Positions 1 to 64,000 of a DNA stretch of 64,000 bases are shown here, in pieces. The notes below the pieces were generated by a model. That model had not been told where the DNA came from, ran no database searches, and saw only the letters and a program-made list of their open reading frames with translations. This stretch comes from Acidobacteriota bacterium (GTDB lineage Bacteria > Acidobacteriota > Thermoanaerobaculia > UBA5066 > Gp7-AA6), in contig JBDTOO010000018.1 of the NCBI GenBank assembly GCA_039933215.1, forward strand, positions 305 to 64,304, read 5' to 3'. The translations under genes were made by a program, and so were the position numbers. Position 1 is the first letter of the stretch. Each line of letters starts with the position of its first letter.

Positions 1-1
1 C

Positions 2-1279
2 ACCGAGCACACGTTCGCGCTCCTTTTCTCGCTCCTCCGCAAAGTCCCTGCCGCGGCGGCCTCGATGGCGCAGGGCCGCTGGGACAAGTCGAAGTTCGTC
101 GGATCGGAGCTGGCGGGCAAGACCCTCGGCATCGTCGGGCTCGGTCAGGTCGGCTCGCGGGTCGCCGCCAGAGCGCGCGCCTTCGAGGCGAAGGTGATCG
201 GGTTCGATCCCTACCTTCCCGAGGCCCGGGCGCGCGAGCTCGGCGTTCCTCTGGTCGCCCTCGACGACCTCCTCGCGGCGTCGGACATCGTCTCGCTCCA
301 CGCGACCGCCGGCGAGAAGGGACGGGCTCTCATCGGCGAGGCCGAGCTCGCCCGGATGCGTCCCGGCGCGATCCTCGTCAACGTCGCCCGGGGGAGCCTG
401 GTCGACCGGGACGCGCTCTTCGCGGCGCTCTCATCGGGGAAGCTCGCCGGCGCGGCCCTCGATGTCTTCGAACCCGAGCCTCCCGATCCGGACGATCCCC
501 TCCCGAAGCTTCCGAACGTCGTTGCCACGCCGCACCTCGGGGCGTCGACGGTCGAGGCGCAGGAGCGCGTCTCTCTCCAGACCCTCGAGGCGGTACTCGA
601 CGCGCTCTCGGGCGCCTCCTATGTCCCGGCCGTGAACCTCCCGTTCCGCGGGCCCGCCGATCCCTCGGGCGCGGCCGTCTGGATGCGCCTCGCCGAACGG
701 GCGGCCCGCTTCCTGGCGGCTCTGGGCGACGGACGGCTCGTCTCCGTCGCCGTCGACACGTGGGGCCTTCCCGACGATCTGTTGCGTCCGGTCGCGGTGG
801 CTGCCGTCAAGGGGGCTCTCCAGGGCCACGCGCCGGAGACCGTCAATTACGTCAACGCGTTCCACGTCGCGCAGGACCGGGGACTGCGTGTCTCCGAGAC
901 GCGGCACGAGGGACCCGGCACTTACGCGCGATCGATCCGCGTCACGCTTTCTGCGGGCACGGGCGCGGCGGCGACCGCCGCGGACGGGACGCTCTTCTCC
1001 GAGAACGACGCGCGCGTCGTCGCGGTTGACGGCCTGCCTCTCGAGTTCCGGCCGGAAGGAACCGTCGTCTTCCTGCGCAACCGCGACGTGCCCGGCGTCG
1101 TGGGAAGCGTCGGCTCGATCCTGGGGGAGGGAGGCGTCAACATAGCGAACTTCTCTCTCGCGCGCGACGGGGACCGGGCGGCGGCGGTGCTCGCGGTCGA
1201 TTCGCCCCCGCCGGCGGCCGTCCTGGAGCGCCTGCGCCGCGCTCCGGCCGTCGAGGACGTGCGGGTGGTGACCTGGTGA
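2..1279 (+). CDS. serA: D-3-phosphoglycerate dehydrogenase, 5' end cut by the window edge
   Basis: The frame is open from base 2 (TEHTFALLFSLLRKVPAAAASMAQGRW...). It has the Rossmann motif GKTLGIVGLGQVGSRVA, the 2-hydroxyacid dehydrogenase core (LVNVARGSLVD, ATPHLGAST) and a C-terminal ACT-like tail. The track entry 65..1279 is the internal-Met version. Confidence 0.9.
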   Translation, partial: TEHTFALLFSLLRKVPAAAASMAQGRWDKSKFVGSELAGKTLGIVGLGQVGSRVAARARAFEAKVIGFDPYLPEARARELGVPLVALDDLLAASDIVSLHATAGEKGRALIGEAELARMRPGAILVNVARGSLVDRDALFAALSSGKLAGAALDVFEPEPPDPDDPLPKLPNVVATPHLGASTVEAQERVSLQTLEAVLDALSGASYVPAVNLPFRGPADPSGAAVWMRLAERAARFLAALGDGRLVSVAVDTWGLPDDLLRPVAVAAVKGALQGHAPETVNYVNAFHVAQDRGLRVSETRHEGPGTYARSIRVTLSAGTGAAATAADGTLFSENDARVVAVDGLPLEFRPEGTVVFLRNRDVPGVVGSVGSILGEGGVNIANFSLARDGDRAAAVLAVDSPPPAAVLERLRRAPAVEDVRVVTW

Positions 1280-2358
1280 GTCGGATGCGCGTCGTCCTCC
1301 TGTTCGGAGGTCGGTCGGTCGAGCGCGAGGTCTCGCGCGTTTCCGCGAGGACGATCGCCGGCGGGCTCGATCCGGCGCGCTACGACGTCGTGCCGATCGG
1401 GGTCGCCCCCGACGGCGCCTTTCTCCCGGCGGCGATTTCCGCCCGGCTGCTCGCCGACGGGACGATGCCGGCGCGGTTTCTCGCTCCCGACGAGAAGGAT
1501 GCCCGGGGGGACGCGGGAGCGGACGCGCGGCTCGTTCCGGCCGAGCTCGCGCCGGTCCGGGCGGACGTCGTGTTTCCGATCATCCACGGGACGTCCGGCG
1601 AGGACGGAGCGCTCCAGGGATTTCTCGAGCTCCTCGGGCTGCCGTACGTGGGGGCAGGCGTCGCGGCGTCCGCCGTCGGGATGGACAAGGCGATCTTCAA
1701 GGCGCTCCTGCGCGACGCCGGCATCGCGACGCCGCGCTCCGTCGTCGCGGCCGGACCGGACGACATCCCGGATCCCCCGTTTCCCCCTCCCTTCTTCGTC
1801 AAGCCCGCGAACGGCGGTTCCTCGGTCGGGGTCACCAAGGTGAAGCGGCGGGAGGGGCTCTCCGCGGCGGTCGCGGAAGCGCTCCGGTACGACGAACGAG
1901 CGCTCGTCGAGGAGGCCATCGACGCCCGCGAGATCGAGTGCGCCGTTCTCGGCAACGACAACCCGCGCGCGTCGGTCGTCGGCGAGATCGTCCCGGGCCG
2001 GGAGTTCTACGACTACGACGACAAGTACCGCGAGGACCGCGCGCGGTTCGTGATCCCGGCCGCCCTGCCGGAGCCCGTGGCCGCGGAGGTGCGCCGGATG
2101 GCCATCGAGACTTTTCGAATCGCGGGCGTCTCCGGGATGGCGCGCGTCGATTTCTTCGTCGAGCGCGCCACGGACCGAGTCCTGGTGAACGAGATCAACA
2201 CGCTGCCGGGCTTCACGGCGATCTCGATGTACCCGAAGCTCTGGGAGGCGAGCGGCCTGCCGCTTCCGGCTCTCCTGGACGAGCTCATCCGGCTCGCTCT
2301 CGAGCGTCACGCGCGGCGAGCGCGGATCTCCCACGAGCCTCCTGCCGAGCTGCGCTAG
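1276..2358 (+). CDS. ddl: D-alanine--D-alanine ligase
   Basis: N-terminus MRVVLLFGGRSVEREVSRVSA, IIHGTSGEDGALQGFLELLGLPYVG, ATP-grasp region, and C-terminal NEINTLPGFTAISMYPKLWEASG. The GTG start overlaps the serA stop (GTGA); ATG 1285 is an alternative start. Confidence 0.92.
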   Translation: MSRMRVVLLFGGRSVEREVSRVSARTIAGGLDPARYDVVPIGVAPDGAFLPAAISARLLADGTMPARFLAPDEKDARGDAGADARLVPAELAPVRADVVFPIIHGTSGEDGALQGFLELLGLPYVGAGVAASAVGMDKAIFKALLRDAGIATPRSVVAAGPDDIPDPPFPPPFFVKPANGGSSVGVTKVKRREGLSAAVAEALRYDERALVEEAIDAREIECAVLGNDNPRASVVGEIVPGREFYDYDDKYREDRARFVIPAALPEPVAAEVRRMAIETFRIAGVSGMARVDFFVERATDRVLVNEINTLPGFTAISMYPKLWEASGLPLPALLDELIRLALERHARRARISHEPPAELR

Positions 2359-2371
2359 AAGCGCGAGGCCG

Positions 2372-3013
2372 TCAGATCAGCCCGGCCTCGAAGGCCTTCA
2401 GCACCGCCCGCGTCCGGTCCCGCACGCCGAGCTTCGACAGCACGCTCGACACGTGGTTCTTGATCGTGCCTTCGGCGCTGCCGAGCGCGCCGGCGATCTC
2501 CCGGTTGCTGTGTCCCCCGGCCATGAGACGGAGGACCTCGAGCTCGCGCGCGGACAGCGGGTCGGGAGCCTCGAGGCTCTCGAAATCCGGCCTGGAACGG
2601 GCGAGGCCCCGCAGGATGCGATCGGTCGCCAAGGGTTGGATGCGCGTCTCTCCCCGCGCGAGAGCGCGGATCGCCCCCGTGAGCTGCTCCAGCGATACGT
2701 CTTTCAGCAGGTAGCCGCGGGCGCCGGCCCGGACGGCGTCTAAGACGAGCGCGCCGTCGTCGAACGTCGTCAGGACGAGGCAGGGCGGGGAGGCGGGATC
2801 GCCCTCCAGCGCGCGGAGCAGGTCGAGGCCGCTCCCGCCGGGCATCCGCAGGTCGAGGAGCACGACGTCCGGCGAGGTCTCGCGGATGCGCCGCAGCCCC
2901 TCGCGTCCGTCCCGGGCCTCGGCGACGACCTCGATCTCTCCGTCGAGCCGGAGCAGGCTCCGGATCCCCTCACGGACGAGGGTCTCGTCTTCGACGACGC
3001 AGACGCGGATCAC
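2372..3013 (-). CDS. NarL/LuxR-family response regulator (REC + HTH)
   Basis: VIRVCVVEDETLVREG...VVLLDLRMPGGSG receiver domain and C-terminal LSARELEVLRLMAGGHSNREIAGALGSAEGTIKNHVSSVLSKLGV LuxR HTH. GTG 3013 overlaps the kinase stop (GTGA). The upstream part of track ORF 2372..4147 is an alternate-frame artefact. Confidence 0.9.
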   Translation of the reverse strand: MIRVCVVEDETLVREGIRSLLRLDGEIEVVAEARDGREGLRRIRETSPDVVLLDLRMPGGSGLDLLRALEGDPASPPCLVLTTFDDGALVLDAVRAGARGYLLKDVSLEQLTGAIRALARGETRIQPLATDRILRGLARSRPDFESLEAPDPLSARELEVLRLMAGGHSNREIAGALGSAEGTIKNHVSSVLSKLGVRDRTRAVLKAFEAGLI

Positions 3014-4134
3014 GACGCGGTGCGGGCCGCGGGAAGGAGCGCCACGACGGCGAAGCCCGAATCGGGAGCACTCGAGACCTGGAGCCGGCCGCCGGCACGC
3101 TCGACGCGCTCGCGCATGCCCGTCAGTCCGGTGCCGGGCAGGACCCGCTCCGTTCCCCGGCCGTCGTCGCGCGCCCGGATCTCCACCGCGTCGCCTTCGA
3201 GCGCGAGGTCCAGCCAGAGGTTGTCGGCGTCGGCGTGCCGGGCGGCGTTCGTCACGATCTCCTGCGCGCAGCGCAGCAGGATGTGGGCTTTCTCCGGATC
3301 GTCGACCCGCAGCCCCTCCGCCACGGACAGGTGGACCCGGGGCCGGGGCATCTCGCCGACGAGGATCTCGAGCGCCGCCCGGAGGTCGATGCCCGCCGGA
3401 CCGTGGAGGGCGCTGACGATCTGGCGCACGTCCGCGAGGAGAAGGCGGGCGATCGTCTGCGCGGTCACGACGTGCCGGCGGCCCTCGCCCTCCGTGCGAT
3501 GGGCCGCGACCTCCAGGTTGAGAGAGAGCGCGGTCAGGTGATGACCGATGGCGTCGTGAAGCTCCCGGGAGATCCGGACCCTCTCCGCGAGCCGGTTGCC
3601 GTCGGCGAGGATGTGCTGCATCGCCATCAGCTCGCGGTTGGCGTCGGAAAGGTCTTCTCGCGCGCGCATCTCGCGCTCGAGCGCGCGAATGACGAAGAAG
3701 GCCAGGATCTGGAAGCCGAGGTAAGGAGGCGCCAGCATCAGCGCGGGCCGGAGCGACCAGTGGATCGTGACCGCGACGGCGAAGAGGATCGTCTGGACGG
3801 CGATCCAGGCGAGGCCCGCGCGCGGAGAGAGGCGCGGCGCGAGCTGCATCGCGACGAGGACGAGCAGCGATCCTTCGTATCCGTTGCAGAGCAGGGCCAC
3901 CATCCCGACGACGCATGCCGCCTGGAGGGCCGCGAGGAGGAGCCGGCGGCGCGCGTCCGCGGGGGCGGCCGCGAGGCGAAACGCGGCGCCGAAGACCAGG
4001 AAGAAGCAGAGCCATTCGAGGAACGTCGCGGCGCCGCGGGGAGCGCGGAGGAGCACGGGGAGTCCCACGAGGAGCCAGGTCACGAGGCCCGCCCCCTCGA
4101 ACCAGCGGCGGCGGATGGCGCTCTCGTGTCTCAT
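3010..4134 (-). CDS. Membrane sensor histidine kinase, HisKA_3 (NarX/DesK-like) type
   Basis: Several N-terminal TM helices, H-box RISRELHDAIGHHLTAL, and an HATPase region (EIVTNAARHA...DDGRG...GTGLTGMRERV). It is translationally coupled to the downstream response regulator. Confidence 0.9.
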   Translation of the reverse strand: MRHESAIRRRWFEGAGLVTWLLVGLPVLLRAPRGAATFLEWLCFFLVFGAAFRLAAAPADARRRLLLAALQAACVVGMVALLCNGYEGSLLVLVAMQLAPRLSPRAGLAWIAVQTILFAVAVTIHWSLRPALMLAPPYLGFQILAFFVIRALEREMRAREDLSDANRELMAMQHILADGNRLAERVRISRELHDAIGHHLTALSLNLEVAAHRTEGEGRRHVVTAQTIARLLLADVRQIVSALHGPAGIDLRAALEILVGEMPRPRVHLSVAEGLRVDDPEKAHILLRCAQEIVTNAARHADADNLWLDLALEGDAVEIRARDDGRGTERVLPGTGLTGMRERVERAGGRLQVSSAPDSGFAVVALLPAARTAS

Positions 4135-4259
4135 CGCAATCCATCATAGGCGCCGGGGGCGGGCGCGGATGTGCCGGAAGTCACGACGCAATCGCCCGAC
4201 TTCCGGCACGGGAGGATCGGGAGCGCGAGCGCTAACCTGCGCGCCGGAGGGATCCCCCC

Positions 4260-4883
4260 ATGAAAAGGCCGCTGCTGGCTCTCGCCGTCTTCGCCGCTCA
4301 TTTTGGGCTCTTCTCGCTTCCCTTCCGGGCGGAGGGGGAGACCGGCGCCTCGGCCGGAGTCGCGCGGGCGAGAGCGGCCGTCGCGCGCCTTGGCGGAAGA
4401 GTGGTCGAAGACGAGACGGCCTCCGGCCGGCCGATCGTGTCGGTGGATCTCCACGGCTCGAAGGTCACCGACGGAGAGCTGACCTTCCTCGAGGACCTGC
4501 CGCGGCTGCGCTCGCTCGACCTGCGCCTGACGTCCGTGGGAGATGGCGCTCTCGAACATCTGCGCACGAGCGAGCTGACGATGCTGAACCTCTTCCGCAC
4601 GTCGGTCGGCGACGAAGGCCTCGCCCGCCTCGCGGGAGCGTCGCGCCTGCGGACGCTGATGCTCGGAGGGACGAAGGTGACGGACGCGGGGCTCGCTCAC
4701 CTCGAAGGCCTGGCCGAGCTCGAGAAGCTGAGCCTCTTCGAGACGGCGATCACGGACGCCGGCCTCATCCACTTGAGCCGCCTGACGCGCCTCGAAAAGC
4801 TTCTGCTCCGCGGCTCCAGGGTCACCGAGGACGGCGCGCGGGCGCTCCGGCGATCGCTGCCGCGCCTGCGCTTCGAGGAATGA
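4260..4883 (+). CDS. Secreted leucine-rich-repeat protein
   Basis: Signal peptide MKRPLLALAVFAAHFGLFSLPFRA, followed by about 24-aa repeats of the type L.L..T.VTDAGL.HL..L..L..L. Confidence 0.8.
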   Translation: MKRPLLALAVFAAHFGLFSLPFRAEGETGASAGVARARAAVARLGGRVVEDETASGRPIVSVDLHGSKVTDGELTFLEDLPRLRSLDLRLTSVGDGALEHLRTSELTMLNLFRTSVGDEGLARLAGASRLRTLMLGGTKVTDAGLAHLEGLAELEKLSLFETAITDAGLIHLSRLTRLEKLLLRGSRVTEDGARALRRSLPRLRFEE

Positions 4884-4905
4884 GCGTCCGGGCCGCCGGG
4901 CCCGA

Positions 4906-6216
4906 TCAGTCCCAGAGCCTCTCGAACCACCGCCGGGAGGCGGGCAACGGCCCCGGTCCCATGGCCTTCTGGACCTCTTGCGCGCTCCATCCCGTCAGGG
5001 TGATCAGGTTGCGTGCTTCGGTCTCGCGCCGCGCTGCGAGCTCGCCGCGATAGCGGCTCCCGTCGCACGTGAGAGTGCCCGCCCACGGATGGCGCAGCAC
5101 GTACCTCGCCTGAAAGCTCTGGCGGTCCGGGGTCTCCTGGAAGGAGAGGTCCTCGGGAAAGTGCGCGGCGTCGTAGCGGACGTGGAGCCGCGTCAGGAAA
5201 ACACCCGGAGCGGCCGGCGCCTCTTCCTCCAGCCAGAATACGCCGAGTCCCTTCAGCTCCTGTCGCGTGAGCGGGTCGGCCGCGCAGGGGTCGCACCAGC
5301 CCATGTCCCAGGCGTACTCGGTGAACACGGCTTCCATGCGTTCGCGCCGCACCTGCGTGTCGAAGAGCGAGCGGTAGAAGTCGGGGAAGCGGCCTTTCAC
5401 GAAGAGAGGGATGTCGAGATCGGAGGGGAGGCGGACCGTCCGATAGTTCGTCGCTTCCACTCGCCCCTTGCGGGTCATGGCGTAGACGAAGAGATCCTGC
5501 GGTCCGTTGGCGTTGACCATTCCGAGGCGGATCGGCAGCATGAACTTCGGCGACTCGTATGCCACCTGGATGGGGCGCAGGGTCGAGAACCCGAGGCGCT
5601 CCTTTTCCCCGAGGTTCACCTTCGCGACGAAGAAGCGCATGTTCTGGCGCACGTAGCCGTCGAGCATCGGCGCGGCGCCCGATGGGATCCTGTAGCCGTT
5701 CTCCTTCAGCCACGTCGTCAATCCCGAGGAGTCGCGCGCCGAGAGGATCAGAATGTCGTATTCGCCCACGGTGTAGCGCGCCTCGACCTGAACGCCGAGG
5801 CTCCGCTCGCGCCGCGCGTCGGCGGACGACTTCGGCACCGCCTGCGCCGCCATCATCTTCCGCAGGGACCCGTCGTTCCGGGCGCACGGGTCCTCGTCGT
5901 GGTACTCGACGAGCCGGGGAGAGGAATAGGCGTCGAGATGCTCGAGGAGCTTCATGTCTCCCACGTGGATCTGCCCGCGCTCGATCGCCGTCGGGACCGG
6001 GATGACGATCGCGAACTCCCGGGGGTCACCCTGGAAGTCGCTGCCCATCGTGAGGACGGTGCGGTTTCCGTCGCGGGCGAGGGCGACCTGAGACGATCGA
6101 TTAAAGAGCTTCGCGTCCGCCCTGGCCACGTAGAAGCCGCAGAAGGCGCGGGCCCGGGAAGCGGGAAAGAGCGCGGACAGGAGCAGGGCGGCGGCGAAGA
6201 TCGATGAGCGGCGCAT
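4906..6216 (-). CDS. Secreted DUF2330-like protein
   Basis: ATG 6216 is preceded by AAGGAG. Signal peptide MRRSSIFAAALLLSALFPASRARA is followed by FCGFYVARADAKLFN. The longer track ORF (to 6405) adds a Pro/Ser-rich non-coding-looking extension. The family call is from memory of DUF2330 N-termini. Confidence 0.75.
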   Translation of the reverse strand: MRRSSIFAAALLLSALFPASRARAFCGFYVARADAKLFNRSSQVALARDGNRTVLTMGSDFQGDPREFAIVIPVPTAIERGQIHVGDMKLLEHLDAYSSPRLVEYHDEDPCARNDGSLRKMMAAQAVPKSSADARRERSLGVQVEARYTVGEYDILILSARDSSGLTTWLKENGYRIPSGAAPMLDGYVRQNMRFFVAKVNLGEKERLGFSTLRPIQVAYESPKFMLPIRLGMVNANGPQDLFVYAMTRKGRVEATNYRTVRLPSDLDIPLFVKGRFPDFYRSLFDTQVRRERMEAVFTEYAWDMGWCDPCAADPLTRQELKGLGVFWLEEEAPAAPGVFLTRLHVRYDAAHFPEDLSFQETPDRQSFQARYVLRHPWAGTLTCDGSRYRGELAARRETEARNLITLTGWSAQEVQKAMGPGPLPASRRWFERLWD

Positions 6217-7042
6217 GGAAGTCTCCTTTCGAGACGAATGGGGCGACGCCGGCGGGAGACCGCCGGCCGGGCAGGAGGAGGTCGAGCAGAGGCACGAGGA
6301 GCGAGCAGAGGGCGAGCGACCAGACCGCCCCATTCGGCCGGAAGATGCGCAACTGGATGTAGGCGGCGCCCAACGCGACGGCGGCCCCGAAGAGAATCCG
6401 GGCAATCCGGGAGTCCGGCGTCGTCTTCGGGTCCGAGATCATGAAGAACGCGAAGAGAAGGATCGCCCCGCTCTGGAGGCGGTGCGCGGGGATCGTCCAG
6501 GGGTCGTGGACGGCGAGAGCGCGCGCAAAGAGAAGTGCGGCGTAGGTCGCGAGGAAAGCGAGCGTCACGTCCGCTCTCGCCGCCCGATGGACCACGAAGC
6601 GGCCGGCGCAGACGATGAGGAAGGCGAGGATGACCGCGCTGCCCCACTGGCCGGGCGAGACCCAGACGTCCGCTCCGGCCGCCAGCATCGCGACGAGGCC
6701 GAAGTTGGTCGGGTTGAAGAGATGCTTCCCGTTCCAACGCAGTGCGAACTTGCTGCCGATCGTGATGACGGCCGCCGCCACCGCGAGGAGCGCGGATGGC
6801 GTGCGCAGGAGAAGGCAGAGCGAGAGTCCCGAGATCAGCGCGCTCCACGGATCGAACGCGGCCAGCCGCGCCAGCCGTGAGAAGCCGAGTTGGGAGGCGA
6901 GAGCGGTCCCGAGGAGGAGGGCCGCCCTCGCCGGAGCGACGTCGAAGGAGAGCGCCGCCATGCCGTACGCCAGGAGCAGGGCGAGCGAGGCGATCTGGTA
7001 GAGGCGCGCGTCGGACCGTCGGAGAGGAGCGATCGGCAGCAT
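6101..7042 (-). CDS. Polytopic membrane protein, RnfD/NqrB-like family
   Basis: About 8 hydrophobic helices, with the motifs KHLFNPTNFG and FFMISDPKTTP that resemble the RnfD/NqrB FNPA... and FMATDP signatures. Its 3' end overlaps the DUF2330 gene by 116 nt (see findings). Confidence 0.7.
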   Translation of the reverse strand: MLPIAPLRRSDARLYQIASLALLLAYGMAALSFDVAPARAALLLGTALASQLGFSRLARLAAFDPWSALISGLSLCLLLRTPSALLAVAAAVITIGSKFALRWNGKHLFNPTNFGLVAMLAAGADVWVSPGQWGSAVILAFLIVCAGRFVVHRAARADVTLAFLATYAALLFARALAVHDPWTIPAHRLQSGAILLFAFFMISDPKTTPDSRIARILFGAAVALGAAYIQLRIFRPNGAVWSLALCSLLVPLLDLLLPGRRSPAGVAPFVSKGDFHAPLIDLRRRPAPVRALSRFPGPRLLRLLRGQGGREAL

Positions 7043-7120
7043 GCGGTGTGGGACACCGGAGGCGGCCGGCGGTTCCCGGCCCTCGGGAATCCGGGGGCGC
7101 CCGGTGTCAGAATCCGCGGC

Positions 7121-7615
7121 GTGGCGCCGGATCTCCGGACCGAACCGATCTCCCGCGAGGAGGACAAGCGCGCGTGCGCGCGGATGATGGCGTCCACGCA
7201 GCCGTGGATCTCGCTCGGCTTCGACGAGGCATTCTGCCTGAAGCGGACAGCCGACACGCAGAAGGAAATCCTCGGCGCCTGGTCGTCAGGGCGTCTCACG
7301 GGTTTTCTCCTGCTCGACATGCGCGGCCCCTTCGCCGGCTACATCCAGACGGTGTGCGTCGAGGCGGAGCGGCGCGGTGCCGGCATCGGCTCGGCGTTGA
7401 TCCGCGCGGCGGAGGAACGCGTCCATCGGGACTCGCCGAACGTGTTCCTGTGTGTCTCGACGACGAACGACCGTGCGCGCGTGCTCTACGAGAGGCTGGG
7501 ATACGCGCGGGTCGGCGAGCTTCCCGACTACCTCGCGCGAGGCCGCACGGAGATCCTGATGCGGAAGACCGCGGGGACCCTCCTCGATTTCCGCGCGCCG
7601 GGATCCGCCTCTTGA
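7121..7615 (+). CDS. GNAT-family N-acetyltransferase
   Basis: Acetyl-CoA motif YIQTVCVEAERRGAGIGSALIRAAEE and ...RARVLYERLGY. The start is uncertain: GTG 7121 gives a normal-length GNAT, ATG 7184 is the alternative. Confidence 0.75.
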   Translation: MAPDLRTEPISREEDKRACARMMASTQPWISLGFDEAFCLKRTADTQKEILGAWSSGRLTGFLLLDMRGPFAGYIQTVCVEAERRGAGIGSALIRAAEERVHRDSPNVFLCVSTTNDRARVLYERLGYARVGELPDYLARGRTEILMRKTAGTLLDFRAPGSAS

Positions 7616-7658
7616 AAGCCGTCCCTTCCGGCGCTTCCGCATCGGGCCCACAGGGACC

Positions 7659-8228
7659 GTGACACGCCACCGGTCGATCCGCCCGGCCGTCCCCGCGGAC
7701 GTGGAGCGTCTCACGGCCCTGATTCGCGAGTCCGTCATCGGCCTTTCTCTCGGCGACTACTCCGCCGCGCAGCTCGAGAGCGCGCTGATCCACGTCTTCG
7801 GAGTCGATACCCGCCTGATCGACGACGGGACGTATTTCGTCGTCGAGGAGCCGGGTACGACAGGCCCGCTCGCCTGCGGCGGATGGAGCCGGCGGCGGAC
7901 GCTCTTCGGCGGCGACCAGTACATCGGGCGAACGGATGACCGGCTCGATCCGGCCGTGGACGCTGCGCGGATCCGCGCCTTCTTCGTCCGCCCGGGCGCG
8001 GCGCGACGCGGGCTCGGGTCGATGCTCCTCGGAGCCTGCGAGCGCGCCGCTCGGGAGCACGGGTTCGTCCGCCTCGAGCTCATGGCCACCCTGACGGGGA
8101 TCCCTCTCTACGAGCGCGCCGGGTTTCTCGCGCGGGAGCGTGTCGATCTCGAGCTGCCCGACGGAGTCCGGTTTCCGCTCGTGCGGATGGAACGGACCCT
8201 GAAGCCCGAGGGGGATCTTCCGGCCTAG
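7659..8228 (+). CDS. GNAT-family N-acetyltransferase
   Basis: IRPAVPADVERLTALIRES..., FFVRPGAARRGLGSMLLGACERAAREHGF..., PLYERAGF. Confidence 0.85.
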   Translation: MTRHRSIRPAVPADVERLTALIRESVIGLSLGDYSAAQLESALIHVFGVDTRLIDDGTYFVVEEPGTTGPLACGGWSRRRTLFGGDQYIGRTDDRLDPAVDAARIRAFFVRPGAARRGLGSMLLGACERAAREHGFVRLELMATLTGIPLYERAGFLARERVDLELPDGVRFPLVRMERTLKPEGDLPA

Positions 8229-8644
8229 GGCTGCAGGGACTGGAGCAGCCGGCCGAGATTCCAGGAGTCCCAGCCTTCGACGATCCGGCCGTCCCGAAAC
8301 GTCAGCCAGGTCATTCCGCTCCACGGGAGGACCGCGCAGGCGGCCATCCACGCCGCTGCCATTGCCGGCATCCTCGAGTCCGGAACGACGACCACCTTCA
8401 GGGCTCCCTGGATCACGAAATGGAGGATCGCTCCGGTGGAAACGCTCAGGGGCGGGATGGTCCGCCGCGAGCGGCCCGGATCGTTCCGCTCGAAACCCGT
8501 GTCCGTGGGAGCCTGAAGGGAGCTTCCGACATGGACGTCCGAATTCGTCCGGTTTCCGGCAACCGGATCGGCGACATCCGGGTTATCTCTGGGCGGTGCC
8601 GTTCCGGCGTGAACAGCACGAGGAGGAGAACCGCATGACGATCT
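8225..8644 (-). pseudogene. SnoaL-like (ester-cyclase-type) gene remnant without a canonical start
   Basis: The stop-to-stop frame 8225..8644 ends ...WSGMTWLTFRDGRIVEGWDSWNLGRLLQSLQP, typical of SnoaL/ester-cyclase C-termini. The only ATG/GTG/TTG in frame is GTG 8416, which would give a 63-aa fragment. The upstream in-frame part (..NPDVADPVAGN..DVHVG..) keeps only faint similarity. Confidence 0.4.
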
Positions 8645-9126
8645 TTAGGAGGGGAAGGACCATCGTTTTCCTGGGAATGTCCCTGCTCGCCTGGCCGGCC
8701 GCGCGGGCGCGCGGCGCGGCGGCCCGTGAAAACGACGAGAGGGCCGTCGCGGAGCTCGATACCCGGTACCAGGCCGCGGTGAAGAAGAACGACGCCGCGG
8801 CCATGGACCGCATCCTGGCCGACGATTTCGTTCTCGTCACGGGGCGGGGAAAAGCCTTCACGAAGGCGGAACTGCTGGAGGACGCGCGCGGGGGCCACGC
8901 CGTGTACGAGCATCAGGAGGAGATCGAGAGGTCTCAGAAGGTCCGCGTCTGGGGCGACACGGCGGTCGTGACCGCGCTCCTCTGGATCCAGGGGACGCGC
9001 GGCGCGAATCCGATGGACTACAAACTCTGGTTTTCGGACACGTACGTGCGCACGAAGAGCGGCTGGCGCTACGTCTTCGGACAGGCTTCGATCCCGCTTC
9101 CGGCGGAGGGCCCCAAGGCGCCGTAG
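8635..9126 (+). CDS. Secreted NTF2-fold protein (DUF4440/SnoaL-like)
   Basis: AGGAGGAG lies 7 nt upstream of ATG 8635. Signal-like N-terminus MTIFRRGRTIVFLGMSLLAWPAARA, then LDTRYQAAVKKNDAAAMDRILADDFVLV...GWRYVFGQAS. Confidence 0.8.
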   Translation: MTIFRRGRTIVFLGMSLLAWPAARARGAAARENDERAVAELDTRYQAAVKKNDAAAMDRILADDFVLVTGRGKAFTKAELLEDARGGHAVYEHQEEIERSQKVRVWGDTAVVTALLWIQGTRGANPMDYKLWFSDTYVRTKSGWRYVFGQASIPLPAEGPKAP

Positions 9127-9145
9127 CGCTTCCGAGCCTTTCGGC

Positions 9146-9183
9146 CTGTTCGGCTGTTCGGCTGTTCGGCTGTCGGGCTGTCG
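9146..9183. repeat. Tandem octamer array (CTGTTCGG x3, then CTGTCGGG, CTGTCG)
   Basis: Read directly from the sequence. It is intergenic, between the NTF2-like gene and the redoxin gene. Confidence 0.85.
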
Positions 9184-9272
9184 AATTTTTCGGCTCCTTT
9201 CCGGAAGCCCGTCCTGCGGGAATGTCCCGATGGACGCGCCCGTTCGACGTTCCGAACCGACAAGGAGCGCCG

Positions 9273-10289
9273 ATGAAATTCCGGATGCCCGTCCCGGTGC
9301 CGCTTCTCTCTCTGCTCGCCGCCTCTTCCATGCTGGCGCAGGCGGCTCCGCCCGCCGGTCCGCTCCCGGCCGCGACGCCCGTTCCGGCGGCAGCCGCCGT
9401 GCCCGCCGCGGCGCCAACGCCTCCCGCGGACATCGACGTACGCATGATCCGTTTCAAGATCTCCGCCGGAGATCTTGCGAGCGCGGAATCGATCCTCGAG
9501 TCCCACCGCGCCGCGAAGGGGGAGGACGACGATTACCTCATGGGGCTCGCGTGGGTCGCGCGCGGCGCCGCGCTGACGGGAGACTGGGCCGCCGCGAAGA
9601 CATGGGCCGACCGAGCGCGTCAGGCGGCCGAATCGAAGCTGAAGACCGCCATCGACTACGAGTCGCAGCGCGAGGCGCTGTATCTGCTCGGGACCTCGAT
9701 CGAGGTCCGGGCGCAGGCGCTCGTCGCGGCGGGGAAGACCGCGGACGCGATCCGATTCCTCGAGGAGAGCGCGAAGGCACAGGACGCGGCGCAGAGGCCC
9801 TACAATCTCCGTGCGCGGATCTGGAAGCGCCGCAACATGATTGAGCTCTCCGGAAAGCCCGCTCCCGCGATCCGCGCAGAGGACCGCGTGGGCGGGGAGG
9901 CCCCTTCCATCGAGTCGCTTCGCGGCAAGCCGGTGGTCCTGTATTTCTGGTGGGAGGCGTGCGGTGACTGCCGGATGCAGGCGGACGCGTTCCGCAGGAC
10001 CGTGGAGAAGTACGCACCGAGGGGCGTGGCGTTCCTCGCTCCGACGCGCTACTACCACGTGGGCGGCCACGCGGAGGAGAAGGGCGAAATCGAGAAAATG
10101 TGGAGCGAGGTCTATAAGCTCACGGGCTCCGTCCCCGTTGTGGTCTCGGACGAGGCCATGCTGCGCTACGGAGTCTCGGCGACCCCGACGTTCGTTTTCG
10201 TGAACCGGAAGGGGATCGTCACGCGCTACGCGCCGACGCGCATGACGGAAGAGCGTCTCGCCGCGGCGATCGAAGAGATCCTGAAGTGA
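9273..10289 (+). CDS. Secreted TlpA/redoxin-like thiol:disulfide oxidoreductase with an N-terminal helical (TPR-like) domain
   Basis: AAGGAG lies 6 nt upstream of ATG 9273. Signal peptide MKFRMPVPVPLLSLLAASSMLAQA. Thioredoxin-fold region GKPVVLYFWWEACGDCRMQ (CxxC) ...YGVSATPTFVFVNRKG. Confidence 0.85.
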   Translation: MKFRMPVPVPLLSLLAASSMLAQAAPPAGPLPAATPVPAAAAVPAAAPTPPADIDVRMIRFKISAGDLASAESILESHRAAKGEDDDYLMGLAWVARGAALTGDWAAAKTWADRARQAAESKLKTAIDYESQREALYLLGTSIEVRAQALVAAGKTADAIRFLEESAKAQDAAQRPYNLRARIWKRRNMIELSGKPAPAIRAEDRVGGEAPSIESLRGKPVVLYFWWEACGDCRMQADAFRRTVEKYAPRGVAFLAPTRYYHVGGHAEEKGEIEKMWSEVYKLTGSVPVVVSDEAMLRYGVSATPTFVFVNRKGIVTRYAPTRMTEERLAAAIEEILK

Positions 10290-10292
10290 CGA

Positions 10293-10324
10293 CTCGGGGG
10301 GAGGGGTCGCCCCCCTCCCCCGAG
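10293..10324. terminator. GC-rich hairpin between convergent genes (putative bidirectional terminator)
   Basis: CTCGGGGGGAGGGG-TCGC-CCCCCTCCCCCGAG, a 14-nt near-perfect inverted repeat. It has no flanking U-tract, so intrinsic termination is uncertain. Confidence 0.45.
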
Positions 10325-10383
10325 CTCTACGTCGAGCCGCTCCGAATGCGCGATGCCCGTCGACCCCTCGAATCGAATCGAGA

Positions 10384-10554
10384 TCAGTGGGTGATCGTCG
10401 CTTCCTTCAGGTGAGTACCGGTCGCGCACGTCTGAATCAGCACGGGGCGGGCCTTGCCCCCCTTCACGCTGCGAGCCTGCCTGGCCGACAGCGTCTTGGG
10501 TTTGAGAGCTCCGGCACCCGCGCGTTTCTTCCCTTTGGCCGTTTTCTTGTTCAT
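10384..10554 (-). CDS. GG-leader precursor peptide P1 (56 aa)
   Basis: MNKKTAKGKKRAGAGALKPKTLSARQARSVKGG|KARPVLIQTCATGTHLKEATITH. AGGAGG lies 5 nt upstream of ATG 10554. The leader is shared with P2-P6. The track shows it only as the tail of the artefactual 277-aa ORF 10384..11217. Confidence 0.8.
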   Translation of the reverse strand: MNKKTAKGKKRAGAGALKPKTLSARQARSVKGGKARPVLIQTCATGTHLKEATITH

Positions 10555-10616
10555 GCCGCCTCCTGCGCTTGTGATTGTTCCGCCGCGATCAGCGCGACGG
10601 TCGGCCGCCCTTCCGT

Positions 10617-10793
10617 TCAAGGCTTGATGTCGTACTTGAAATGGATCCCGGCGTCCAGACTCCCGTCGGTTTTCCCGGGCTTGTATTGGAGCGACGTTTC
10701 CCCCCCTTTGACGTTCCGGGCCTGCTTCGCGCTCAGCGTCTTCGCGCCGAGACTCCGAACCGATTTTTTCGCCTTCGCAGGTTTCTTCTTCAT
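10617..10793 (-). CDS. GG-leader precursor peptide P2 (58 aa)
   Basis: Hand translation: MKKKPAKAKKSVRSLGAKTLSAKQARNVKGG|ETSLQYKPGKTDGSLDAGIHFKYDIKP. GAGGAG lies 6 nt upstream of ATG 10793. Not in the ORF track (below 60 aa). Confidence 0.8.
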   Translation of the reverse strand: MKKKPAKAKKSVRSLGAKTLSAKQARNVKGGETSLQYKPGKTDGSLDAGIHFKYDIKP

Positions 10794-10818
10794 GTCTGGC
10801 TCCTCTGTCGAATTGGAA

Positions 10819-10834
10819 AGCAGCCCGGATGCCA
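10819..10834 (-). promoter_or_regulatory. Sigma-54 (-24/-12) promoter upstream of P2
   Basis: The minus strand reads TGGCAT-CCGGG-CTGCT with GG-N10-GC spacing (consensus TGGCAC-N5-TTGCW). It sits about 25 nt upstream of the P2 ATG. Confidence 0.65.
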
Positions 10835-10979
10835 GTCACCCCACGCGTTGAAGAGGCCTTCCGGGGCGGCTTTGCCCGCGGAGGCCGCGGCGGGTGGCCG
10901 GGGATGGATCGAACGTGAGACACGGATGGTGTCGATATGGGGCCGTCTAAGAACCACACCCCCCCTGCCATTTCTTTCA

Positions 10980-11159
10980 TCAGGTGATCAGTATGTCGTT
11001 CATCTTGACGATGAGGTACTCGTGCTGCTCCTTCCCGGCCTTGCGGCCCCCTTTGACATCCCGGGCGTTTCTGGCGCTCAGCGTTTTCGCGGGCAGATCC
11101 TTGACCCTCTTGTTCGCCTTCCCCTTCGCCTTCGCCTTTCCCGTTTTCTGCTTGTTCAT
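10980..11159 (-). CDS. GG-leader precursor peptide P3 (59 aa)
   Basis: Hand translation: MNKQKTGKAKAKGKANKRVKDLPAKTLSARNARDVKGG|RKAGKEQHEYLIVKMNDILIT. AGGAGG lies 5 nt upstream of ATG 11159. Not in the ORF track. Confidence 0.8.
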   Translation of the reverse strand: MNKQKTGKAKAKGKANKRVKDLPAKTLSARNARDVKGGRKAGKEQHEYLIVKMNDILIT

Positions 11160-11182
11160 CCTGCCTCCTGGTCCGCTTTGGA

Positions 11183-11198
11183 AGCAGACCCGGTGCCA
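11183..11198 (-). promoter_or_regulatory. Sigma-54 (-24/-12) promoter upstream of P3
   Basis: The minus strand reads TGGCAC-CGGGT-CTGCT with correct GG-N10-GC spacing, about 23 nt upstream of the P3 ATG. Confidence 0.7.
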
Positions 11199-11299
11199 CC
11201 CGCTCGGATTCCCTCACCAGGGCCGTTCGCGCCGTTATCTCGCGATTCCGCCGCGAGCGGGCTTCCGGCGTTGGACCGATTCTGAGACAATGGTCGGCG

Positions 11300-11305
11300 T
11301 ATAAT
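11300..11305 (+). promoter_or_regulatory. Candidate sigma-70 -10 box (TATAAT) upstream of the exporter operon
   Basis: A perfect TATAAT lies 28 nt upstream of TTG 11334. No convincing -35 at 17-nt spacing (TTGGAC lies 23 nt away). Confidence 0.3.
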
Positions 11306-11333
11306 CGGTCACTTCTCGGTCGCCACCCACGCT

Positions 11334-12401
11334 TTGGATGCGATGAAATCTCTTCTCGACCTTCCCGCGTTCGCCGTCGGCGAAGAAACGTACAGTTGGC
11401 AGGACGTCGTCCTGGCAGCGATGGTCCGCGGGGACTGGGCGGCTCTGGAAGTGCAGACCCGGGAAGGACTTGCGCTCGCGCACTGGGCAGAGAATGCCGG
11501 CGAAAGGCCGTCCGACGAGGACCTGGACGCCGTGGCGCAGGAGTTCCGCTACGAGCGGGACCTGATAGCCGCCGAGGAAATGGAAGTCTGGCTCGCTCGC
11601 TTCGGGCTCACCGTCGATGATTGGATGGGGGCCATCGAGCGCGCCATGCTTCGGTCGGCGCATCCCGAGGAGGTGGGCGACGCTCTCGCGCGATTCTCCG
11701 TCGACGAATCCGAGGTCTCGCGGAGCGCGCCGGCGGACGCCGTCTGTTCCGGCGCTCTCCCGCGGTTCGCGATGGCTCTCGCCGCCCGCGCCGCGATCGC
11801 CAACCGGTCCGGCGCCGAACCGCCGCGCGCCTTCGAGGAAGGGCGAAGCGCGGAACGGACCGGGCGGATGAGCTCCATCGATGCCGCGTTCGCGCGGCTC
11901 GGCTTCCCGCCCGCGAACGATGGGCGCGTCGCCGCTCTCGCCCGGCTCGAGGAGGGGTTCGAGGAGTTCTCCCGCCGTCTCGCGGACCCGTCGGCGATTC
12001 GAGGGCAGATCGAGGCGCATCGGCTCGACTGGATCCTGCTCGACTGGCGGGCGTTGGTCTTCTCCGAGGAGGCGGCCGCGCGCGAAGCCGCTCTCTGCCT
12101 GCGCGAAGACGGCGAGTCCCTCGAAGCCGTGGCGGAGGACGCCCATCTCTCCATCGTCGAGACACGCGCCTACCTCGGCGACGTCGACGCGAGCGCGCGG
12201 CCCGAACTGCTGAGCGCCCGCCCCGGCGATTTCGTTGGACCGCTCCGGATCGAGGACGTTTTCCACGTGCTTCAATTGCGCGGCAAGACCATGCCGTCCG
12301 AGGAGGATCCGGAAGTCCGCAACCGAGCGGAGACGAGCCTGAGGTCGAAGGTCACGGATCAAGAGGTCGCCGCGCGGGTCCGGTGGCACGATCCGGTCTA
12401 G
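11334..12401 (+). CDS. Hypothetical protein with a degenerate parvulin (PpiC)-like C-terminal region; candidate peptide-maturation or chaperone factor
   Basis: 355-aa ORF with good coding character, first gene of the exporter operon. C-terminal ...LLSARPGDFVGPLRIEDVFHVLQLRG... resembles the parvulin G-x-(V/I)-S-x-P-V-x-T-x-x-G-(Y/F)-H-(I/V) segment. Start is TTG 11334 or ATG 11343. Confidence 0.75.
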   Translation: MDAMKSLLDLPAFAVGEETYSWQDVVLAAMVRGDWAALEVQTREGLALAHWAENAGERPSDEDLDAVAQEFRYERDLIAAEEMEVWLARFGLTVDDWMGAIERAMLRSAHPEEVGDALARFSVDESEVSRSAPADAVCSGALPRFAMALAARAAIANRSGAEPPRAFEEGRSAERTGRMSSIDAAFARLGFPPANDGRVAALARLEEGFEEFSRRLADPSAIRGQIEAHRLDWILLDWRALVFSEEAAAREAALCLREDGESLEAVAEDAHLSIVETRAYLGDVDASARPELLSARPGDFVGPLRIEDVFHVLQLRGKTMPSEEDPEVRNRAETSLRSKVTDQEVAARVRWHDPV

Positions 12402-12732
12402 CAGGCGGCTGACAAAAGGATGCGAGCTTTCGGCCGGGGGCATGTGCTGAGAGAGTCGAAAGTGGAGGGCTGAAATTGGGAGGTCTTCTCGAGAGTTCTC
12501 GGCTGCCGGTCGTATCGCGACCGCCGCAGCCGAAAGCCGGGCGGGGCCGTCTGCGGCTTCGCCGCTCCTCCCCGAAGCGAAGGGGCATCGCCGTTCGTCG
12601 CGGATCCTTACATCCGACACCGCGGCGCTCGCCTCCCGCCCACCGAAGGCAGGCCCCCGGCAGTCGGGTACGCCGGCTACCGCCGGCGTTGACCCGCCCC
12701 ACACCGTTCTTCGGCAGCCTGATAGGGAAATC

Positions 12733-15700
12733 ATGAACGAGCGGGAGCTTCTCGACGAACTGCCGATCCTGCGGCTGCTGCCGGCAGAGGCGCGCTCTCT
12801 CGTCGTGGGCAGCTTCATCCCGGTGTCGTTTGCTTTCGGAGACACGATCGTCCGGGAGGGCGATCCGGCCGACGCCTTCTACGTGCTGGCCGCCGGCCGG
12901 GCGCGGATCGTCAAAAAGGGCGACGGCGGGGGAGAGATCCCGTTGAACAGCCTGCGTGCCGGCGACAGCTTCGGGGAGATGGGCCTGCTCGACCATTCGA
13001 CCCGGACCGCGTCGGTCCGCGCGTCGAGCGACGTTCGCGCCTGGCGCCTGGACAAGTCCGTCTTCCAGGCGCTGATCGCACAGAGCCCCGAGATCCGCCA
13101 GTACTTCGAGCTGCAGGTCCGCCACCGCCAGCTTTCGAATTTCTTCCGGGACTTCACGCCGTTCACGCGGCTTCCGCCGCCGGGCATGGCCCTGCTTCTC
13201 GGCAATCTCGAGAGCGTTCCGTTCGAGCCCGGCTCGGTCGTCGTGCGGCAGGGAGCCGAGCCCGGACCGATGTACTTCGTCGAATCCGGGCATCTTCGCG
13301 TCTTCACCGAGGACCCGGAGGGGCGACGGACGTACGTCGCCTACCTGCGCAAGGGGGACTTCTTCGGCGAGCTCTCCGTCTTCCGGGGATCCCGCCGTAC
13401 GGCGTCCGTGGAGGCGGTATCTGCCTGCCGGCTGCTCGCCCTGCACGCGGAGACTCTGCGCACGCTTCTCGATCGCTTCCCGGAGTTCCGATCTCAGATC
13501 GAGGAGCGCATCGCGCAGTACGACTACAAGGAGGCCGCGCGGGTCCCTCTCGACTTCGCCGAAGAGATCCTGCCCGCCGAGGCGTCGGCGCAGGAACAGG
13601 TCGGGTCGGACCAGGTCGAGCAAGGGGAAGAGGAAACGCGGGATCGCGCCGGGGAGCCCGGTGGGGCGTTCGAAGAGGAGGGACTCTTCGTCAAGAAGCC
13701 CGGACGCATCCGGCGCTTTCCGTTCGTCCGCCAGATCGACGAAGTGGACTGTGGGGCCGCCGCGCTCGCGATGGTATGCCGGCATTTCGGGCGAGCCGTG
13801 AGCCTCGCGCGCATCCGGCAACTCGTGCATACCTCGCTCGACGGCACGAGCCTGCGGGGAATCTGCGGCGCGGCCACGGAGCTCGGGCTCGCCGCGCGGT
13901 CCGTCAAGGCTTCCTCGCGGAATCTGGACGAGATGCCGCTTCCCGCGATCCTGCATTGGGAAGGGAACCACTGGGTGGTCCTTTACGACGTGACGGAGAC
14001 CCACTGCCGCGTCGCGGATTCCGCGATCGGGCTGCGGCGGTTCTCCCGCGCCGAATTCGAGAAGCGGTGGACGGGCTACGCCGCGCTGTTCGACTACACG
14101 AGCGAATTCGAGAACGCTCCCGTCGCCGTCTCGAACCTGGCCTGGCTGCGCCCCTTCTTCCGGCCCTTTACGAAGATCCTGCTCCAGGCCCTCGGCCTCT
14201 CGATCGTCGTCGCGGCTCTGCAGATGGTCCTGCCTGTCTTCACGCAGGTGATCGTCGACCGGGTGCTCGTGGAAAGGGACGTGTCGCTTCTGAACCTCCT
14301 CATGCTCGGCATGGGCGTCGTCATCGTCTTCCTGGTGCTGTCACTCGCCGTGCAGCGTTATCTGCTCAGCTTCGTGGCGGTGCGCGTCGACGCTTCAACG
14401 CTCGACTACCTGACGCGCAAGATGCTGGGCCTCCCCATGAGCTACTTCACGACCCGGCGCACCGGCGACATCCAGCGGCGTCTCGAAGGGATTCGCCAGG
14501 TCCGGGAGTTCCTCGTCCAGAGCGGCGTGGCCGGGGTCACCGCCGCGACGCAGCTCGCGGCGAGCCTCCTCCTGATGCTTCTCTACAGCCGGACTCTCAC
14601 CCTGGTGTTCCTCGCGACGGCTCCCGTCTACGGGTTGCTGATGTTCTATTCGTCGCGATGGCTCCGGCCGATCTTCGACGTCGTCGAGGATTCCTTCGGC
14701 AAGTACCACTCGTACCAGATCGATGCGATCAAGGGGATCGAGACCGTCAAGGCCATGGGCGCCGAGGGTTCATTCCGCAATCTGATGCTCGGGCAGTTCC
14801 TGAGCGTCGCCCGCCGCCTCTTCCGCGCGGACTTCACCGTGATGGGATACCGAGGCGCGGTCCAGACGGTCACTCTGCTGACGACGGCGCTCTTTCTCGG
14901 TATCGGAGCGCGTCAGGTGATGGGCGGGGCGCTCACGATCGGCGGTCTGGTGGCCTTCAACGCGCTGGTGGCTCTCGCGAACGCCCCGATCCTGACCCTG
15001 CTGACGATCTGGGACAACTGGCAACACTCCGCCGTTCTCCTGAACCGCTTGAACGACGTCTTCGAGCAGGAGCCCGAGCAAGGGGCCGACCGCTCCCGCC
15101 TCGTACCGGTGCGGAGCCTGGAGGGACGGATCGAGCTCCACGACCTCGGCTTCTCATACGGGCCGGAGGCCCCCGAGATCCTGAAGGGCATCACGTTCGA
15201 CGTCGAGCCGGGCAAGCGGGTGGCGATCGTCGGCCGCAGCGGCTCGGGTAAGACGACGCTCGTGAAGTGCCTGGCGGGTCTGCTCGAGCCGACGGAAGGC
15301 GCGATTCGCTACGACGGCGTGGATCTCAAGACTCTCAACTATCGCGACCTCAGGCGCCAGGTCGGATTCGTTCTGCAGGACAACTTTCTCTTTTCCGACA
15401 CGATCGCCCGCAACATCGCCTTTGGCGAGGACGAGCCGGACATGGACCGCGTGCTCTGGGCTTCCCGCGTGGCGAACGCGCACGAGTTCGTCGAGCGGCT
15501 TCCCCTCGGGTACGACACGAAAGTGGGTGAGAGCGGGATCGCCGTATCCGGCGGGCAGAAGCAGCGGATCGCGATCGCCCGGTCCGTCTACGCCAAACCG
15601 CCGGTGTTGATTTTCGACGAGGCGACGAGCTCGCTCGACACCGAATCGGAGCGCGCGGTGCAGGAGAATCTCGCCCAGTTGCTGAAGGGAAGGACGTCCT

Positions 15701-15858
15701 TCGTGATCGCGCACCGGTTGAGCACGATCGTCGACTCGGACTGGATCCTCGTCCTGGAGAAGGGGCGCCTCGTCGAGCAGGGCACCCACGAGCAGCTCCT
15801 CGACCGCCGCGGCCTCTACTATTACCTCTCGAGCCAGCAGATCGGCCTCTCCACATGA
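12733..15858 (+). CDS. Peptidase-C39 ABC exporter (PCAT) with two N-terminal cyclic-nucleotide-binding domains
   Basis: Two CAP_ED-like domains (..FGDTIVREGDPADAFYVLAAGRARIV..GDSFGEMGLL..RTASVRA.. and ..PGSVVVRQGAEPGPMYFVESGHLRV..GDFFGELSVF..RTASVEA..). C39 domain with catalytic Cys (QIDEVDCGAAALAMV) and His (WEGNHWVVLYDV). Six-TM ABC domain. Walker A GRSGSGKTT, signature VSGGQKQR, Walker B VLIFDEATS. Confidence 0.93.
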   Translation: MNERELLDELPILRLLPAEARSLVVGSFIPVSFAFGDTIVREGDPADAFYVLAAGRARIVKKGDGGGEIPLNSLRAGDSFGEMGLLDHSTRTASVRASSDVRAWRLDKSVFQALIAQSPEIRQYFELQVRHRQLSNFFRDFTPFTRLPPPGMALLLGNLESVPFEPGSVVVRQGAEPGPMYFVESGHLRVFTEDPEGRRTYVAYLRKGDFFGELSVFRGSRRTASVEAVSACRLLALHAETLRTLLDRFPEFRSQIEERIAQYDYKEAARVPLDFAEEILPAEASAQEQVGSDQVEQGEEETRDRAGEPGGAFEEEGLFVKKPGRIRRFPFVRQIDEVDCGAAALAMVCRHFGRAVSLARIRQLVHTSLDGTSLRGICGAATELGLAARSVKASSRNLDEMPLPAILHWEGNHWVVLYDVTETHCRVADSAIGLRRFSRAEFEKRWTGYAALFDYTSEFENAPVAVSNLAWLRPFFRPFTKILLQALGLSIVVAALQMVLPVFTQVIVDRVLVERDVSLLNLLMLGMGVVIVFLVLSLAVQRYLLSFVAVRVDASTLDYLTRKMLGLPMSYFTTRRTGDIQRRLEGIRQVREFLVQSGVAGVTAATQLAASLLLMLLYSRTLTLVFLATAPVYGLLMFYSSRWLRPIFDVVEDSFGKYHSYQIDAIKGIETVKAMGAEGSFRNLMLGQFLSVARRLFRADFTVMGYRGAVQTVTLLTTALFLGIGARQVMGGALTIGGLVAFNALVALANAPILTLLTIWDNWQHSAVLLNRLNDVFEQEPEQGADRSRLVPVRSLEGRIELHDLGFSYGPEAPEILKGITFDVEPGKRVAIVGRSGSGKTTLVKCLAGLLEPTEGAIRYDGVDLKTLNYRDLRRQVGFVLQDNFLFSDTIARNIAFGEDEPDMDRVLWASRVANAHEFVERLPLGYDTKVGESGIAVSGGQKQRIAIARSVYAKPPVLIFDEATSSLDTESERAVQENLAQLLKGRTSFVIAHRLSTIVDSDWILVLEKGRLVEQGTHEQLLDRRGLYYYLSSQQIGLST

Positions 15859-17084
15859 ACGATTCCTCACCCGCCGCGGCGCCCGGCGAGGCCCCTTACC
15901 TGGACGTCGAACCGCCGGCATGGGCCGCGCGGTCGCTCGCGACGGTCCTGATCTCGCTGTTCGCGGTCCTCGCGATCGCCGCTCTGGCGGTCCACGTGCC
16001 GGAGACCATATCGGCTCAGTTCGTGATCGTGCCCGTCCGGGGCACCGACCCGGTGCGCGCGTTCCGGGACGGTATCGTCACCGAGGCGCGCGTTCGCGAC
16101 ACGCAGACCGTCCGGGCGGGAGAGACGCTGTTCGTCATCACCTCACCGGCCATCGGCGATCGTGCGGCGGAGTCGGCGGGTCTGCAGGCGCAGCTCGCCG
16201 GCGCCGGAGAGCGATCCGGCAACGTGCGGACCCGGTACGAGAACGAGCAGCGGGCGCGAGACGAAGAAGAGTCGCGCCTCCGGATCCGCCTCGCGAGCCT
16301 CGAGAAGACGATCCAGATGAACACGCAGCAGCTCTCGATCGCGGCGGAGCTGGCGGAGCGGCAGAAAAAGGCGTTCGACGAGGGGATCTCGAGCTGGTCG
16401 GATCTCGCCCGCGTCCGGCTGGAAATCAATCGGCTGCAGATCGAGGCGCAGCAGGCGCAGGCGGAACGGGACGAGATCCGGCGTGCGGTCGCGAAGTCGG
16501 CCCACGAGAATCTCGCCCGCCAGTCGGAGTTCCGCGAATCCGAGCGCTCCGCGGCGGAGGATCTCGGAAAGGCCCGCGTTCGCACGACCATGCTCGAGAA
16601 AGAGCTCGCACAGACGGGCAATCAGCTCACGGCGGCCGCTCCCTGCGCCGGCAGCGTGGTGAAGACCAACATCCGCGGCGTCGGCGCGGTGGTCCGCGAG
16701 GGCGACGTCCTCGCGGAAGTCGCCTGCCGGGGGGAAAGGCTCGAGGCGGAGCTCACCATTCCGCAGGACGGGATGGCGCTCCTGCGGCCGGGCCAGGACG
16801 TCAAGCTCCTCTACGACGCGTTCCCTTATCAGCGCTACGGCGTGCGGCTCGCGAGGGTTCGCTGGGTGAGCCCGGCCGGGACGGGCGAGCCCGGAAAGGC
16901 GTCCTTCCGGGCGCTCGCCGACCTGAAGGAAACCGACGTGCCGGTCCGGGGTCAGAGGAGGCCGGTCGAGTCCGGGATGGGCGGCCGGGCGCGCATCATC
17001 GTGGGCCGGCGGTCTCTCGTGTCCTACGTCTTCGAGCCGTTGCGCCAGTTGAAAGAGAGCCTGGCTCCGGTGCCCTCGAAATGA
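15855..17084 (+). CDS. HlyD-family periplasmic adaptor (membrane fusion protein)
   Basis: The start overlaps the exporter stop (ATGA). One N-terminal TM helix, a long coiled-coil (..LRIRLASLEKTIQMNTQQLSIAAELAERQKKAFDEG..EINRLQIEAQQAQAERDEI..) and a C-terminal beta-barrel segment. Confidence 0.9.
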   Translation: MNDSSPAAAPGEAPYLDVEPPAWAARSLATVLISLFAVLAIAALAVHVPETISAQFVIVPVRGTDPVRAFRDGIVTEARVRDTQTVRAGETLFVITSPAIGDRAAESAGLQAQLAGAGERSGNVRTRYENEQRARDEEESRLRIRLASLEKTIQMNTQQLSIAAELAERQKKAFDEGISSWSDLARVRLEINRLQIEAQQAQAERDEIRRAVAKSAHENLARQSEFRESERSAAEDLGKARVRTTMLEKELAQTGNQLTAAAPCAGSVVKTNIRGVGAVVREGDVLAEVACRGERLEAELTIPQDGMALLRPGQDVKLLYDAFPYQRYGVRLARVRWVSPAGTGEPGKASFRALADLKETDVPVRGQRRPVESGMGGRARIIVGRRSLVSYVFEPLRQLKESLAPVPSK

Positions 17085-17103
17085 GCCGCCGGGCGGAGGG
17101 CCG

Positions 17104-18093
17104 ATGACGCGCTCTCAGGACGCTTTGTCCCTGACCCTCGACGACTACCACGGCCGCGATCCCGCGATGCAGCGGTGCCTCGAGCAGGCGCGGCTCGCCG
17201 CGCGGACCGATCTTCCGATCCTGATCCTCGGAGAATCCGGGACCGGAAAGACCCTGCTCGCGCGCGCCGTCCACAACTCGTCTCCCCGGCGGGACGGGCC
17301 GTTCGTTTCCTTCAACGCCGCGGCCCTTTCGGACACCCTTCTCGATTCTCAGCTCTTCGGTCACGAGCGAGGCGCCTTCACCGGCGCGCAGAATCGCGTC
17401 AAGGGGAAGTTCGAGCTGGCGAACTCCGGTTCGCTCTTCATCGACGAGATCGCCGACATGAGCGCCTCGGGCCAGGGCAAGATCCTTCGCGCCGTCGAGT
17501 ACGGCGAGTTCGAGCGGCTGGGCTCGGAAACGATCCAGGTGTCCGACGTCCGCCTGCTGTCGGCGACGCACTTTCCGATGGGAGTGTTCACGGAGTCCGA
17601 GCGATTCCGGCGGGACCTGTTCTTCCGGATCAGCGGTTGGACGATCACGCTTCCGCCCCTGCGGGAGCGGCGAAAGGACCTCCCGCTGCTGCTCGCGTCC
17701 GAGATCGCGCGCGCGAGCCGGGAGCAGAAAAAGCCGATCGTGGGACTCGAGCGGGATGCCGTCGACCGCGTCCTCGCTCACGCCTGGCCGGGTAACCTGA
17801 GGGAGCTCTCCCGCGTGGTGGACGTGGCGGTCGCGTCGTGCGAGGCCGGAGTCGTGACCGCGGACGCGCTCTACCTCCAGTCCTTCCCCGACCCGGACGG
17901 TCGCCCCGCGTCTCCCGTCTCCCCGGCGTCAACCGGCGCGGAGACCCTCAGCCTCGCGGCGGCCGAACGCCGCCACATCGGAAGCGTGCTCGCCCGGCTG
18001 GCAGGAAACAAGCGGGCGGCCGCGAAAGCGCTCGGAATCTCCCGGTCGACGCTCGACCGCAAGTTAAACGACGCCGCGAAGGACGCCCGGTAA
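17104..18093 (+). CDS. Sigma-54-dependent transcriptional activator (AAA+ enhancer-binding protein plus Fis-type HTH) lacking an N-terminal sensory domain
   Basis: Walker A ILGESGTGKTLLA, the sigma-54 contact loop FGHERGAFTGA, Walker B LFIDEIADM, WPGNLRELSRVV, and C-terminal HTH NKRAAAKALGISRSTLDRKL. The AAA+ domain begins within about 25 residues of the N-terminus. Confidence 0.9.
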   Translation: MTRSQDALSLTLDDYHGRDPAMQRCLEQARLAARTDLPILILGESGTGKTLLARAVHNSSPRRDGPFVSFNAAALSDTLLDSQLFGHERGAFTGAQNRVKGKFELANSGSLFIDEIADMSASGQGKILRAVEYGEFERLGSETIQVSDVRLLSATHFPMGVFTESERFRRDLFFRISGWTITLPPLRERRKDLPLLLASEIARASREQKKPIVGLERDAVDRVLAHAWPGNLRELSRVVDVAVASCEAGVVTADALYLQSFPDPDGRPASPVSPASTGAETLSLAAAERRHIGSVLARLAGNKRAAAKALGISRSTLDRKLNDAAKDAR

Positions 18094-18100
18094 CCGCCGG

Positions 18101-18283
18101 TCAGTAACCGCGACGCTTCGAATCGAGCGACTCTCCCTTGATGTCCCCGAGCTTCGCGAAGACGTCGACGGCGCCGCCTTTCACCCGCTTCGCCTGATCG
18201 GCCTTCAGCCGCTTCGCAGGCAGGTTCGAAACGCTCTTCTTCGCGGCTTTGCCGCTCTTGCTGGATCCACGCCTGGTCGCCAT
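18101..18283 (-). CDS. GG-leader precursor peptide P4 (60 aa)
   Basis: MATRRGSSKSGKAAKKSVSNLPAKRLKADQAKRVKGG|AVDVFAKLGDIKGESLDSKRRGY. GAGGAGAGGAAA lies upstream of ATG 18283. The track ORF 18101..18310 starts 9 codons earlier at a less likely ATG. Confidence 0.8.
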   Translation of the reverse strand: MATRRGSSKSGKAAKKSVSNLPAKRLKADQAKRVKGGAVDVFAKLGDIKGESLDSKRRGY

Positions 18284-18339
18284 ACGATTTCCTCTCCTCT
18301 TTCTCTCCATCGGAGCTTTGTCGCGAGCTTCGACGGTCG

Positions 18340-18510
18340 TCAGATGTCCATCGTGTCCGGATGCTTCGGGTCGAGCGATTCTCCCTTGATGTTCCCGATC
18401 CTGCCGCCTTTGATCCGTTTCGCCTGATCCCCCTTCAACGACTTCGGGGGAAGGCTCTTCGCCCGCTTGCCCGGCGAACCGGCCGCCTTCCTTCCTCGAT
18501 CGCTCGGCAT
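18340..18510 (-). CDS. GG-leader precursor peptide P5 (56 aa)
   Basis: MPSDRGRKAAGSPGKRAKSLPPKSLKGDQAKRIKGG|RIGNIKGESLDPKHPDTMDI. GGAG lies 6 nt upstream of ATG 18510. In the track it is only the tail of the artefactual ORF 18340..18804. Confidence 0.78.
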   Translation of the reverse strand: MPSDRGRKAAGSPGKRAKSLPPKSLKGDQAKRIKGGRIGNIKGESLDPKHPDTMDI

Positions 18511-18537
18511 GGATGCTCCATTGGATGGAACTCGGGT

Positions 18538-18553
18538 AGCAAGTCTGCAGCCA
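18538..18553 (-). promoter_or_regulatory. Sigma-54 (-24/-12) promoter upstream of P5-P4
   Basis: The minus strand reads TGGCTG-CAGAC-TTGCT with GG-N10-GC spacing and a perfect TTGC -12 element, about 27 nt upstream of the P5 ATG. Confidence 0.7.
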
Positions 18554-18635
18554 GATCGATTCGGGGGGGCGAGAACCCTCGTGGGGGCCCGGTGTGCCGG
18601 GCGATTCGTGCGAAAAAGCCCGCCACCGGTGCGCT

Positions 18636-18652
18636 CCGCCGCGGAGGCGGCG
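18636..18652. promoter_or_regulatory. Candidate shared enhancer (UAS) palindrome between the divergent sigma-54 promoters
   Basis: CGCCGC-GGAG-GCGGCG is a 6-4-6 inverted repeat almost exactly midway between the -24 elements at 18553 and 18728. A related CCGCGG-AGG-CCGCGG lies at 10876..10890 upstream of the P2 promoter. GC palindromes are frequent in this genome, so support is weak. Confidence 0.25.
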
Positions 18653-18726
18653 AGAGGCCGCCCGGGGGCCAGGAGAGGGGACCCCGAAGGCTCATGTCTC
18701 AGAATGGAACACGCGAGGTCCCGGAA

Positions 18727-18742
18727 CGGTACCGTGCCTGCG
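18727..18742 (+). promoter_or_regulatory. Candidate sigma-54 promoter upstream of P7-P6
   Basis: CGGTAC-CGTGC-CTGCG has correct GG-N10-GC spacing, with one mismatch in each element relative to GGCAC/TTGC. Confidence 0.45.
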
Positions 18743-18821
18743 CCGAAGGCTCTCCGGGGCCGCGCGAAGTCTCTCCGCTCGCGCGAGTTGCGCGAACGCC
18801 TCATCTGGCGGAGAAACTGCT

Positions 18822-19052
18822 ATGGCAGGAAGAAAATGGAAGCGAAGATGGCTCGAGCCGAGACTCGAAAGGCGTGAAACCGAAGTGAAGCGGATCCGCC
18901 GGCGGACCCGCGAGGTCGTCCTCCTGAAGGACCTGGCTCCCCGTCAGGAGATCAAGGGAGGAAGCGGAAAGCGGCTCTTCGGCGAGCGCATCGCTTCGAC
19001 GGAGTCGGAGGCGAAGGCCAGGAGGGTTTCTCGAAAGACGAAGCCCTCCTAG
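18822..19052 (+). CDS. Divergent GG-motif precursor peptide P7 (76 aa from ATG 18822, or 55 aa from GTG 18885)
   Basis: ...(V/M)KRIRRRTREVVLLKDLAPRQEIKGG|SGKRLFGERIASTESEAKARRVSRKTKPS. It has a basic N-terminus and a KDL(P)A..IKGG motif like P3-P5, but the leader is shorter. GGAGAA lies upstream of ATG 18822. It is the C-terminal part of track ORF 18594..19052. Confidence 0.5.
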   Translation: MAGRKWKRRWLEPRLERRETEVKRIRRRTREVVLLKDLAPRQEIKGGSGKRLFGERIASTESEAKARRVSRKTKPS

Positions 19053-19097
19053 TTCGACGAGCAGAGTGGATCGCAACGGAGCGAAAGGAGAGGGACG

Positions 19098-19265
19098 ATG
19101 GCAACCAGGAAGAGTCGGAAGCCCGCGAAGAAGGTCAAGTCGATGAAGGCGAAGAGCCTGAATGCGAAGCAGGCCAGGAGCGTCAAGGGCGGCAAAACGA
19201 CGCTTCAGGACATCAGCTTCGTTCACAGTGTCGATAAGGCGAGCCCGGTCCTCCTTCAGAAATAA
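19098..19265 (+). CDS. GG-leader precursor peptide P6 (55 aa)
   Basis: Hand translation: MATRKSRKPAKKVKSMKAKSLNAKQARSVKGG|KTTLQDISFVHSVDKASPVLLQK. AAGGAG lies 7 nt upstream of ATG 19098. Not in the ORF track. Confidence 0.8.
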   Translation: MATRKSRKPAKKVKSMKAKSLNAKQARSVKGGKTTLQDISFVHSVDKASPVLLQK

Positions 19266-19285
19266 GACGGGCCGATCTCGAAGGG

Positions 19286-20458
19286 TCAGCGTTCGCCGGG
19301 CCTGGAGTCCGCCAGGATGTGGAAGTCCGCCAGTTTTCGGACCAGGTCCTCTTCCACGCGGATTCCCAGCTCGCTTTCGATCGTCTCGAGAGCCTCCCGC
19401 GTGGGCTGCCCCTGGAAATAGGGCAGCACCTGCAGGATCTCCGGCGGGAGATCGAGGGCATCGGCGCCGGTGTAACCGACGATGCGAACGGCCTCCGGAC
19501 TCGCCGAGAGGATCTGGAACGTGCCGGGAGTGAGCCGTTCCGGGAGCTTTTCCGAGAGCAACTCCGCGTGCGCCTGCCGCGTCATGCGCGCCTGCACCGC
19601 GATGTCGGCGCCGCCGATGCGCGCCACGTCCTCCCACGCGAGCGGTCCGACGCGGCGGCCGCACTCCCGATAGAACTCCCGCTCCCGTCCGAGCCACTGT
19701 CCCCAGACCTTCCGCGCGGACGCGGGATCGGGCCGGCCGTCGACGTCCGCGGCGCTCATCGGCAGCTTCGTCCCGGGACGCGGCTTCGGCGGGAAGACGG
19801 ACTCCAGGGCGGCGGCGTCGAGGCCGGACTCGAGAACGCACCAGGTCGAAAGCGCCCACTCGACTTCCTTCAGGAGGTCTCGCAGGCGGTCCCAGAAAGC
19901 CATGCCGACGGCTCCCCGCTCGTACTTGCAGAACCAGGTGGCGCAGATGGCGTTGCGATGCTTCCAGATGCCGCACCGGCCTCCCGCCTCCTCGAGGTAG
20001 TGCGGACACCGCAGCGTCTCGGCGCGCCCGAAGGCCGCGGGCCCTCCGGCGTCGTAGAGCACGCTGAAGCGGGCCGGCGCCTGGACCCCGAGCGGATGGA
20101 CGCCGACTCCCTCGTCCAGGCGTCGCTCGAGCGTCGCCCGGCCCGCGGAGAAGGCGAAGTCGCCGTCCTCGAGGGCGCGGCCCACGAGAAAATTGGGCAC
20201 GGTCGGCACGTAGGTGCAGCACTTGGTCCGCGGGCTGAAGTAATTGCCTTCGTCGGGAGGTGCGCCCGGGGGCGCGCACATCGCGCAGTCGTCGCAGGTC
20301 GCGCGGGTCTCGGCGGGGATCGGACCACGCAGCAGGGCGTCGATCCAGCGGGCGTAGAGGGGAGGCAGGGAGCTGCTCGGATCGAAGGGCTGCACCGTCC
20401 CCCGAGGATAGAGCCGGCGGAGCGGGGCCGCCAGCGGTAAACCTCCGGACGGATACAT
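19286..20458 (-). CDS. Cysteine-cluster protein (YkgJ/CxxCxxCC-like) with a possible C-terminal PqqD/RRE-like peptide-binding region
   Basis: Cys motifs CDDCAMC...KCCTYVP...CPHYLEEAGGRCGIWKHRNAICATWFC. The C-terminal segment LPPEILQVLPYFQGQPTREALETIESELGIRVEEDLVRKLADFHILA resembles PqqD-type RiPP recognition elements. It is convergent with P6. Confidence 0.8.
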   Translation of the reverse strand: MYPSGGLPLAAPLRRLYPRGTVQPFDPSSSLPPLYARWIDALLRGPIPAETRATCDDCAMCAPPGAPPDEGNYFSPRTKCCTYVPTVPNFLVGRALEDGDFAFSAGRATLERRLDEGVGVHPLGVQAPARFSVLYDAGGPAAFGRAETLRCPHYLEEAGGRCGIWKHRNAICATWFCKYERGAVGMAFWDRLRDLLKEVEWALSTWCVLESGLDAAALESVFPPKPRPGTKLPMSAADVDGRPDPASARKVWGQWLGREREFYRECGRRVGPLAWEDVARIGGADIAVQARMTRQAHAELLSEKLPERLTPGTFQILSASPEAVRIVGYTGADALDLPPEILQVLPYFQGQPTREALETIESELGIRVEEDLVRKLADFHILADSRPGER

Positions 20459-20471
20459 CGTATAACAAGGT

Positions 20472-20840
20472 ATGATGCAGCGGATGGCAACGGACGGTTC
20501 CGAGAACTGGGAAAGCCAGGTCCGTAAAGGCTGGCTCGAGCTCGCGATCCTCGCGAGCCTCTGGTCCGAGAAACTCTACGGACTCGACATCCTTCGGAGG
20601 CTCGAAGCGGGCTCGGACCTCGTGGTGGCCGAAGGCACGATCTATCCGATCCTGAATCGACTGAAGCGGGACGGCCTGATCGACTCGAAGTGGGTCGAGT
20701 CGGAGGGCGGCCACCCGCGCAAATACTACTGGCTGACGGCCGCCGGACGGCGGCGGACGCTTTCCATGGCCCGGCACGCCTCGCTGTTCCTGGGACGCAT
20801 CCAGGAGCTTCTCGCCCCGCTGCTCTCGGAGGAGGAATGA
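20472..20840 (+). CDS. PadR-family transcriptional regulator
   Basis: WLELAILASLWSEKLYGLDILRRLE...EGTIYPILNRLKRDGLIDSKWVESEGGHPRKYYWLTAAG. Confidence 0.88.
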   Translation: MMQRMATDGSENWESQVRKGWLELAILASLWSEKLYGLDILRRLEAGSDLVVAEGTIYPILNRLKRDGLIDSKWVESEGGHPRKYYWLTAAGRRRTLSMARHASLFLGRIQELLAPLLSEEE

Positions 20841-21457
20841 TGCTTACGCCGAATACGCCCCACAGCGACCGCCTCCAGACGCGCATCGACGCGTACCTCA
20901 TGCGGCTGCGGAGGAGCCTCGGCGAGCTCCCGCCGGAGGAGGTCGCGGACATTCTTCAGGAGATCCGCGGCCACATTCTCGAGCGCGCCGAGGCCGCCGG
21001 CGAGATGACGGACGAGCGTCTCGTCGCGATCCTCCAGGCCCTCGGGCGGCCCGAGGACATCGCGCCCCTCTACCAGGCCGAGGCCCTCATGGCCCGCGCG
21101 CGGACGAGCTACTCGCCGACGCTGCTTCTGCGGGGCGCGCTGCGGTGGGCGATGCTCTCCGTCCGGGGTTTCGCGATCTTTCTCGCGGGTCTCGTCGGCT
21201 ACGGGATCGCTCTCGGGTTTCTGGTGGGCGGCTTCGGCAAGATCGTCGCGCCGCGGCAGATCGGGGCTTGGTGGACGCCGGGGAGCTTCAGCATCGGAAC
21301 GACGACCAACCCCGCCGCGCACGATGTCCTCGGCTGGTGGCTCGTCCCCGTCGGCCTCGCCGTCGGAGCGATCGGGCTGGTCGCGACGACGTGGTTGCTC
21401 CGGTGGGCGCTCGGCTTCGCGAAGCTGCGGCGGGCGATCCCGGCGCGCGTGACGTAA
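20837..21457 (+). CDS. Membrane protein (DUF1700-like partner of PadR)
   Basis: ATG overlaps the PadR stop (ATGA). N-terminal helical region ...YLMRLRRSLGELPPEEVADILQEIRGHILE..., then 3 TM helices. Confidence 0.8.
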   Translation: MMLTPNTPHSDRLQTRIDAYLMRLRRSLGELPPEEVADILQEIRGHILERAEAAGEMTDERLVAILQALGRPEDIAPLYQAEALMARARTSYSPTLLLRGALRWAMLSVRGFAIFLAGLVGYGIALGFLVGGFGKIVAPRQIGAWWTPGSFSIGTTTNPAAHDVLGWWLVPVGLAVGAIGLVATTWLLRWALGFAKLRRAIPARVT

Positions 21458-21503
21458 GGGCGACCTTCCAGGGAGCTCGAAGGAAGCATGAGCCCGCGTG
21501 CCT

Positions 21504-24416
<2,913 letters not shown>

Positions 24417-24441
24417 CGCGCCGATTCTAGCGGGCGCGACC

Positions 24442-26886
24442 TCAGATCGTCCGGGAGGGCATGCCCGGGTATCCGCCGACCGGTTGCCCGCCGCCCCGGA
24501 CGCTCTCTTGCATCAGGACCGGCGACGCGGGAAGCCGGTCGAGAACCGGCAACCCGGTCGAGCCGTACCGCCCGAACTGGAGCACGCCCGTCGGGCACGA
24601 CTGCACGCACGCCGAGCAGCGCACGCATTCGGGGTCCTCCATCGGGAGGCCCTTGTTCGCGAAGTTCATGATGTCGATGCCCTGGTGGCAGACGGAGGTG
24701 CAGACGTTGCAGGAGATGCACTTCGCCTTGTCCGGGAAGATCCGGAAGCGCGAGAAGCGTGTGTAGACGTGCATGAGCGCGGCGAGCGGGCAGGCGAAGC
24801 GGCACCACACCCGGCCCGAGAACCAGAAGTAGAAGCCGACGCCGACGATCCCCGCCAGGAAGATGTCGACGACGTGGTAGTAGTTGAGCTGTATCCCCGC
24901 GATGGACCAGCCGGAGAGGAGACCCGAGAAGAGCTTGCCCGCCGCGCCGCCCACGCTCGTGTTCGGCCAGGTCCACGAAATCGCGCGCGCGAAGAAAAGC
25001 ACGAAGGCCGCGGCCAGGACCGCCTGACCGACCATGTTCATCCGGTTCCAGAGGGGACCGTGCGGCATTTTCTGGCGCTGCGTGTCTCCCATGGTCTCCG
25101 CGAGGGCGCCGCACGAGCAGATCCAGCCGCAGTAAGCCCCCTTGCCCCAGCGCCGGATGATGAGCGGGATGATCACGAACGTCTGCACGAAGGAGATCGC
25201 GAGCCACCACCACAGCGGCTGCGACGAGAACACGTTCCAGATGAAGAGCGGCCACGCCAGGATGAACCCGAACGCCCGCCAGTACTCCCGCCCCTGTCCG
25301 TAGTCCGCCGCGGGGAACAGATGGTCGGCAAAGGTCTTGCCGAAGCCGTGGTCGAAGGCGCCGTTGTGGCCGAGCCAGGGCAGCAGGAGGTAGGGGAGGA
25401 GGAAGAGGGGGATCCATTGGATGAGCGTCAGCGTGACCGTCTGCCGGGTCACGTAGGGCGTCTTGCGGCGGCGGATGCGCGCGATCCCGAAGAGCAGGAC
25501 GCAGAGGCAGTACGCGAAGGAGTAGTAGAAGCCCGGCTCCTTCAGGGAGAGGACGAAGGTGCCGAGGAGCGTGGCCGGGTTCCGGGCCGCCGCGGCGATC
25601 CCTCCGCCCGCGCGCTCGAAGAGCGACGGGACGTTGAACGGGAAGTAGCCGCGCTTCTCGAACGCCTTCGTCAGGTCGCCGCCCGATTTCCAGTTGTAGA
25701 GAAAGATGCACGCGAGCAGGAACGCCGCGAATCCGGAAACGACCCCGGCCCGCCACTCGCCGCGGATGGGGATTTTCGAGCGCCGGAAGAAATCGAGCGG
25801 CGCCTCGCGGCCGAGCATCGTGAAGACGACGTCGTTGTCGAGCGCCGACTCCGCGCCGGCTTCGTCCTTCATCACGACGCGGGCGGGCTCGACGCGGACG
25901 ACCTGCGTGGCCATCGCGAGGCGGACGGATCCCGGAGCGTGCGCGTCCCCCTTCACCCGCGAGAACGCTCCCGTGGCGGTCGTGACCCGCTCGGAGCTCG
26001 GGTGCTCGATCTCGACGGGAGCGGACGGGTCCTTGACGAGCTCGCGGATCTTCCGGACGTTCTCGGGCTTCGGCCGGGCGAACTCTTTCCTGCGGTAGGA
26101 GACCGTGACGTGCGCGCCCGCCCTCGCGAGGGCGATCGCCGTCTCGAGCGCCGAATCCCCGCCGCCGACCACGAGGGCCTTCTTCCCCGCGAACTCCTTC
26201 GGATCGTAGAGCCGGTTGAAGACCTTCTCGAGATCCTCTCCGGGCACGCCCAGCCGGCGGTGATTTCCGCTCCGGCCGATCGCCACGATCACTCTCCGGG
26301 CTCGCGTGACCTTCTTGTCCTTTCCTCCATGGTGAAGGACGAGCGCGGCGCCCTTCCGCTCGATCCGCTCGATGCGCGCGATCGTCGGCTCGATCCCCGC
26401 CTTCCGGCGGATCTCCTGCATCCGGGCGAGGAGCGCCTCCTTCGGATGGACCTCGCTCTCGAACTGGAGCTCGCCGGCGGGCGTCATGTTCGTCGGGTAC
26501 GTGTAGATCGGCTTGGCCTTCGGGAAGTTGACGACGGTCGAGAAGATCTCCGTCGCCTCGAAGACTTCGAAGGTCAGCCCGTTCTTCTTCGCCTCCAGCG
26601 CGGCCGCGATGCCAGACACCCCGGCCCCGACGATTCCGACGTCGACCGTGCCCGCCTCCCGCCCGCCCGGGGAGGCGAAGTCGGGCTCGGCCAGGATGCG
26701 CTGGATCGCCCGCGCTCCCGTGTCCGAGGAGAACTTCAGGAGAGGGATCCCCGTCAGGTCCCCGACGATGCGGACCCCGGGGACAGCGGTCGTTCCGTCC
26801 TCGCGGACGTCCGGCAGCTTCTCGACGGTTCCCGCCGGCCACATCGTGTGCAGCCAATGGGTGTAGCGCGCGATCGGATTCACCAT
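24442..26886 (-). CDS. FAD/NAD(P)-dependent oxidoreductase fused to a membrane polyferredoxin (NapH/MauN-like 4Fe-4S) domain
   Basis: Dinucleotide motifs VGIVGAGVSGIAAAL and ALVVGGGDSALETA, multiple TM helices, and C-terminal CRFACPLAAL...CISCNVCTSVCHQG...CVRCSACVQSCPTG. The start is uncertain: ATG 26886 (used here) or ATG 26970. The latter would place a terminator-like hairpin inside the coding region. Confidence 0.85.
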   Translation of the reverse strand: MVNPIARYTHWLHTMWPAGTVEKLPDVREDGTTAVPGVRIVGDLTGIPLLKFSSDTGARAIQRILAEPDFASPGGREAGTVDVGIVGAGVSGIAAALEAKKNGLTFEVFEATEIFSTVVNFPKAKPIYTYPTNMTPAGELQFESEVHPKEALLARMQEIRRKAGIEPTIARIERIERKGAALVLHHGGKDKKVTRARRVIVAIGRSGNHRRLGVPGEDLEKVFNRLYDPKEFAGKKALVVGGGDSALETAIALARAGAHVTVSYRRKEFARPKPENVRKIRELVKDPSAPVEIEHPSSERVTTATGAFSRVKGDAHAPGSVRLAMATQVVRVEPARVVMKDEAGAESALDNDVVFTMLGREAPLDFFRRSKIPIRGEWRAGVVSGFAAFLLACIFLYNWKSGGDLTKAFEKRGYFPFNVPSLFERAGGGIAAAARNPATLLGTFVLSLKEPGFYYSFAYCLCVLLFGIARIRRRKTPYVTRQTVTLTLIQWIPLFLLPYLLLPWLGHNGAFDHGFGKTFADHLFPAADYGQGREYWRAFGFILAWPLFIWNVFSSQPLWWWLAISFVQTFVIIPLIIRRWGKGAYCGWICSCGALAETMGDTQRQKMPHGPLWNRMNMVGQAVLAAAFVLFFARAISWTWPNTSVGGAAGKLFSGLLSGWSIAGIQLNYYHVVDIFLAGIVGVGFYFWFSGRVWCRFACPLAALMHVYTRFSRFRIFPDKAKCISCNVCTSVCHQGIDIMNFANKGLPMEDPECVRCSACVQSCPTGVLQFGRYGSTGLPVLDRLPASPVLMQESVRGGGQPVGGYPGMPSRTI

Positions 26887-26931
26887 GGATGTCCCTGCGA
26901 AGTCTACGGGCAGAGTCGCAGGAGGGATCTG

Positions 26932-26962
26932 AAAAAAGGCGCCGGCGGGCGCCTTTTTTTTT
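26932..26962. other. Perfect GC hairpin flanked by A6 and T9 (terminator-like, symmetric)
   Basis: AAAAAA-GGCGCC-GGCG-GGCGCC-TTTTTTTTT. It lies between divergently transcribed genes, or within the first 13 codons of the 842-aa version of the oxidoreductase ORF. Confidence 0.6.
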
Positions 26963-26977
26963 CCGGCCATCTGTCGG

Positions 26978-27018
26978 CGATCGGGTCATCGGGCCATCGG
27001 GCCATCGGGCCATCCGGG
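26978..27018. repeat. Tandem octamer array (CGATCGGG, TCATCGGG, CCATCGGG x2, CCATCCGGG)
   Basis: Read directly, in the divergent intergenic region upstream of the Fpg/Nei gene. Confidence 0.85.
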
Positions 27019-27099
27019 AATGCGGCTCGCGAGCTGCTGGTGTGCCTGAGAGCGGGAGATTGATTTTCCCCCGCGCGAAAAAGCTGATACCTCTTCCGC

Positions 27100-28002
27100 G
27101 TGCCCGAGCTTCCGGACATCACGGCCTACATCGCGGCTCTGACCCCTCGGGTCGTGGGCCGGGCTCTGGAATCCGTGCGGATCGGGAGCCCGTTTCTCGT
27201 CCGATCCTTCGAGCCGCCGGTCTCCTCCGCGGAAGGCCGACGGGTCCTGGGGCTGCGGCGTCTCGGGAAGCGAATCGTCTTCGAGTTGGATGGGGAGCTC
27301 TTTCTCGTCCTGCATCTCATGATCTCGGGGAGGCTTCACTGGCGGACGGGCCCCGTGAACGTGCGCGGGAAGATGGCGCTCGCCGCGTTCGACTTCGGCA
27401 CGGGCACACTCCTCCTGACCGAGGCGAGCTCGAAAAAACGGGCGTCGCTCCACCTCGTGAGCGGGGAGGCGGCGCTCGCCGACTTCGAGCGGGGCGGCCT
27501 CGAAGTGATGGACGCCCGCTTCGAGGCTTTCGACACGGCCCTCCGCCGGGAGAATCACACGCTGAAGCGATCGCTGACGGACCCGCGCCTCTTCTCGGGC
27601 ATCGGCAACGCGTACTCGGACGAGATCCTCCACCGCGCTCGGCTGTCGCCCGCGAAGCTCACGTCGCGGCTGACCGGCGAGGAGGCCCGGCGTCTCCACG
27701 AAGCGGCGCGCGACATCCTGAGCATGTGGACGGCGCGGTTCGTCGCGGACGCCGAGCGGGCGTTTCCGGAAAAGGTCACGGCTTTCCGGGAGGGAATGGC
27801 GGTCCACGGCCGGTACGGCAAGCCCTGCCCGGACTGTGGGACGCCCGTGCAGAGGATCGTCTATGCGCAGAACGAGTCGAACTACTGCGCGAAGTGCCAG
27901 ACCGGGGGCAAGCTGCTCGCCGACCGGGCCCTTTCGCAGCTCCTCCGCGGGGACTGGCCGAAAACGCTCGAAGAGCTCGAGGAGCGCAAGCGGACCTCCT
28001 GA
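27100..28002 (+). CDS. Fpg/Nei-family DNA glycosylase / AP lyase
   Basis: (M)PELPDITAY N-terminus with the catalytic Pro2, an H2TH region (RSLTDPRLFSGIGNAYSDEILHRARL) and a C-terminal zinc finger CPDCGTPV...YCAKCQ. GTG start. Confidence 0.9.
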   Translation: MPELPDITAYIAALTPRVVGRALESVRIGSPFLVRSFEPPVSSAEGRRVLGLRRLGKRIVFELDGELFLVLHLMISGRLHWRTGPVNVRGKMALAAFDFGTGTLLLTEASSKKRASLHLVSGEAALADFERGGLEVMDARFEAFDTALRRENHTLKRSLTDPRLFSGIGNAYSDEILHRARLSPAKLTSRLTGEEARRLHEAARDILSMWTARFVADAERAFPEKVTAFREGMAVHGRYGKPCPDCGTPVQRIVYAQNESNYCAKCQTGGKLLADRALSQLLRGDWPKTLEELEERKRTS

Positions 28003-28135
28003 CGCCTTTGCGGAATACACGCCCCGCGCCTCCGGGCCGTGCGGATCTGGCACGCGGGCTTCCTCGGCCTGGCGCGCCCTGTCCCGATAACCTTCGCCGC
28101 CGCGACCCGTATCGGTGGAGCGAAACGGAGGAGCC

Positions 28136-29176
28136 ATGAAGCGATCCGCGGTGGCGGGTCTCACCGCACTCGCGCTCGCCCTGGGGGGCGCGGCGCTCGC
28201 GCCCCGCGGAGCCCCGTCGGCGGCGCCGGCCGCTCCTTCGGGAGGCGCCTCCCCGGCCTTCGGAGGAACGGTCTTCGCCCCGGGCGCCGTCTCGACCGCG
28301 ATGGACGAGATCGGCGCGACGTTCACCCCCGACGGGAACACGGTGTATTTCGCGCGGCGGTCTCCGACGACGTCCTCGCCGCCCGTGCAGGCGATCTTCG
28401 TGTCCCGCCGGAACGGGTCGCGCTGGTCGCCGCCGGTGATCGTCCCGTTCTCCGGCCGTTGGAGCGACTTCGCGCCGAGCGTGTCGCGCGACGGCTCGAG
28501 GCTCTTCTTCTCCTCCCTCCGTCCGCGCGCGGGCGCATCGGCCGCCCGCGAAGACGCCGACATCTGGTTCGTGGAACGCGACGCCGCCGGCGCCTGGGGC
28601 GAGCCGCGCAATCCCGGGGCGCCGGTGAATACGGATCGCAACGACTCGAACGCCTGCGCCGCGGCGGACGGCACGCTCTACTTCGCGTCGGATCGCGAAT
28701 CGAGTCTCGGCATCGACCTGTGGCGCGCCGCCTGGACAGGGTCGGGGTGGGCGGCCCCCGAAAACCTCGGAGAGGGGGTCAACACCCCGGCTTACGAGTC
28801 CCAGCCGGCCGTCGCCGCCGATCAGAGCTTCGTCGTCTTCACTTCCGTCGGCCGTCCGGACATCGCACTGACCGGAGGATCCCCGTACGCCCGCGGCGAC
28901 CTTTACGTGAGCCTCCGCCGCGGATCCGCGTTCGAGCCGGCGCGCAACCTGGGCCCGATCGTCAACACTCCGGCCACGGAGTCGAACCCCAGCCTCTCCC
29001 CGGACGGCCGGACGCTCTACTTCACGAGCGAACGGGGGATCGCGCGGATCCCGATGGCCGGCGGGCTGACGCGGGAAGGATTCGAGAACGCTATGCGCGG
29101 AATCGAGAACGGCCGCGGCAACATCTACGAAATTTCCCTCGAGAAGCTCGGCCTCGCCGCGGGGCGCGCGCGATGA
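28136..29176 (+). CDS. Secreted PD40/TolB-like beta-propeller repeat protein
   Basis: GGAGGA lies upstream of ATG 28136. Signal peptide MKRSAVAGLTALALALGGAALA. Repeats ...F.PDG.T.YF.S.R. Confidence 0.85.
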   Translation: MKRSAVAGLTALALALGGAALAPRGAPSAAPAAPSGGASPAFGGTVFAPGAVSTAMDEIGATFTPDGNTVYFARRSPTTSSPPVQAIFVSRRNGSRWSPPVIVPFSGRWSDFAPSVSRDGSRLFFSSLRPRAGASAAREDADIWFVERDAAGAWGEPRNPGAPVNTDRNDSNACAAADGTLYFASDRESSLGIDLWRAAWTGSGWAAPENLGEGVNTPAYESQPAVAADQSFVVFTSVGRPDIALTGGSPYARGDLYVSLRRGSAFEPARNLGPIVNTPATESNPSLSPDGRTLYFTSERGIARIPMAGGLTREGFENAMRGIENGRGNIYEISLEKLGLAAGRAR

Positions 29177-30180
29177 CGCGCGCGCCGCGGTTTCTCGCGC
29201 TGGTCCTCCTGACGGGAGGGATCCTCGCCGCCCTCCGGGGCGCATCGTCCGGGGCAGGCGGGCCGCCGCCCGCTGCGCCGCCGGCCGGCCGTGCGCCGGG
29301 CCCGGAGCCGGTGATCGTGGGAGAGGGCGTCATCTCGACGCCGGACGACGAGTTCGGCGGGACGTTCTCGCCGGACGGCCGGACCATGCTCTATTGCAAG
29401 TCGATCCCGCGCTCGCAGTTCTACGTCATCCTCGAATCGCACTGGGAAGGGAGCCGCTGGGGCGCGCCGCGTATCGCGCCCTTTTCCGGACGCTGGCGCG
29501 ATTCCGATCCGGTTTTCTCGCGCGATGGCCGCCGCGTCTACTTCGCTTCGGATCGCCCCGTCGCCGGCGCCGACAAGAAAAACTTCGACATCTGGTTCGT
29601 CGAGCGCACGGCCACGGGATGGGGCGAACCGGCGAACCTCGGACCGCCGATCAACAGCGATCAGAACGAGGACTTCATCTCGTTCGCGGCGGACGGCACC
29701 GCGTACTTCACCTCGGGCCGGGAGGGCAGCGCCGGCGGGCTCGACGTCTGGCGGTCGCGGCTGGTCGAAGGGAAATACGCGACCCCCGAGAACCTGGGGG
29801 CGACGATCAACGGCAAGGACTGGCTGAACATCGAAGGTTGGATCGCGGACGACGAGAGTTTCCTTCTCGTCGGCGCGTTTGGCCATCCCGAGGGCGCCGG
29901 CGGGCAGGACATCTTCGTGAGCTACCGGAATTCCGACGGCTCGTTCGGGCCGTTGAAAATGCTCAATCCGAAGATCAATACCGCGGCGCGCGAGTACAGC
30001 CCGCGCGTGTCGCTCGACGGGAAGTCTCTCTTCTTCTCGAGCGAGCGCGGGATGCCGACCGACGTCCGGACGGCGCCGTGGACCGCCTCGGAGTACGAGA
30101 AGGCGTGCGGCTCCGTGCGCAACGGGCTCGGCAACATCTACCGGATGGCGCTCACGGACGCTCTCGCCGGCACCCGCTGA
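29173..30180 (+). CDS. Secreted PD40/TolB-like beta-propeller repeat protein (paralog of the preceding gene)
   Basis: ATG overlaps the preceding stop (ATGA). Signal-like MTRAPRFLALVLLTGGILAAL, then the same repeat architecture (FSPDGRTMLY.., FSRDGRRVYFASDRP.., FAADGTAYFTSGR.., SLDGKSLFFSSERG). Confidence 0.85.
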   Translation: MTRAPRFLALVLLTGGILAALRGASSGAGGPPPAAPPAGRAPGPEPVIVGEGVISTPDDEFGGTFSPDGRTMLYCKSIPRSQFYVILESHWEGSRWGAPRIAPFSGRWRDSDPVFSRDGRRVYFASDRPVAGADKKNFDIWFVERTATGWGEPANLGPPINSDQNEDFISFAADGTAYFTSGREGSAGGLDVWRSRLVEGKYATPENLGATINGKDWLNIEGWIADDESFLLVGAFGHPEGAGGQDIFVSYRNSDGSFGPLKMLNPKINTAAREYSPRVSLDGKSLFFSSERGMPTDVRTAPWTASEYEKACGSVRNGLGNIYRMALTDALAGTR

Positions 30181-30225
30181 GACGATCGCGCGGCGGGCGG
30201 CGGAGCGGGGAAGGCGCGCTGCCGC

Positions 30226-31188
30226 TCAGCCCCGCTCGCCGGCGAGAATCGAGACGAGCCGGGTGAGATCGATGTTCCCTCCCGACACGACGCACACGAT
30301 CCGACCCGGTCCGCCCCGGCCCGCGATGGCCGCGGCGACGGACGTCGCGCCCGCGCCCTCCGCGACGACCCGCGCCCGCTCCACGAGGACGCGGACCGCC
30401 GCCGCCACGCCTTCGAGAGGCACGACGATCGATCCCGCGAGGACCGCCCGGGCGAGGGGCCACATCTCCTCGAGCACCGTGCGCGCGCCGATCCCGTCGA
30501 CGAAGCTCGGGTGGTATTCGGTGGGAACGGGCCGGCCCGCCGCCAGGGATGACGAGAACGGCGCGGCCGATTCGACCTCGCACGCCCACACGGGTGCCTT
30601 CGATCCGGAACCGCGCATCGCGCAACTGATCCCGCACGAGAGCCCGCCGCCGCCGTAGGGGACGAGCACGGCGTCCACCGTGGGGAGGTCCTCCAGGATC
30701 TCGAGGCCGATCGTGCCGTTGCCCGCGATGACGGCGGGATGGCTCACCGGATGGATGAAGTAGCCGGGAACGTCGGGGTGGCCGTGGTCGACGAGCGCCT
30801 GCCACCACCGGTCGAAGGGAAGCTTCACGATGCGGCCGCCGAGCCTCTCGATGGCCGCGAGCTTGGTCGCGGGAGCGTGCTCCGGCACGATCACCGTGCA
30901 GGGGACGCCCATCGCCCGCGCGTTCCACGCGACGCCCTGCGCCATGTTCCCCGCCGAAGCCGTGACGACCCCCCGGGAGAGCTCCTCCCTCGGGGCGAGG
31001 CGCATCGCGTTGGCCGCGCCGCGGATCTTGAAGGATCCGATCGGCTGCAGGCACTCGAGCTTCAGCCAGATCTCGCCGGCGTCCCACGGAACGTCGAGCC
31101 GGACGAGGGGAGTCCGAAGCGCCGCGCCCGCGATCCGGCCCCGGGCCGCGAGGATCTCCGAGAGAGGGACCGGCTCAATCGGCTTCAT
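30226..31188 (-). CDS. PLP-dependent threonine/serine dehydratase-family enzyme
   Basis: LKLECLQPIGSFKIRGAANAM (the PLP-lysine motif of the threonine dehydratase / serine racemase branch) and a GGGGL glycine loop. ATG 31188; the upstream part of the track ORF is non-coding-like. Confidence 0.88.
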   Translation of the reverse strand: MKPIEPVPLSEILAARGRIAGAALRTPLVRLDVPWDAGEIWLKLECLQPIGSFKIRGAANAMRLAPREELSRGVVTASAGNMAQGVAWNARAMGVPCTVIVPEHAPATKLAAIERLGGRIVKLPFDRWWQALVDHGHPDVPGYFIHPVSHPAVIAGNGTIGLEILEDLPTVDAVLVPYGGGGLSCGISCAMRGSGSKAPVWACEVESAAPFSSSLAAGRPVPTEYHPSFVDGIGARTVLEEMWPLARAVLAGSIVVPLEGVAAAVRVLVERARVVAEGAGATSVAAAIAGRGGPGRIVCVVSGGNIDLTRLVSILAGERG

Positions 31189-32134
31189 CGCGCCCGCCGC
31201 CGAGGTCGACGCGGAGCACTGCCGGATCCCGGGAGGCCTTCTCCAGCACGTAGCGCGCGCAGGCGACGTCTTCGATCGCGAGTCCCACCGCCTTGAAGAG
31301 CGTGCGTTCGTCGTTCGACCCGCGCCCCGGCGCCGTGCCAATGAGCGCTTCGCCGACTTCGCCGACGATGTGCCGGTCGTCGACCGCCCCCTCCGCCTTC
31401 GCGAGGAGGAAGTCGCCGGCCTCGGCGAGAGCCGACTCCCGTCGATCGACCCACAGTCGCGATTGCGCGACGGCGGCCGTGTCGAGCTCGCGCGCGCTCG
31501 CGACGCTCGATCCGATCGCGTTCACGTGGCAGCCGGGGGCGAGCCACTCTCCCGCAACGACGGGCACCGCGGAGGACGTCACGGTGCAGACGATGTCGGC
31601 GCCCGCGACGGCCTCCCGCACGGTCGGGAATGCCTCCACCTCGATTCCGTGCCTTCGCGATTCGCGCTTCGCGAACTCGCGCGCGCGGGGGAGATCCTGC
31701 CCGGCGACGCGCACTCGACGGAGCGTCCGCACGCAGAGCATTGCCGCGAGATGCGTTCGCGCCTGCACGCCGGAGCCCACGAGCGCGAGATCGCCGGCGT
31801 CCCGGCGCGCGAGAAGGCGAGTCGCGGCGCCCGACACCGCCGCCGTGCGGATCGCGGTGATCGTGGTCGCGTCCAGGATCGCCTCGAGCCGGCCGCGCTC
31901 GCTCTCGAAGAGAAGAACGGCGCCCTGGTGGGAGTCGAGCTCCGTCCCCTCGTTCCGGGGGAAGAAGCTCACCGCCTTCACGCCCAGCGCCTTTTCCCGG
32001 GAAAGGAACGCGGGCATGAGCCCGAGAGCGCCCCATTTTTCGGGAAGCCAGAGGATCGAGCGCAGCGGCAGGACCGCTTCGCCGCGGGCGAGCGCCGCGA
32101 GCGCGCGCTCCATCACGCCGATGCATTCGTCCAT
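31175..32134 (-). CDS. Ornithine cyclodeaminase / mu-crystallin family NAD(P)-dependent enzyme
   Basis: ...TAIRTAAVSGAATRLLAR...LALVGSGVQARTHL...VNAIGS.... The first canonical start is ATG 32134, but family-like sequence (ILTLIAGHRDVVRLLP) continues upstream to an ATT at 32182 that is preceded by GGAGGA (see findings). Confidence 0.85.
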   Translation of the reverse strand: MDECIGVMERALAALARGEAVLPLRSILWLPEKWGALGLMPAFLSREKALGVKAVSFFPRNEGTELDSHQGAVLLFESERGRLEAILDATTITAIRTAAVSGAATRLLARRDAGDLALVGSGVQARTHLAAMLCVRTLRRVRVAGQDLPRAREFAKRESRRHGIEVEAFPTVREAVAGADIVCTVTSSAVPVVAGEWLAPGCHVNAIGSSVASARELDTAAVAQSRLWVDRRESALAEAGDFLLAKAEGAVDDRHIVGEVGEALIGTAPGRGSNDERTLFKAVGLAIEDVACARYVLEKASRDPAVLRVDLGGGRDEAD

Positions 32135-32390
32135 CGGCAGCAGGCGGACGACGTCCCGGTGGCCGGCGATCAGCGTGAGAATGGAGGGTCCTCCGCGCCG
32201 TATCGTAACGCCGGGGAGTCGCGGACCGGCCTTCGTCCCCCCTTCGAGGCCCGCCGTCCGGAATCTTTCGCCGGTCCGGTCCGTATGGAAGGAAAATGAT
32301 CCTCGTGCCTGGGCCCTCGGAGCGGGATGGACGAATCGTGCACTCCCGACGCACGTGACGGATCGTTCTCCCTTCCCCTCGCTCGACGAC

Positions 32391-32523
32391 GTGAGAGGTC
32401 GGAGGTCAGAGGTGAGAGGGAGGGACGAGGCGGGAAGTCGGAGATCAGACGTCGGAGGTCGGAGGTCAGAGGTCAGAGGTGAGAGGGAACGTAAGGTGAG
32501 AAGTCCGAGGTTAGAAACGAGAG
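32391..32523. repeat. Two blocks of tandem heptamers (GTGAGAG / GTCGGAG / GTCAGAG), about 15 units, decaying at the 3' end
   Basis: Read directly: 32391..32418 has 4 units, 32437..32485 has 7 units, and degenerate copies run to about 32523. It lies in the divergent intergenic region between the OCD-family operon and a secreted hypothetical gene. Confidence 0.9.
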
Positions 32524-32534
32524 GGAATGCAGGC

Positions 32535-33368
32535 TTGCGTCCTCTCACCTTCCTCCTCTCTGCTCTCACCTTACTCTGGGCGGCTGCTTCGAGCGCCGCC
32601 GACTCCGCGCCGGAGCCCGTGCGCGTCCTCGCGGCCGAGATTCCGAGCATCCTCCAGGAATTCGAGAACCTGGTCGCCCGGGAGCGGATGACGCAGGTCC
32701 TCTTCGACGCTTCGGCAAACCGCCCGGCCCGCCGCCGGGTGATCGTCTCGGACTACCAGATCGCGCCCCTCGAAGAGGATCCGAACGTGCTCTGGGAGTT
32801 TCGCTTCGTGCGGGAAGTGGATGGAAAGCGCATCGCCGACGCCGACACCCGGATGCAGGACTTCCTCCGGCTCCGGCATCGCGATTCGCGGGAAGAGCGG
32901 ACCCGCATCACGAACCTGGGTCTCTCGAGGTCTCTCCCCGGCTGTTACTGGCACAACCTCTCCCTCATCCTCCGCGCGTTCGAGGGCGAGAACTCCGGGA
33001 ATTTCGACTGGACGCGCTCCGGCGGCGACACGTGGCGCTTCGAACAGGTCCGGGGGCTCGGGATCCCGCAGGATCTCTTCGACCCGCGCTCTCCCCGCCA
33101 CTATCCTCACGGGTCCGTCTCGTTCTCCGGGGGCGCTCTGTCGCGGCTCGACCTCGAATGGCCGTCCGACCGGTTCGTGACGTCCGTGTCCCTCGAGTTC
33201 ACGCCGCGCGAGCCCCCGGCAAATCTCCCGCGCCCCCTGAAGTACGTGGCGAAGCGGCGGCTGGCATCGAGCCAGCGCGCACTGATCCAGACCACCTTCG
33301 AGTACGACGACTACCGCCGCTTCAGCGTGCAGTCGGAGAGCCAGACGAGCCCCGGGGTCCTGCCCTAG
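32535..33368 (+). CDS. Hypothetical secreted protein
   Basis: TTG 32535 gives (M)RPLTFLLSALTLLWAAASSAADS, a signal peptide. Coding-like composition runs to the stop at 33368. No family recognised. It is the C-terminal part of track ORF 31293..33368. Confidence 0.6.
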   Translation: MRPLTFLLSALTLLWAAASSAADSAPEPVRVLAAEIPSILQEFENLVARERMTQVLFDASANRPARRRVIVSDYQIAPLEEDPNVLWEFRFVREVDGKRIADADTRMQDFLRLRHRDSREERTRITNLGLSRSLPGCYWHNLSLILRAFEGENSGNFDWTRSGGDTWRFEQVRGLGIPQDLFDPRSPRHYPHGSVSFSGGALSRLDLEWPSDRFVTSVSLEFTPREPPANLPRPLKYVAKRRLASSQRALIQTTFEYDDYRRFSVQSESQTSPGVLP

Positions 33369-33391
33369 AGCTCACGCGCGACGCTCCGCGA

Positions 33392-34102
33392 TCAATCGCC
33401 GGAAGCCGCCGGTCTCGCGTCGCCGGAGGGCGCCACGATGCCTTCGAAGCCCTGCTGCTCGAGCGCCGCGAGCGCCTCTTCGGCCTCCCGGCGCGAGGCG
33501 TAGGGTCCCACCTTCACGCGCGAGAGTCCCTGATACGGCTCGAGGTACACGGGGCGCCCCGCCGCGCGCACGCGCTCCGCGTGGCGCTCCGCCCGGCCCC
33601 GCTCCGCGAAGGAGCCGACCTGGACCGCCCACGCCGCCGGGCCGGCGGTAGAGGCCGGCGTGGGCTCGAGGGCGGGGCGCACGATCGCGAGGCGCACGGT
33701 TCCGGTCCCCGAACCGAGGATGCCCAGCTCGCGCGCGGCGGCCCGCGAGAGGTCGATGATGCGGCCCTTCACGAATGGGCCCCGGTCGTTGACTCGGACG
33801 CGCACCGTCTTGTCGTTCTCGACGTTGGTCACGGCGAGAACCGTGCCCAGGGGGAGGAGACGGTGCGCCGCCGTCATGCGCGACGAGTCGTAGATCTCGC
33901 CCGACGCGGTCGGTTTGCCTTCGAACCCGTCGTTTCCGCCGTACCAGGACGCGACGCCCTCTTCGATGAAGGACGCGCCGGCCGGGCCGGCCCGGTCGGA
34001 TGCGGACGTCGCCGGCGGCGCCGGACGCCGCGAGGCGCAGGCCGGCGCGAGGAGGACGAGAGCACCGCCGAGAGAGAGGAGCGTTCCGGCGCGGACGCGC
34101 AG
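33392..34102 (-). CDS. rlpA: Rare lipoprotein A-like protein (DPBB domain + SPOR domain)
   Basis: GVASWYGG..F.GKPTASGEIYD...MTAAHRLLPLGTVLAVTN..N.KTVRVRVNDRGPFVKGRIIDLS (RlpA double-psi beta-barrel), then a C-terminal SPOR-like region (WAVQVGSFAERGRAE...YRVKVGPY). No canonical start precedes the signal peptide; CTG 34102 is proposed. Confidence 0.85.
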   Translation of the reverse strand: MRVRAGTLLSLGGALVLLAPACASRRPAPPATSASDRAGPAGASFIEEGVASWYGGNDGFEGKPTASGEIYDSSRMTAAHRLLPLGTVLAVTNVENDKTVRVRVNDRGPFVKGRIIDLSRAAARELGILGSGTGTVRLAIVRPALEPTPASTAGPAAWAVQVGSFAERGRAERHAERVRAAGRPVYLEPYQGLSRVKVGPYASRREAEEALAALEQQGFEGIVAPSGDARPAASGD

Positions 34103-34110
34103 GGCGACCC

Positions 34111-35541
34111 TCAGACGCGGACCGCCGCGGTCTCGGCCTCGGGCGCTCCCTGGAGGGCGGGGTCGAGCTCTTCGCGCACGAACGCCTCGACCTGCTCGGC
34201 GGACCGGCCGATCAGCCGCGCGGGCGACGCGGACGCCGCGACTTTCGCAGCGTCGAGTCCGAACGCCGGATCGGAGGCGATTCGGTCGAGCAGGTCGGCC
34301 GCGGATCCGTCCTTCGTGCGTTTCTCGGCGGCCGCCCGCGCGTGGACGCGGAGCTTCTCGTGGAGCTCCTGCCGGTCGCCGCCGCGGCGGACGGCCTCCA
34401 TGAGCACGTCCTCGGCCGCCAGGAACGGCAGCTCGGCCGCGAGCCGGCGCGCCGCCACCTCGGGGTGGACGACCAGCCCGCGGAACACGTTGTCGAGGAG
34501 TACGAGCACGGCGTCGGCCGTCAGGAAGGCCTCGGGAATCGCGATGCGCTTGTTCGCGGAGTCGTCCAGGCTCCTCTCGAGCCACTGCGTGGAGGCCGTC
34601 ATGGCCGTGTCGAACGAAAGCGCGATGACGTGGCGGGCGAGCGAGCACACGCGCTCCGCGCGCATCGGGTTGCGCTTGTAGGGCATGGCGGAGGAGCCCA
34701 CCTGCGTGGCTTCGAACGGCTCTTCGATCTCGCCGTCGTGTTGCAGGAGGCGCAGGTCGGTCCCGATCTTGTGGGCCGACTGGGCGAGGCCCGAGAGCGC
34801 GTGGACGACGCGGTCGTCCTGCTTGCGCGAGTAGGTCTGCCCGGAGACGAGCTGGCGCTTCGCGAAGCCGGCGCGGGCGGCGAGCGAGCGGTCGAGCTCC
34901 TCGACGCGTCGGCCGTCGCCGTCGAACAGCAGGAGAAACGAGGCCTGCGTGCCCGTCGCTCCCTTGGCCCCGAGAAAGCGCAGGTCGGCGCGCGCCGCGC
35001 GCACGGCCTCGAGGTCCATCAGGAGATCGCTCGCCCAGAGCGCCGCCCGCTTGCCGACGGTCGTCGGCTGCGCCGGCTGGTAGTGGGTCCAGGCGAGCGT
35101 GGGAAGAGAACGGTTCTCGAGGGCGAAGTCCCGCATCTTCCGGAGCAGCGCCGCCAGCCTCTTCTCGACGAGCTCGAGCGCGGCCCGCATCTGGATCAGG
35201 TCGCCGTTGTCCGCGACGTAAGCCGACGTCGCCCCCCAGTGGATGATCCCGCGAGCGGCCGGAGCCGCCTCGCCGAAGACGCGGACGTGCGCCATCACGT
35301 CGTGGCGCGTCTTCTCCTCTTCGCGGGCCGCCGCTTCGAAGTCGACCGGCGAGATCCGCTCCGCCATCTGGCGGATCGCCTCGTCCGGGATGGGGAGGCC
35401 GAGCCGCTTCTCCTCTTCGGCGAGCCAGAGCCAGAGCCGCCGCCAGGTTTCGAACTTGAACCGGGGAGAAAAGATGGCGGACATCTCCGCCGAGGCGTAG
35501 CGCTCGGAGAGCGGGCTCTCGTAGCGGTCAGTCCTGCTCAC
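34111..35541 (-). CDS. purB: Adenylosuccinate lyase
   Basis: MSRTDRYESPLSERYASAEMSAIFS..., the fumarate-lyase signature GSSAMPYKRNP, full length 476 aa. Confidence 0.93.
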   Translation of the reverse strand: MSRTDRYESPLSERYASAEMSAIFSPRFKFETWRRLWLWLAEEEKRLGLPIPDEAIRQMAERISPVDFEAAAREEEKTRHDVMAHVRVFGEAAPAARGIIHWGATSAYVADNGDLIQMRAALELVEKRLAALLRKMRDFALENRSLPTLAWTHYQPAQPTTVGKRAALWASDLLMDLEAVRAARADLRFLGAKGATGTQASFLLLFDGDGRRVEELDRSLAARAGFAKRQLVSGQTYSRKQDDRVVHALSGLAQSAHKIGTDLRLLQHDGEIEEPFEATQVGSSAMPYKRNPMRAERVCSLARHVIALSFDTAMTASTQWLERSLDDSANKRIAIPEAFLTADAVLVLLDNVFRGLVVHPEVAARRLAAELPFLAAEDVLMEAVRRGGDRQELHEKLRVHARAAAEKRTKDGSAADLLDRIASDPAFGLDAAKVAASASPARLIGRSAEQVEAFVREELDPALQGAPEAETAAVRV

Positions 35542-35746
35542 TGCCCGCGTCTTCTCCGAGGTTGAACTCCGCGATGTTGTCGTTGCCGCAGACCAGGCAC
35601 TGCGCGTCGGTGATGCGGCTGCCGTCCATGTCGAACACGTAGGAGGGCGTGCTGCACTGCTTGCACACCAGGTAGTCGATCTCCCGATCTTCCTGGAGGG
35701 GTTTTCGCGGCTTGGTGGGCTCGGTCACGGCCCTCCATTGTCGCAC
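35528..35746 (-). CDS. Small zinc-ribbon-like protein (two CxxC pairs)
   Basis: ...DYLVCKQCSTPSYVFDMDGSRITDAQCLVCGNDNIAEF.... It overlaps the purB start by 14 nt. GTG starts are possible at 35746 or 35728. Confidence 0.45.
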   Translation of the reverse strand: MRQWRAVTEPTKPRKPLQEDREIDYLVCKQCSTPSYVFDMDGSRITDAQCLVCGNDNIAEFNLGEDAGSEQD

Positions 35747-35867
35747 GGAGACGGACGTTCCTTCCCGCCGGTTCGACGTCCCGCCGACGCTCCTCGGATG
35801 ATCCGGCGGAGAGACGGTCGCCTCGCTCGGACGTCATTTGTCCATCGGGCTGCTATCCTAGAAATCG

Positions 35868-36971
35868 ATGTCCTCGCTGACGATCGGGCTGCTCGTTTTG
35901 CTCGCCGCGGCGGCCGTCGCCGCGACGTGGGCTTCGGTCGGACGGTCGCGCGAGGCGACGAGCCGGCTCGACCGTCTTCTCGCGGAGTCGGCGGCGGCGC
36001 GCGGTGCATCGGCGTCCCTGGACCGCCGGTTCGACGAGCTGCGCCGCTCCGTGGAGGACCGGGTCCAGGGGGTCGAGCAGCGGCTCGTCGACGGCCAGAA
36101 GAATCTGACGGACCACCTCGGCGCCTCGGGCCGCATCCTGCAGGACGTGGGCCAGCGCATGGGGCAGATCTACGAGGCCTCGCAGAAGATCGAGAAGCTC
36201 GCGGGCAACGTGACGCGGCTCGAGGACCTCCTGAAGCCGCCGAAGCTGCGCGGCGCGCTCGGCGAGGCGTTTCTCGAGCAGACGCTGCGCCAGGTGCTCC
36301 CCGCGCAGGGCTTCGCCATGCAGTATCGCTTTCCGGACAACGTCGTCGTAGACGCGGCGATCTTCCTCGGCGAGAGGATCGTCCCCGTCGACAGCAAGTT
36401 CCCGCTCGAGAACTACCGCCGCGCCCGCGAGGCGCCCGAGGAGACGGACCGCCGGCGGGCGTCGCGGGACTTCGCCTCCGACGTCCGCCGTCACGTCGAC
36501 GCCATCCGCACCCGTTACATCCGGCCGGAGAGCGGCACCTGCGATTTCGCGCTCATGTACATCCCCGCGGAGGCGGTGTACTGCGAGATCGTCGGCGAAG
36601 GCGAGGAGACGGGGCTCGTCGAGTACGCAATGGAGCGGCACGTCATCCCGGTCTCGCCGCGGCTCCTTTACGCGTATCTCGCGACGGCCGCGATGGGCAT
36701 GCGCGGCGTCGAGCTGCAGCGCTCCGCGCACGAGATCCAGGAGCGCCTGGCGGAGCTCGCGCGGCTCTGGGACCGCGTCGAGGATCCCTTCGCCAAGGTC
36801 CGCGTGCATCTGACGAACACCCAGAAGCAGTACGACGAGGCCTCAAAGGCCCTCGGACGATTCGCCGAGAAGCTCTCCGGCATCGCCGACGCGGAGGGTC
36901 CGGTGGGCAAGCTCGAGCCCGCCGCGGCGGCGGTCGCTTCGGCGCCGGTCTCCCTCTTCCCGCAAGCCTGA
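35868..36971 (+). CDS. rmuC: DNA recombination protein RmuC
   Basis: N-terminal TM helix, coiled-coil, and RmuC core ...FPDNVVVDAAIFLGERIVPVDSKFPLENY...ALMYIPAEAVY.... Confidence 0.88.
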   Translation: MSSLTIGLLVLLAAAAVAATWASVGRSREATSRLDRLLAESAAARGASASLDRRFDELRRSVEDRVQGVEQRLVDGQKNLTDHLGASGRILQDVGQRMGQIYEASQKIEKLAGNVTRLEDLLKPPKLRGALGEAFLEQTLRQVLPAQGFAMQYRFPDNVVVDAAIFLGERIVPVDSKFPLENYRRAREAPEETDRRRASRDFASDVRRHVDAIRTRYIRPESGTCDFALMYIPAEAVYCEIVGEGEETGLVEYAMERHVIPVSPRLLYAYLATAAMGMRGVELQRSAHEIQERLAELARLWDRVEDPFAKVRVHLTNTQKQYDEASKALGRFAEKLSGIADAEGPVGKLEPAAAAVASAPVSLFPQA

Positions 36972-37004
36972 TCCGGCTCGCCACGAGCGAGCCCATTGGA
37001 CGAG

Positions 37005-37032
37005 GTGACAGGTGCCAGGTGTCAGGTGTCAG
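37005..37032. repeat. Tandem heptamers GTGACAG-GTGCCAG-GTGTCAG-GTGTCAG
   Basis: Read directly. It is in inverted orientation relative to the array at 37124..37175. Confidence 0.85.
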
Positions 37033-37123
37033 CAGCACTAACTGCCCTTCACGTCCCCTCTCTGGATATCACTCGTAGCCCGGCCCTGAAACGGGTGGCC
37101 AGTACCGGCCAGACGTTCTGCTG

Positions 37124-37175
37124 TCACCCGTCACCCGTCACCCGTCACCCTCTCTCACCTCTCACCTCTGACCTG
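37124..37175. repeat. Tandem heptamers (TCACCCG x3, TCACCCT, then TCACCTC x2, TGACCTG); reverse complement of the GTGAGAG/GTCAGAG family at 32391..32523
   Basis: Read directly. Its reverse complement reads CAGGTCA GAGGTGA GAGGTGA ... GGGTGAC GGGTGAC GGGTGAC. It lies upstream of arcA. Confidence 0.85.
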
Positions 37176-37228
37176 CCCCTCCCCCCTTCCCCCTGTGACG
37201 TACAATCCTGCGCCCCGCCGGGCGTGCC

Positions 37229-38503
37229 ATGACCCTCAGAGTCACCTCAGAAATCGGCAAGCTCTCCTCCGTCCTCGTCCACCTGCCGGGAGCGGAGATC
37301 GATCGCATGATCCCGGCGATGATGGAGGAGCTCCTCTTCGACGACATCCTCTACGGCGCGCGCGCGCGGGAGGAGCACCGGCGCTTCCAGCAGGTCCTCG
37401 GGTTCGTCGCGGACGAGATCCTGGACGCCCAGACGCTCCTCGCTGAAGTGCTCGAAACGCACCGCGAGGCCGTTCTCTCGGACCTCGGCTCGACGCTCGG
37501 GTGGGGTCCCGACATGGACTACCGGCTGCGCGATCTCTCCGCGCCGGCGCTCGCGGCGACCCTCGTGTCGGGCATCGAGAAGCCGGCGCAGGAGACGTCC
37601 GTTTCGAGCTCCGACCTCTACTGGCTGCCGCCCATTCCCAACTATTTCTTCCAGCGCGACCCGCTCGTCGTCGTCGGCGACCGCGCCATTCGCGGGTCGA
37701 TGGCGACGGCGGCGAGGTTGCGGGAGCCGCTGCTCTCCGGATACATCTTCCAGCTCCACCCGAGGTTCGCCCGCCCGGATGGAGTCTTCTGGTTCCAGGA
37801 GTTCTCCGCCGACTACTCCCCGGCGGCCTCCTACGCCCGCATGCGCCCGACCCTCGAGGGCGGCGACGTCCTCGTGCTCCGGGAGGACGTCCTCGCGATC
37901 GGATACTCCGAGCGCACCGAGAAGACGACGATCGAGCGCCTGACGGAGAGCCTGAAGGCGATGAAGTCCCCCGTCCGGCGCATCTTCGTGGTCGCCGTGC
38001 CGCCCTCCCGCTCCTACATGCATCTGGACACGGTCTTCACGATGATCTCGCGCGAGGAGTGCCTCGTCTACGGGCCGATGATCCTCGCCGAAGGCGTCGA
38101 GGAGGCCGACGTCTACGAGGTGGATCTCACGAAGCGCGAAGTGACGTGGAGGTCGGAGAGAGACCTTCTGTCGGCACTCAAGAGGCAGAAGATCGACCTC
38201 GCGCCGATTCGCTGCGGCGGCGTGGATCCCATCGCGGAACGCCGAGAGCAATGGACCGACGGCGCAAACGCGTTCGCGGTAGCGCCGGGCGTGATCCTCC
38301 TGTACGACCGGAACGTGAAGACTGCGGACGAGCTCGCCCGCGCGGGATATTCGATCGTCGAGGAGTCGGACCTCCTGCTCGGAAGAGTCGAGCTCGATCT
38401 CAAGCGCAAGACGGTCATTCGCCTCGCCGCGCACGAGCTTTCGCGCGCCCGAGGCGGTCCCCGCTGCATGGCGATGCCTCTCGTTCGCGAAGACCTCGGA
38501 TGA
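37229..38503 (+). CDS. arcA: Arginine deiminase
   Basis: VTSEIGKLSSVLVHLPG..., HLDTVFTMI, and C-terminal ...ELSRARGGPRCMAMPLVRE with the catalytic Cys. Confidence 0.92.
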   Translation: MTLRVTSEIGKLSSVLVHLPGAEIDRMIPAMMEELLFDDILYGARAREEHRRFQQVLGFVADEILDAQTLLAEVLETHREAVLSDLGSTLGWGPDMDYRLRDLSAPALAATLVSGIEKPAQETSVSSSDLYWLPPIPNYFFQRDPLVVVGDRAIRGSMATAARLREPLLSGYIFQLHPRFARPDGVFWFQEFSADYSPAASYARMRPTLEGGDVLVLREDVLAIGYSERTEKTTIERLTESLKAMKSPVRRIFVVAVPPSRSYMHLDTVFTMISREECLVYGPMILAEGVEEADVYEVDLTKREVTWRSERDLLSALKRQKIDLAPIRCGGVDPIAERREQWTDGANAFAVAPGVILLYDRNVKTADELARAGYSIVEESDLLLGRVELDLKRKTVIRLAAHELSRARGGPRCMAMPLVREDLG

Positions 38504-38567
38504 TCGGAGACCGCTCCCGGGCGCGGCAGCTCCGACCGCGCCCGTCCGCGCAGGCTGGAGCCGCGTC

Positions 38568-39548
38568 GTGACGTCGTCCCGGTTCTTCTCGTTCGTCCGG
38601 CCCCTCGCCGTGGTGGCGTTCGGCGGCAACGCGCTGCTCCGGCCCGACGATTCCGGGACGACCGCGGATCAGCTCCTGCGCGCGCGAGAAGCGGTCCGCC
38701 ATCTGCTTCCGATCCTCGCGCGGGGATACGAGCTCATCGTCGTGCACGGCAACGGCCCGCAAGTCGGCAACCTGCTGATCCAGACGGACTGCGCCTCGGA
38801 CCGGATCCCGCCGCAGCCCCTCGACTTCTGCGTCGCGCAGACGCAGGGCTCCCTGGGCTTCCTCCTCGAGCTCGCCTTCGACAACGAGTTGCCCCCGGCG
38901 GGTTTCCGCAAGGAGGTCGTGACGTTCGTCACGCAGGTCGAGGTCGACGCGGCGGACACCGCCTTTCTCGCCCCGTCGAAGCCGGTCGGTCCGTTCTTTT
39001 CCGCGGAGCGCGCGGCGGTCCTCGAGGAGACCCTCGGCTGGAAAATGGTCGAGGACGCGGGGCGCGGGTGGAGAAAGGTCGTCGCATCGCCGAAGCCCCG
39101 CGCGATCCGCGGCGTGGACGTCGCGGCTTCGCTCGTCAATCGCGGTTACATCGTGGTGGCCGCCGGAGGGGGAGGGATCCCCGTCGTGGTGACCGAGGAG
39201 GGAGAGGTACGCGGCGTCGAGGCGGTGATCGACAAGGACTACTCGGCGGGGCTGCTCGCGGCGACTCTTTCCGCCGATCTGTTCATCATCCTGACGGGTG
39301 TCGATCGCGTGGCGCGCGACTTCGGCAAGCCTACGGAAGAGCCCATCGCCGAGATGGACGTCGCCCTCGCGAAGCGCCTTCTCGCCGAGGGACAATTTCC
39401 CCCCGGAAGCATGGGACCCAAGATCGACGCGGCGATCCGATACGTCGAGGGCGGCGGCCGCGAGGTGCTGATTGCGCGCGCCGAGAGCCTGACCGAAGCG
39501 CTCGCCGGAAATACCGGGACGTTCATTCGAGAAAAGAGACGAGTATGA
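38568..39548 (+). CDS. arcC: Carbamate kinase
   Basis: VVAFGGNALL..., VVHGNGPQVG, GGGGIPV. GTG start. Confidence 0.9.
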   Translation: MTSSRFFSFVRPLAVVAFGGNALLRPDDSGTTADQLLRAREAVRHLLPILARGYELIVVHGNGPQVGNLLIQTDCASDRIPPQPLDFCVAQTQGSLGFLLELAFDNELPPAGFRKEVVTFVTQVEVDAADTAFLAPSKPVGPFFSAERAAVLEETLGWKMVEDAGRGWRKVVASPKPRAIRGVDVAASLVNRGYIVVAAGGGGIPVVVTEEGEVRGVEAVIDKDYSAGLLAATLSADLFIILTGVDRVARDFGKPTEEPIAEMDVALAKRLLAEGQFPPGSMGPKIDAAIRYVEGGGREVLIARAESLTEALAGNTGTFIREKRRV

Positions 39549-40468
39549 AACGCGACTACGTCAACGAGAACGACTGGGCTCCGGCCGAGATCGAGGCGCT
39601 CCTCGATCTCGCCGTCCGGATCAAGGCGGCGCCGGGCCGCTACGCGACGCGCCTCGCCGGAAAGTCTCTCGCGATGATCTTCGAAAAGTCTTCGACACGG
39701 ACTCGCGTCTCCTTCGAAGCGGGGATGTTCCAGCTCGGCGGGCTCGGAATGTTTCTCTCCTCCCGCGACCTGCAGCTCGGGCGGGGCGAGCCGATCGCCG
39801 ACACCGCGCGGGTCCTCTCGCGGTATACGGACGGGATCATGGCGCGGACCTACGCCCAGGCGACGGTCGAAGGACTGGCGGAGAACGCCTCCGTTCCCGT
39901 CATCAACGGCCTCTCCGATCTCCTCCATCCGTGCCAGGCGCTCGCCGACTTCCTCACCGTGCGGGAGAGGTTCGGCGCGACGAAGGGCTTCCCGATCTGC
40001 TACGTCGGCGACGGGAACAACGTCGCGCACAGCCTCATGCTCACGGGAGCAAAGCTCGGGGCGCGCGTGGCGGTCGTGACCCCGGAGGGATTCGAGCCGG
40101 CGGAACCGATCGTCGCCGCGGCGAAGAAGACGGCGGCGGAAACGGGCGGCGCTATCCTCGTGACGCATTCCTTGGACGAGGGACTGCGGGGGGCCAGGGC
40201 TGTCTACACGGACGTGTGGGCCTCCATGGGGCAGGAGGACGAGGCCGCGGCGAGGGCGCGGAAGTTCGAGGCCTACCGCGTGACGCCGGAGGTGTTCGGG
40301 AAGGCCGCCTCCGACGCGATCTTCCTCCACTGCCTGCCGGCCCACCGCGGCGAAGAAGTCGACGCGGCGGTCATCGACGCGCCCTCTTCCGCCGTCTTCG
40401 ATCAGGCGGAGAACCGGCTCCACGCCCAGAAAGCGCTTCTGGTCGAGCTTCTCGGGGGCGTCGCCTGA
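39545..40468 (+). CDS. argF: Ornithine carbamoyltransferase (catabolic context)
   Basis: ATG overlaps the arcC stop (ATGA). Contains the motifs FEKSSTRTRVSFE, HPCQALAD and HCLPAHRGEE. Confidence 0.92.
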   Translation: MKRDYVNENDWAPAEIEALLDLAVRIKAAPGRYATRLAGKSLAMIFEKSSTRTRVSFEAGMFQLGGLGMFLSSRDLQLGRGEPIADTARVLSRYTDGIMARTYAQATVEGLAENASVPVINGLSDLLHPCQALADFLTVRERFGATKGFPICYVGDGNNVAHSLMLTGAKLGARVAVVTPEGFEPAEPIVAAAKKTAAETGGAILVTHSLDEGLRGARAVYTDVWASMGQEDEAAARARKFEAYRVTPEVFGKAASDAIFLHCLPAHRGEEVDAAVIDAPSSAVFDQAENRLHAQKALLVELLGGVA

Positions 40469-41454
40469 GCGTCGGGAGGCGCTGGGCCGCGCGCTGGTCC
40501 CGGCCCGCCGGCATCGCGCTCGCGGCGGCGGCGGCCGTCATTGCGTTGATCGCCCTGATCGTGCTGGCGCGTCCCCATCGGGGCGCCGGCCGAACCGGCG
40601 CCGAGCCCGAATCCGCGATCGTGACCGTCGAAAGCGTCGAGCTGCGCCGCGAGGCCTCCGCGCGGTCGGCGATCGAAGGCGTTCTGCCGCGCGGCTCCCG
40701 CGTGTCCGTGGTCGCCGACCGCGGCCCCTGGGTCGAGATCCGGACCTCCCGCGACGCGAAGGGCTTTCTGCCCGCCGACACCGTGGAACGCGAATCCGAC
40801 CGGGACTCGCGGCTGAAGAGAGCGTCGAAGATCCTTTCCTTCGCGCCCGTCTTCGGCGTGGTCGCGGAGGAATCCGACGTCCGTCTCGCCGCCTTCCCTC
40901 TCGCCGCGCGCACGGGGCGGATCGCTCGCGGAACGGCGATCTCGATCCACGGCGTCGACCACGCCTACTATGCGTTCCGCGCCGGCGACGGGAGCGTCGC
41001 ATTTGTCGACTCCTCCGCCGTTGACCTGGTGCCGCGGGACCCCAAACAGCCGCCGATCGTGCCCGTCGCGACCAAGGAGCTCAAGGACGTGACGGTCACC
41101 GACATCGAGCCGGCCAGGGCCCCGACTCCCGAGATCTCGGCCGAGGGGGTGCCCGCCGATCCCGCCGAGACCTCGGACGAGGCGCTCGAGCCGGCCTCGC
41201 TCCTCTCGAAGGTGAATCCCGTCTACCCGGAAGCCGCCCGGCGGGCCGGAGTCGAGGGGACCGTGGTCCTCGACGCCCTGGTGGGGGAGGACGGCCGGAT
41301 CGAGGAAGTTCAGATTCTGCGCGGCCTTCCGCTGGGGCTTTCCGAGGCCGCCGCGGAAGCCGTCCGGCGGTGGCAGTATCGGCCGGCACGCGGCCGGTCC
41401 GGTCCGGTCGCGTCTCACAAGACGGTGCGAATCGACTTCCAACTCGGCCAGTAA
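40465..41454 (+). CDS. TonB-family C-terminal-domain protein with an N-terminal TM anchor and SH3-like domains
   Basis: C-terminal SLLSKVNPVYPEAARRAGVEGTVVLDALVGEDGRIEEVQILRG..GLSEAAAEAVRRWQYRPA is a TonB_C domain. N-terminal RRWAARWSRPAGIALAAAAAVIALIALIVLA is a TM anchor. The only start that keeps the anchor is CTG 40465, which overlaps the argF stop (CTGA). Confidence 0.8.
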   Translation: MSVGRRWAARWSRPAGIALAAAAAVIALIALIVLARPHRGAGRTGAEPESAIVTVESVELRREASARSAIEGVLPRGSRVSVVADRGPWVEIRTSRDAKGFLPADTVERESDRDSRLKRASKILSFAPVFGVVAEESDVRLAAFPLAARTGRIARGTAISIHGVDHAYYAFRAGDGSVAFVDSSAVDLVPRDPKQPPIVPVATKELKDVTVTDIEPARAPTPEISAEGVPADPAETSDEALEPASLLSKVNPVYPEAARRAGVEGTVVLDALVGEDGRIEEVQILRGLPLGLSEAAAEAVRRWQYRPARGRSGPVASHKTVRIDFQLGQ

Positions 41455-41512
41455 CGGCTCCGCGCGAAGGGAATGGGCGCCGCGCGGGCGAGCGCCTATA
41501 ATTTCCCCACCG

Positions 41513-43174
41513 ATGCTGCAGGTTCTCTATGAGACGGACGGCCGCGCGCAGGTCTTCAACCTCGCGAAATCCGAGGCGTCCATCGGGCGGTCGAACGAGA
41601 ACGACATCGTGTTGAACGATTTTTCCGTCTCCCGCCGGCACGCCGTGCTGCGCCGCGAGGGCGACGCCTGGATGATCTACGACAACCAGTCCACGAACGG
41701 CGTAAAGGTCAACGACCGGGCGGTGCCCAAATCGTCGGTGGTCGACGGAGACCGCGCCGCCATCGGCACCTTCGTCCTTCGGTTCCGGGAGGAGACGGAG
41801 AAGGAGGCGGCGGCGCCTCCTCCGTCGTCGCGGCGTGAGTTCGACTCGACGTCGACCTGCATCCGGCCGATTGCCGAATTCAACCGCGATTTCGGACTGG
41901 AGAAGAGCGACGAGGTCATTCCTGAATCGACGGACCACCGCAAGCGCGCCGTCCTCGACGTCGCCTACAAGAACAAGGTGTTCGAGATCCTCGTCCAGGT
42001 GGCGAAGACCCTCATCTCCGCGGATGACGTCGAGACGGTGCTCGACAAGGTCATGGATCTCATCTTCGAGTACCTGCCGGTCGACCGGGGATTTCTCCTC
42101 CTCGAGGAGTCGGGCACCCTGCAGCTGCGCGTCACGCGGATGAAATCGTCGACGAGGCAGACGACCGACGGCTCCGCTCCCTACTCGCGGACGATCGTCG
42201 ACATGGTCCTCAACCAGAAGGTGGCCGTCCTCACGTCCGACGCGCAGGCCGACGAGAGGTTCGACGCGGGGATGTCGATCCGGATGCAGCAGATCCGCTC
42301 GGCGATGTGCGCGCCGCTATGGAATCGCGACTCGGTGATCGGGGTCATCCACGTGGACTCGCCGATCCACGTCGGCACCTTCACGGAGAAAGACCTGGAT
42401 CTCCTGACCGCCCTCGCGAATTTCGCCGCCGTGGCCATCGAGCGAGCGCGTCTCCACGAGCGGGTCGCGGACGAAAAGCGGATCCGAGGCCGTCTGGAGC
42501 GCTACCATTCGCCCCAGGTCGTCGAGGAGATCATCGGCGACGCGACGGCCACGGGCTCGTTCAAGTCGGCGAAGACCAAGACGGTCACGATCCTTTTTGC
42601 CGACCTGGTTGGGTTCACGTCGTGGTCGGAGAAGATGGGCCCTGACCAGCTCTCCTCTCTCCTCACGAAGTTCTTTACCCTCTCCTCGGACGCGGTGTTC
42701 TCGCAGGACGGGACGATCGATAAGTTCATCGGCGACGCGGTGATGGCCTTCTTCGGGGCTCCGATCGACCAGCCGGATCACGCCGCGCGGGCGATCACGG
42801 CGGCGCTCAAGATCCGGCAGGGCGTCGCGGAATGGAACGCCGAGCGAGCCGCGAAGGGGGAGGCGGAGATCCAGGTCCGTATCGCGCTCAACACGGGCGA
42901 GGCGATCGTGGGCGAGATCGGATCGGAGCGCCGAGTCGACTACACGGTTCTCGGCAACGCGGTGAACGTCGCCGCGCGGATGGAGGAGTTCGTCGCCGGG
43001 GCCGGAGAGATCTGCATCGGCCCCGCCACCTATGAAGCGACGCGGAGCCTCTTCCGCGTGGCCCAGATGGGTCACTTCTCCCTGAAGGGTCTCTCGACTC
43101 AGGTGCCTATGTACAAGGTGATCGACGTCGTGGCGCCGGAAGAGACCTACGGAGGAGCCGTCGGCGGCGCCTGA
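41513..43174 (+). CDS. FHA-GAF-class III adenylate/guanylate cyclase
   Basis: FHA (SIGRSNENDIVLNDFSVSRRHAVLRREGDAWMIYDNQSTNGVKVN), a GAF region, and a cyclase domain (VTILFADLVGFTSWSE...FIGDAVMAFFGAP...IALNTGEAIVGEIGS..DYTVLGNAVNVAARME). Confidence 0.9.
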   Translation: MLQVLYETDGRAQVFNLAKSEASIGRSNENDIVLNDFSVSRRHAVLRREGDAWMIYDNQSTNGVKVNDRAVPKSSVVDGDRAAIGTFVLRFREETEKEAAAPPPSSRREFDSTSTCIRPIAEFNRDFGLEKSDEVIPESTDHRKRAVLDVAYKNKVFEILVQVAKTLISADDVETVLDKVMDLIFEYLPVDRGFLLLEESGTLQLRVTRMKSSTRQTTDGSAPYSRTIVDMVLNQKVAVLTSDAQADERFDAGMSIRMQQIRSAMCAPLWNRDSVIGVIHVDSPIHVGTFTEKDLDLLTALANFAAVAIERARLHERVADEKRIRGRLERYHSPQVVEEIIGDATATGSFKSAKTKTVTILFADLVGFTSWSEKMGPDQLSSLLTKFFTLSSDAVFSQDGTIDKFIGDAVMAFFGAPIDQPDHAARAITAALKIRQGVAEWNAERAAKGEAEIQVRIALNTGEAIVGEIGSERRVDYTVLGNAVNVAARMEEFVAGAGEICIGPATYEATRSLFRVAQMGHFSLKGLSTQVPMYKVIDVVAPEETYGGAVGGA

Positions 43175-43186
43175 GGCGCCCTGAAG

Positions 43187-44533
43187 CTACTGCCCCGTGG
43201 TCCGGCTCGCGCCGGACCCTTCCGCCGGAGGGACCGAACCCGTCGGCTCGAAGCTCGACCTCGCCGGCGGCGCCCCGGGGCGCGGCGTGAAAACGAGCGT
43301 CGGCTCCGCGGCGGGCGTCGGGGTGGGCGTCGCGTCTTCCACGATACGCGGCGCGACGACCAGCTCGTCCGGCACTGCCGTTTCGCGGCGGACCGGAGTC
43401 GCCGCCGCGGGGGCCGGCGCCGCGTCGCTCGTCCGCCTCGCCGCCACGGGCCGGTGGAGCACGTACCAGAGCCCCGCTCCGGCCGCGACGAGTCCGATGA
43501 GCCCGCCGAGCAGCCACGGCCAGCCCGAGGCGCCGGCGTCCGCCGGCAACCGCTCCGCCGGGTCCTCGCCCGCGGCCGTCGGCCCCGGAGCGAGCCGCTT
43601 CAGGGCGCTCGCGAACTCACGGGCGTCGCGGAATCGCCGTTCGCGGCGCTTCTCGAGCGCCCTCGTGACGATCGCGGAGAGCGAGGGGCCGAGCTCCGGG
43701 GGAAGCCTCGACATGTCGAGAGGCGGCGCCGGCGCGTGGAGATGCTTTCCCAGGAATTCTTCCGGCGTCTCCGCTTCGAAGGGCGCCTTCCCCGTGAGCA
43801 TCTCGTAGAGGACGACGCCGAACGAGTAGAGGTCGCTGCGGCCGTCGACCGCCTCTCCGGCGGGCAGCGAGCCTGCCTGCTCCGGCGAGCAGTACTTGAG
43901 CTTGCCGACGAACATGCCCGACCCGGTCATGCGAAGAGCTTCGGACGCGACCCGCTTGGCGATGCCGAGGTCGATGATCTTCGCGGACAATGCTCCGCCG
44001 CGCGTCTGCCGCAGCATGATGTTGTCAGGCGCGAGGTCGCGGTGGACGATGCCCTGCAGGTGGATCTCCTCGAGCCCCGCGAGAACCTGCTGCGCGACCT
44101 CGAGAGCCTGCGCCGCCGGCAGCGGACCGCGCGTCCGCAGCCATTCTTCGAGCGTGACGCCGTCGATGAACTCCCAGACCATGTAGAACGACCCGTCCGG
44201 AAGCCGGGAGAAGTCGTAGAGCGCGGCGACATTCGGGTGGCGGATCGAAGCCGCGATCCGCGCCTCCTCCTGGAACCGGCGGGGCTCCACACCCTCCCCG
44301 AGGGCGTCCGGCTTCATGACCTTGATGATCCGGATCTCGTCGAGATGGAGGTGGCGGGCCTTGTACACCTCGCCCATGCCGCCCTCGCCGGTCTTTTCCA
44401 GGATCTCGTACTTGCCGTCGAGCGTCTGGCCAGGCTGGAGGCGCCGCGCCGAAGCGCCACACGATGGACAGAATCGCGCTTCCGCGGGCACAGAGCTGCC
44501 GCAGCGGGGACAGACGAGGGGATTCGACGACAT
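43187..44533 (-). CDS. Ser/Thr protein kinase with an N-terminal zinc ribbon and a C-terminal TM segment
   Basis: CPRCGSSV...FCPSCG, GEGGMGEVYKARH, HRDLAPDNIM, DLGIAK, and the TM segment WPWLLGGLIGLVAAGAGLWYV. Confidence 0.9.
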   Translation of the reverse strand: MSSNPLVCPRCGSSVPAEARFCPSCGASARRLQPGQTLDGKYEILEKTGEGGMGEVYKARHLHLDEIRIIKVMKPDALGEGVEPRRFQEEARIAASIRHPNVAALYDFSRLPDGSFYMVWEFIDGVTLEEWLRTRGPLPAAQALEVAQQVLAGLEEIHLQGIVHRDLAPDNIMLRQTRGGALSAKIIDLGIAKRVASEALRMTGSGMFVGKLKYCSPEQAGSLPAGEAVDGRSDLYSFGVVLYEMLTGKAPFEAETPEEFLGKHLHAPAPPLDMSRLPPELGPSLSAIVTRALEKRRERRFRDAREFASALKRLAPGPTAAGEDPAERLPADAGASGWPWLLGGLIGLVAAGAGLWYVLHRPVAARRTSDAAPAPAAATPVRRETAVPDELVVAPRIVEDATPTPTPAAEPTLVFTPRPGAPPARSSFEPTGSVPPAEGSGASRTTGQ

Positions 44534-44609
44534 GTTCCACGATTTTAGCCGACGTCCGCTCGCCGTCCCGCCGCGTCCCCTCTCGATCGTTCGCCCCTAC
44601 AATCGCCCG

Positions 44610-45164
44610 ATGCGGCCTCCCCTCGTCCTGGTCAGCTCGCGCCCCGAGAAGGCCGACGAGGCGCTCCGGTTCGGGTTCGCCGTGGAGCGCGCCTCGATCG
44701 ATCTGCCGGAGATCCAGGCCATCGACCCCGGCGACATCGTCGAGGCCAAGGCGCGCGGCGCCTTCGCGCGTCTCCGGCGCCCCGTCGTCGTCGAAGATTC
44801 GGGCCTCCTGATCGCCGCCTGGGGCGGCTTCCCCGGCGCTCTCGTTCGATGGCTCGAGAAGGGGGCGGGGGTCCCGGCGATCCCGCGGATGCTCACGTCC
44901 TGGGAGGACCGGTCGGCGACGGCGGTCTGCGTCGTCGCGTTCTTCGACGGCGACCGGCTCGTCTCGGGACGCGGAGAGTGCGAGGGATCGATCGCTCCGT
45001 TTCCCCGGGGGACATCGGGGTTCGGCTGGGACTCGATCTTCATCCCCGCGGGCGAGGATCGGACCTTCGCGGAGCTCGGCCCCGCCGGCAAAGACGCCGT
45101 GTCCCACCGTCGGCGGGCGTGGGAGGCTCTTTCGGCAAATCTTCCGCAGGAGCTCGCGCGATGA
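44610..45164 (+). CDS. rdgB: Non-canonical purine NTP pyrophosphatase (Ham1/RdgB family)
   Basis: ...IDLPEIQ...VVVEDSGL...GFPGAL......GECEGSI...PRGTSGFGWDSIFIP.G.DRTFAEL....K...SHRRRA. Confidence 0.8.
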   Translation: MRPPLVLVSSRPEKADEALRFGFAVERASIDLPEIQAIDPGDIVEAKARGAFARLRRPVVVEDSGLLIAAWGGFPGALVRWLEKGAGVPAIPRMLTSWEDRSATAVCVVAFFDGDRLVSGRGECEGSIAPFPRGTSGFGWDSIFIPAGEDRTFAELGPAGKDAVSHRRRAWEALSANLPQELAR

Positions 45165-46303
45165 AGAAGTTTTCGCTCGTCGTCGGCGCGGCTCTCGTGG
45201 CGATCGCCGGCCGGGGCCTCGAGGAGAGCCCGGGGTCCGCTGCGGTCCGCGAGTTCCGGACGAGAGACGGGGTGCGTCTTCGCGTCGAAGCGGTGGTCAC
45301 GGGCCTCGAGGTGCCCTGGTCGATCGCCTTCACGTCTCCGGACCGGATGCTCGTGACCGAGCGGCCCGGCCGCGTTCGGATCGTGCGGAACGGGAAGCTG
45401 GAGAACGAGCCGCTCGCCACCATCGCGGAAGTCGAAGCGTCGGGGGAGACGGGGCTGATGGGAATGACGCTCGACCCCGATTACGCGACCTCGCGGCTGC
45501 TCTATCTCGCTTACGCCTACGCCGGCGCCGGCGGCAAGAAGGTGCGGGTGGCCCAGTACCGGGACGAGGGGACGCGGCTCGTGCCGACCCGGACGATCGT
45601 CGAGGGACTTCCGGCGGCGCGCAACCACGCCGGGTGCCGCCTCCGATTCGGCCCCGATCGGCTCCTCTACGTGACGACGGGCGATGCGACCGAGCGGGCC
45701 CTCGCCCAGCGGATGGACTCGCTCGCCGGCAAGACCCTGCGCTACGCGGCCGACGGCTCGATCCCCGCGAGCAACCCGTTTCCGGGGTCTGCGATCTATT
45801 CGCTCGGCCACCGCAATTCCCAGGGGCTCGACTGGCAGCCGGGGACGAACGCGCAGTACCAGACCGAGCACGGTCCGTCCGGGTTCGACGGCCCGGGTGG
45901 CGGGGACGAGGTGAATCTCGTCGAGCCGGGACGCAACTACGGCTGGCCGCTGATCCACCATCGCCAGACGCGCGAGGGATACGTCTCCCCGCTTCTCGAG
46001 TTCACGCCCGCGATCGCCCCGTCCGGGGCAACGTTCGTCCGGGGCGGCGCGCTCGCGCGCCTGACCGGCGATTTCGTGTTCGCGGCGCTCATCGGCGAGA
46101 AGCTGGTCCGCGTGCGATTCGAAGAAGGGGCGCCCGGACGAGTCCGGGGCGTCGAGGACCTCCTCGCGGACGAGTACGGGAGGTTTCGCGAAGTCATGGC
46201 CGGACCGGACGGGGCTCTCTACGTGTCGACGAGCAACCGGGACGGACGGGGACATGTCCGCTCCGGGGACGACCGGATCCTCAGGATCTCCGAACAAAAG
46301 TAG
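45161..46303 (+). CDS. PQQ-dependent sugar (glucose/sorbosone) dehydrogenase-like beta-propeller
   Basis: ATG overlaps the preceding stop (ATGA). Signal-like MKKFSLVVGAALVAIAG. Also VPWSIAFTSPDRMLVTERPGRVRIV, GLMGMTLDPDY, HAGCRLRFGPDRLLYVTTGD, GHRNSQGLDW and NYGWP. Confidence 0.85.
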   Translation: MKKFSLVVGAALVAIAGRGLEESPGSAAVREFRTRDGVRLRVEAVVTGLEVPWSIAFTSPDRMLVTERPGRVRIVRNGKLENEPLATIAEVEASGETGLMGMTLDPDYATSRLLYLAYAYAGAGGKKVRVAQYRDEGTRLVPTRTIVEGLPAARNHAGCRLRFGPDRLLYVTTGDATERALAQRMDSLAGKTLRYAADGSIPASNPFPGSAIYSLGHRNSQGLDWQPGTNAQYQTEHGPSGFDGPGGGDEVNLVEPGRNYGWPLIHHRQTREGYVSPLLEFTPAIAPSGATFVRGGALARLTGDFVFAALIGEKLVRVRFEEGAPGRVRGVEDLLADEYGRFREVMAGPDGALYVSTSNRDGRGHVRSGDDRILRISEQK

Positions 46304-46393
46304 GTCAACGGCACTTCTGACCTAAAAAACTATGGCCTGCCCGGAGCCGGCCGGCGGAGGGCTCATTTCGCGGTTCCGGTATCTTCTTCGCCG

Positions 46394-47110
46394 ATGGAGC
46401 TCGCGGAGGTCGTCGGCAGCCTCGCCGGTCTGCGGCGCTTCCCGATCGAGCCGCTGGGCGGAGAGGCCGCCAACGTGGCTCCGGTCTCGGGCTCGGGACT
46501 CCTGGGCGACCGCGCGTACGTCCTCTGCGACGAGGCGACGGGGGAGCCGGTCCTGACCGGCTCCGCGCCGCTCATCCTTTTCTACGGGGCGCGATTCTTA
46601 GACGACATGGTCGAGCGGGACCTGGACACCTGGACCCGTGTGCGGGACCCGTCGGGGGCGGAAATGCCGATCGGCGATCCCCGCTGGCTCGAAGACCTGG
46701 GGCGTCTCCTGGGTCGCCCGCTCTCTCTTCGCCCGCGCGCCGTCGACGCCGCCGCCGGCCCGCTCCGCCTCATCACGCGGGCGACGCTTCGGCTCGCCGA
46801 GCGGTCCTACGGCGCGCCGCTCGAACCGCTGCGCGTCCGGGCGAACCTGTTGGTCGAGGTGCCGGACGGAAAAGCCTTCGAGGAGGACAAGTGGGTCGGA
46901 CGCCGCATCGGCATCGGCGATACCGTGCTGGAGATCACGGGACCGGCGGCCGACTGTTTCGTCTCTGATTTCGAGTCCGAGATCCCGCGTGGCGACGCGG
47001 CGATGTTGCGAGGTCTGGTCGGCGTGCGCCGGGGCCATCTGGGCGTGGCCGCGCGCGCCATCGCCGGCCACAGAATCCGCGTCGGCGATCCGGTCGCTCT
47101 GCACGATTGA
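46394..47110 (+). CDS. MOSC-domain protein
   Basis: [13 protein letters not shown]......G..GDRAY.L.D, then ...RANLLVE....FEED.W.GRRI.IGD.VLEI..P...C. Confidence 0.8.
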
Positions 47111-47123
47111 TACACTGACCGGC

Positions 47124-47531
47124 ATGCCCGAACGGCCCATCCGAGTCCTGATCGCGAAGCCCGGGCTCGACGGCCACGACCGCGGCGCCAAAGTCATCGC
47201 CCGGGCGCTGCGGGACGCGGGCATGGAAGTCATCTATTCGGGCCTCCGGCAGACGCCTCCTCAGATCGTGGCCGCGGCGATCCAGGAAGACGTCGACGTC
47301 GTGGGTCTTTCGATCCTGTCGGGCGCGCACAACGTGCTCTTTCCGGAGATCCTGCAGCTTCTCAAGCAGCAGGGGGGGGAGGACATTCTGGTGCTGGCCG
47401 GCGGCATCATCCCGGACAAGGACATCGCCCCGCTGAAGGCCCTGGGGATCCGGGAGATCTTCCTGCCGGGGACGCCGACGCAGACACTCGTCGATTTCAT
47501 CCGCAGGGAAGCGGGAACCCGCGTCCGGTAG
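47124..47531 (+). CDS. Cobalamin (B12)-binding domain protein (methylmalonyl-CoA mutase C-terminal-domain type)
   Basis: [60 protein letters not shown], with the DxHxxG B12 motif. Confidence 0.88.
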
Positions 47532-47597
47532 CGGGCCGATTTTCGAAGAACACGTGACGAGGCGCGCCGGACGTTCGTTTCACCGTCCGTCGAATCC

Positions 47598-49211
47598 ATG
47601 ACCGCACTGCCTCTTCTCGAGAGCCGCCTCGAAGCGTCGGACGAAGAGTTCCGGCAACGGGCTCAGGCCATGGAGAGCCTGGTCGCGACCCTGCGGGAGG
47701 AGCTCGCCCGCGCCCGGGCCGGGGGATCCGGCCGGGATCGCCACCGGGAGCACGGAAAGATGTTCGTGCGCGATCGGATCGACGCGCTGCTCGACCCCGG
47801 TTCCCCGTTCCTCGAAGTCGGCGCGCTCGCCGCGTACGGAATGTACGACGGGGAGGCTCCCGCCGCCGGGCTGGTGACCGGGGTGGGTCGCATCTCGGGG
47901 CGCGAGGCCATGATCATCGCCAACGACGCCACCGTCAAAGGCGGCACCTACTTCCCGATCACCGTGAAGAAACACCTGCGGGCCCAGGAGATCGCCGAAG
48001 AAAACCGTCTGCCATGCGTGTACCTCGTCGATTCCGGCGGCGCGTACCTCCCGCTTCAGGCGGAGGTTTTTCCGGACCGCGAGCACTTCGGCCGGATCTT
48101 CTACAACCAGGCCAGGATGTCGGCGAAGCGGATCCCCCAGGTTGCGGTGGTGATGGGCTCGTGCACCGCGGGGGGAGCCTACGTGCCCGCGATGTCCGAC
48201 GAGGCGATCATCGTCCAGGGCACCGGCACGATCTTCCTCGCGGGGCCACCGCTCGTCAAGGCGGCGACGGGAGAGGAAGTCACCGCGGAAGAGCTGGGAG
48301 GCGCCGACGTGCATACCCGCGTCTCGGGCGTGGCGGACTACTTCGCGGACGACGACGCGCACGCGATCGAGATCGCGCGGAGCATCCTCGCGAATCTGAA
48401 CACGGCGAAGACGCTCCCGCCCGACCGGACGGACCCCGAGGAGCCCGCCTACGACCCGAAGGAGATCTACGGAGTCGTGCCGTCCGACGTCCGGCAGCCG
48501 TACGACGTTCGCGAGGTCATCGCCCGGCTCGTGGACGGCTCGCGCTTCCAGGAGTTCAAGGCCCGCTACGGCCAGACGCTCGTCTGCGGATTCGCGCGCC
48601 TGTCCGGGTTTCTGGTGGGCATCGTCGCGAACAACGGCATCCTGTTCTCCGAGTCCGCGCTCAAGGCGACGCACTTCATCGAGGTCTGCGCGCGGCGGAA
48701 AGTGCCCCTGCTGTTTCTCCAGAACATCACGGGCTTCATGGTCGGACGCGAGTACGAGCGCGGCGGCATCGCCAAGGACGGCGCGAAGATGGTGCACGCC
48801 GTCGCGAACGCGGCGGTTCCCAAGCTGACGGTCGTGATCGGGGGATCGTTCGGCGCGGGCAACTACGGCATGTGCGGGCGAGCGTACGGGCCCCGGTTTC
48901 TGTGGATGTGGCCGAATTCGCGCATCTCGGTGATGGGGGGAGCCCAGGCGGCGTCCGTTCTCTCGACCGTCAAGCAGGATCAGCTCGCCCGCGCCGGGAA
49001 GGCGGCCATGACGCCGGAAGAGGTCGAGGAGTTCGAGCGACCCACGCGCGAGAAATACGAACAGGAAGGCAATCCGTACTACTCGACGGCGAGGCTCTGG
49101 GACGACGGCATCCTGGACCCGGCCGAGACCCGGATGGCGCTCTCACTTGCTCTGTCGGCCGTCTACAACGCGCCGGTGCCCGAGACGGAGTTCGGCGTCT
49201 TCCGCATGTAG
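47598..49211 (+). CDS. Methylcrotonyl-CoA carboxylase beta subunit (carboxyltransferase)
   Basis: Full-length carboxyltransferase: ...[20 protein letters not shown]..., [28 protein letters not shown] and [19 protein letters not shown]. It sits in a liu-type context. Confidence 0.9.
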
Positions 49212-49263
49212 CGGGGGATCCAGTCCCCGCCGCGGATCTCCGCGCGTTCGATACCATCGCGGC

Positions 49264-50046
49264 ATGACGACATCGCTGACCCGGCTGCGCCGCATCCAGG
49301 ACGGGGACGTCGCGCGGGTGATCCTGGCGCGTCCCGAGGTTCGCAACGCGTTCGACGACGAGCTGATCGGGGAGCTCACGCGGGTCTTCCTCGACTTCGC
49401 GGGGGACGAGGCGACGCGGGTGGTGGTGTTGTCCGGAGAGGGGCAGTCGTTTTGCGCGGGCGCCGACGTCGCCTGGATGCGAAAGGCCGGCGGCTACACT
49501 CCGGAGCAGAACGAGGAGGACGCCGGCCGGATGGCGGGGATGCTGCGCGCGATCGACGCGTGCCCGCTGCCGGTCATCGCCGTCGCGCATGGCGCAGCGA
49601 TCGGCGGAGGCGTCGGACTCGTCGCCGCGGCGGATATCGCCATCGCGGCGGAAGGAACCCTCTTTTCTCTCGCCGAGGTCCGGCTCGGCATCCTTCCGTC
49701 GGTGATCTCCCCGTACGTGCTCCGGGCGATCGGCGCGCGCAACGCGCGCGATTATTTTCTGACCGGGGACCGGTTCGACGCGCGGGAGGCCCATCGGATC
49801 GGACTGGTGCACGGGGTCGTTCCGCCCGCGGAGCTCGACGAAGCGGTCGGGCGCAAGATCGCTTCGCTGCGGTCTTCCGCACCCAGGGCGATCGGCGTCG
49901 CGAAGCGTCTGATTGAGCAGGTGTCCGGGATGAGCGTCGAAGAGGCGATCCCCCTGACCGTCCGAACGATCGCCGAGCGCCGCGCGTCCGCCGAGGCGCG
50001 CGAAGGTCTGACGGCTTTTCTGGAAAAACGAAAACCCAATTGGTGA
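49264..50046 (+). CDS. Enoyl-CoA hydratase (methylglutaconyl-CoA hydratase-like)
   Basis: ARPEVRNAFDDELI..., VVVLSGEGQSFCAGADV and AHGAAIGGGVGLVAAADI (crotonase fold). Confidence 0.88.
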   Translation: MTTSLTRLRRIQDGDVARVILARPEVRNAFDDELIGELTRVFLDFAGDEATRVVVLSGEGQSFCAGADVAWMRKAGGYTPEQNEEDAGRMAGMLRAIDACPLPVIAVAHGAAIGGGVGLVAAADIAIAAEGTLFSLAEVRLGILPSVISPYVLRAIGARNARDYFLTGDRFDAREAHRIGLVHGVVPPAELDEAVGRKIASLRSSAPRAIGVAKRLIEQVSGMSVEEAIPLTVRTIAERRASAEAREGLTAFLEKRKPNW

Positions 50047-50232
50047 CGTCAAGGCCGCTGATACTGCGACGACGAAGAGGCTAGCAGGCGACTCGCCTGC
50101 TCGGCGCGAGTAAGCTGCGCGATCCCTTGTACGACGAGCTCCTCCATCCGCTCGCAGCGGGAGGAGTCTCCCGAGTGTCGCGAAGGGAGGAGCCTCCCGC
50201 TGCGGGAGCCGGCGCGTCCGCGCCGGCGACGA

Positions 50233-50442
50233 TCATGTGACGGGGGTCGGGTCGGCGGGGGGCAGGGGAGGAGGAGGCGGCGGGACGCGTTGGGCGGCCT
50301 CGTCTTCCATCTCCTTCTTGCAGAAGTAGCACTTGAATTTCTGGCCGGGGGCCGTGTCCGGGCGCCAGGCGAAGAAGACTCGCCCGCAGTGGGGACAGAC
50401 GAAACGCCGTTGCGATCCCTGCATTCCGCCTTCGACCGACAC
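50233..50442 (-). CDS. Small zinc-ribbon protein with a Pro-rich tail
   Basis: ...RFVCPHCGRVFFAWRPDTAPGQKFKCYFCKKEMEDE.... It is an isolated antisense-oriented small ORF inside the liu cluster, followed by several GC hairpins (50083..50230). Confidence 0.45.
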   Translation of the reverse strand: MSVEGGMQGSQRRFVCPHCGRVFFAWRPDTAPGQKFKCYFCKKEMEDEAAQRVPPPPPPLPPADPTPVT

Positions 50443-50528
50443 GCGCGCCTCCTCGGCCGTTCGGCGGTTCGGGCCGCCGGGCCGCGATCAGAATAGCGCA
50501 GGAACTAGAATCGCCGCCCGGAGGAAAG

Positions 50529-52022
50529 TTGGCGGCAATTCCGAAGAGACTCCTGATCGCCAATCGCGGCGAGATCGCGGTCCGCGTCGCCCGCACCGCG
50601 CGGGAGATGGGGATCGAGCCCGTCGGCGTGCACGCGGCGGACGACGCCGACGCCTTTCATCTCTCGAGGATGGCGCGGTCCGTCGATCTCGGCGCCGGCG
50701 GCATCGCCGAAACGTATCTCTCGATCCCGCGTCTCCTCGAGGCGGCGGCCGTCATGGGCGCGGACGCGGTCCATCCCGGATACGGTTTTCTTTCGGAGAA
50801 CGCCGATTTCGCGCGAGCGATCAACGGCGCGGGACTGCTCTGGATCGGGCCGTCTCCGGAAGCGATCGACAGCATGGGCGACAAGCTCGAGGCGCGGCGG
50901 CGGATGCGGGAGGCGGGAGTGCCCGTCGTTCCCGGATCCGACGCCGGCAACGGGACGGATCTGCTCGAACGGGGGCGGGACCTCGGGTTTCCGCTCCTCG
51001 TCAAAGCCTCCGCCGGCGGCGGAGGTAAGGGGATGGCGCGCGTCGACCGCCTCGAGGACCTGGCCGGGGCGATCGAGCAAACGGAGCGCGTCGCCGCCGC
51101 CGCGTTCGGCGACGGAAACGTCTACCTCGAACGGATGTTCGACCGGGCACGACACGTCGAGTTTCAGATCTTCGGAGACCGAAGCGGCAGCGTGGTGCAC
51201 CTCTTCGAGCGGGAGTGCAGCGTGCAGCGGCGGCATCAGAAGGTCCTCGAAGAGTCGCCGAGCGCCGCCCTCGATCCGCGTCTCCGGGAGGCGATGGGGC
51301 GCGCGGCGGTCGAGGCGGCGCGCGCCGTCGGATACGTGGGCGCCGGGACAGTCGAGTTCCTTCTGGACGAGCGCCGCAACTTCTATTTTCTCGAGATGAA
51401 CACGCGGCTGCAGGTCGAGCACCCGATCACGGAGGAAGTCCTCGGCCTCGACCTCGTCCGTTCCCAGATCGAGATCGCCGCGGGCGCTCCGCTGCCCGCC
51501 GACTGGCGGGGCGGCAAGCTCGTCCCGCAAGGGCATGCGATCGAGCTCCGCCTGTATGCCGAAGACCCGGTCGAATTCCTTCCGCGTTCGGGCCGTATCC
51601 GCGTCTGGGAAGAGCCCGCCGGACCCGGCGTTCGCGTCGACGCGGGCGTCGGCGAGGGAACGCGGGTCGGTGTCGAATACGACCCCCTTCTCGCGAAGCT
51701 CGTCGTGTCCGGTCCCGACCGCGGTGCGGCCATCGACCGCGCCCGGCGAGCGCTCTCCGAGTGGGTCGTCCTCGGCGTCGAGACGAACGCTCCGCTCCTG
51801 GCGCGTGTCCTCGACTCCGAGGAATTTCGCTCTGGTCGATACACGACGGATCTGATCGCGCGGCTGCCGGAAGCGGAGGATCCCGGTGTGCCCGACGCCG
51901 CCTGGATCGCCGCGTCCTCCGCTCTCGCGTCGGTGGCGCCCTCCGGTCGCAGGCTCGAGCGGGCTCCGGCGGGCGCGCCCGACCCCTGGGACGCGGCGTC
52001 CGGCTGGAGGGCGGGCGCTTGA
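50529..52022 (+). CDS. Methylcrotonyl-CoA carboxylase alpha subunit, biotin carboxylase part
   Basis: KRLLIANRGEIAVRVARTAREMGI..., ATP-grasp region, ...EMNTRLQVEHPITE.... It ends at TGA 52020..52022, where family homology continues in the -1 frame. Confidence 0.9.
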   Translation: MAAIPKRLLIANRGEIAVRVARTAREMGIEPVGVHAADDADAFHLSRMARSVDLGAGGIAETYLSIPRLLEAAAVMGADAVHPGYGFLSENADFARAINGAGLLWIGPSPEAIDSMGDKLEARRRMREAGVPVVPGSDAGNGTDLLERGRDLGFPLLVKASAGGGGKGMARVDRLEDLAGAIEQTERVAAAAFGDGNVYLERMFDRARHVEFQIFGDRSGSVVHLFERECSVQRRHQKVLEESPSAALDPRLREAMGRAAVEAARAVGYVGAGTVEFLLDERRNFYFLEMNTRLQVEHPITEEVLGLDLVRSQIEIAAGAPLPADWRGGKLVPQGHAIELRLYAEDPVEFLPRSGRIRVWEEPAGPGVRVDAGVGEGTRVGVEYDPLLAKLVVSGPDRGAAIDRARRALSEWVVLGVETNAPLLARVLDSEEFRSGRYTTDLIARLPEAEDPGVPDAAWIAASSALASVAPSGRRLERAPAGAPDPWDAASGWRAGA

Positions 52023-52492
52023 AGCTCACGAGCGGACCCCATGCCGCGGAAATCGTGCTCGGGGCCGGTTCGGCCACGGTCGGTGACCGAACCGTTTCCT
52101 TCCGGGAGCGGGAGCGGGACGGGGAGATCGTCGGCATCGAGATCGCCGGCGAGACGGTTCCTGTTCGCGTCCTCCGGCAGGGCGATCGGGTCTCTGTCTG
52201 GTGCGCAGGCCGGACCTTCGAGATCGAGCGCACCGACGAGCGCCGCCGGCGCGGTCCCGATCACGCCGGCGGCCTGCTCGCGCCGATGCCGGGCCGGGTC
52301 CGCCGGGTGATGGTGGAGGCGGGAGACGTCGTGACGCGCGGCCAGATCCTTCTCGTCCTCGAGGCGATGAAAATGGAGCACGCCATTCGTTCCCCGCAGG
52401 ACGGAACGGTCGTCCGCCTGGGTTTCGCGGAGGGTGACCTGGTCGAGGCCGGAGCGCCCCTGGTCGAGATCGCGGCGGCCGCCGCCCCGTAG
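52019..52492 (+). CDS. Methylcrotonyl-CoA carboxylase alpha subunit, BT-like + biotinyl (BCCP) part, in a separate frame
   Basis: TTG 52019 overlaps the preceding stop (TTGA). Contains ...LLAPMPGRVRRVMVEAGDVVTRGQILLVLEAMKMEHAIRSPQDGTV, with the biotinyl-lysine motif EAMKM. Confidence 0.7.
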   Translation: MKLTSGPHAAEIVLGAGSATVGDRTVSFRERERDGEIVGIEIAGETVPVRVLRQGDRVSVWCAGRTFEIERTDERRRRGPDHAGGLLAPMPGRVRRVMVEAGDVVTRGQILLVLEAMKMEHAIRSPQDGTVVRLGFAEGDLVEAGAPLVEIAAAAAP

Positions 52493-52547
52493 CGTCCGCG
52501 ACGGGAACCGCCTTCTTCGGCGGCGCGGGCCGCGATACCCTCTCTCC

Positions 52548-53492
52548 ATGGAGCCGTGGGAGGAACATGCGATCCGGCGGCCGCACCTGCCCGCACGCGC
52601 GACGGTCTACGAGGTCGGCCCGCGAGATGGCCTGCAGAACGAGCCCGAGACGCTTTCGGTCGAGACTCGCGTCGAATTCGTGGACCTGTTGACGGCCTCC
52701 GGGCTGAAAGCGATCGAGGTCGGCTCCTTCGTCTCCCCGCGGGCGATCCCGCAGCTCGCCGATTCGGAGGAAGTCTTCCGGCGGATCCATCGGGCGAGCG
52801 GGGTCCGGTATCCGGCTCTCGTTCCGAACGAGAAGGGGCTCGAGCGAGCGGTCGCCGCGGGGGTCCGGGAGATCGCCGTCTTCACCGCGGCTTCGGAGAC
52901 CTTCAACCGGCACAACATCCACGCGGGAGTGGACGAGTCGATCGAGAGGTTCCGCCCCGTGGTCGCCCGGGCCCAGGAGGAGAAGATCCGCGTCCGCGGA
53001 TACGTTTCGACGGCGTTCGGATGTCCCTACGAAGGAGCGATCGAGCCGGACGCGGTCCGCGAGGTTGCGCACAAACTGCTGGATCTGGCGGTCGACGAGA
53101 TCTCGATCGGCGACACGATCGGGGTCGCGACGCCGGGCGGCGTCTACGACGTCATCGAGTCGCTCTACGATTCCGGCGTGTCCCGCGCGATTCTCGCGCT
53201 CCACTTTCACGACACGCGCGGCACCGCGCTCGCGAATGTGTACGCGGGGCTCGAGTGCGGCGTCGAGACGTACGACTCCTCCGCCGGCGGGCTCGGAGGG
53301 TGCCCCTACGCGCCGGGAGCGGCGGGCAATCTCGCCACCGAGGATCTCCTCTACATGCTGGACGGCCTCGGAATCGAAACGGGGGTTTCCCTGCCCGGGG
53401 TCGTCGCGGCCTCCAGGGCCCTCTCCGTCGCGCTCGGCCGGACGCCGCCCGGGCGCTATCTGAGCGCCGTCCGGGGTGAAGCGGCCTCCTGA
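52548..53492 (+). CDS. Hydroxymethylglutaryl-CoA lyase
   Basis: VYEVGPRDGLQNE, EVGSFVSP, HFHDTRGTALANV and GGLGGCPYAPGAAGN. Confidence 0.9.
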   Translation: MEPWEEHAIRRPHLPARATVYEVGPRDGLQNEPETLSVETRVEFVDLLTASGLKAIEVGSFVSPRAIPQLADSEEVFRRIHRASGVRYPALVPNEKGLERAVAAGVREIAVFTAASETFNRHNIHAGVDESIERFRPVVARAQEEKIRVRGYVSTAFGCPYEGAIEPDAVREVAHKLLDLAVDEISIGDTIGVATPGGVYDVIESLYDSGVSRAILALHFHDTRGTALANVYAGLECGVETYDSSAGGLGGCPYAPGAAGNLATEDLLYMLDGLGIETGVSLPGVVAASRALSVALGRTPPGRYLSAVRGEAAS

Positions 53493-53537
53493 TCCGCGCC
53501 TTTTCGCAGGGCCGGTCGCGCGACGGCTCCTTCTTCA

Positions 53538-53566
53538 TTGACAGACTCGCGCCTGACGTGTAAGTT
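53538..53566 (+). promoter_or_regulatory. Candidate sigma-70 promoter (TTGACA-17 nt-TAAGTT)
   Basis: A perfect -35 hexamer, a 17-nt spacer and a 4/6 -10 box, 24 nt upstream of ATG 53590. This is an unusually AT-rich patch for this genome. Confidence 0.5.
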
Positions 53567-53589
53567 TTTGAGTGAACGGCTCTTAATCC

Positions 53590-55089
53590 ATGGCAAAGAA
53601 AATTCTTCTGGCCGACGACAGCCTGACGATCCAGAAGGTCGTGGAGCTGACGTTTTCCGACAGCGATTACGAGCTCATTTGTGTTTCGAACGGGCAGCTC
53701 GCGCTCGACAGAGTTCTGGAGAGCCGCCCCGATCTCATCCTCGCCGACGTCGTCATGCCCGACAAGAACGGTTACGAGGTCTGCGAGGCGATCAAGGGCA
53801 ACCCGTCAACCGCCCGGATTCCCGTCGTTCTCCTGTCGGGCACTTTCGAGCCCTTCGACCGCGAACGGGCCGAGCGGATCGGCGCCGACGCCATCGTCTC
53901 GAAGCCGTTCGACTCGCACCAGCTCCTCGCGCAGGTGGATGCCCTCATCGCGCGGGCGCCCGCGGCCGCCGACCGGGAGCCGGAGCCCCGCGAGGCCGCC
54001 GCGCCGGCCGCCCAGCCGTTCCGCCCCTTCGCTCCCGCTGCGTCCGCTCCCGCTTCCCCGCCCTCTCCGCCCCCTGCGCCCGCCTCCGCCGACGAGGCGC
54101 CCTTCGACACGGGTTTCTCCTCGGAGGATTTCACCGCGTCCGTCCGCATGCCGCACGTCAAGACGGGAATGGATCCCTTCGAGGCGGAGTACGGCAGGGG
54201 GGACGTGGACTCCGCCATCGAGGCATTCGAGAAATCCCACCCGCGCTTCGGCCTCGGCTCCGGAATCGAAGAGCCGCCGGCGCCGCCCGCCCCCGCGCCC
54301 GACGAATCGGGGCGCGAGCCCCTCGCCCAGTGGCTCCGCGACGAGCCGGAACGGGCGCCGTTTGGCGACGGGCCGCTCGCGTCGGAGCGAACGGCTCCTC
54401 TCGCGCTATCCGACCCCTTCGACTCGGGCATGGCCGCGCCGCCGATCGCCGCGTCGACGATGGCGATCTCCCGCTCGGACTATCCGCCCACGCCGCCCGA
54501 CCAGTTGCCGACCATGGAGTTTCCTCTGTTGAAATTCGACCGCTCCGGCGCCGCGCGAAGCGGCGACGCCGGTGTGTCGTCTCCGCTCGCCTGGCCCGAC
54601 ACGCGCGAGACGGAGACCGGCTCGGAAGCCCCGGCCCCTCCTCCCGCGGCGCGGCACGTGGAGGAGATCTCGGCCTACGACGCGGAAGTGCTCTTCGACG
54701 TCGGCGCGCCGGACGAGCCGCATCCGATGCCCATGCCGGAGGCGGACAGGCCCGAAGCTCCCGCGGAGCCGGACTCGGATTCGGAGCCGATCCGCGCGAC
54801 GGAGCCCGCTTCTCTCTCGAGCGCGTCGATCGCCGATACGCCTTCGGCGGTCCCGGGCGACATCGAGATGCTCGCGCAGCGCTCGTCGATACCCGAACTG
54901 ACTCAGATGCTTTCGAGCGTCCGGGCCGGCGGCGACATGACGGACGAGCAGATCGAACGCCTGGCGACGCGAGTCGTGGAAAAACTCTCGGACCGCGTGG
55001 TGCGGGAGATCGCCTGGGAAGTGATTCCGGACATGGCCGAGATCGTCATCAAACAGCGGATCAAGGAGCTCGAGAGCGGCGTCGAGTGA
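53590..55089 (+). CDS. Response-regulator receiver protein with a long Pro/Ala-rich linker and a conserved C-terminal helical module
   Basis: KILLADDSLTIQKVVE...DLILADVVMPDKNGYEVC...VVLLSG...GADAIVSKPF (REC). About 300 aa of low complexity follow, then the C-terminus ...VVREIAWEVIPDMAEIVIKQRIKELE. Confidence 0.85.
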   Translation: MAKKILLADDSLTIQKVVELTFSDSDYELICVSNGQLALDRVLESRPDLILADVVMPDKNGYEVCEAIKGNPSTARIPVVLLSGTFEPFDRERAERIGADAIVSKPFDSHQLLAQVDALIARAPAAADREPEPREAAAPAAQPFRPFAPAASAPASPPSPPPAPASADEAPFDTGFSSEDFTASVRMPHVKTGMDPFEAEYGRGDVDSAIEAFEKSHPRFGLGSGIEEPPAPPAPAPDESGREPLAQWLRDEPERAPFGDGPLASERTAPLALSDPFDSGMAAPPIAASTMAISRSDYPPTPPDQLPTMEFPLLKFDRSGAARSGDAGVSSPLAWPDTRETETGSEAPAPPPAARHVEEISAYDAEVLFDVGAPDEPHPMPMPEADRPEAPAEPDSDSEPIRATEPASLSSASIADTPSAVPGDIEMLAQRSSIPELTQMLSSVRAGGDMTDEQIERLATRVVEKLSDRVVREIAWEVIPDMAEIVIKQRIKELESGVE

Positions 55090-55113
55090 GACGTCCCGCT
55101 CCGGGAACCCACA

Positions 55114-55140
55114 GGGCCCGCTTCGGCGGGCCCTTTCGCT
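55114..55140 (+). terminator. Rho-independent terminator
   Basis: GGGCCCGC-TTCG-GCGGGCCC followed by TTTCGCTT, 25 nt after the response-regulator stop. Confidence 0.7.
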
Positions 55141-55245
55141 TGGGTGCGGGCCGGAGCGGCCGCACGCCGCGCCATCCCGGCGGGCCGTGATCGGGTACAG
55201 TTCGGCCTCTAAAAACATGACCGACCATGGGAAAACTCTTTCTTG

Positions 55246-57900
55246 ATGCCTGAAAGCCCGGGGTCCGCGGCGGGCGAAGACTCGGGGCGCGGCCTCCCGA
55301 AAAACTTCGAGCCGGCGTCGTTCGAGGGGCGCTGGTACGCCGTCTGGGAGGCGGAAGGACGCTTTCAGCCCGAAGGCCCGCCGGGCTCCCCGCGCTTCGT
55401 GATGGTGATCCCGCCCCCGAACGTCACGGGCAAGCTCCATATCGGGCACGCCTACGGACGCACCGTCGAGGACATTCTCGCGCGGTGGAAGCGCATGTCC
55501 GGGCTCCGCGTGCTCTGGGTGCCGGGCACCGACCACGCGGGGATCGCCACCCAGATGGTCATGGAGCGCCAGCTCGCGAAACAGGGGATCGACCGGCGCG
55601 ATCTCGGGCGCGAGAAGTTCATCGAGCGCGTCTGGGCGTGGAAGGCGGAGGCGAAGGACACGATCCAGTCGCAGATGAAACGGCTCGGCTGCTCCCTCGA
55701 CTGGACGCGCGAACGATTCACCCTCGATTCGGATCTCTCGCGCGCGGTCCGGCACGCCTTCGTGCGCCTCTACGAGGAAGGGTTGATCTATCGCGGTCGG
55801 TACGTCGTCAACTGGTGCCCGCGCTGCGAAACCGCGGTCTCGGACCTGGAGGTCATCCACCGCGAGACCGAGGGCGCGCTCTACAAGATCCGGTACGACG
55901 TTACCGGCGTCGCCGGCGGAGCGATGGTCGCGACCACGCGTCCGGAGACCATGCTGGGCGATACCGCGCTCGCGATCCATCCGGACGATCCTCGGACTTC
56001 GCGCCTCAAGGGCCGGACCGCGATGCTGCCGATCGCCGGACGGGAGATCCCTGTGATCGAGGACGCGATACTCGTGAACCGGGAGTTCGGCACGGGGATC
56101 GTCAAGGTCACGCCCGCTCACGACGCGAACGACTTCGCGACGGGGCAGCGCCACGGCCTCCCCTCCGTGGTCGTGATCGGGCCGGACGGGAAGATGACCA
56201 CCGCGGCAGGCGAGTACGCGGGACTCGACCGGTTCGACGCCCGGAAGCAGATCGTCGCGCGGCTGACCGAAGAGAACCGCCTGACCTCCGAGCCCTACCG
56301 GAACTCGGTCGGTCATTGCCAGCGCTGTGACACCGTGATCGAGCCGTATCTCTCGACGCAGTGGTTCGTGAAGATCGCCCCGCTCGCCGAGCCGGCGATC
56401 CGCGCGGTGCGGACGGGCGACATCCGCTTCGTGCCCGAATCCTGGAGTAAGACGTACTTCTCGTGGATGGAGAACATCCACGACTGGTGCATCTCGCGCC
56501 AGCTGTGGTGGGGACATCGCATCCCCGCGTTCACTTGCCCGAACGGACACGTGACGGTGTCGGAGCAGGATCCGCCCTCGTGCCCGACCTGCGGCGCGGC
56601 GCCCCTCGAACAGGACCCGGACGTTCTCGACACGTGGTTCTCGTCGCAGCTCTGGCCGTTCTCGGTCTTCGGCTGGCCGGAGGAGACGCGCGATCTCGCC
56701 GACTTCTACCCGACGGACGTGCTGGTGACCGGCTACGACATCCTGTTCTTCTGGGTGGCACGGATGATCATGGCGGGGCTGCACTTCACGGGGCGGGCGC
56801 CTTTTTCGACGGTCCATCTTCACGGGCTTGTGCGGATCGGCGGCGAGAAGATGTCGAAGACCCGGGGGAACGTGATCGACCCGCTCGAAGCGATCTCCGA
56901 GTTCGGAGCCGATGCCGTGCGCTTCACCCTCGCGAGCGCTGCGTCATCGGGCGCGACGGTGTCCGTCGAGCGCAACCGCATGACGGGGTCCCGGGGATTC
57001 GCGACGAAGCTCTGGAATGCCGCCCGGTTCACGCTCGCTCAGCTCGACGGGGGGCCCGCGGCGGAGATCCTCGCCGGGCGGAGCCTCTCTCTCGCCGACC
57101 GATGGATCCTCTCCCGCCTCTCCGCGACGTCCACGGCGGTCAACGGGCACCTGGAGGAGTTCCGCTTCGACGAGGCCGCCGGCGCGATCTACGCCTTCGT
57201 CTGGCACGACCTCTGTGACGGCTACCTCGAGATGGTCAAGCCGGTCCTCCGGGACGCGGGCGATCGCGACCGCGAGACCGCCCGCGGGGTTCTGCGCCGG
57301 TGTCTCCTCGACTCGCTGGCCCTTCTTCATCCCTTCATGCCGTTCATTACCGAGGAGATCTGGGACAAGGCGACGGGCCGCCCGGGAACTCTCATCGTCG
57401 CGCCGTTCCCGAAGGGCGAGGCAGCGGCCGGCGACGCGGCAGCCGAGATGACGATCGGGGCGATGCGGGAGATCCTGACGCGCATCCGAAACTTCCGCGG
57501 GGAGCGCGGCGTGTCGCCGACGGAGCCCGTGGCGCTCTGGATCGCCCCGGACTCTCCGGACGAGCCCCTCGCGACGAGCCTGCGGGACGTCGAGCCTCTG
57601 CTCCGGCAGCTCGGGCGCGCGGCGTCCATCTCATTCGAAGCGCCGCCGGATTCCGCTGCGAAGGACGTAGTCGCCGGAGTCTCGATCGGCATGCAGGTCG
57701 AAAAGCCGGCCGCGGTGAAGAGCGCCGATCGCGTCGAGAAGGATCTGGCGGCCATCGACGACGAGATCACGGGACTCTCCGCCAAGCTCCGGAACCCGTC
57801 CTACGTCGAGAAGGCGCCGGCGGCGGTGGTCGAGAAGACGCGCCGGCGTCTCGTCGAGCTCGAGGAGCGGAGAGCCGCGCTCTCGGCGGACATGCCGTGA
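55246..57900 (+). CDS. valS: Valine--tRNA ligase
   Basis: PPPNVTGKLHIGHA (HIGH), KMSKTRGN (KMSKS), an editing domain and a C-terminal coiled coil. TTG 55243 is an alternative start. Confidence 0.93.
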   Translation: MPESPGSAAGEDSGRGLPKNFEPASFEGRWYAVWEAEGRFQPEGPPGSPRFVMVIPPPNVTGKLHIGHAYGRTVEDILARWKRMSGLRVLWVPGTDHAGIATQMVMERQLAKQGIDRRDLGREKFIERVWAWKAEAKDTIQSQMKRLGCSLDWTRERFTLDSDLSRAVRHAFVRLYEEGLIYRGRYVVNWCPRCETAVSDLEVIHRETEGALYKIRYDVTGVAGGAMVATTRPETMLGDTALAIHPDDPRTSRLKGRTAMLPIAGREIPVIEDAILVNREFGTGIVKVTPAHDANDFATGQRHGLPSVVVIGPDGKMTTAAGEYAGLDRFDARKQIVARLTEENRLTSEPYRNSVGHCQRCDTVIEPYLSTQWFVKIAPLAEPAIRAVRTGDIRFVPESWSKTYFSWMENIHDWCISRQLWWGHRIPAFTCPNGHVTVSEQDPPSCPTCGAAPLEQDPDVLDTWFSSQLWPFSVFGWPEETRDLADFYPTDVLVTGYDILFFWVARMIMAGLHFTGRAPFSTVHLHGLVRIGGEKMSKTRGNVIDPLEAISEFGADAVRFTLASAASSGATVSVERNRMTGSRGFATKLWNAARFTLAQLDGGPAAEILAGRSLSLADRWILSRLSATSTAVNGHLEEFRFDEAAGAIYAFVWHDLCDGYLEMVKPVLRDAGDRDRETARGVLRRCLLDSLALLHPFMPFITEEIWDKATGRPGTLIVAPFPKGEAAAGDAAAEMTIGAMREILTRIRNFRGERGVSPTEPVALWIAPDSPDEPLATSLRDVEPLLRQLGRAASISFEAPPDSAAKDVVAGVSIGMQVEKPAAVKSADRVEKDLAAIDDEITGLSAKLRNPSYVEKAPAAVVEKTRRRLVELEERRAALSADMP

Positions 57901-58670
57901 GCGTCTTTCCGGACGGGTCGATCGACCCGCGGCGCTGGAAGACGTTCGAGAACCTGGCGCTCTTCGGGAGCGTGAGCTCGTCGAACGACCTCGCGCGCGA
58001 GCTGATCGAGCTCTACTTCACGGAAGACCAGCCGTTGCCCTCGACCGTATTCGTCACGGAGGCCCAGACGGCGGCCCGCGGCCGCAAGGGCCAATGGGCC
58101 GCCCCGCGCGGCCGCGGCGTGTACCTGACCTTCGTGCGCAAGGCGCCTCCGGGGGAGCCCATATCGCTCGTGCCGATCGCCGTCGGGCGATGGGTGCGAG
58201 AGACCCTGGTCGAGGCCGCGGGCCTCGAGGCGTCCCTCAAGTGGCCGAATGACGTGTACGCCGGTGGCCGCAAGCTCGCGGGCATCCTCGCCGAGTCCCG
58301 TACGCAGGGCGAGGACACGTACGTGGCCGTCGGACTGGGCTTGAACGTCCTCGGCTCGTCCGACGCGCTCGGCGTCGAAGGGGCCACGACCGTCGAGCAG
58401 GAGACGGGACGCGCTCCGGATCTGGCCGCCCTCCTCCAGGCCCTGCTCGACCGGTTCGACCGCGAGCTCGCGAGCCCGGGCTGGGAGGAGGAGGTCGGAC
58501 GGTGGGAGCGGGTCGCTCTGCACCGTCCGGGCGACCGCCTGACCGTGCGCCGCGAGGGCGAGGAGCTGTCGGGCGAGTATCGCGGGCTCACCCGCGAAGG
58601 ATTCCTCCGCCTCGGCACCGCCGCGGGCGGCGAGACGGTCGTCGCGGTGGGCGAGCTCGCCCGATGGTAA
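57897..58670 (+). CDS. birA: Biotin--[acetyl-CoA-carboxylase] ligase (no N-terminal HTH)
   Basis: GTG overlaps the valS stop (GTGA). Contains ...TAARGRKGQWAAPRG.G...., LKWPNDVY..GRKLAGILAE and ..VGLGLNV. Confidence 0.85.
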   Translation: MSVFPDGSIDPRRWKTFENLALFGSVSSSNDLARELIELYFTEDQPLPSTVFVTEAQTAARGRKGQWAAPRGRGVYLTFVRKAPPGEPISLVPIAVGRWVRETLVEAAGLEASLKWPNDVYAGGRKLAGILAESRTQGEDTYVAVGLGLNVLGSSDALGVEGATTVEQETGRAPDLAALLQALLDRFDRELASPGWEEEVGRWERVALHRPGDRLTVRREGEELSGEYRGLTREGFLRLGTAAGGETVVAVGELARW

Positions 58671-59488
58671 CGCCCGCGCAATCGAAGAACCGCGGCGGGG
58701 CGGCGGAGGGTCGTCCTCTACGCCTCCTGGCGGTCGACGTCGGGAACACGAACACGGTCCTCGGTCTCTACGAAGGCGACGCGCTCTCCCGGCACTGGCG
58801 GCTGACGAGCCGGCGCGACGCCACGGCGGACGAGATCGCTCTGTCCGTCGAGGGACTCCTTCGGCTTCTGCCGGGCGGCGATCCGCCGGACGACGTCATC
58901 GTCGCCAGCGTGGTGCCTGCGCTGCGTTTCCCGATGCGCCAGGCATTCCGGCAGCTCTTCGATCGCGAGCCCATCTTCGTGGAGCCAGGGATCCGGACCG
59001 GCATGCCGATCCTCTACGAAGTGCCGTCGGAAGTCGGCGCGGACCGCATCGTCAACGCGGTCGCCGCTCATGCGCGCCTCGGCGGTCCGTGCATCGTCGT
59101 CGATTTCGGGACCGCGACGACGTTCGACGTGGTGACCGCGAAGGGCGAGTACGCCGGAGGGGTCATCGTCCCGGGCATCACGATCTCCGCGGAGGCACTC
59201 TTCGAAAAGGCCGCGCGCCTCTGGCGGGTCGAGATCCGCAAGCCCGACCGGGTCGTGGGCAAGACGACGGCGGCCTCCATCCAGTCCGGCCTCTACTTCG
59301 GATACCTCTCGCTCGTCGACGGCGTCATCGACCGGATCGTCCGTGAGACGGGTGGAACGCCTCGCGTCATCGCGACGGGCGGGCTCGCCGAGCTCTTCGC
59401 CGGCGCCTCCGAACGGATCCAGGATGTCGACCCTCTCCTCACGCTGACCGGGCTTCGGCTGATCTATGAGCGAAACCGGGGAGGATAG
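58664..59488 (+). CDS. coaX: Type III pantothenate kinase
   Basis: LLAVDVGNTNTVLGLYEG..., VDFGTATTFDV and ATGGLA. Confidence 0.9.
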   Translation: MVTPAQSKNRGGAAEGRPLRLLAVDVGNTNTVLGLYEGDALSRHWRLTSRRDATADEIALSVEGLLRLLPGGDPPDDVIVASVVPALRFPMRQAFRQLFDREPIFVEPGIRTGMPILYEVPSEVGADRIVNAVAAHARLGGPCIVVDFGTATTFDVVTAKGEYAGGVIVPGITISAEALFEKAARLWRVEIRKPDRVVGKTTAASIQSGLYFGYLSLVDGVIDRIVRETGGTPRVIATGGLAELFAGASERIQDVDPLLTLTGLRLIYERNRGG

Positions 59489-60128
59489 GGAGTACTTCGC
59501 GGCGGCGGAGGCGGCCTTCATCCGGCGGCGGGGAACCCCCTTTCTCCTTTCGCCCCGCGACTTCGAGTTTCTCCGCGAGTGGCGGGCGCTGGGCGTCCCC
59601 ATCGAGGCGGTAGAGCAGGGGATCGACGACGCCTTTTCGCGCCGCGAGGAGAGGGGAGCTCTGGGGCGCGTGAACTCGCTCGCGTACTGCCGCGACGCGG
59701 TGCTTCTTGCGTGGGAGCGCCGGTCGGAGGCTTCGATCGGCAAGGGCTCCGGCCGCGCGGAAACCGAGATCGAGGCGGCGGCGATCCTGGCGGCGCTCGA
59801 GGCGCGGCTCGAGGAGATCGCCTCCGCACGTCCGGAGCTCGCGGAGAGCCTGCAGTCGGCGCGGCGATCGCTGGCGCGGCTCGGGGGATCCTCCCGGGAC
59901 GCCGCGTCCGTCGAGGAATCGCTGGCGCGGCTCGACAAGCGTCTCGCCGGCGCGCTCTACGACGCCCTGGGCGAGGCGGACCGCGGCCGCATCGACGCCG
60001 AGGTCGTGGCCCAGCTCGCGCGCGCGCGCGTTCGCCTGGACGACGAGACGGCCGAAAAGACCGCCCGGGCGCTGCGCCGGCGCGCGGTCCGGGAAGCCGT
60101 CGGCTTGCCGCGGTTGACCCTGCTGTGA
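59466..60128 (+). CDS. Hypothetical protein
   Basis: 220-aa ORF with coding-like composition and a 23-nt overlap with coaX. No family recognised. Confidence 0.6.
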   Translation: MSETGEDREYFAAAEAAFIRRRGTPFLLSPRDFEFLREWRALGVPIEAVEQGIDDAFSRREERGALGRVNSLAYCRDAVLLAWERRSEASIGKGSGRAETEIEAAAILAALEARLEEIASARPELAESLQSARRSLARLGGSSRDAASVEESLARLDKRLAGALYDALGEADRGRIDAEVVAQLARARVRLDDETAEKTARALRRRAVREAVGLPRLTLL

Positions 60129-60138
60129 GCCGCCGCCC

Positions 60139-61410
60139 GTGACCATCCGCGCGACCGTCGAGAAGCTCGCCCCGACCGGGGAGGGGATCGTCAGGACAAG
60201 AGAGGGAGTAGGGCTCGTCGAAGGGGCCCTGCCGGGGGAAGACGTCGACGTGGAAATCGTACGCGTGTCGAGCAAGATCTGGCGGGGGAGGGTGTCGGCC
60301 GTCCATTCGGCGTCTCCAGCGCGGATCTCCGGCGGTCACGCCGGCGGATGTCCCGCCTGCGACTGGGCGCACTTCGAGCCGGCCGCGGCGGCGGCCGCGA
60401 AACGCGAGCTCTTCCTGGAGACGATGTCGCGGATCGGACGCCTCCCGGCGGAAGCGCTCGGCGAGCTTCCGATCGAGGCGTCTCCTCCCGGCTACCGCCT
60501 GCGGAGCCGGTTCCATGTCTCGGGTCGCGGCGCCGACACGGCCGTCGGCGGCTACGCGCCGCGCACCCATCACGTCGAGTCGCTCGCGGGGTGCGAGGCC
60601 CTGACGCCCGAGATGCGCGAGGAGCTGCCGCGCCTGGTCGAATCGATCCGATCGAGCGGGGCGGCCGTCACGGAGATCGCCACGCTCGAGTCGCTCGACG
60701 CCTCGCGGAGGCTCGCGCGCCTCCGAGCGGCTCCCGAGGAGCGGCCCGTCACGAAGCTCGCACGCGCTCTCGCCGCGCGATTCGAGGGCGTGCGCATCGA
60801 GGACTCCGCGGGGCGCGTCCTCCATCGTTCCGGAGAGCCCCGCCTCTGGCTGTCCGTGGGTGGGCGGGAGCTGCCGGCGACGCCCGACGCCTTCTTTCAG
60901 TCGAACCGCTTCCTGATCGGCGCGCTGGCCGGGTTCGTGACGGCGTCCGCGGCGGCGATCGCTCCCGGGCAGGCCCTCGACGCCTTCGGCGGGGTGGGAC
61001 TCTTCGCGGGCGCCCTCTTAGACGCCGGGCATCGCGTGGTGTCGGTCGAGAGCCACGCGACCGCCGCGGAGGAGGCGAAGCTCGCGCGGGTCCGCTGGCG
61101 CGAGGCGAAACGGTGGCGCATCGAGCGCGCCTCGGTGCTCGATTTCGCGGCATCCGACTCCGCCCGGGAAGCCCTCGTGGTCGTGGATCCTCCCCGCGCC
61201 GGACTGGGCGCCTCCCTGGCCCGGGCGCTCGCCGCGCGCGCGGAGTCGAGGTTGATCTACGTCTCCTGCGATCCGGCGACGCTCGCGCGCGACCTCGCCT
61301 GGATCCTCCCGGAGGGATGGCGCATCGCGGAGGCCCGGCTCTTCGATCTCTTCGCGCTCACGCATCGCGTCGAAGCCGTCGTCGTTCTCGATCGACCGGC
61401 CGCGGCGTGA
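60139..61410 (+). CDS. TRAM-domain class I SAM-dependent RNA (uracil-5) methyltransferase (RlmD/TrmA family)
   Basis: An N-terminal TRAM-like barrel (..[29 protein letters not shown]), then ...[10 protein letters not shown]...[13 protein letters not shown]... with the catalytic Cys. GTG start. Confidence 0.85.
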
Positions 61411-63782
61411 CGCCGGCGCCCCCCGCCGCCGGGCGTGCGCCCGCGGCCTGGTGCGCCGCGGCGTTCGTCACCGGCATCTGGCTCGGCGCGGAATCCGGCC
61501 AGGGAGCCGCGCTCCCGCTCTCTCTCGCGGGCGCGTGCGGGCTTCTTCTCGCCGCCTGGGGCTGGCGGAGGCGGGCGGCGGACGGCCCGGCCCGCGTCGT
61601 GCTCGGTCTCCTCTTCGCGGCCGTCGGACTCGTCCAGGGGTCCCTCCGGATCGCCGCGCCGGCCGCGGAAGCGAGGCGGGCCTTCGAGGCGCTGCCCGCG
61701 TCCGCCGACCGGATGGATCGCGTCGAGGGCGTGCTCGAGGGTTTCTGGGCCGGGACGCCGCCGCGGGCCCACGGCCGCCTCAAGGCGGAGCGGCTCTTCG
61801 ATCCGGCGACGGGCTCCTGGAGGAGCTTTCCGGCCGACGTCTTCGTCTTCGTCTCCGGGCAGGAGCCGCTCGCGCGGCGCGCGGATCGCGGCGACCGCGT
61901 CGTGGCCGTCGGGAAGCTGCGGCCGGAAGGCCCGCCGGCTTCGGAACGCGACCTCGCGGTTCCCTGGCCGGAGTACCGGCTGTCGGTCAAGAGCGCCCTC
62001 CGCCTCGAGAACCCGCGGCCGACGCTGCTCTCGCGGCTCGCGGCGCCGAACCGATGGCTCGAGGAGCGGCTGCCACCGGCCGGCTCCCTCGGTCCCGGGT
62101 TCGAACGGAACGTGCGGGGACCACTCTCCGCGCTGCTTCTCGGACGCACTTCGGAGATCGACCGCGGCATGGTGGCGCGTTACCGTCGCGGCGGGATGTA
62201 TCACCTGCTCGTGATCGCGGGGCTGCACGTGGGGCTCGCCGCCGGGCTCGCTCTGCTCCTCCTGCGCGCCGCGGGAGTCCGCGGGCGCGCCCGCGACGCC
62301 TGGCTTCTCGCGGCGGTGGCGCTCTTCGTCACCGTCGGTGGCGGCAACTCGCCGGCTCTTCGCGCGGGGATCGTCTTCGGATTCTTCTTCGCGGCGAGAC
62401 TTCTCGAGCGGCCCGTCCCCACCGCGCAGGCGATCGGCCTCTCGGCGCTCCTGCTCTTCGCGGCGTGGCCGTCGGAGATCTACGGCGTCGGGACCGTGCT
62501 CACCTTCGCCGCCGTCGGCGGGATCGCCGCGTTCGCCTCTCCTTTGCGGCGTCTGCTGCCGCGCCGTCCGGACTTCGTGTTCTCGGGCTTCGCCGCCGCC
62601 ATCGCGGCCCAGATCGCCACCGCGCCGGTGCTCCTCTGGCGGTACAACGTCCTATCGGCGGGCGCCTGGCTGACGGCTCCGGCCGCGCTTCCCATCGCCG
62701 GCGCGCTGATCGGCGTCGGCGCCCTGCTCCTCGTCGTGTTCGCATTCGGAAGCACGGCCGCGCCGCTCGCCGCGGTCTTCGGCGGGGGTTCGCGGGTCCT
62801 CGAGACCATCGCCGACCGCGCTGCCGGAGTCGCCGTCCTTCGTCCCACTCCGCCGATCGGGCTCGTGGCGGGCGTCGCCGCACTCCTCGCCGTCGCCGCC
62901 CTCGCTCGGGGCCGCGTGCGCGTCGCCGCATGGACGGCAGCGGGAGGGTTGTTTCTCTTTCTCGCCGTCCGGCCGGGTCCCGCGGGTCCCTCGCGGGGGT
63001 TTACGCTCGAGGGGCTCGACGTCGGCCAGGGCGACGCGTTTCTCCTGAGGTGGGGGCGCCACGCGGTGCTGATCGACGGAGGGGGTCCGTTCGACCTCGA
63101 TGCGCGGGACTTCGGGCGGACCCGCCTGCTTCCGAAGCTCCTCGACCGCGGCGTCACGCGGCTCGACGCGGCGCTCCTCACGCACCCGCATCCCGATCAC
63201 GCCCTCGGCCTCTTCGCCATCCTCGAGGAGATCCCCGTCGGGGCGCTCTGGCGCTCCTCCGGGGACGACGAAGGAAGCCTCTATCGGGATCTCGAGTCCG
63301 TCGCCTCCGCACGGCGGGTCCCCGTGCGCGCGCTCGCCGCCGGCCAGTCGATCGCGTGGCGGGACGCCCGCCTTCGCGTGCTGCATTCCGGCGGCCGGCG
63401 TCCGAAGAAGGACGCCACGAACAACCAGTCCGTGGTGGCCGTCTTCGAGCGCGACGGGCGCCGTGCGCTCCTGACGGGCGACGCCGGGGCCTTCGCCGAG
63501 GCCGAGATCCTCCTCTCCGGCCGACCGGTCCAGGCCGACGTGATCAAGGTCGGTCACCACGGAAGCCGGGGCTCGACGACGCCGGCTTTTCTCCAGCGTG
63601 TCGCTCCGCGCGCCGCCCTTCTTTCCTGCGGCCGGGAGAATCGATTCGGCCATCCGGCGCCGGAAACGCTGGCCACTCTCGCCGCGGCGAACGTCCGGGT
63701 GTTTCGCACGGATCGCCTCTCGGACGTCGGCGTCGCGCTCTTTCCCGAGGGGACGCGTATCCTGCGCCGCGCACCCCAATGA
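61407..63782 (+). CDS. comEC: ComEC/Rec2 family DNA internalization protein with a C-terminal metallo-beta-lactamase domain
   Basis: GTG overlaps the preceding stop (GTGA). Many TM helices (..[12 protein letters not shown]..). C-terminal [11 protein letters not shown]...[10 protein letters not shown]...KVGHHGS. The N-terminal part of track ORF 60348..63782 is an alternate-frame artefact over the methyltransferase gene. Confidence 0.85.
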
Positions 63783-64000
63783 AGATCACGTCCCCGCCGG
63801 TACTCCTCGTGGTCGTCGGGCCGACGGCTTCCGGAAAGACCGATCTGGCTCACGAGGTCGCCCTGCGGCGGGGTGGCGAGATCGTGTCAGCGGACGCCTT
63901 CGCCGTCTACCGCGGTCTCGACGTCGGGACCGCCAAACCGTCCCCGGAACGCCGGCGCGAAGTCCCCTACCATCTGCTGGACGTCGCGGACGCGAGGGAG
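63779..64000 (+). CDS. miaA: tRNA dimethylallyltransferase, 3' end cut by the window edge
   Basis: ATG overlaps the comEC stop (ATGA). [55 protein letters not shown]..., with the P-loop and the typical MiaA N-terminus. Confidence 0.85.

What the first reader, a model, noticed from the sequence alone, without database searches (positions are those of the whole stretch)
19286..20458. Cys-cluster protein next to the precursors ends in a PqqD/RRE-like segment
The protein has 12 or more cysteines, arranged CxxCxxC...CC...C-x10-C-x9-C-x4-C. This is like the YkgJ (CxxCxxCC) Fe-S/Zn proteins.

The last roughly 60 residues (DALDLPPEILQVLPYFQGQPTREALETIESELGIRVEEDLVRKLADFHILA) have the spacing of a winged-helix RiPP recognition element. 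In PqqD-like domains the pattern is L...IL..L.G..T..EI...L......V..DV..FL..L...GLL.

The gene is convergent with P6 and 20 nt away. If it is truly an RRE-containing metalloprotein, the peptides may be post-translationally modified by a chemistry that is not yet assigned.
Basis: inference. Interest (0 to 1): 0.6.

Follow-up and report, generated by a model that had tools for sequence, protein, structure and literature searches.

The report
Cysteine-cluster protein with peptide-docking tail
This gene encodes an unstudied cytoplasmic protein that joins a cysteine-rich, probably metal-binding domain to a fold that other enzymes use to grip precursor peptides, and its family sits right beside small export-tagged peptide genes in many soil bacteria, so it is a good candidate for a new kind of peptide-modifying enzyme.

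Summary
The minus-strand gene carries 11 cysteines, not 12 or more, in the stated pattern. It ends 20 nt from the convergent peptide gene P6. It most likely starts at GTG 20395, giving 369 aa.

An AlphaFold model (pLDDT 84) shows two parts:
- **N-terminal Cys-cluster domain.** It has no solved relative and only sub-threshold similarity to Pfam CxxCxxCC/YkgJ.
- **C-terminal domain (residues 283-366).** Its best structural matches are almost all RiPP recognition elements (MccB, MibB, PbtF, NisB, TbiB1, PqqD; Z 4.9-7.8). The Pfam PqqD model does not detect it.

The gene is linked to the peptides:
- 37 of 81 loci from at least six phyla have a double-glycine-leader peptide gene within 500 nt.
- Among 41 relatives, it and the cNMP-C39 exporter occur together in 6, apart in 1, and are absent from 34.
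- The link is not obligate. A sample of 401 genomes of the phylum contains exporter-only and protein-only genomes.

My best reading, at about 0.5, is a leader-docking metalloenzyme that tailors the peptides before export, by unknown chemistry.

The scan has already noted this protein family on other genomes. I found no paper describing it in the library searched.

The parts
19286..20395 (-). Gene for the Cys-cluster/RRE protein ('CysP'), 369 aa from GTG 20395. The open frame runs on to ATG 20458.
   Evidence: ORF. Database gene call P0001 is 369 aa. The homologues' N-termini agree. A Shine-Dalgarno-like GGGGGA lies before the GTG. No TM segment; pI 5.4.
19745..20323 (-). N-terminal Cys-cluster domain (residues about 25-217 of 369). 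It holds invariant C34, C37, C59, C60, C130, C141, C151, C156 and C186.
   Evidence: Alignments A1/A4. Model pLDDT 88.7. Sub-threshold PF03692 hits in 19 of 36 members. hhalign P=0.002. Atlas structure match TM 0.82 to a 194-aa cluster in which 15% of members carry PF03692. No PDB relative.
19550..19744 (-). Helical linker region (residues about 218-282). Its last long helix, 254-281, pairs with helix 161-189 of the N-domain.
   Evidence: DSSP on the models. Only generic helical-hairpin matches.
19298..19549 (-). C-terminal RRE-like winged-helix domain (residues 283-366): four short strands, three helices and a final strand.
   Evidence: pLDDT 86-96. VIA-align Z 7.8-4.9 to the RRE domains of MccB, TigE, MibB, PbtF, TbtB, MadB, NisB, TbiB1, McbB, lasso B1 and PqqD. 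Foldseek local hits to McbB, TbiB1, TruD and LynD. Atlas PqqD and McbB clusters.
19098..19265 (+). P6: lysine-rich double-glycine-leader peptide gene, convergent with CysP and 20 nt away. The core resembles an Hcp segment.
   Evidence: Weak TIGR03344 (E 0.04) and PF05638 (E 0.002) matches. Gap measured.
18822..19052 (+). P7: arginine-rich peptide gene with a ...KDLAPRQEIKGG leader end.
   Evidence: A like peptide lies next to CysP in L002.
18340..18510 (-). P5: double-glycine-leader peptide with an ...IKGES... core.
18101..18283 (-). P4: double-glycine-leader peptide whose core is like the Hcp first strand (..DVFAKLGDIKGES..). This is the core type most often found directly upstream of CysP in other phyla.
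12733..15858 (+). Exporter (PCAT): two cNMP-binding domains, a C39 peptidase and an ABC transporter.
   Evidence: Pfam. Nearest NCBIfam is TIGR03796, below its cut-off. Co-occurs with CysP.
15855..17084 (+). HlyD-type adaptor.
   Evidence: Pfam. Near CysP in 20-23 loci.
17104..18093 (+). Sigma-54 activator (AAA+ and Fis HTH, no receiver domain).
   Evidence: Pfam. Near CysP in 11-12 loci.
10384..11159 (-). P1-P3: three further double-glycine-leader peptide genes of the same locus.
   Evidence: Earlier notes of this scan.

Best explanation
CysP is a soluble cytoplasmic two-domain protein.

**Shown**
- The C-terminal 85 residues have the fold of a RiPP recognition element.
- The N-terminal 220 residues form a conserved nine-cysteine domain distantly like the YkgJ/CxxCxxCC family.
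- The gene is kept next to double-glycine-leader peptide genes and is inherited together with their C39-peptidase exporter.

**Inferred**
- The C-terminal domain docks the unprocessed peptide precursors, most likely by strand pairing with the leader.
- It presents them to the metal-cluster domain (Fe-S or Zn), which modifies them covalently.
- The exporter then cuts the leader after Gly-Gly and secretes the product.
- The chemistry is unknown. The only biochemical precedent in proteins with a similar Cys motif is FliB, a [4Fe-4S] and SAM-dependent enzyme that methylates lysines of flagellin before secretion. Lysine methylation is therefore one concrete possibility.
- CysP is an optional accessory, because some exporter loci lack it.
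For: **Fold**
- Of 48,161 PDB representatives, the six best matches to the whole model are RRE-bearing RiPP enzymes (Z 7.8-6.3, 77-83 residues, model 282-369).
- At least 13 of the top 23 matches are RRE domains.
- DNA-binding winged helices score 3.9 or less and cover only 53-68 residues.
- Foldseek and the ESM Atlas point the same way.

**Register.** hhalign against a PqqD alignment aligns ..L..VL.YFDGRPT..AL with ..N.tg..IW..l.G.....I at P=0.012.

**N-domain.** Nine invariant Cys and many invariant Trp/Arg/Lys. PF03692 matches in 19 of 36 members, best E 0.002. hhalign P=0.002 on CPHY..C.VW.HR..C versus CPFL..C.IY..RP..C.

**Adjacency.** 37 of 81 loci have a GG-leader peptide gene within 500 nt. 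Density is 0.67 per kb there against about 0.1 per kb beyond 1 kb. 25 are upstream on the same strand and 14 are convergent, as in this window.

**Exporter**
- A C39 PCAT lies within 10 kb in 21 loci, plus 4 at the locus edge, out of 80. Among loci with full flanks the figure is 17 of 42.
- Among 41 relatives: both genes in 6, exporter only in 1, neither in 34 (Fisher 1.6e-6).
- In the phylum sample of 401: both in 4, where 0.25 is expected (Fisher 3.6e-5).

**Other points**
- Canonical RiPP enzymes sit in some of these loci: B12-radical SAM in L001 and L004, LanB in L010 and L026.
- FliB precedent: PMC8598068.
- CysP is acidic, with no TM segment.
Against: - No member of the C-terminal domain set hits Pfam PqqD, even at E up to 10. 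A profile of that domain also finds nothing in PDB sequences.
- The structural Z values are below 8, a range the tool warns can reflect a common arrangement.
- The PF03692 match is below the curated cut-off. The canonical CxxCxxCC is split, with the CC pair 18 residues later.
- No FliB or other NCBIfam model matches.
- Leaders next to CysP are of very different types, lysine-rich or acidic. Leader charge does not track RRE charge (rho -0.09).
- The link is not obligate:
  - 7 of 11 exporter genomes in the phylum sample lack CysP, and 5 of 9 CysP genomes lack this exporter.
  - About half of the loci show no adjacent peptide.
  - The five CysP-only genomes of that sample show none within 10 kb by my pattern.
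- The window copy has no sigma-54 promoter like those reported for the peptide genes.
- Nothing shows catalysis.
Confidence: 0.5

Rival explanations
1. CysP is a non-catalytic peptide chaperone or adaptor. The RRE-like domain holds the strand-prone peptide precursors in the cytoplasm, or hands them to the exporter, as free PqqD does for PqqE. The cysteine clusters are structural zinc or Fe-S sites.
For: - The fold and adjacency evidence is the same as for the main reading.
- No recognisable catalytic fold was found in the N-domain.
- CysP is dispensable in many exporter loci.
- Cores next to it are diverse, often Hcp-strand fragments that could aggregate.
Against: - Beyond the cysteines, the 220-residue N-domain keeps many invariant polar and aromatic residues (E29, K58, N68, R92, R147, K157, R160, several Trp). 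That is more than a structural metal site needs.
- RRE-less relatives of the N-domain exist (260-aa cluster). This suggests the N-domain has a function of its own.
Confidence: 0.25
2. CysP is a redox- or metal-sensing transcription regulator. The C-terminal winged helix binds DNA and the Cys cluster senses the signal.
For: - The C-terminal domain is a winged helix-turn-helix. Fur, Nur, PerR, MecI and AsnC appear in the structural list (Z 3.6-3.9).
- CysP is divergent from a PadR regulator gene in the window.
Against: - RRE domains outrank DNA-binding winged helices by 2-4 Z units and cover the whole domain, including the strands.
- The domain is acidic: pI 4.6 here, and mean net charge -2 across loci.
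- The PadR neighbour is not conserved, appearing in only 2 loci.
- The gene's conserved partner is a peptide gene, not an operator-bearing operon.
Confidence: 0.07
3. CysP has a cellular function unrelated to the peptides and merely travels on the same mobile or accessory island.
For: - About half of the loci have no adjacent peptide gene.
- 5 of 9 CysP genomes in the phylum sample lack the cNMP-PCAT.
- No conserved promoter is shared with the peptides in the window.
Against: - Adjacency within 500 nt, mostly co-oriented, recurs in at least six phyla with unrelated leaders and different flanking genes.
- No other neighbour is conserved.
- The fold of the C-terminal domain is the one used for peptide docking.
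Confidence: 0.08

Closest known systems
RRE-containing RiPP maturases (e.g. MccB, NisB/MibB LanB dehydratases, McbB, lasso-peptide B1 proteins, PqqD with PqqE)
   Same: - An 85-residue strand-plus-three-helix winged-helix domain with the same topology.
- Encoded beside leader-bearing precursor peptide genes.
- Part of a locus with a leader-cleaving exporter.
   Different: - The attached domain is not a YcaO, LanB, radical-SAM, ThiF-like or ATP-grasp enzyme. It is a YkgJ-like Cys-cluster domain with no solved relative.
- The RRE lies at the C-terminus.
- Pfam PqqD does not detect it.
- Leader binding is untested.
Pfam PF03692 CxxCxxCC / UPF0153 (YkgJ, COG0727 'Fe-S-cluster containing protein')
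   Same: - N-terminal CxxCxxC.
- A later C-P-x-[LY]...C-x-[IV]-[YW]-x-x-R-x-x-x-C motif that hhalign aligns (P=0.002).
- Recurrent sub-threshold HMM hits.
- JGI names one homologue with the COG0727 label.
   Different: - The score is 11.8 bits against a cut-off of 23.
- The CC pair is displaced by 18 residues.
- CysP is about three times longer than YkgJ, with a helical region and an RRE added.
FliB, flagellin lysine N-methyltransferase of Salmonella (PMC8598068)
   Same: - About 370-400 aa and cytoplasmic.
- An N-terminal Cys motif ending in CC, plus further conserved cysteines.
- Acts on a secreted protein before export.
- The peptides here are lysine-rich.
   Different: - FliB has CX4CX3CC. 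CysP has CX2CX2C and a separate CC.
- No NCBIfam FliB model or any other NCBIfam model matches CysP.
- I could not obtain a FliB sequence through the tools, so homology was not tested directly.
- FliB's substrate is a folded protein, not a leader peptide.
NHLP/Nif11-type and class II bacteriocin loci with PCAT export
   Same: - Double-glycine leaders.
- A C39-ABC exporter, nearest NCBIfam TIGR03796, with a HlyD adaptor.
   Different: - The exporter carries two cNMP-binding domains.
- Leaders are lysine-rich.
- Cores are Hcp fragments.
- The only candidate tailoring protein in the window is CysP.

Membership tests
RiPP recognition element (structural/functional class, Burkhart et al. 2015 definition as I recall it) | Winged helix-turn-helix of about 85-90 residues: a three-stranded sheet followed by three helices. 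| tested here: met
   The model has strands at 287-290, 294-298, 303-306 and 314-316 and helices at 320-326, 332-343 and 349-357, with pLDDT 86-96. The best PDB matches are RRE domains at Z 7.8-4.9, rmsd 2.8-3.8 over 76-83 residues.
RiPP recognition element (structural/functional class) | Encoded next to genes for leader-bearing precursor peptides. | tested here: met
   P6 lies 20 nt away in the window. 37 of 81 loci have a GG-leader peptide gene within 500 nt, six to eight times the density further out.
RiPP recognition element (structural/functional class) | Binds the leader region of the precursor. | not testable with these tools
   No complex prediction or binding assay was available. The leader-charge versus RRE-charge test gave no signal.
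Pfam PqqD family PF05402 | HMM match at or above the curated score. | tested here: not met
   None of 33 C-terminal domains matches PF05402 at E up to 10. No PF05402 match in the whole genome. Profile-profile comparison with a PqqD alignment gives only P=0.012 over 38 columns.
Pfam PF03692 CxxCxxCC (YkgJ/UPF0153) | HMM match at or above 23 bits. | tested here: not met
   11.7-11.8 bits, E 0.4, for the window protein. 19 of 36 family members match below the cut-off, best E 0.002.
Pfam PF03692 CxxCxxCC (YkgJ/UPF0153) | Cys motifs: N-terminal CxxCxxCC and a C-terminal CP.L...C.IY..RP..C. | tested here: inconclusive
   CysP has CxxCxxC with CC 18 residues later. The second motif is aligned by hhalign at P=0.002, probability 14%. 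The Atlas structure match is TM 0.82 to a cluster in which only 15% of members carry PF03692.
FliB-type [4Fe-4S] lysine N-methyltransferase | CX4CX3CC motif and a match to a FliB family model. | tested here: not met
   The spacing differs (against PMC8598068). No NCBIfam family matches at E up to 1 for the window protein or for 36 members.
FliB-type [4Fe-4S] lysine N-methyltransferase | Oxygen-sensitive [4Fe-4S] cluster and SAM-dependent methyl transfer. | not testable with these tools
   Needs purified protein.
RiPP biosynthetic gene cluster | Precursor peptides with a leader, a leader peptidase/exporter and at least one tailoring enzyme that changes the peptide. | tested here: inconclusive
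   Precursors and a C39-ABC exporter are present. CysP is the only candidate tailoring protein in the window. No modification is shown.

The most novel reading that the evidence does not exclude
CysP founds a new class of RiPP maturase. A FliB-like Fe-S (possibly SAM-using) domain is guided by a built-in RRE and chemically modifies exported Hcp-fragment peptides, for example by lysine methylation. These peptides would then be a new RiPP family, found in Acidobacteriota, Methylomirabilota, Myxococcota, Gemmatimonadota, Chloroflexota and Planctomycetota.
Probability: 0.3. Interest if true: 0.8.

Novelty: new variant of a known kind. Interest (0 to 1): 0.62.

Why it matters
- **A new catalytic partner for a known docking domain.** RRE domains are the common handle by which very different enzymes recognise ribosomal peptide precursors. 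Each new catalytic domain found attached to one has so far meant new peptide chemistry. Here the attached domain belongs to the almost unstudied YkgJ/CxxCxxCC world. Its only characterised look-alike, FliB, uses an Fe-S cluster for an unusual methyl transfer.
- **Size and spread.** The family has 540 clusters at 50% identity with E of 1e-10 or better. It is unnamed and is spread over soil phyla that are rarely mined.
- **Link to the peptides.** It is the only candidate tailoring function for the peculiar exported Hcp-fragment peptides of this locus.
- **Testability.** Co-expression with a precursor followed by mass spectrometry would answer the question directly.

Tried and rejected
- **PDB sequence search.** Profiles of the whole protein and of the C-terminal domain gave nothing meaningful.
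- **Foldseek against PDB.** No global match for the whole model or the N-domain; the listed rows have rmsd 15-28.
- **VIA-align on the N-domain alone.** The best hit was Z 4.8, and all hits were generic helices. This does not show that the fold is new.
- **Pfam PqqD on 33 C-terminal domains.** No hit.
- **NCBIfam.** No hit for the protein or for 36 members.
- **Short stand-alone relatives of residues 280-369.** None found in the word-indexed database.
- **RRE-domain profile against 1.84 billion representatives.** It returned only proteins with the domain at their C-terminal end, and no other architecture among the best 150.
- **Leader charge against RRE charge.** No correlation.
- **Promoters and terminators.** No sigma-54 site upstream of CysP, and no sigma-70 or terminator consensus in 18900-20900.
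- **Literature.** No paper in the library mentions CxxCxxCC, and none links YkgJ or COG0727 to RREs or to peptidase-ABC exporters.
- **Closed or exhausted tools.**
  - I could not obtain a FliB sequence through any tool, so the direct CysP-FliB comparison was left out.
Full report
**What is in the sequence**

The minus-strand ORF 19286..20458 exists and gives 390 aa from ATG.
- It has 11 cysteines, at residues 55, 58, 61, 80, 81, 151, 162, 172, 177, 207 and 266. That is CxxCxxC, then CC, then C-x10-C-x9-C-x4-C, plus two more.
- The quoted C-terminal segment is at residues 333-383.
- The stop codon lies 20 nt from the stop of the convergent peptide gene P6, 19098..19265.
- The likelier start is GTG 20395, giving 369 aa. 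It has a GGGGGA run 5-11 nt upstream. It matches the homologues' N-termini and the database gene call. ATG 20458 has no ribosome-binding site and would sit 13 nt from the divergent PadR gene.

All residue numbers below use the 369-aa form.

**The family**

- The word-indexed search found 586 relatives among the 8,000 candidates scored. None has a precomputed Pfam domain. The only names are 'hypothetical protein' and, once, the COG0727 label 'Fe-S-cluster containining protein'.
- In 31 sequences down to 46% identity, C34, C37, C59, C60, C130, C141, C151, C156 and C186 are invariant, and C40 and C245 nearly so. Many Trp, Arg and Lys positions are also invariant.
- A profile of the C-terminal domain finds 829 cluster representatives at E of 0.001 or better, and 540 at 1e-10 or better, among 1.84 billion. 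Among the 150 hits listed, the domain always lies at the protein's C-terminal end.
- The protein is acidic (pI 5.4) and has no hydrophobic segment, so it is cytoplasmic.

**Structure**

The AlphaFold2 model of the whole protein has mean pLDDT 84 and pTM 0.84. The model of residues 1-283 alone has pLDDT 88.7.

*C-terminal part.* It is made of strands 287-290, 294-298, 303-306 and 314-316, helices 320-326, 332-343 and 349-357, and a last strand 361-363.
- I aligned the whole model to 48,161 PDB representatives without a Foldseek prefilter. The six best matches all cover model residues about 282-369, and all are RRE-bearing RiPP enzymes:
  - MccB (Z 7.8, rmsd 3.2, 79 aligned)
  - TigE (7.4)
  - MibB (7.3)
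  - the isolated RRE of PbtF bound to its peptide (6.7)
  - TbtB (6.6)
  - MadB (6.3)
- NisB, TbiB1, McbB, a lasso B1 protein, PqqD (Z 4.9), CteB and LynD follow.
- DNA-binding winged helices (Fur, Nur, PerR, MecI, AsnC) reach only Z 3.6-3.9 over 53-68 residues.
- Foldseek's only low-rmsd rows are McbB, TbiB1, TruD and LynD.
- The ESM Atlas lists PqqD and McbB clusters for residues 282-369.
- The tool warns that Z below 8 can be a common arrangement. The argument therefore rests on the consistent identity of the top hits, not on the score alone.

*N-terminal domain.* Searched alone, it has no solved relative. The best hit is Z 4.8, and all hits are generic helices.

**Sequence-level tests**

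*C-terminal domain against PqqD*
- None of 33 C-terminal domains hits Pfam PqqD at E up to 10.
- I built a PqqD alignment from nine PF05402 matches in related genomes, leaving out the two genomes flagged as unpublished. hhalign against it gives P=0.012 over 38 columns.
- The domain is therefore not a member of PF05402, although it has the RRE fold.

*N-domain against PF03692*
- PF03692 is the only recurrent Pfam family. It appears in 19 of 36 members, best E 0.002, and all are below the 23-bit cut-off.
- hhalign against six PF03692 proteins from related genomes gives P=0.002 over 78 columns. It aligns CPHY..C.VW.HR..C on CPFL..C.IY..RP..C.
- The Atlas gives TM 0.82 to a 194-aa cluster in which 15% of members carry PF03692. 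It also shows a 260-aa cluster that matches the N-domain alone.

I read the N-domain as a divergent YkgJ-like domain to which an RRE has been fused.

**Linkage to the exporter**

I fetched 80 loci, one per species, from Acidobacteriota, Methylomirabilota, Myxococcota, Gemmatimonadota, Chloroflexota, Planctomycetota and others.
- A C39-peptidase ABC exporter lies within 10 kb in 21 loci. In 4 more it lies just beyond the edge. Among the 42 loci with at least 8 kb on both sides, the figure is 17.
- In several distant loci (L010, L012, L068) CysP is directly next to a cNMP-C39-ABC gene on the same strand.
- HlyD, the sigma-54 activator and the parvulin-like gene follow the exporter. No other neighbour is conserved.

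**Linkage to the peptides**

This is the stronger signal.
- A double-glycine-leader peptide gene lies with its midpoint within 500 nt of CysP in 37 of 81 loci.
- Density is 0.67 per kb there, against about 0.1 per kb beyond 1 kb.
- 25 are upstream on the same strand, 14 are downstream and convergent as in this window, and 11 are downstream on the same strand.
- This includes loci with no exporter in reach, such as L027, L030, L039 and L077.
- Leaders differ widely, either lysine-rich or acidic of the ELS.EDLEQV.GG type.
- The adjacent core is often the Hcp first-strand type..D.F.K..GIKGES... It occurs in 13 loci besides the window, and directly upstream of CysP in eight of them.

**Co-occurrence**

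- Among 41 relatives, CysP is in 6 genomes and the cNMP-PCAT in 7. Both are in 6 and neither in 34. In the window's own genus only 2 of 15 genomes have either gene, and those 2 have both (Fisher 1.6e-6; related genomes are not independent). The two unpublished genomes, G024 and G030, count only among the 34 'neither'.
- In an even sample of 401 genomes of the phylum, CysP is in 9 and the exporter in 11. Both are in 4, where 0.25 is expected (Fisher 3.6e-5).
- The same sample shows the link is facultative. Seven exporter genomes lack CysP yet carry GG peptides. Five CysP genomes lack this exporter and show no GG peptide within 10 kb by my pattern.
- Of 26 genomes where CysP has no exporter nearby, 4 carry the full-length orthologue elsewhere. 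Two more carry a 40%-identical form of about 1,030 aa.

**Context**

- Some related loci hold canonical RiPP enzymes next to CysP: B12-binding radical SAM in L001 and L004, and full-length LanB in L010 and L026. These peptide loci are therefore at least sometimes true RiPP clusters.
- The window's genome, 92% complete, has no full-length Hcp. PF05638 finds only peptide P6, below the cut-off.
- The window copy of CysP has no sigma-54 site of the kind reported for the peptide genes.

**Mechanism**

*Shown:* an RRE fold, a conserved multi-Cys domain, adjacency to precursor genes, and co-inheritance with the leader-cleaving exporter.

*Inferred:* the RRE docks the uncut precursor, the Cys-cluster domain (Fe-S or Zn) modifies it, and the exporter then removes the leader.

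The one biochemical precedent for a similar Cys motif is FliB. It has a CX4CX3CC-bound [4Fe-4S] cluster, is SAM-dependent, and methylates flagellin lysines before secretion (PMC8598068). CysP fails the FliB membership tests I could run. FliB is therefore an analogy, not an assignment.

Rivals:
- a non-catalytic chaperone or adaptor (0.25)
- a metal-sensing regulator (0.07), disfavoured by the acidic domain and the hit order
- an unrelated passenger gene (0.08)

**Novelty**

I found no paper in the library that describes this fusion or links YkgJ/COG0727 proteins to RREs or PCAT loci.

After forming my reading, I looked at the scan's earlier notes. Other agents have flagged the same protein family next to exported peptides on other genomes and reached similar readings. 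Those notes are unchecked AI notes, not independent evidence.

I class this as a new variant of a known kind: an RRE-guided peptide-tailoring protein with a catalytic domain not yet seen in that role.

Noticed in passing
window 20472-21457 (+): A PadR-family regulator (20472-20840) and a HAAS-domain protein lie divergent from CysP, with only about 76 nt between the starts. The pair is not conserved with CysP: PadR appears in 2 of 80 loci.
   Followed up: partly
whole genome G000; window 19140-19262: The 92%-complete genome has no full-length Hcp. The Hcp family model finds only peptide P6, below the cut-off. The Hcp-fragment peptides are therefore made by an organism in which no Hcp gene was found.
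   Followed up: partly
L001:11404-13440(-), L004:11393-13549(-); L010:12905-16153(+), L026:13716-17186(+): The closest relatives have a B12-binding radical SAM gene beside CysP and its convergent peptide. Two Acidobacteria loci have a full-length LanB lantibiotic dehydratase just downstream of CysP.
   Followed up: partly
L053, L054, L055, L062, L075 (peptides within 500 nt of CysP): Peptides carry two successive Gly-Gly motifs a few residues apart (...KPAKGG-TVRGG...). This suggests two possible cleavage sites or a conserved five-residue spacer.
   Followed up: no
G021:C2:975286-975690(-); G106:C6:475081-476067; G122:C3:239062-240066; G149:C46:2587-3504: - A 170-aa open frame in a near-complete relative matches only CysP residues 235-369, which looks like a stand-alone RRE-plus-helix form.
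- Several genomes of another acidobacterial family carry 2-4 paralogues, including shorter forms of about 330 aa that lack residues about 198-228.
   Followed up: no
L114:1-357(+) (G075): Directly upstream of a CysP homologue lies a lysine-rich repeat ORF (..KKIESKKIESKK..) that ends ...KKGEVKKGGF, so only one residue follows the Gly-Gly.
   Followed up: no
window 18822-19052 (+); L002 and L111 (G424): The arginine-rich peptide P7 (leader end ..KDLAPRQEIKGG, core SGKRLFGER..) has clear counterparts in L002 next to CysP and in a PCAT-only locus of G424. It is therefore a conserved member of these arrays and is not Hcp-like.
   Followed up: no
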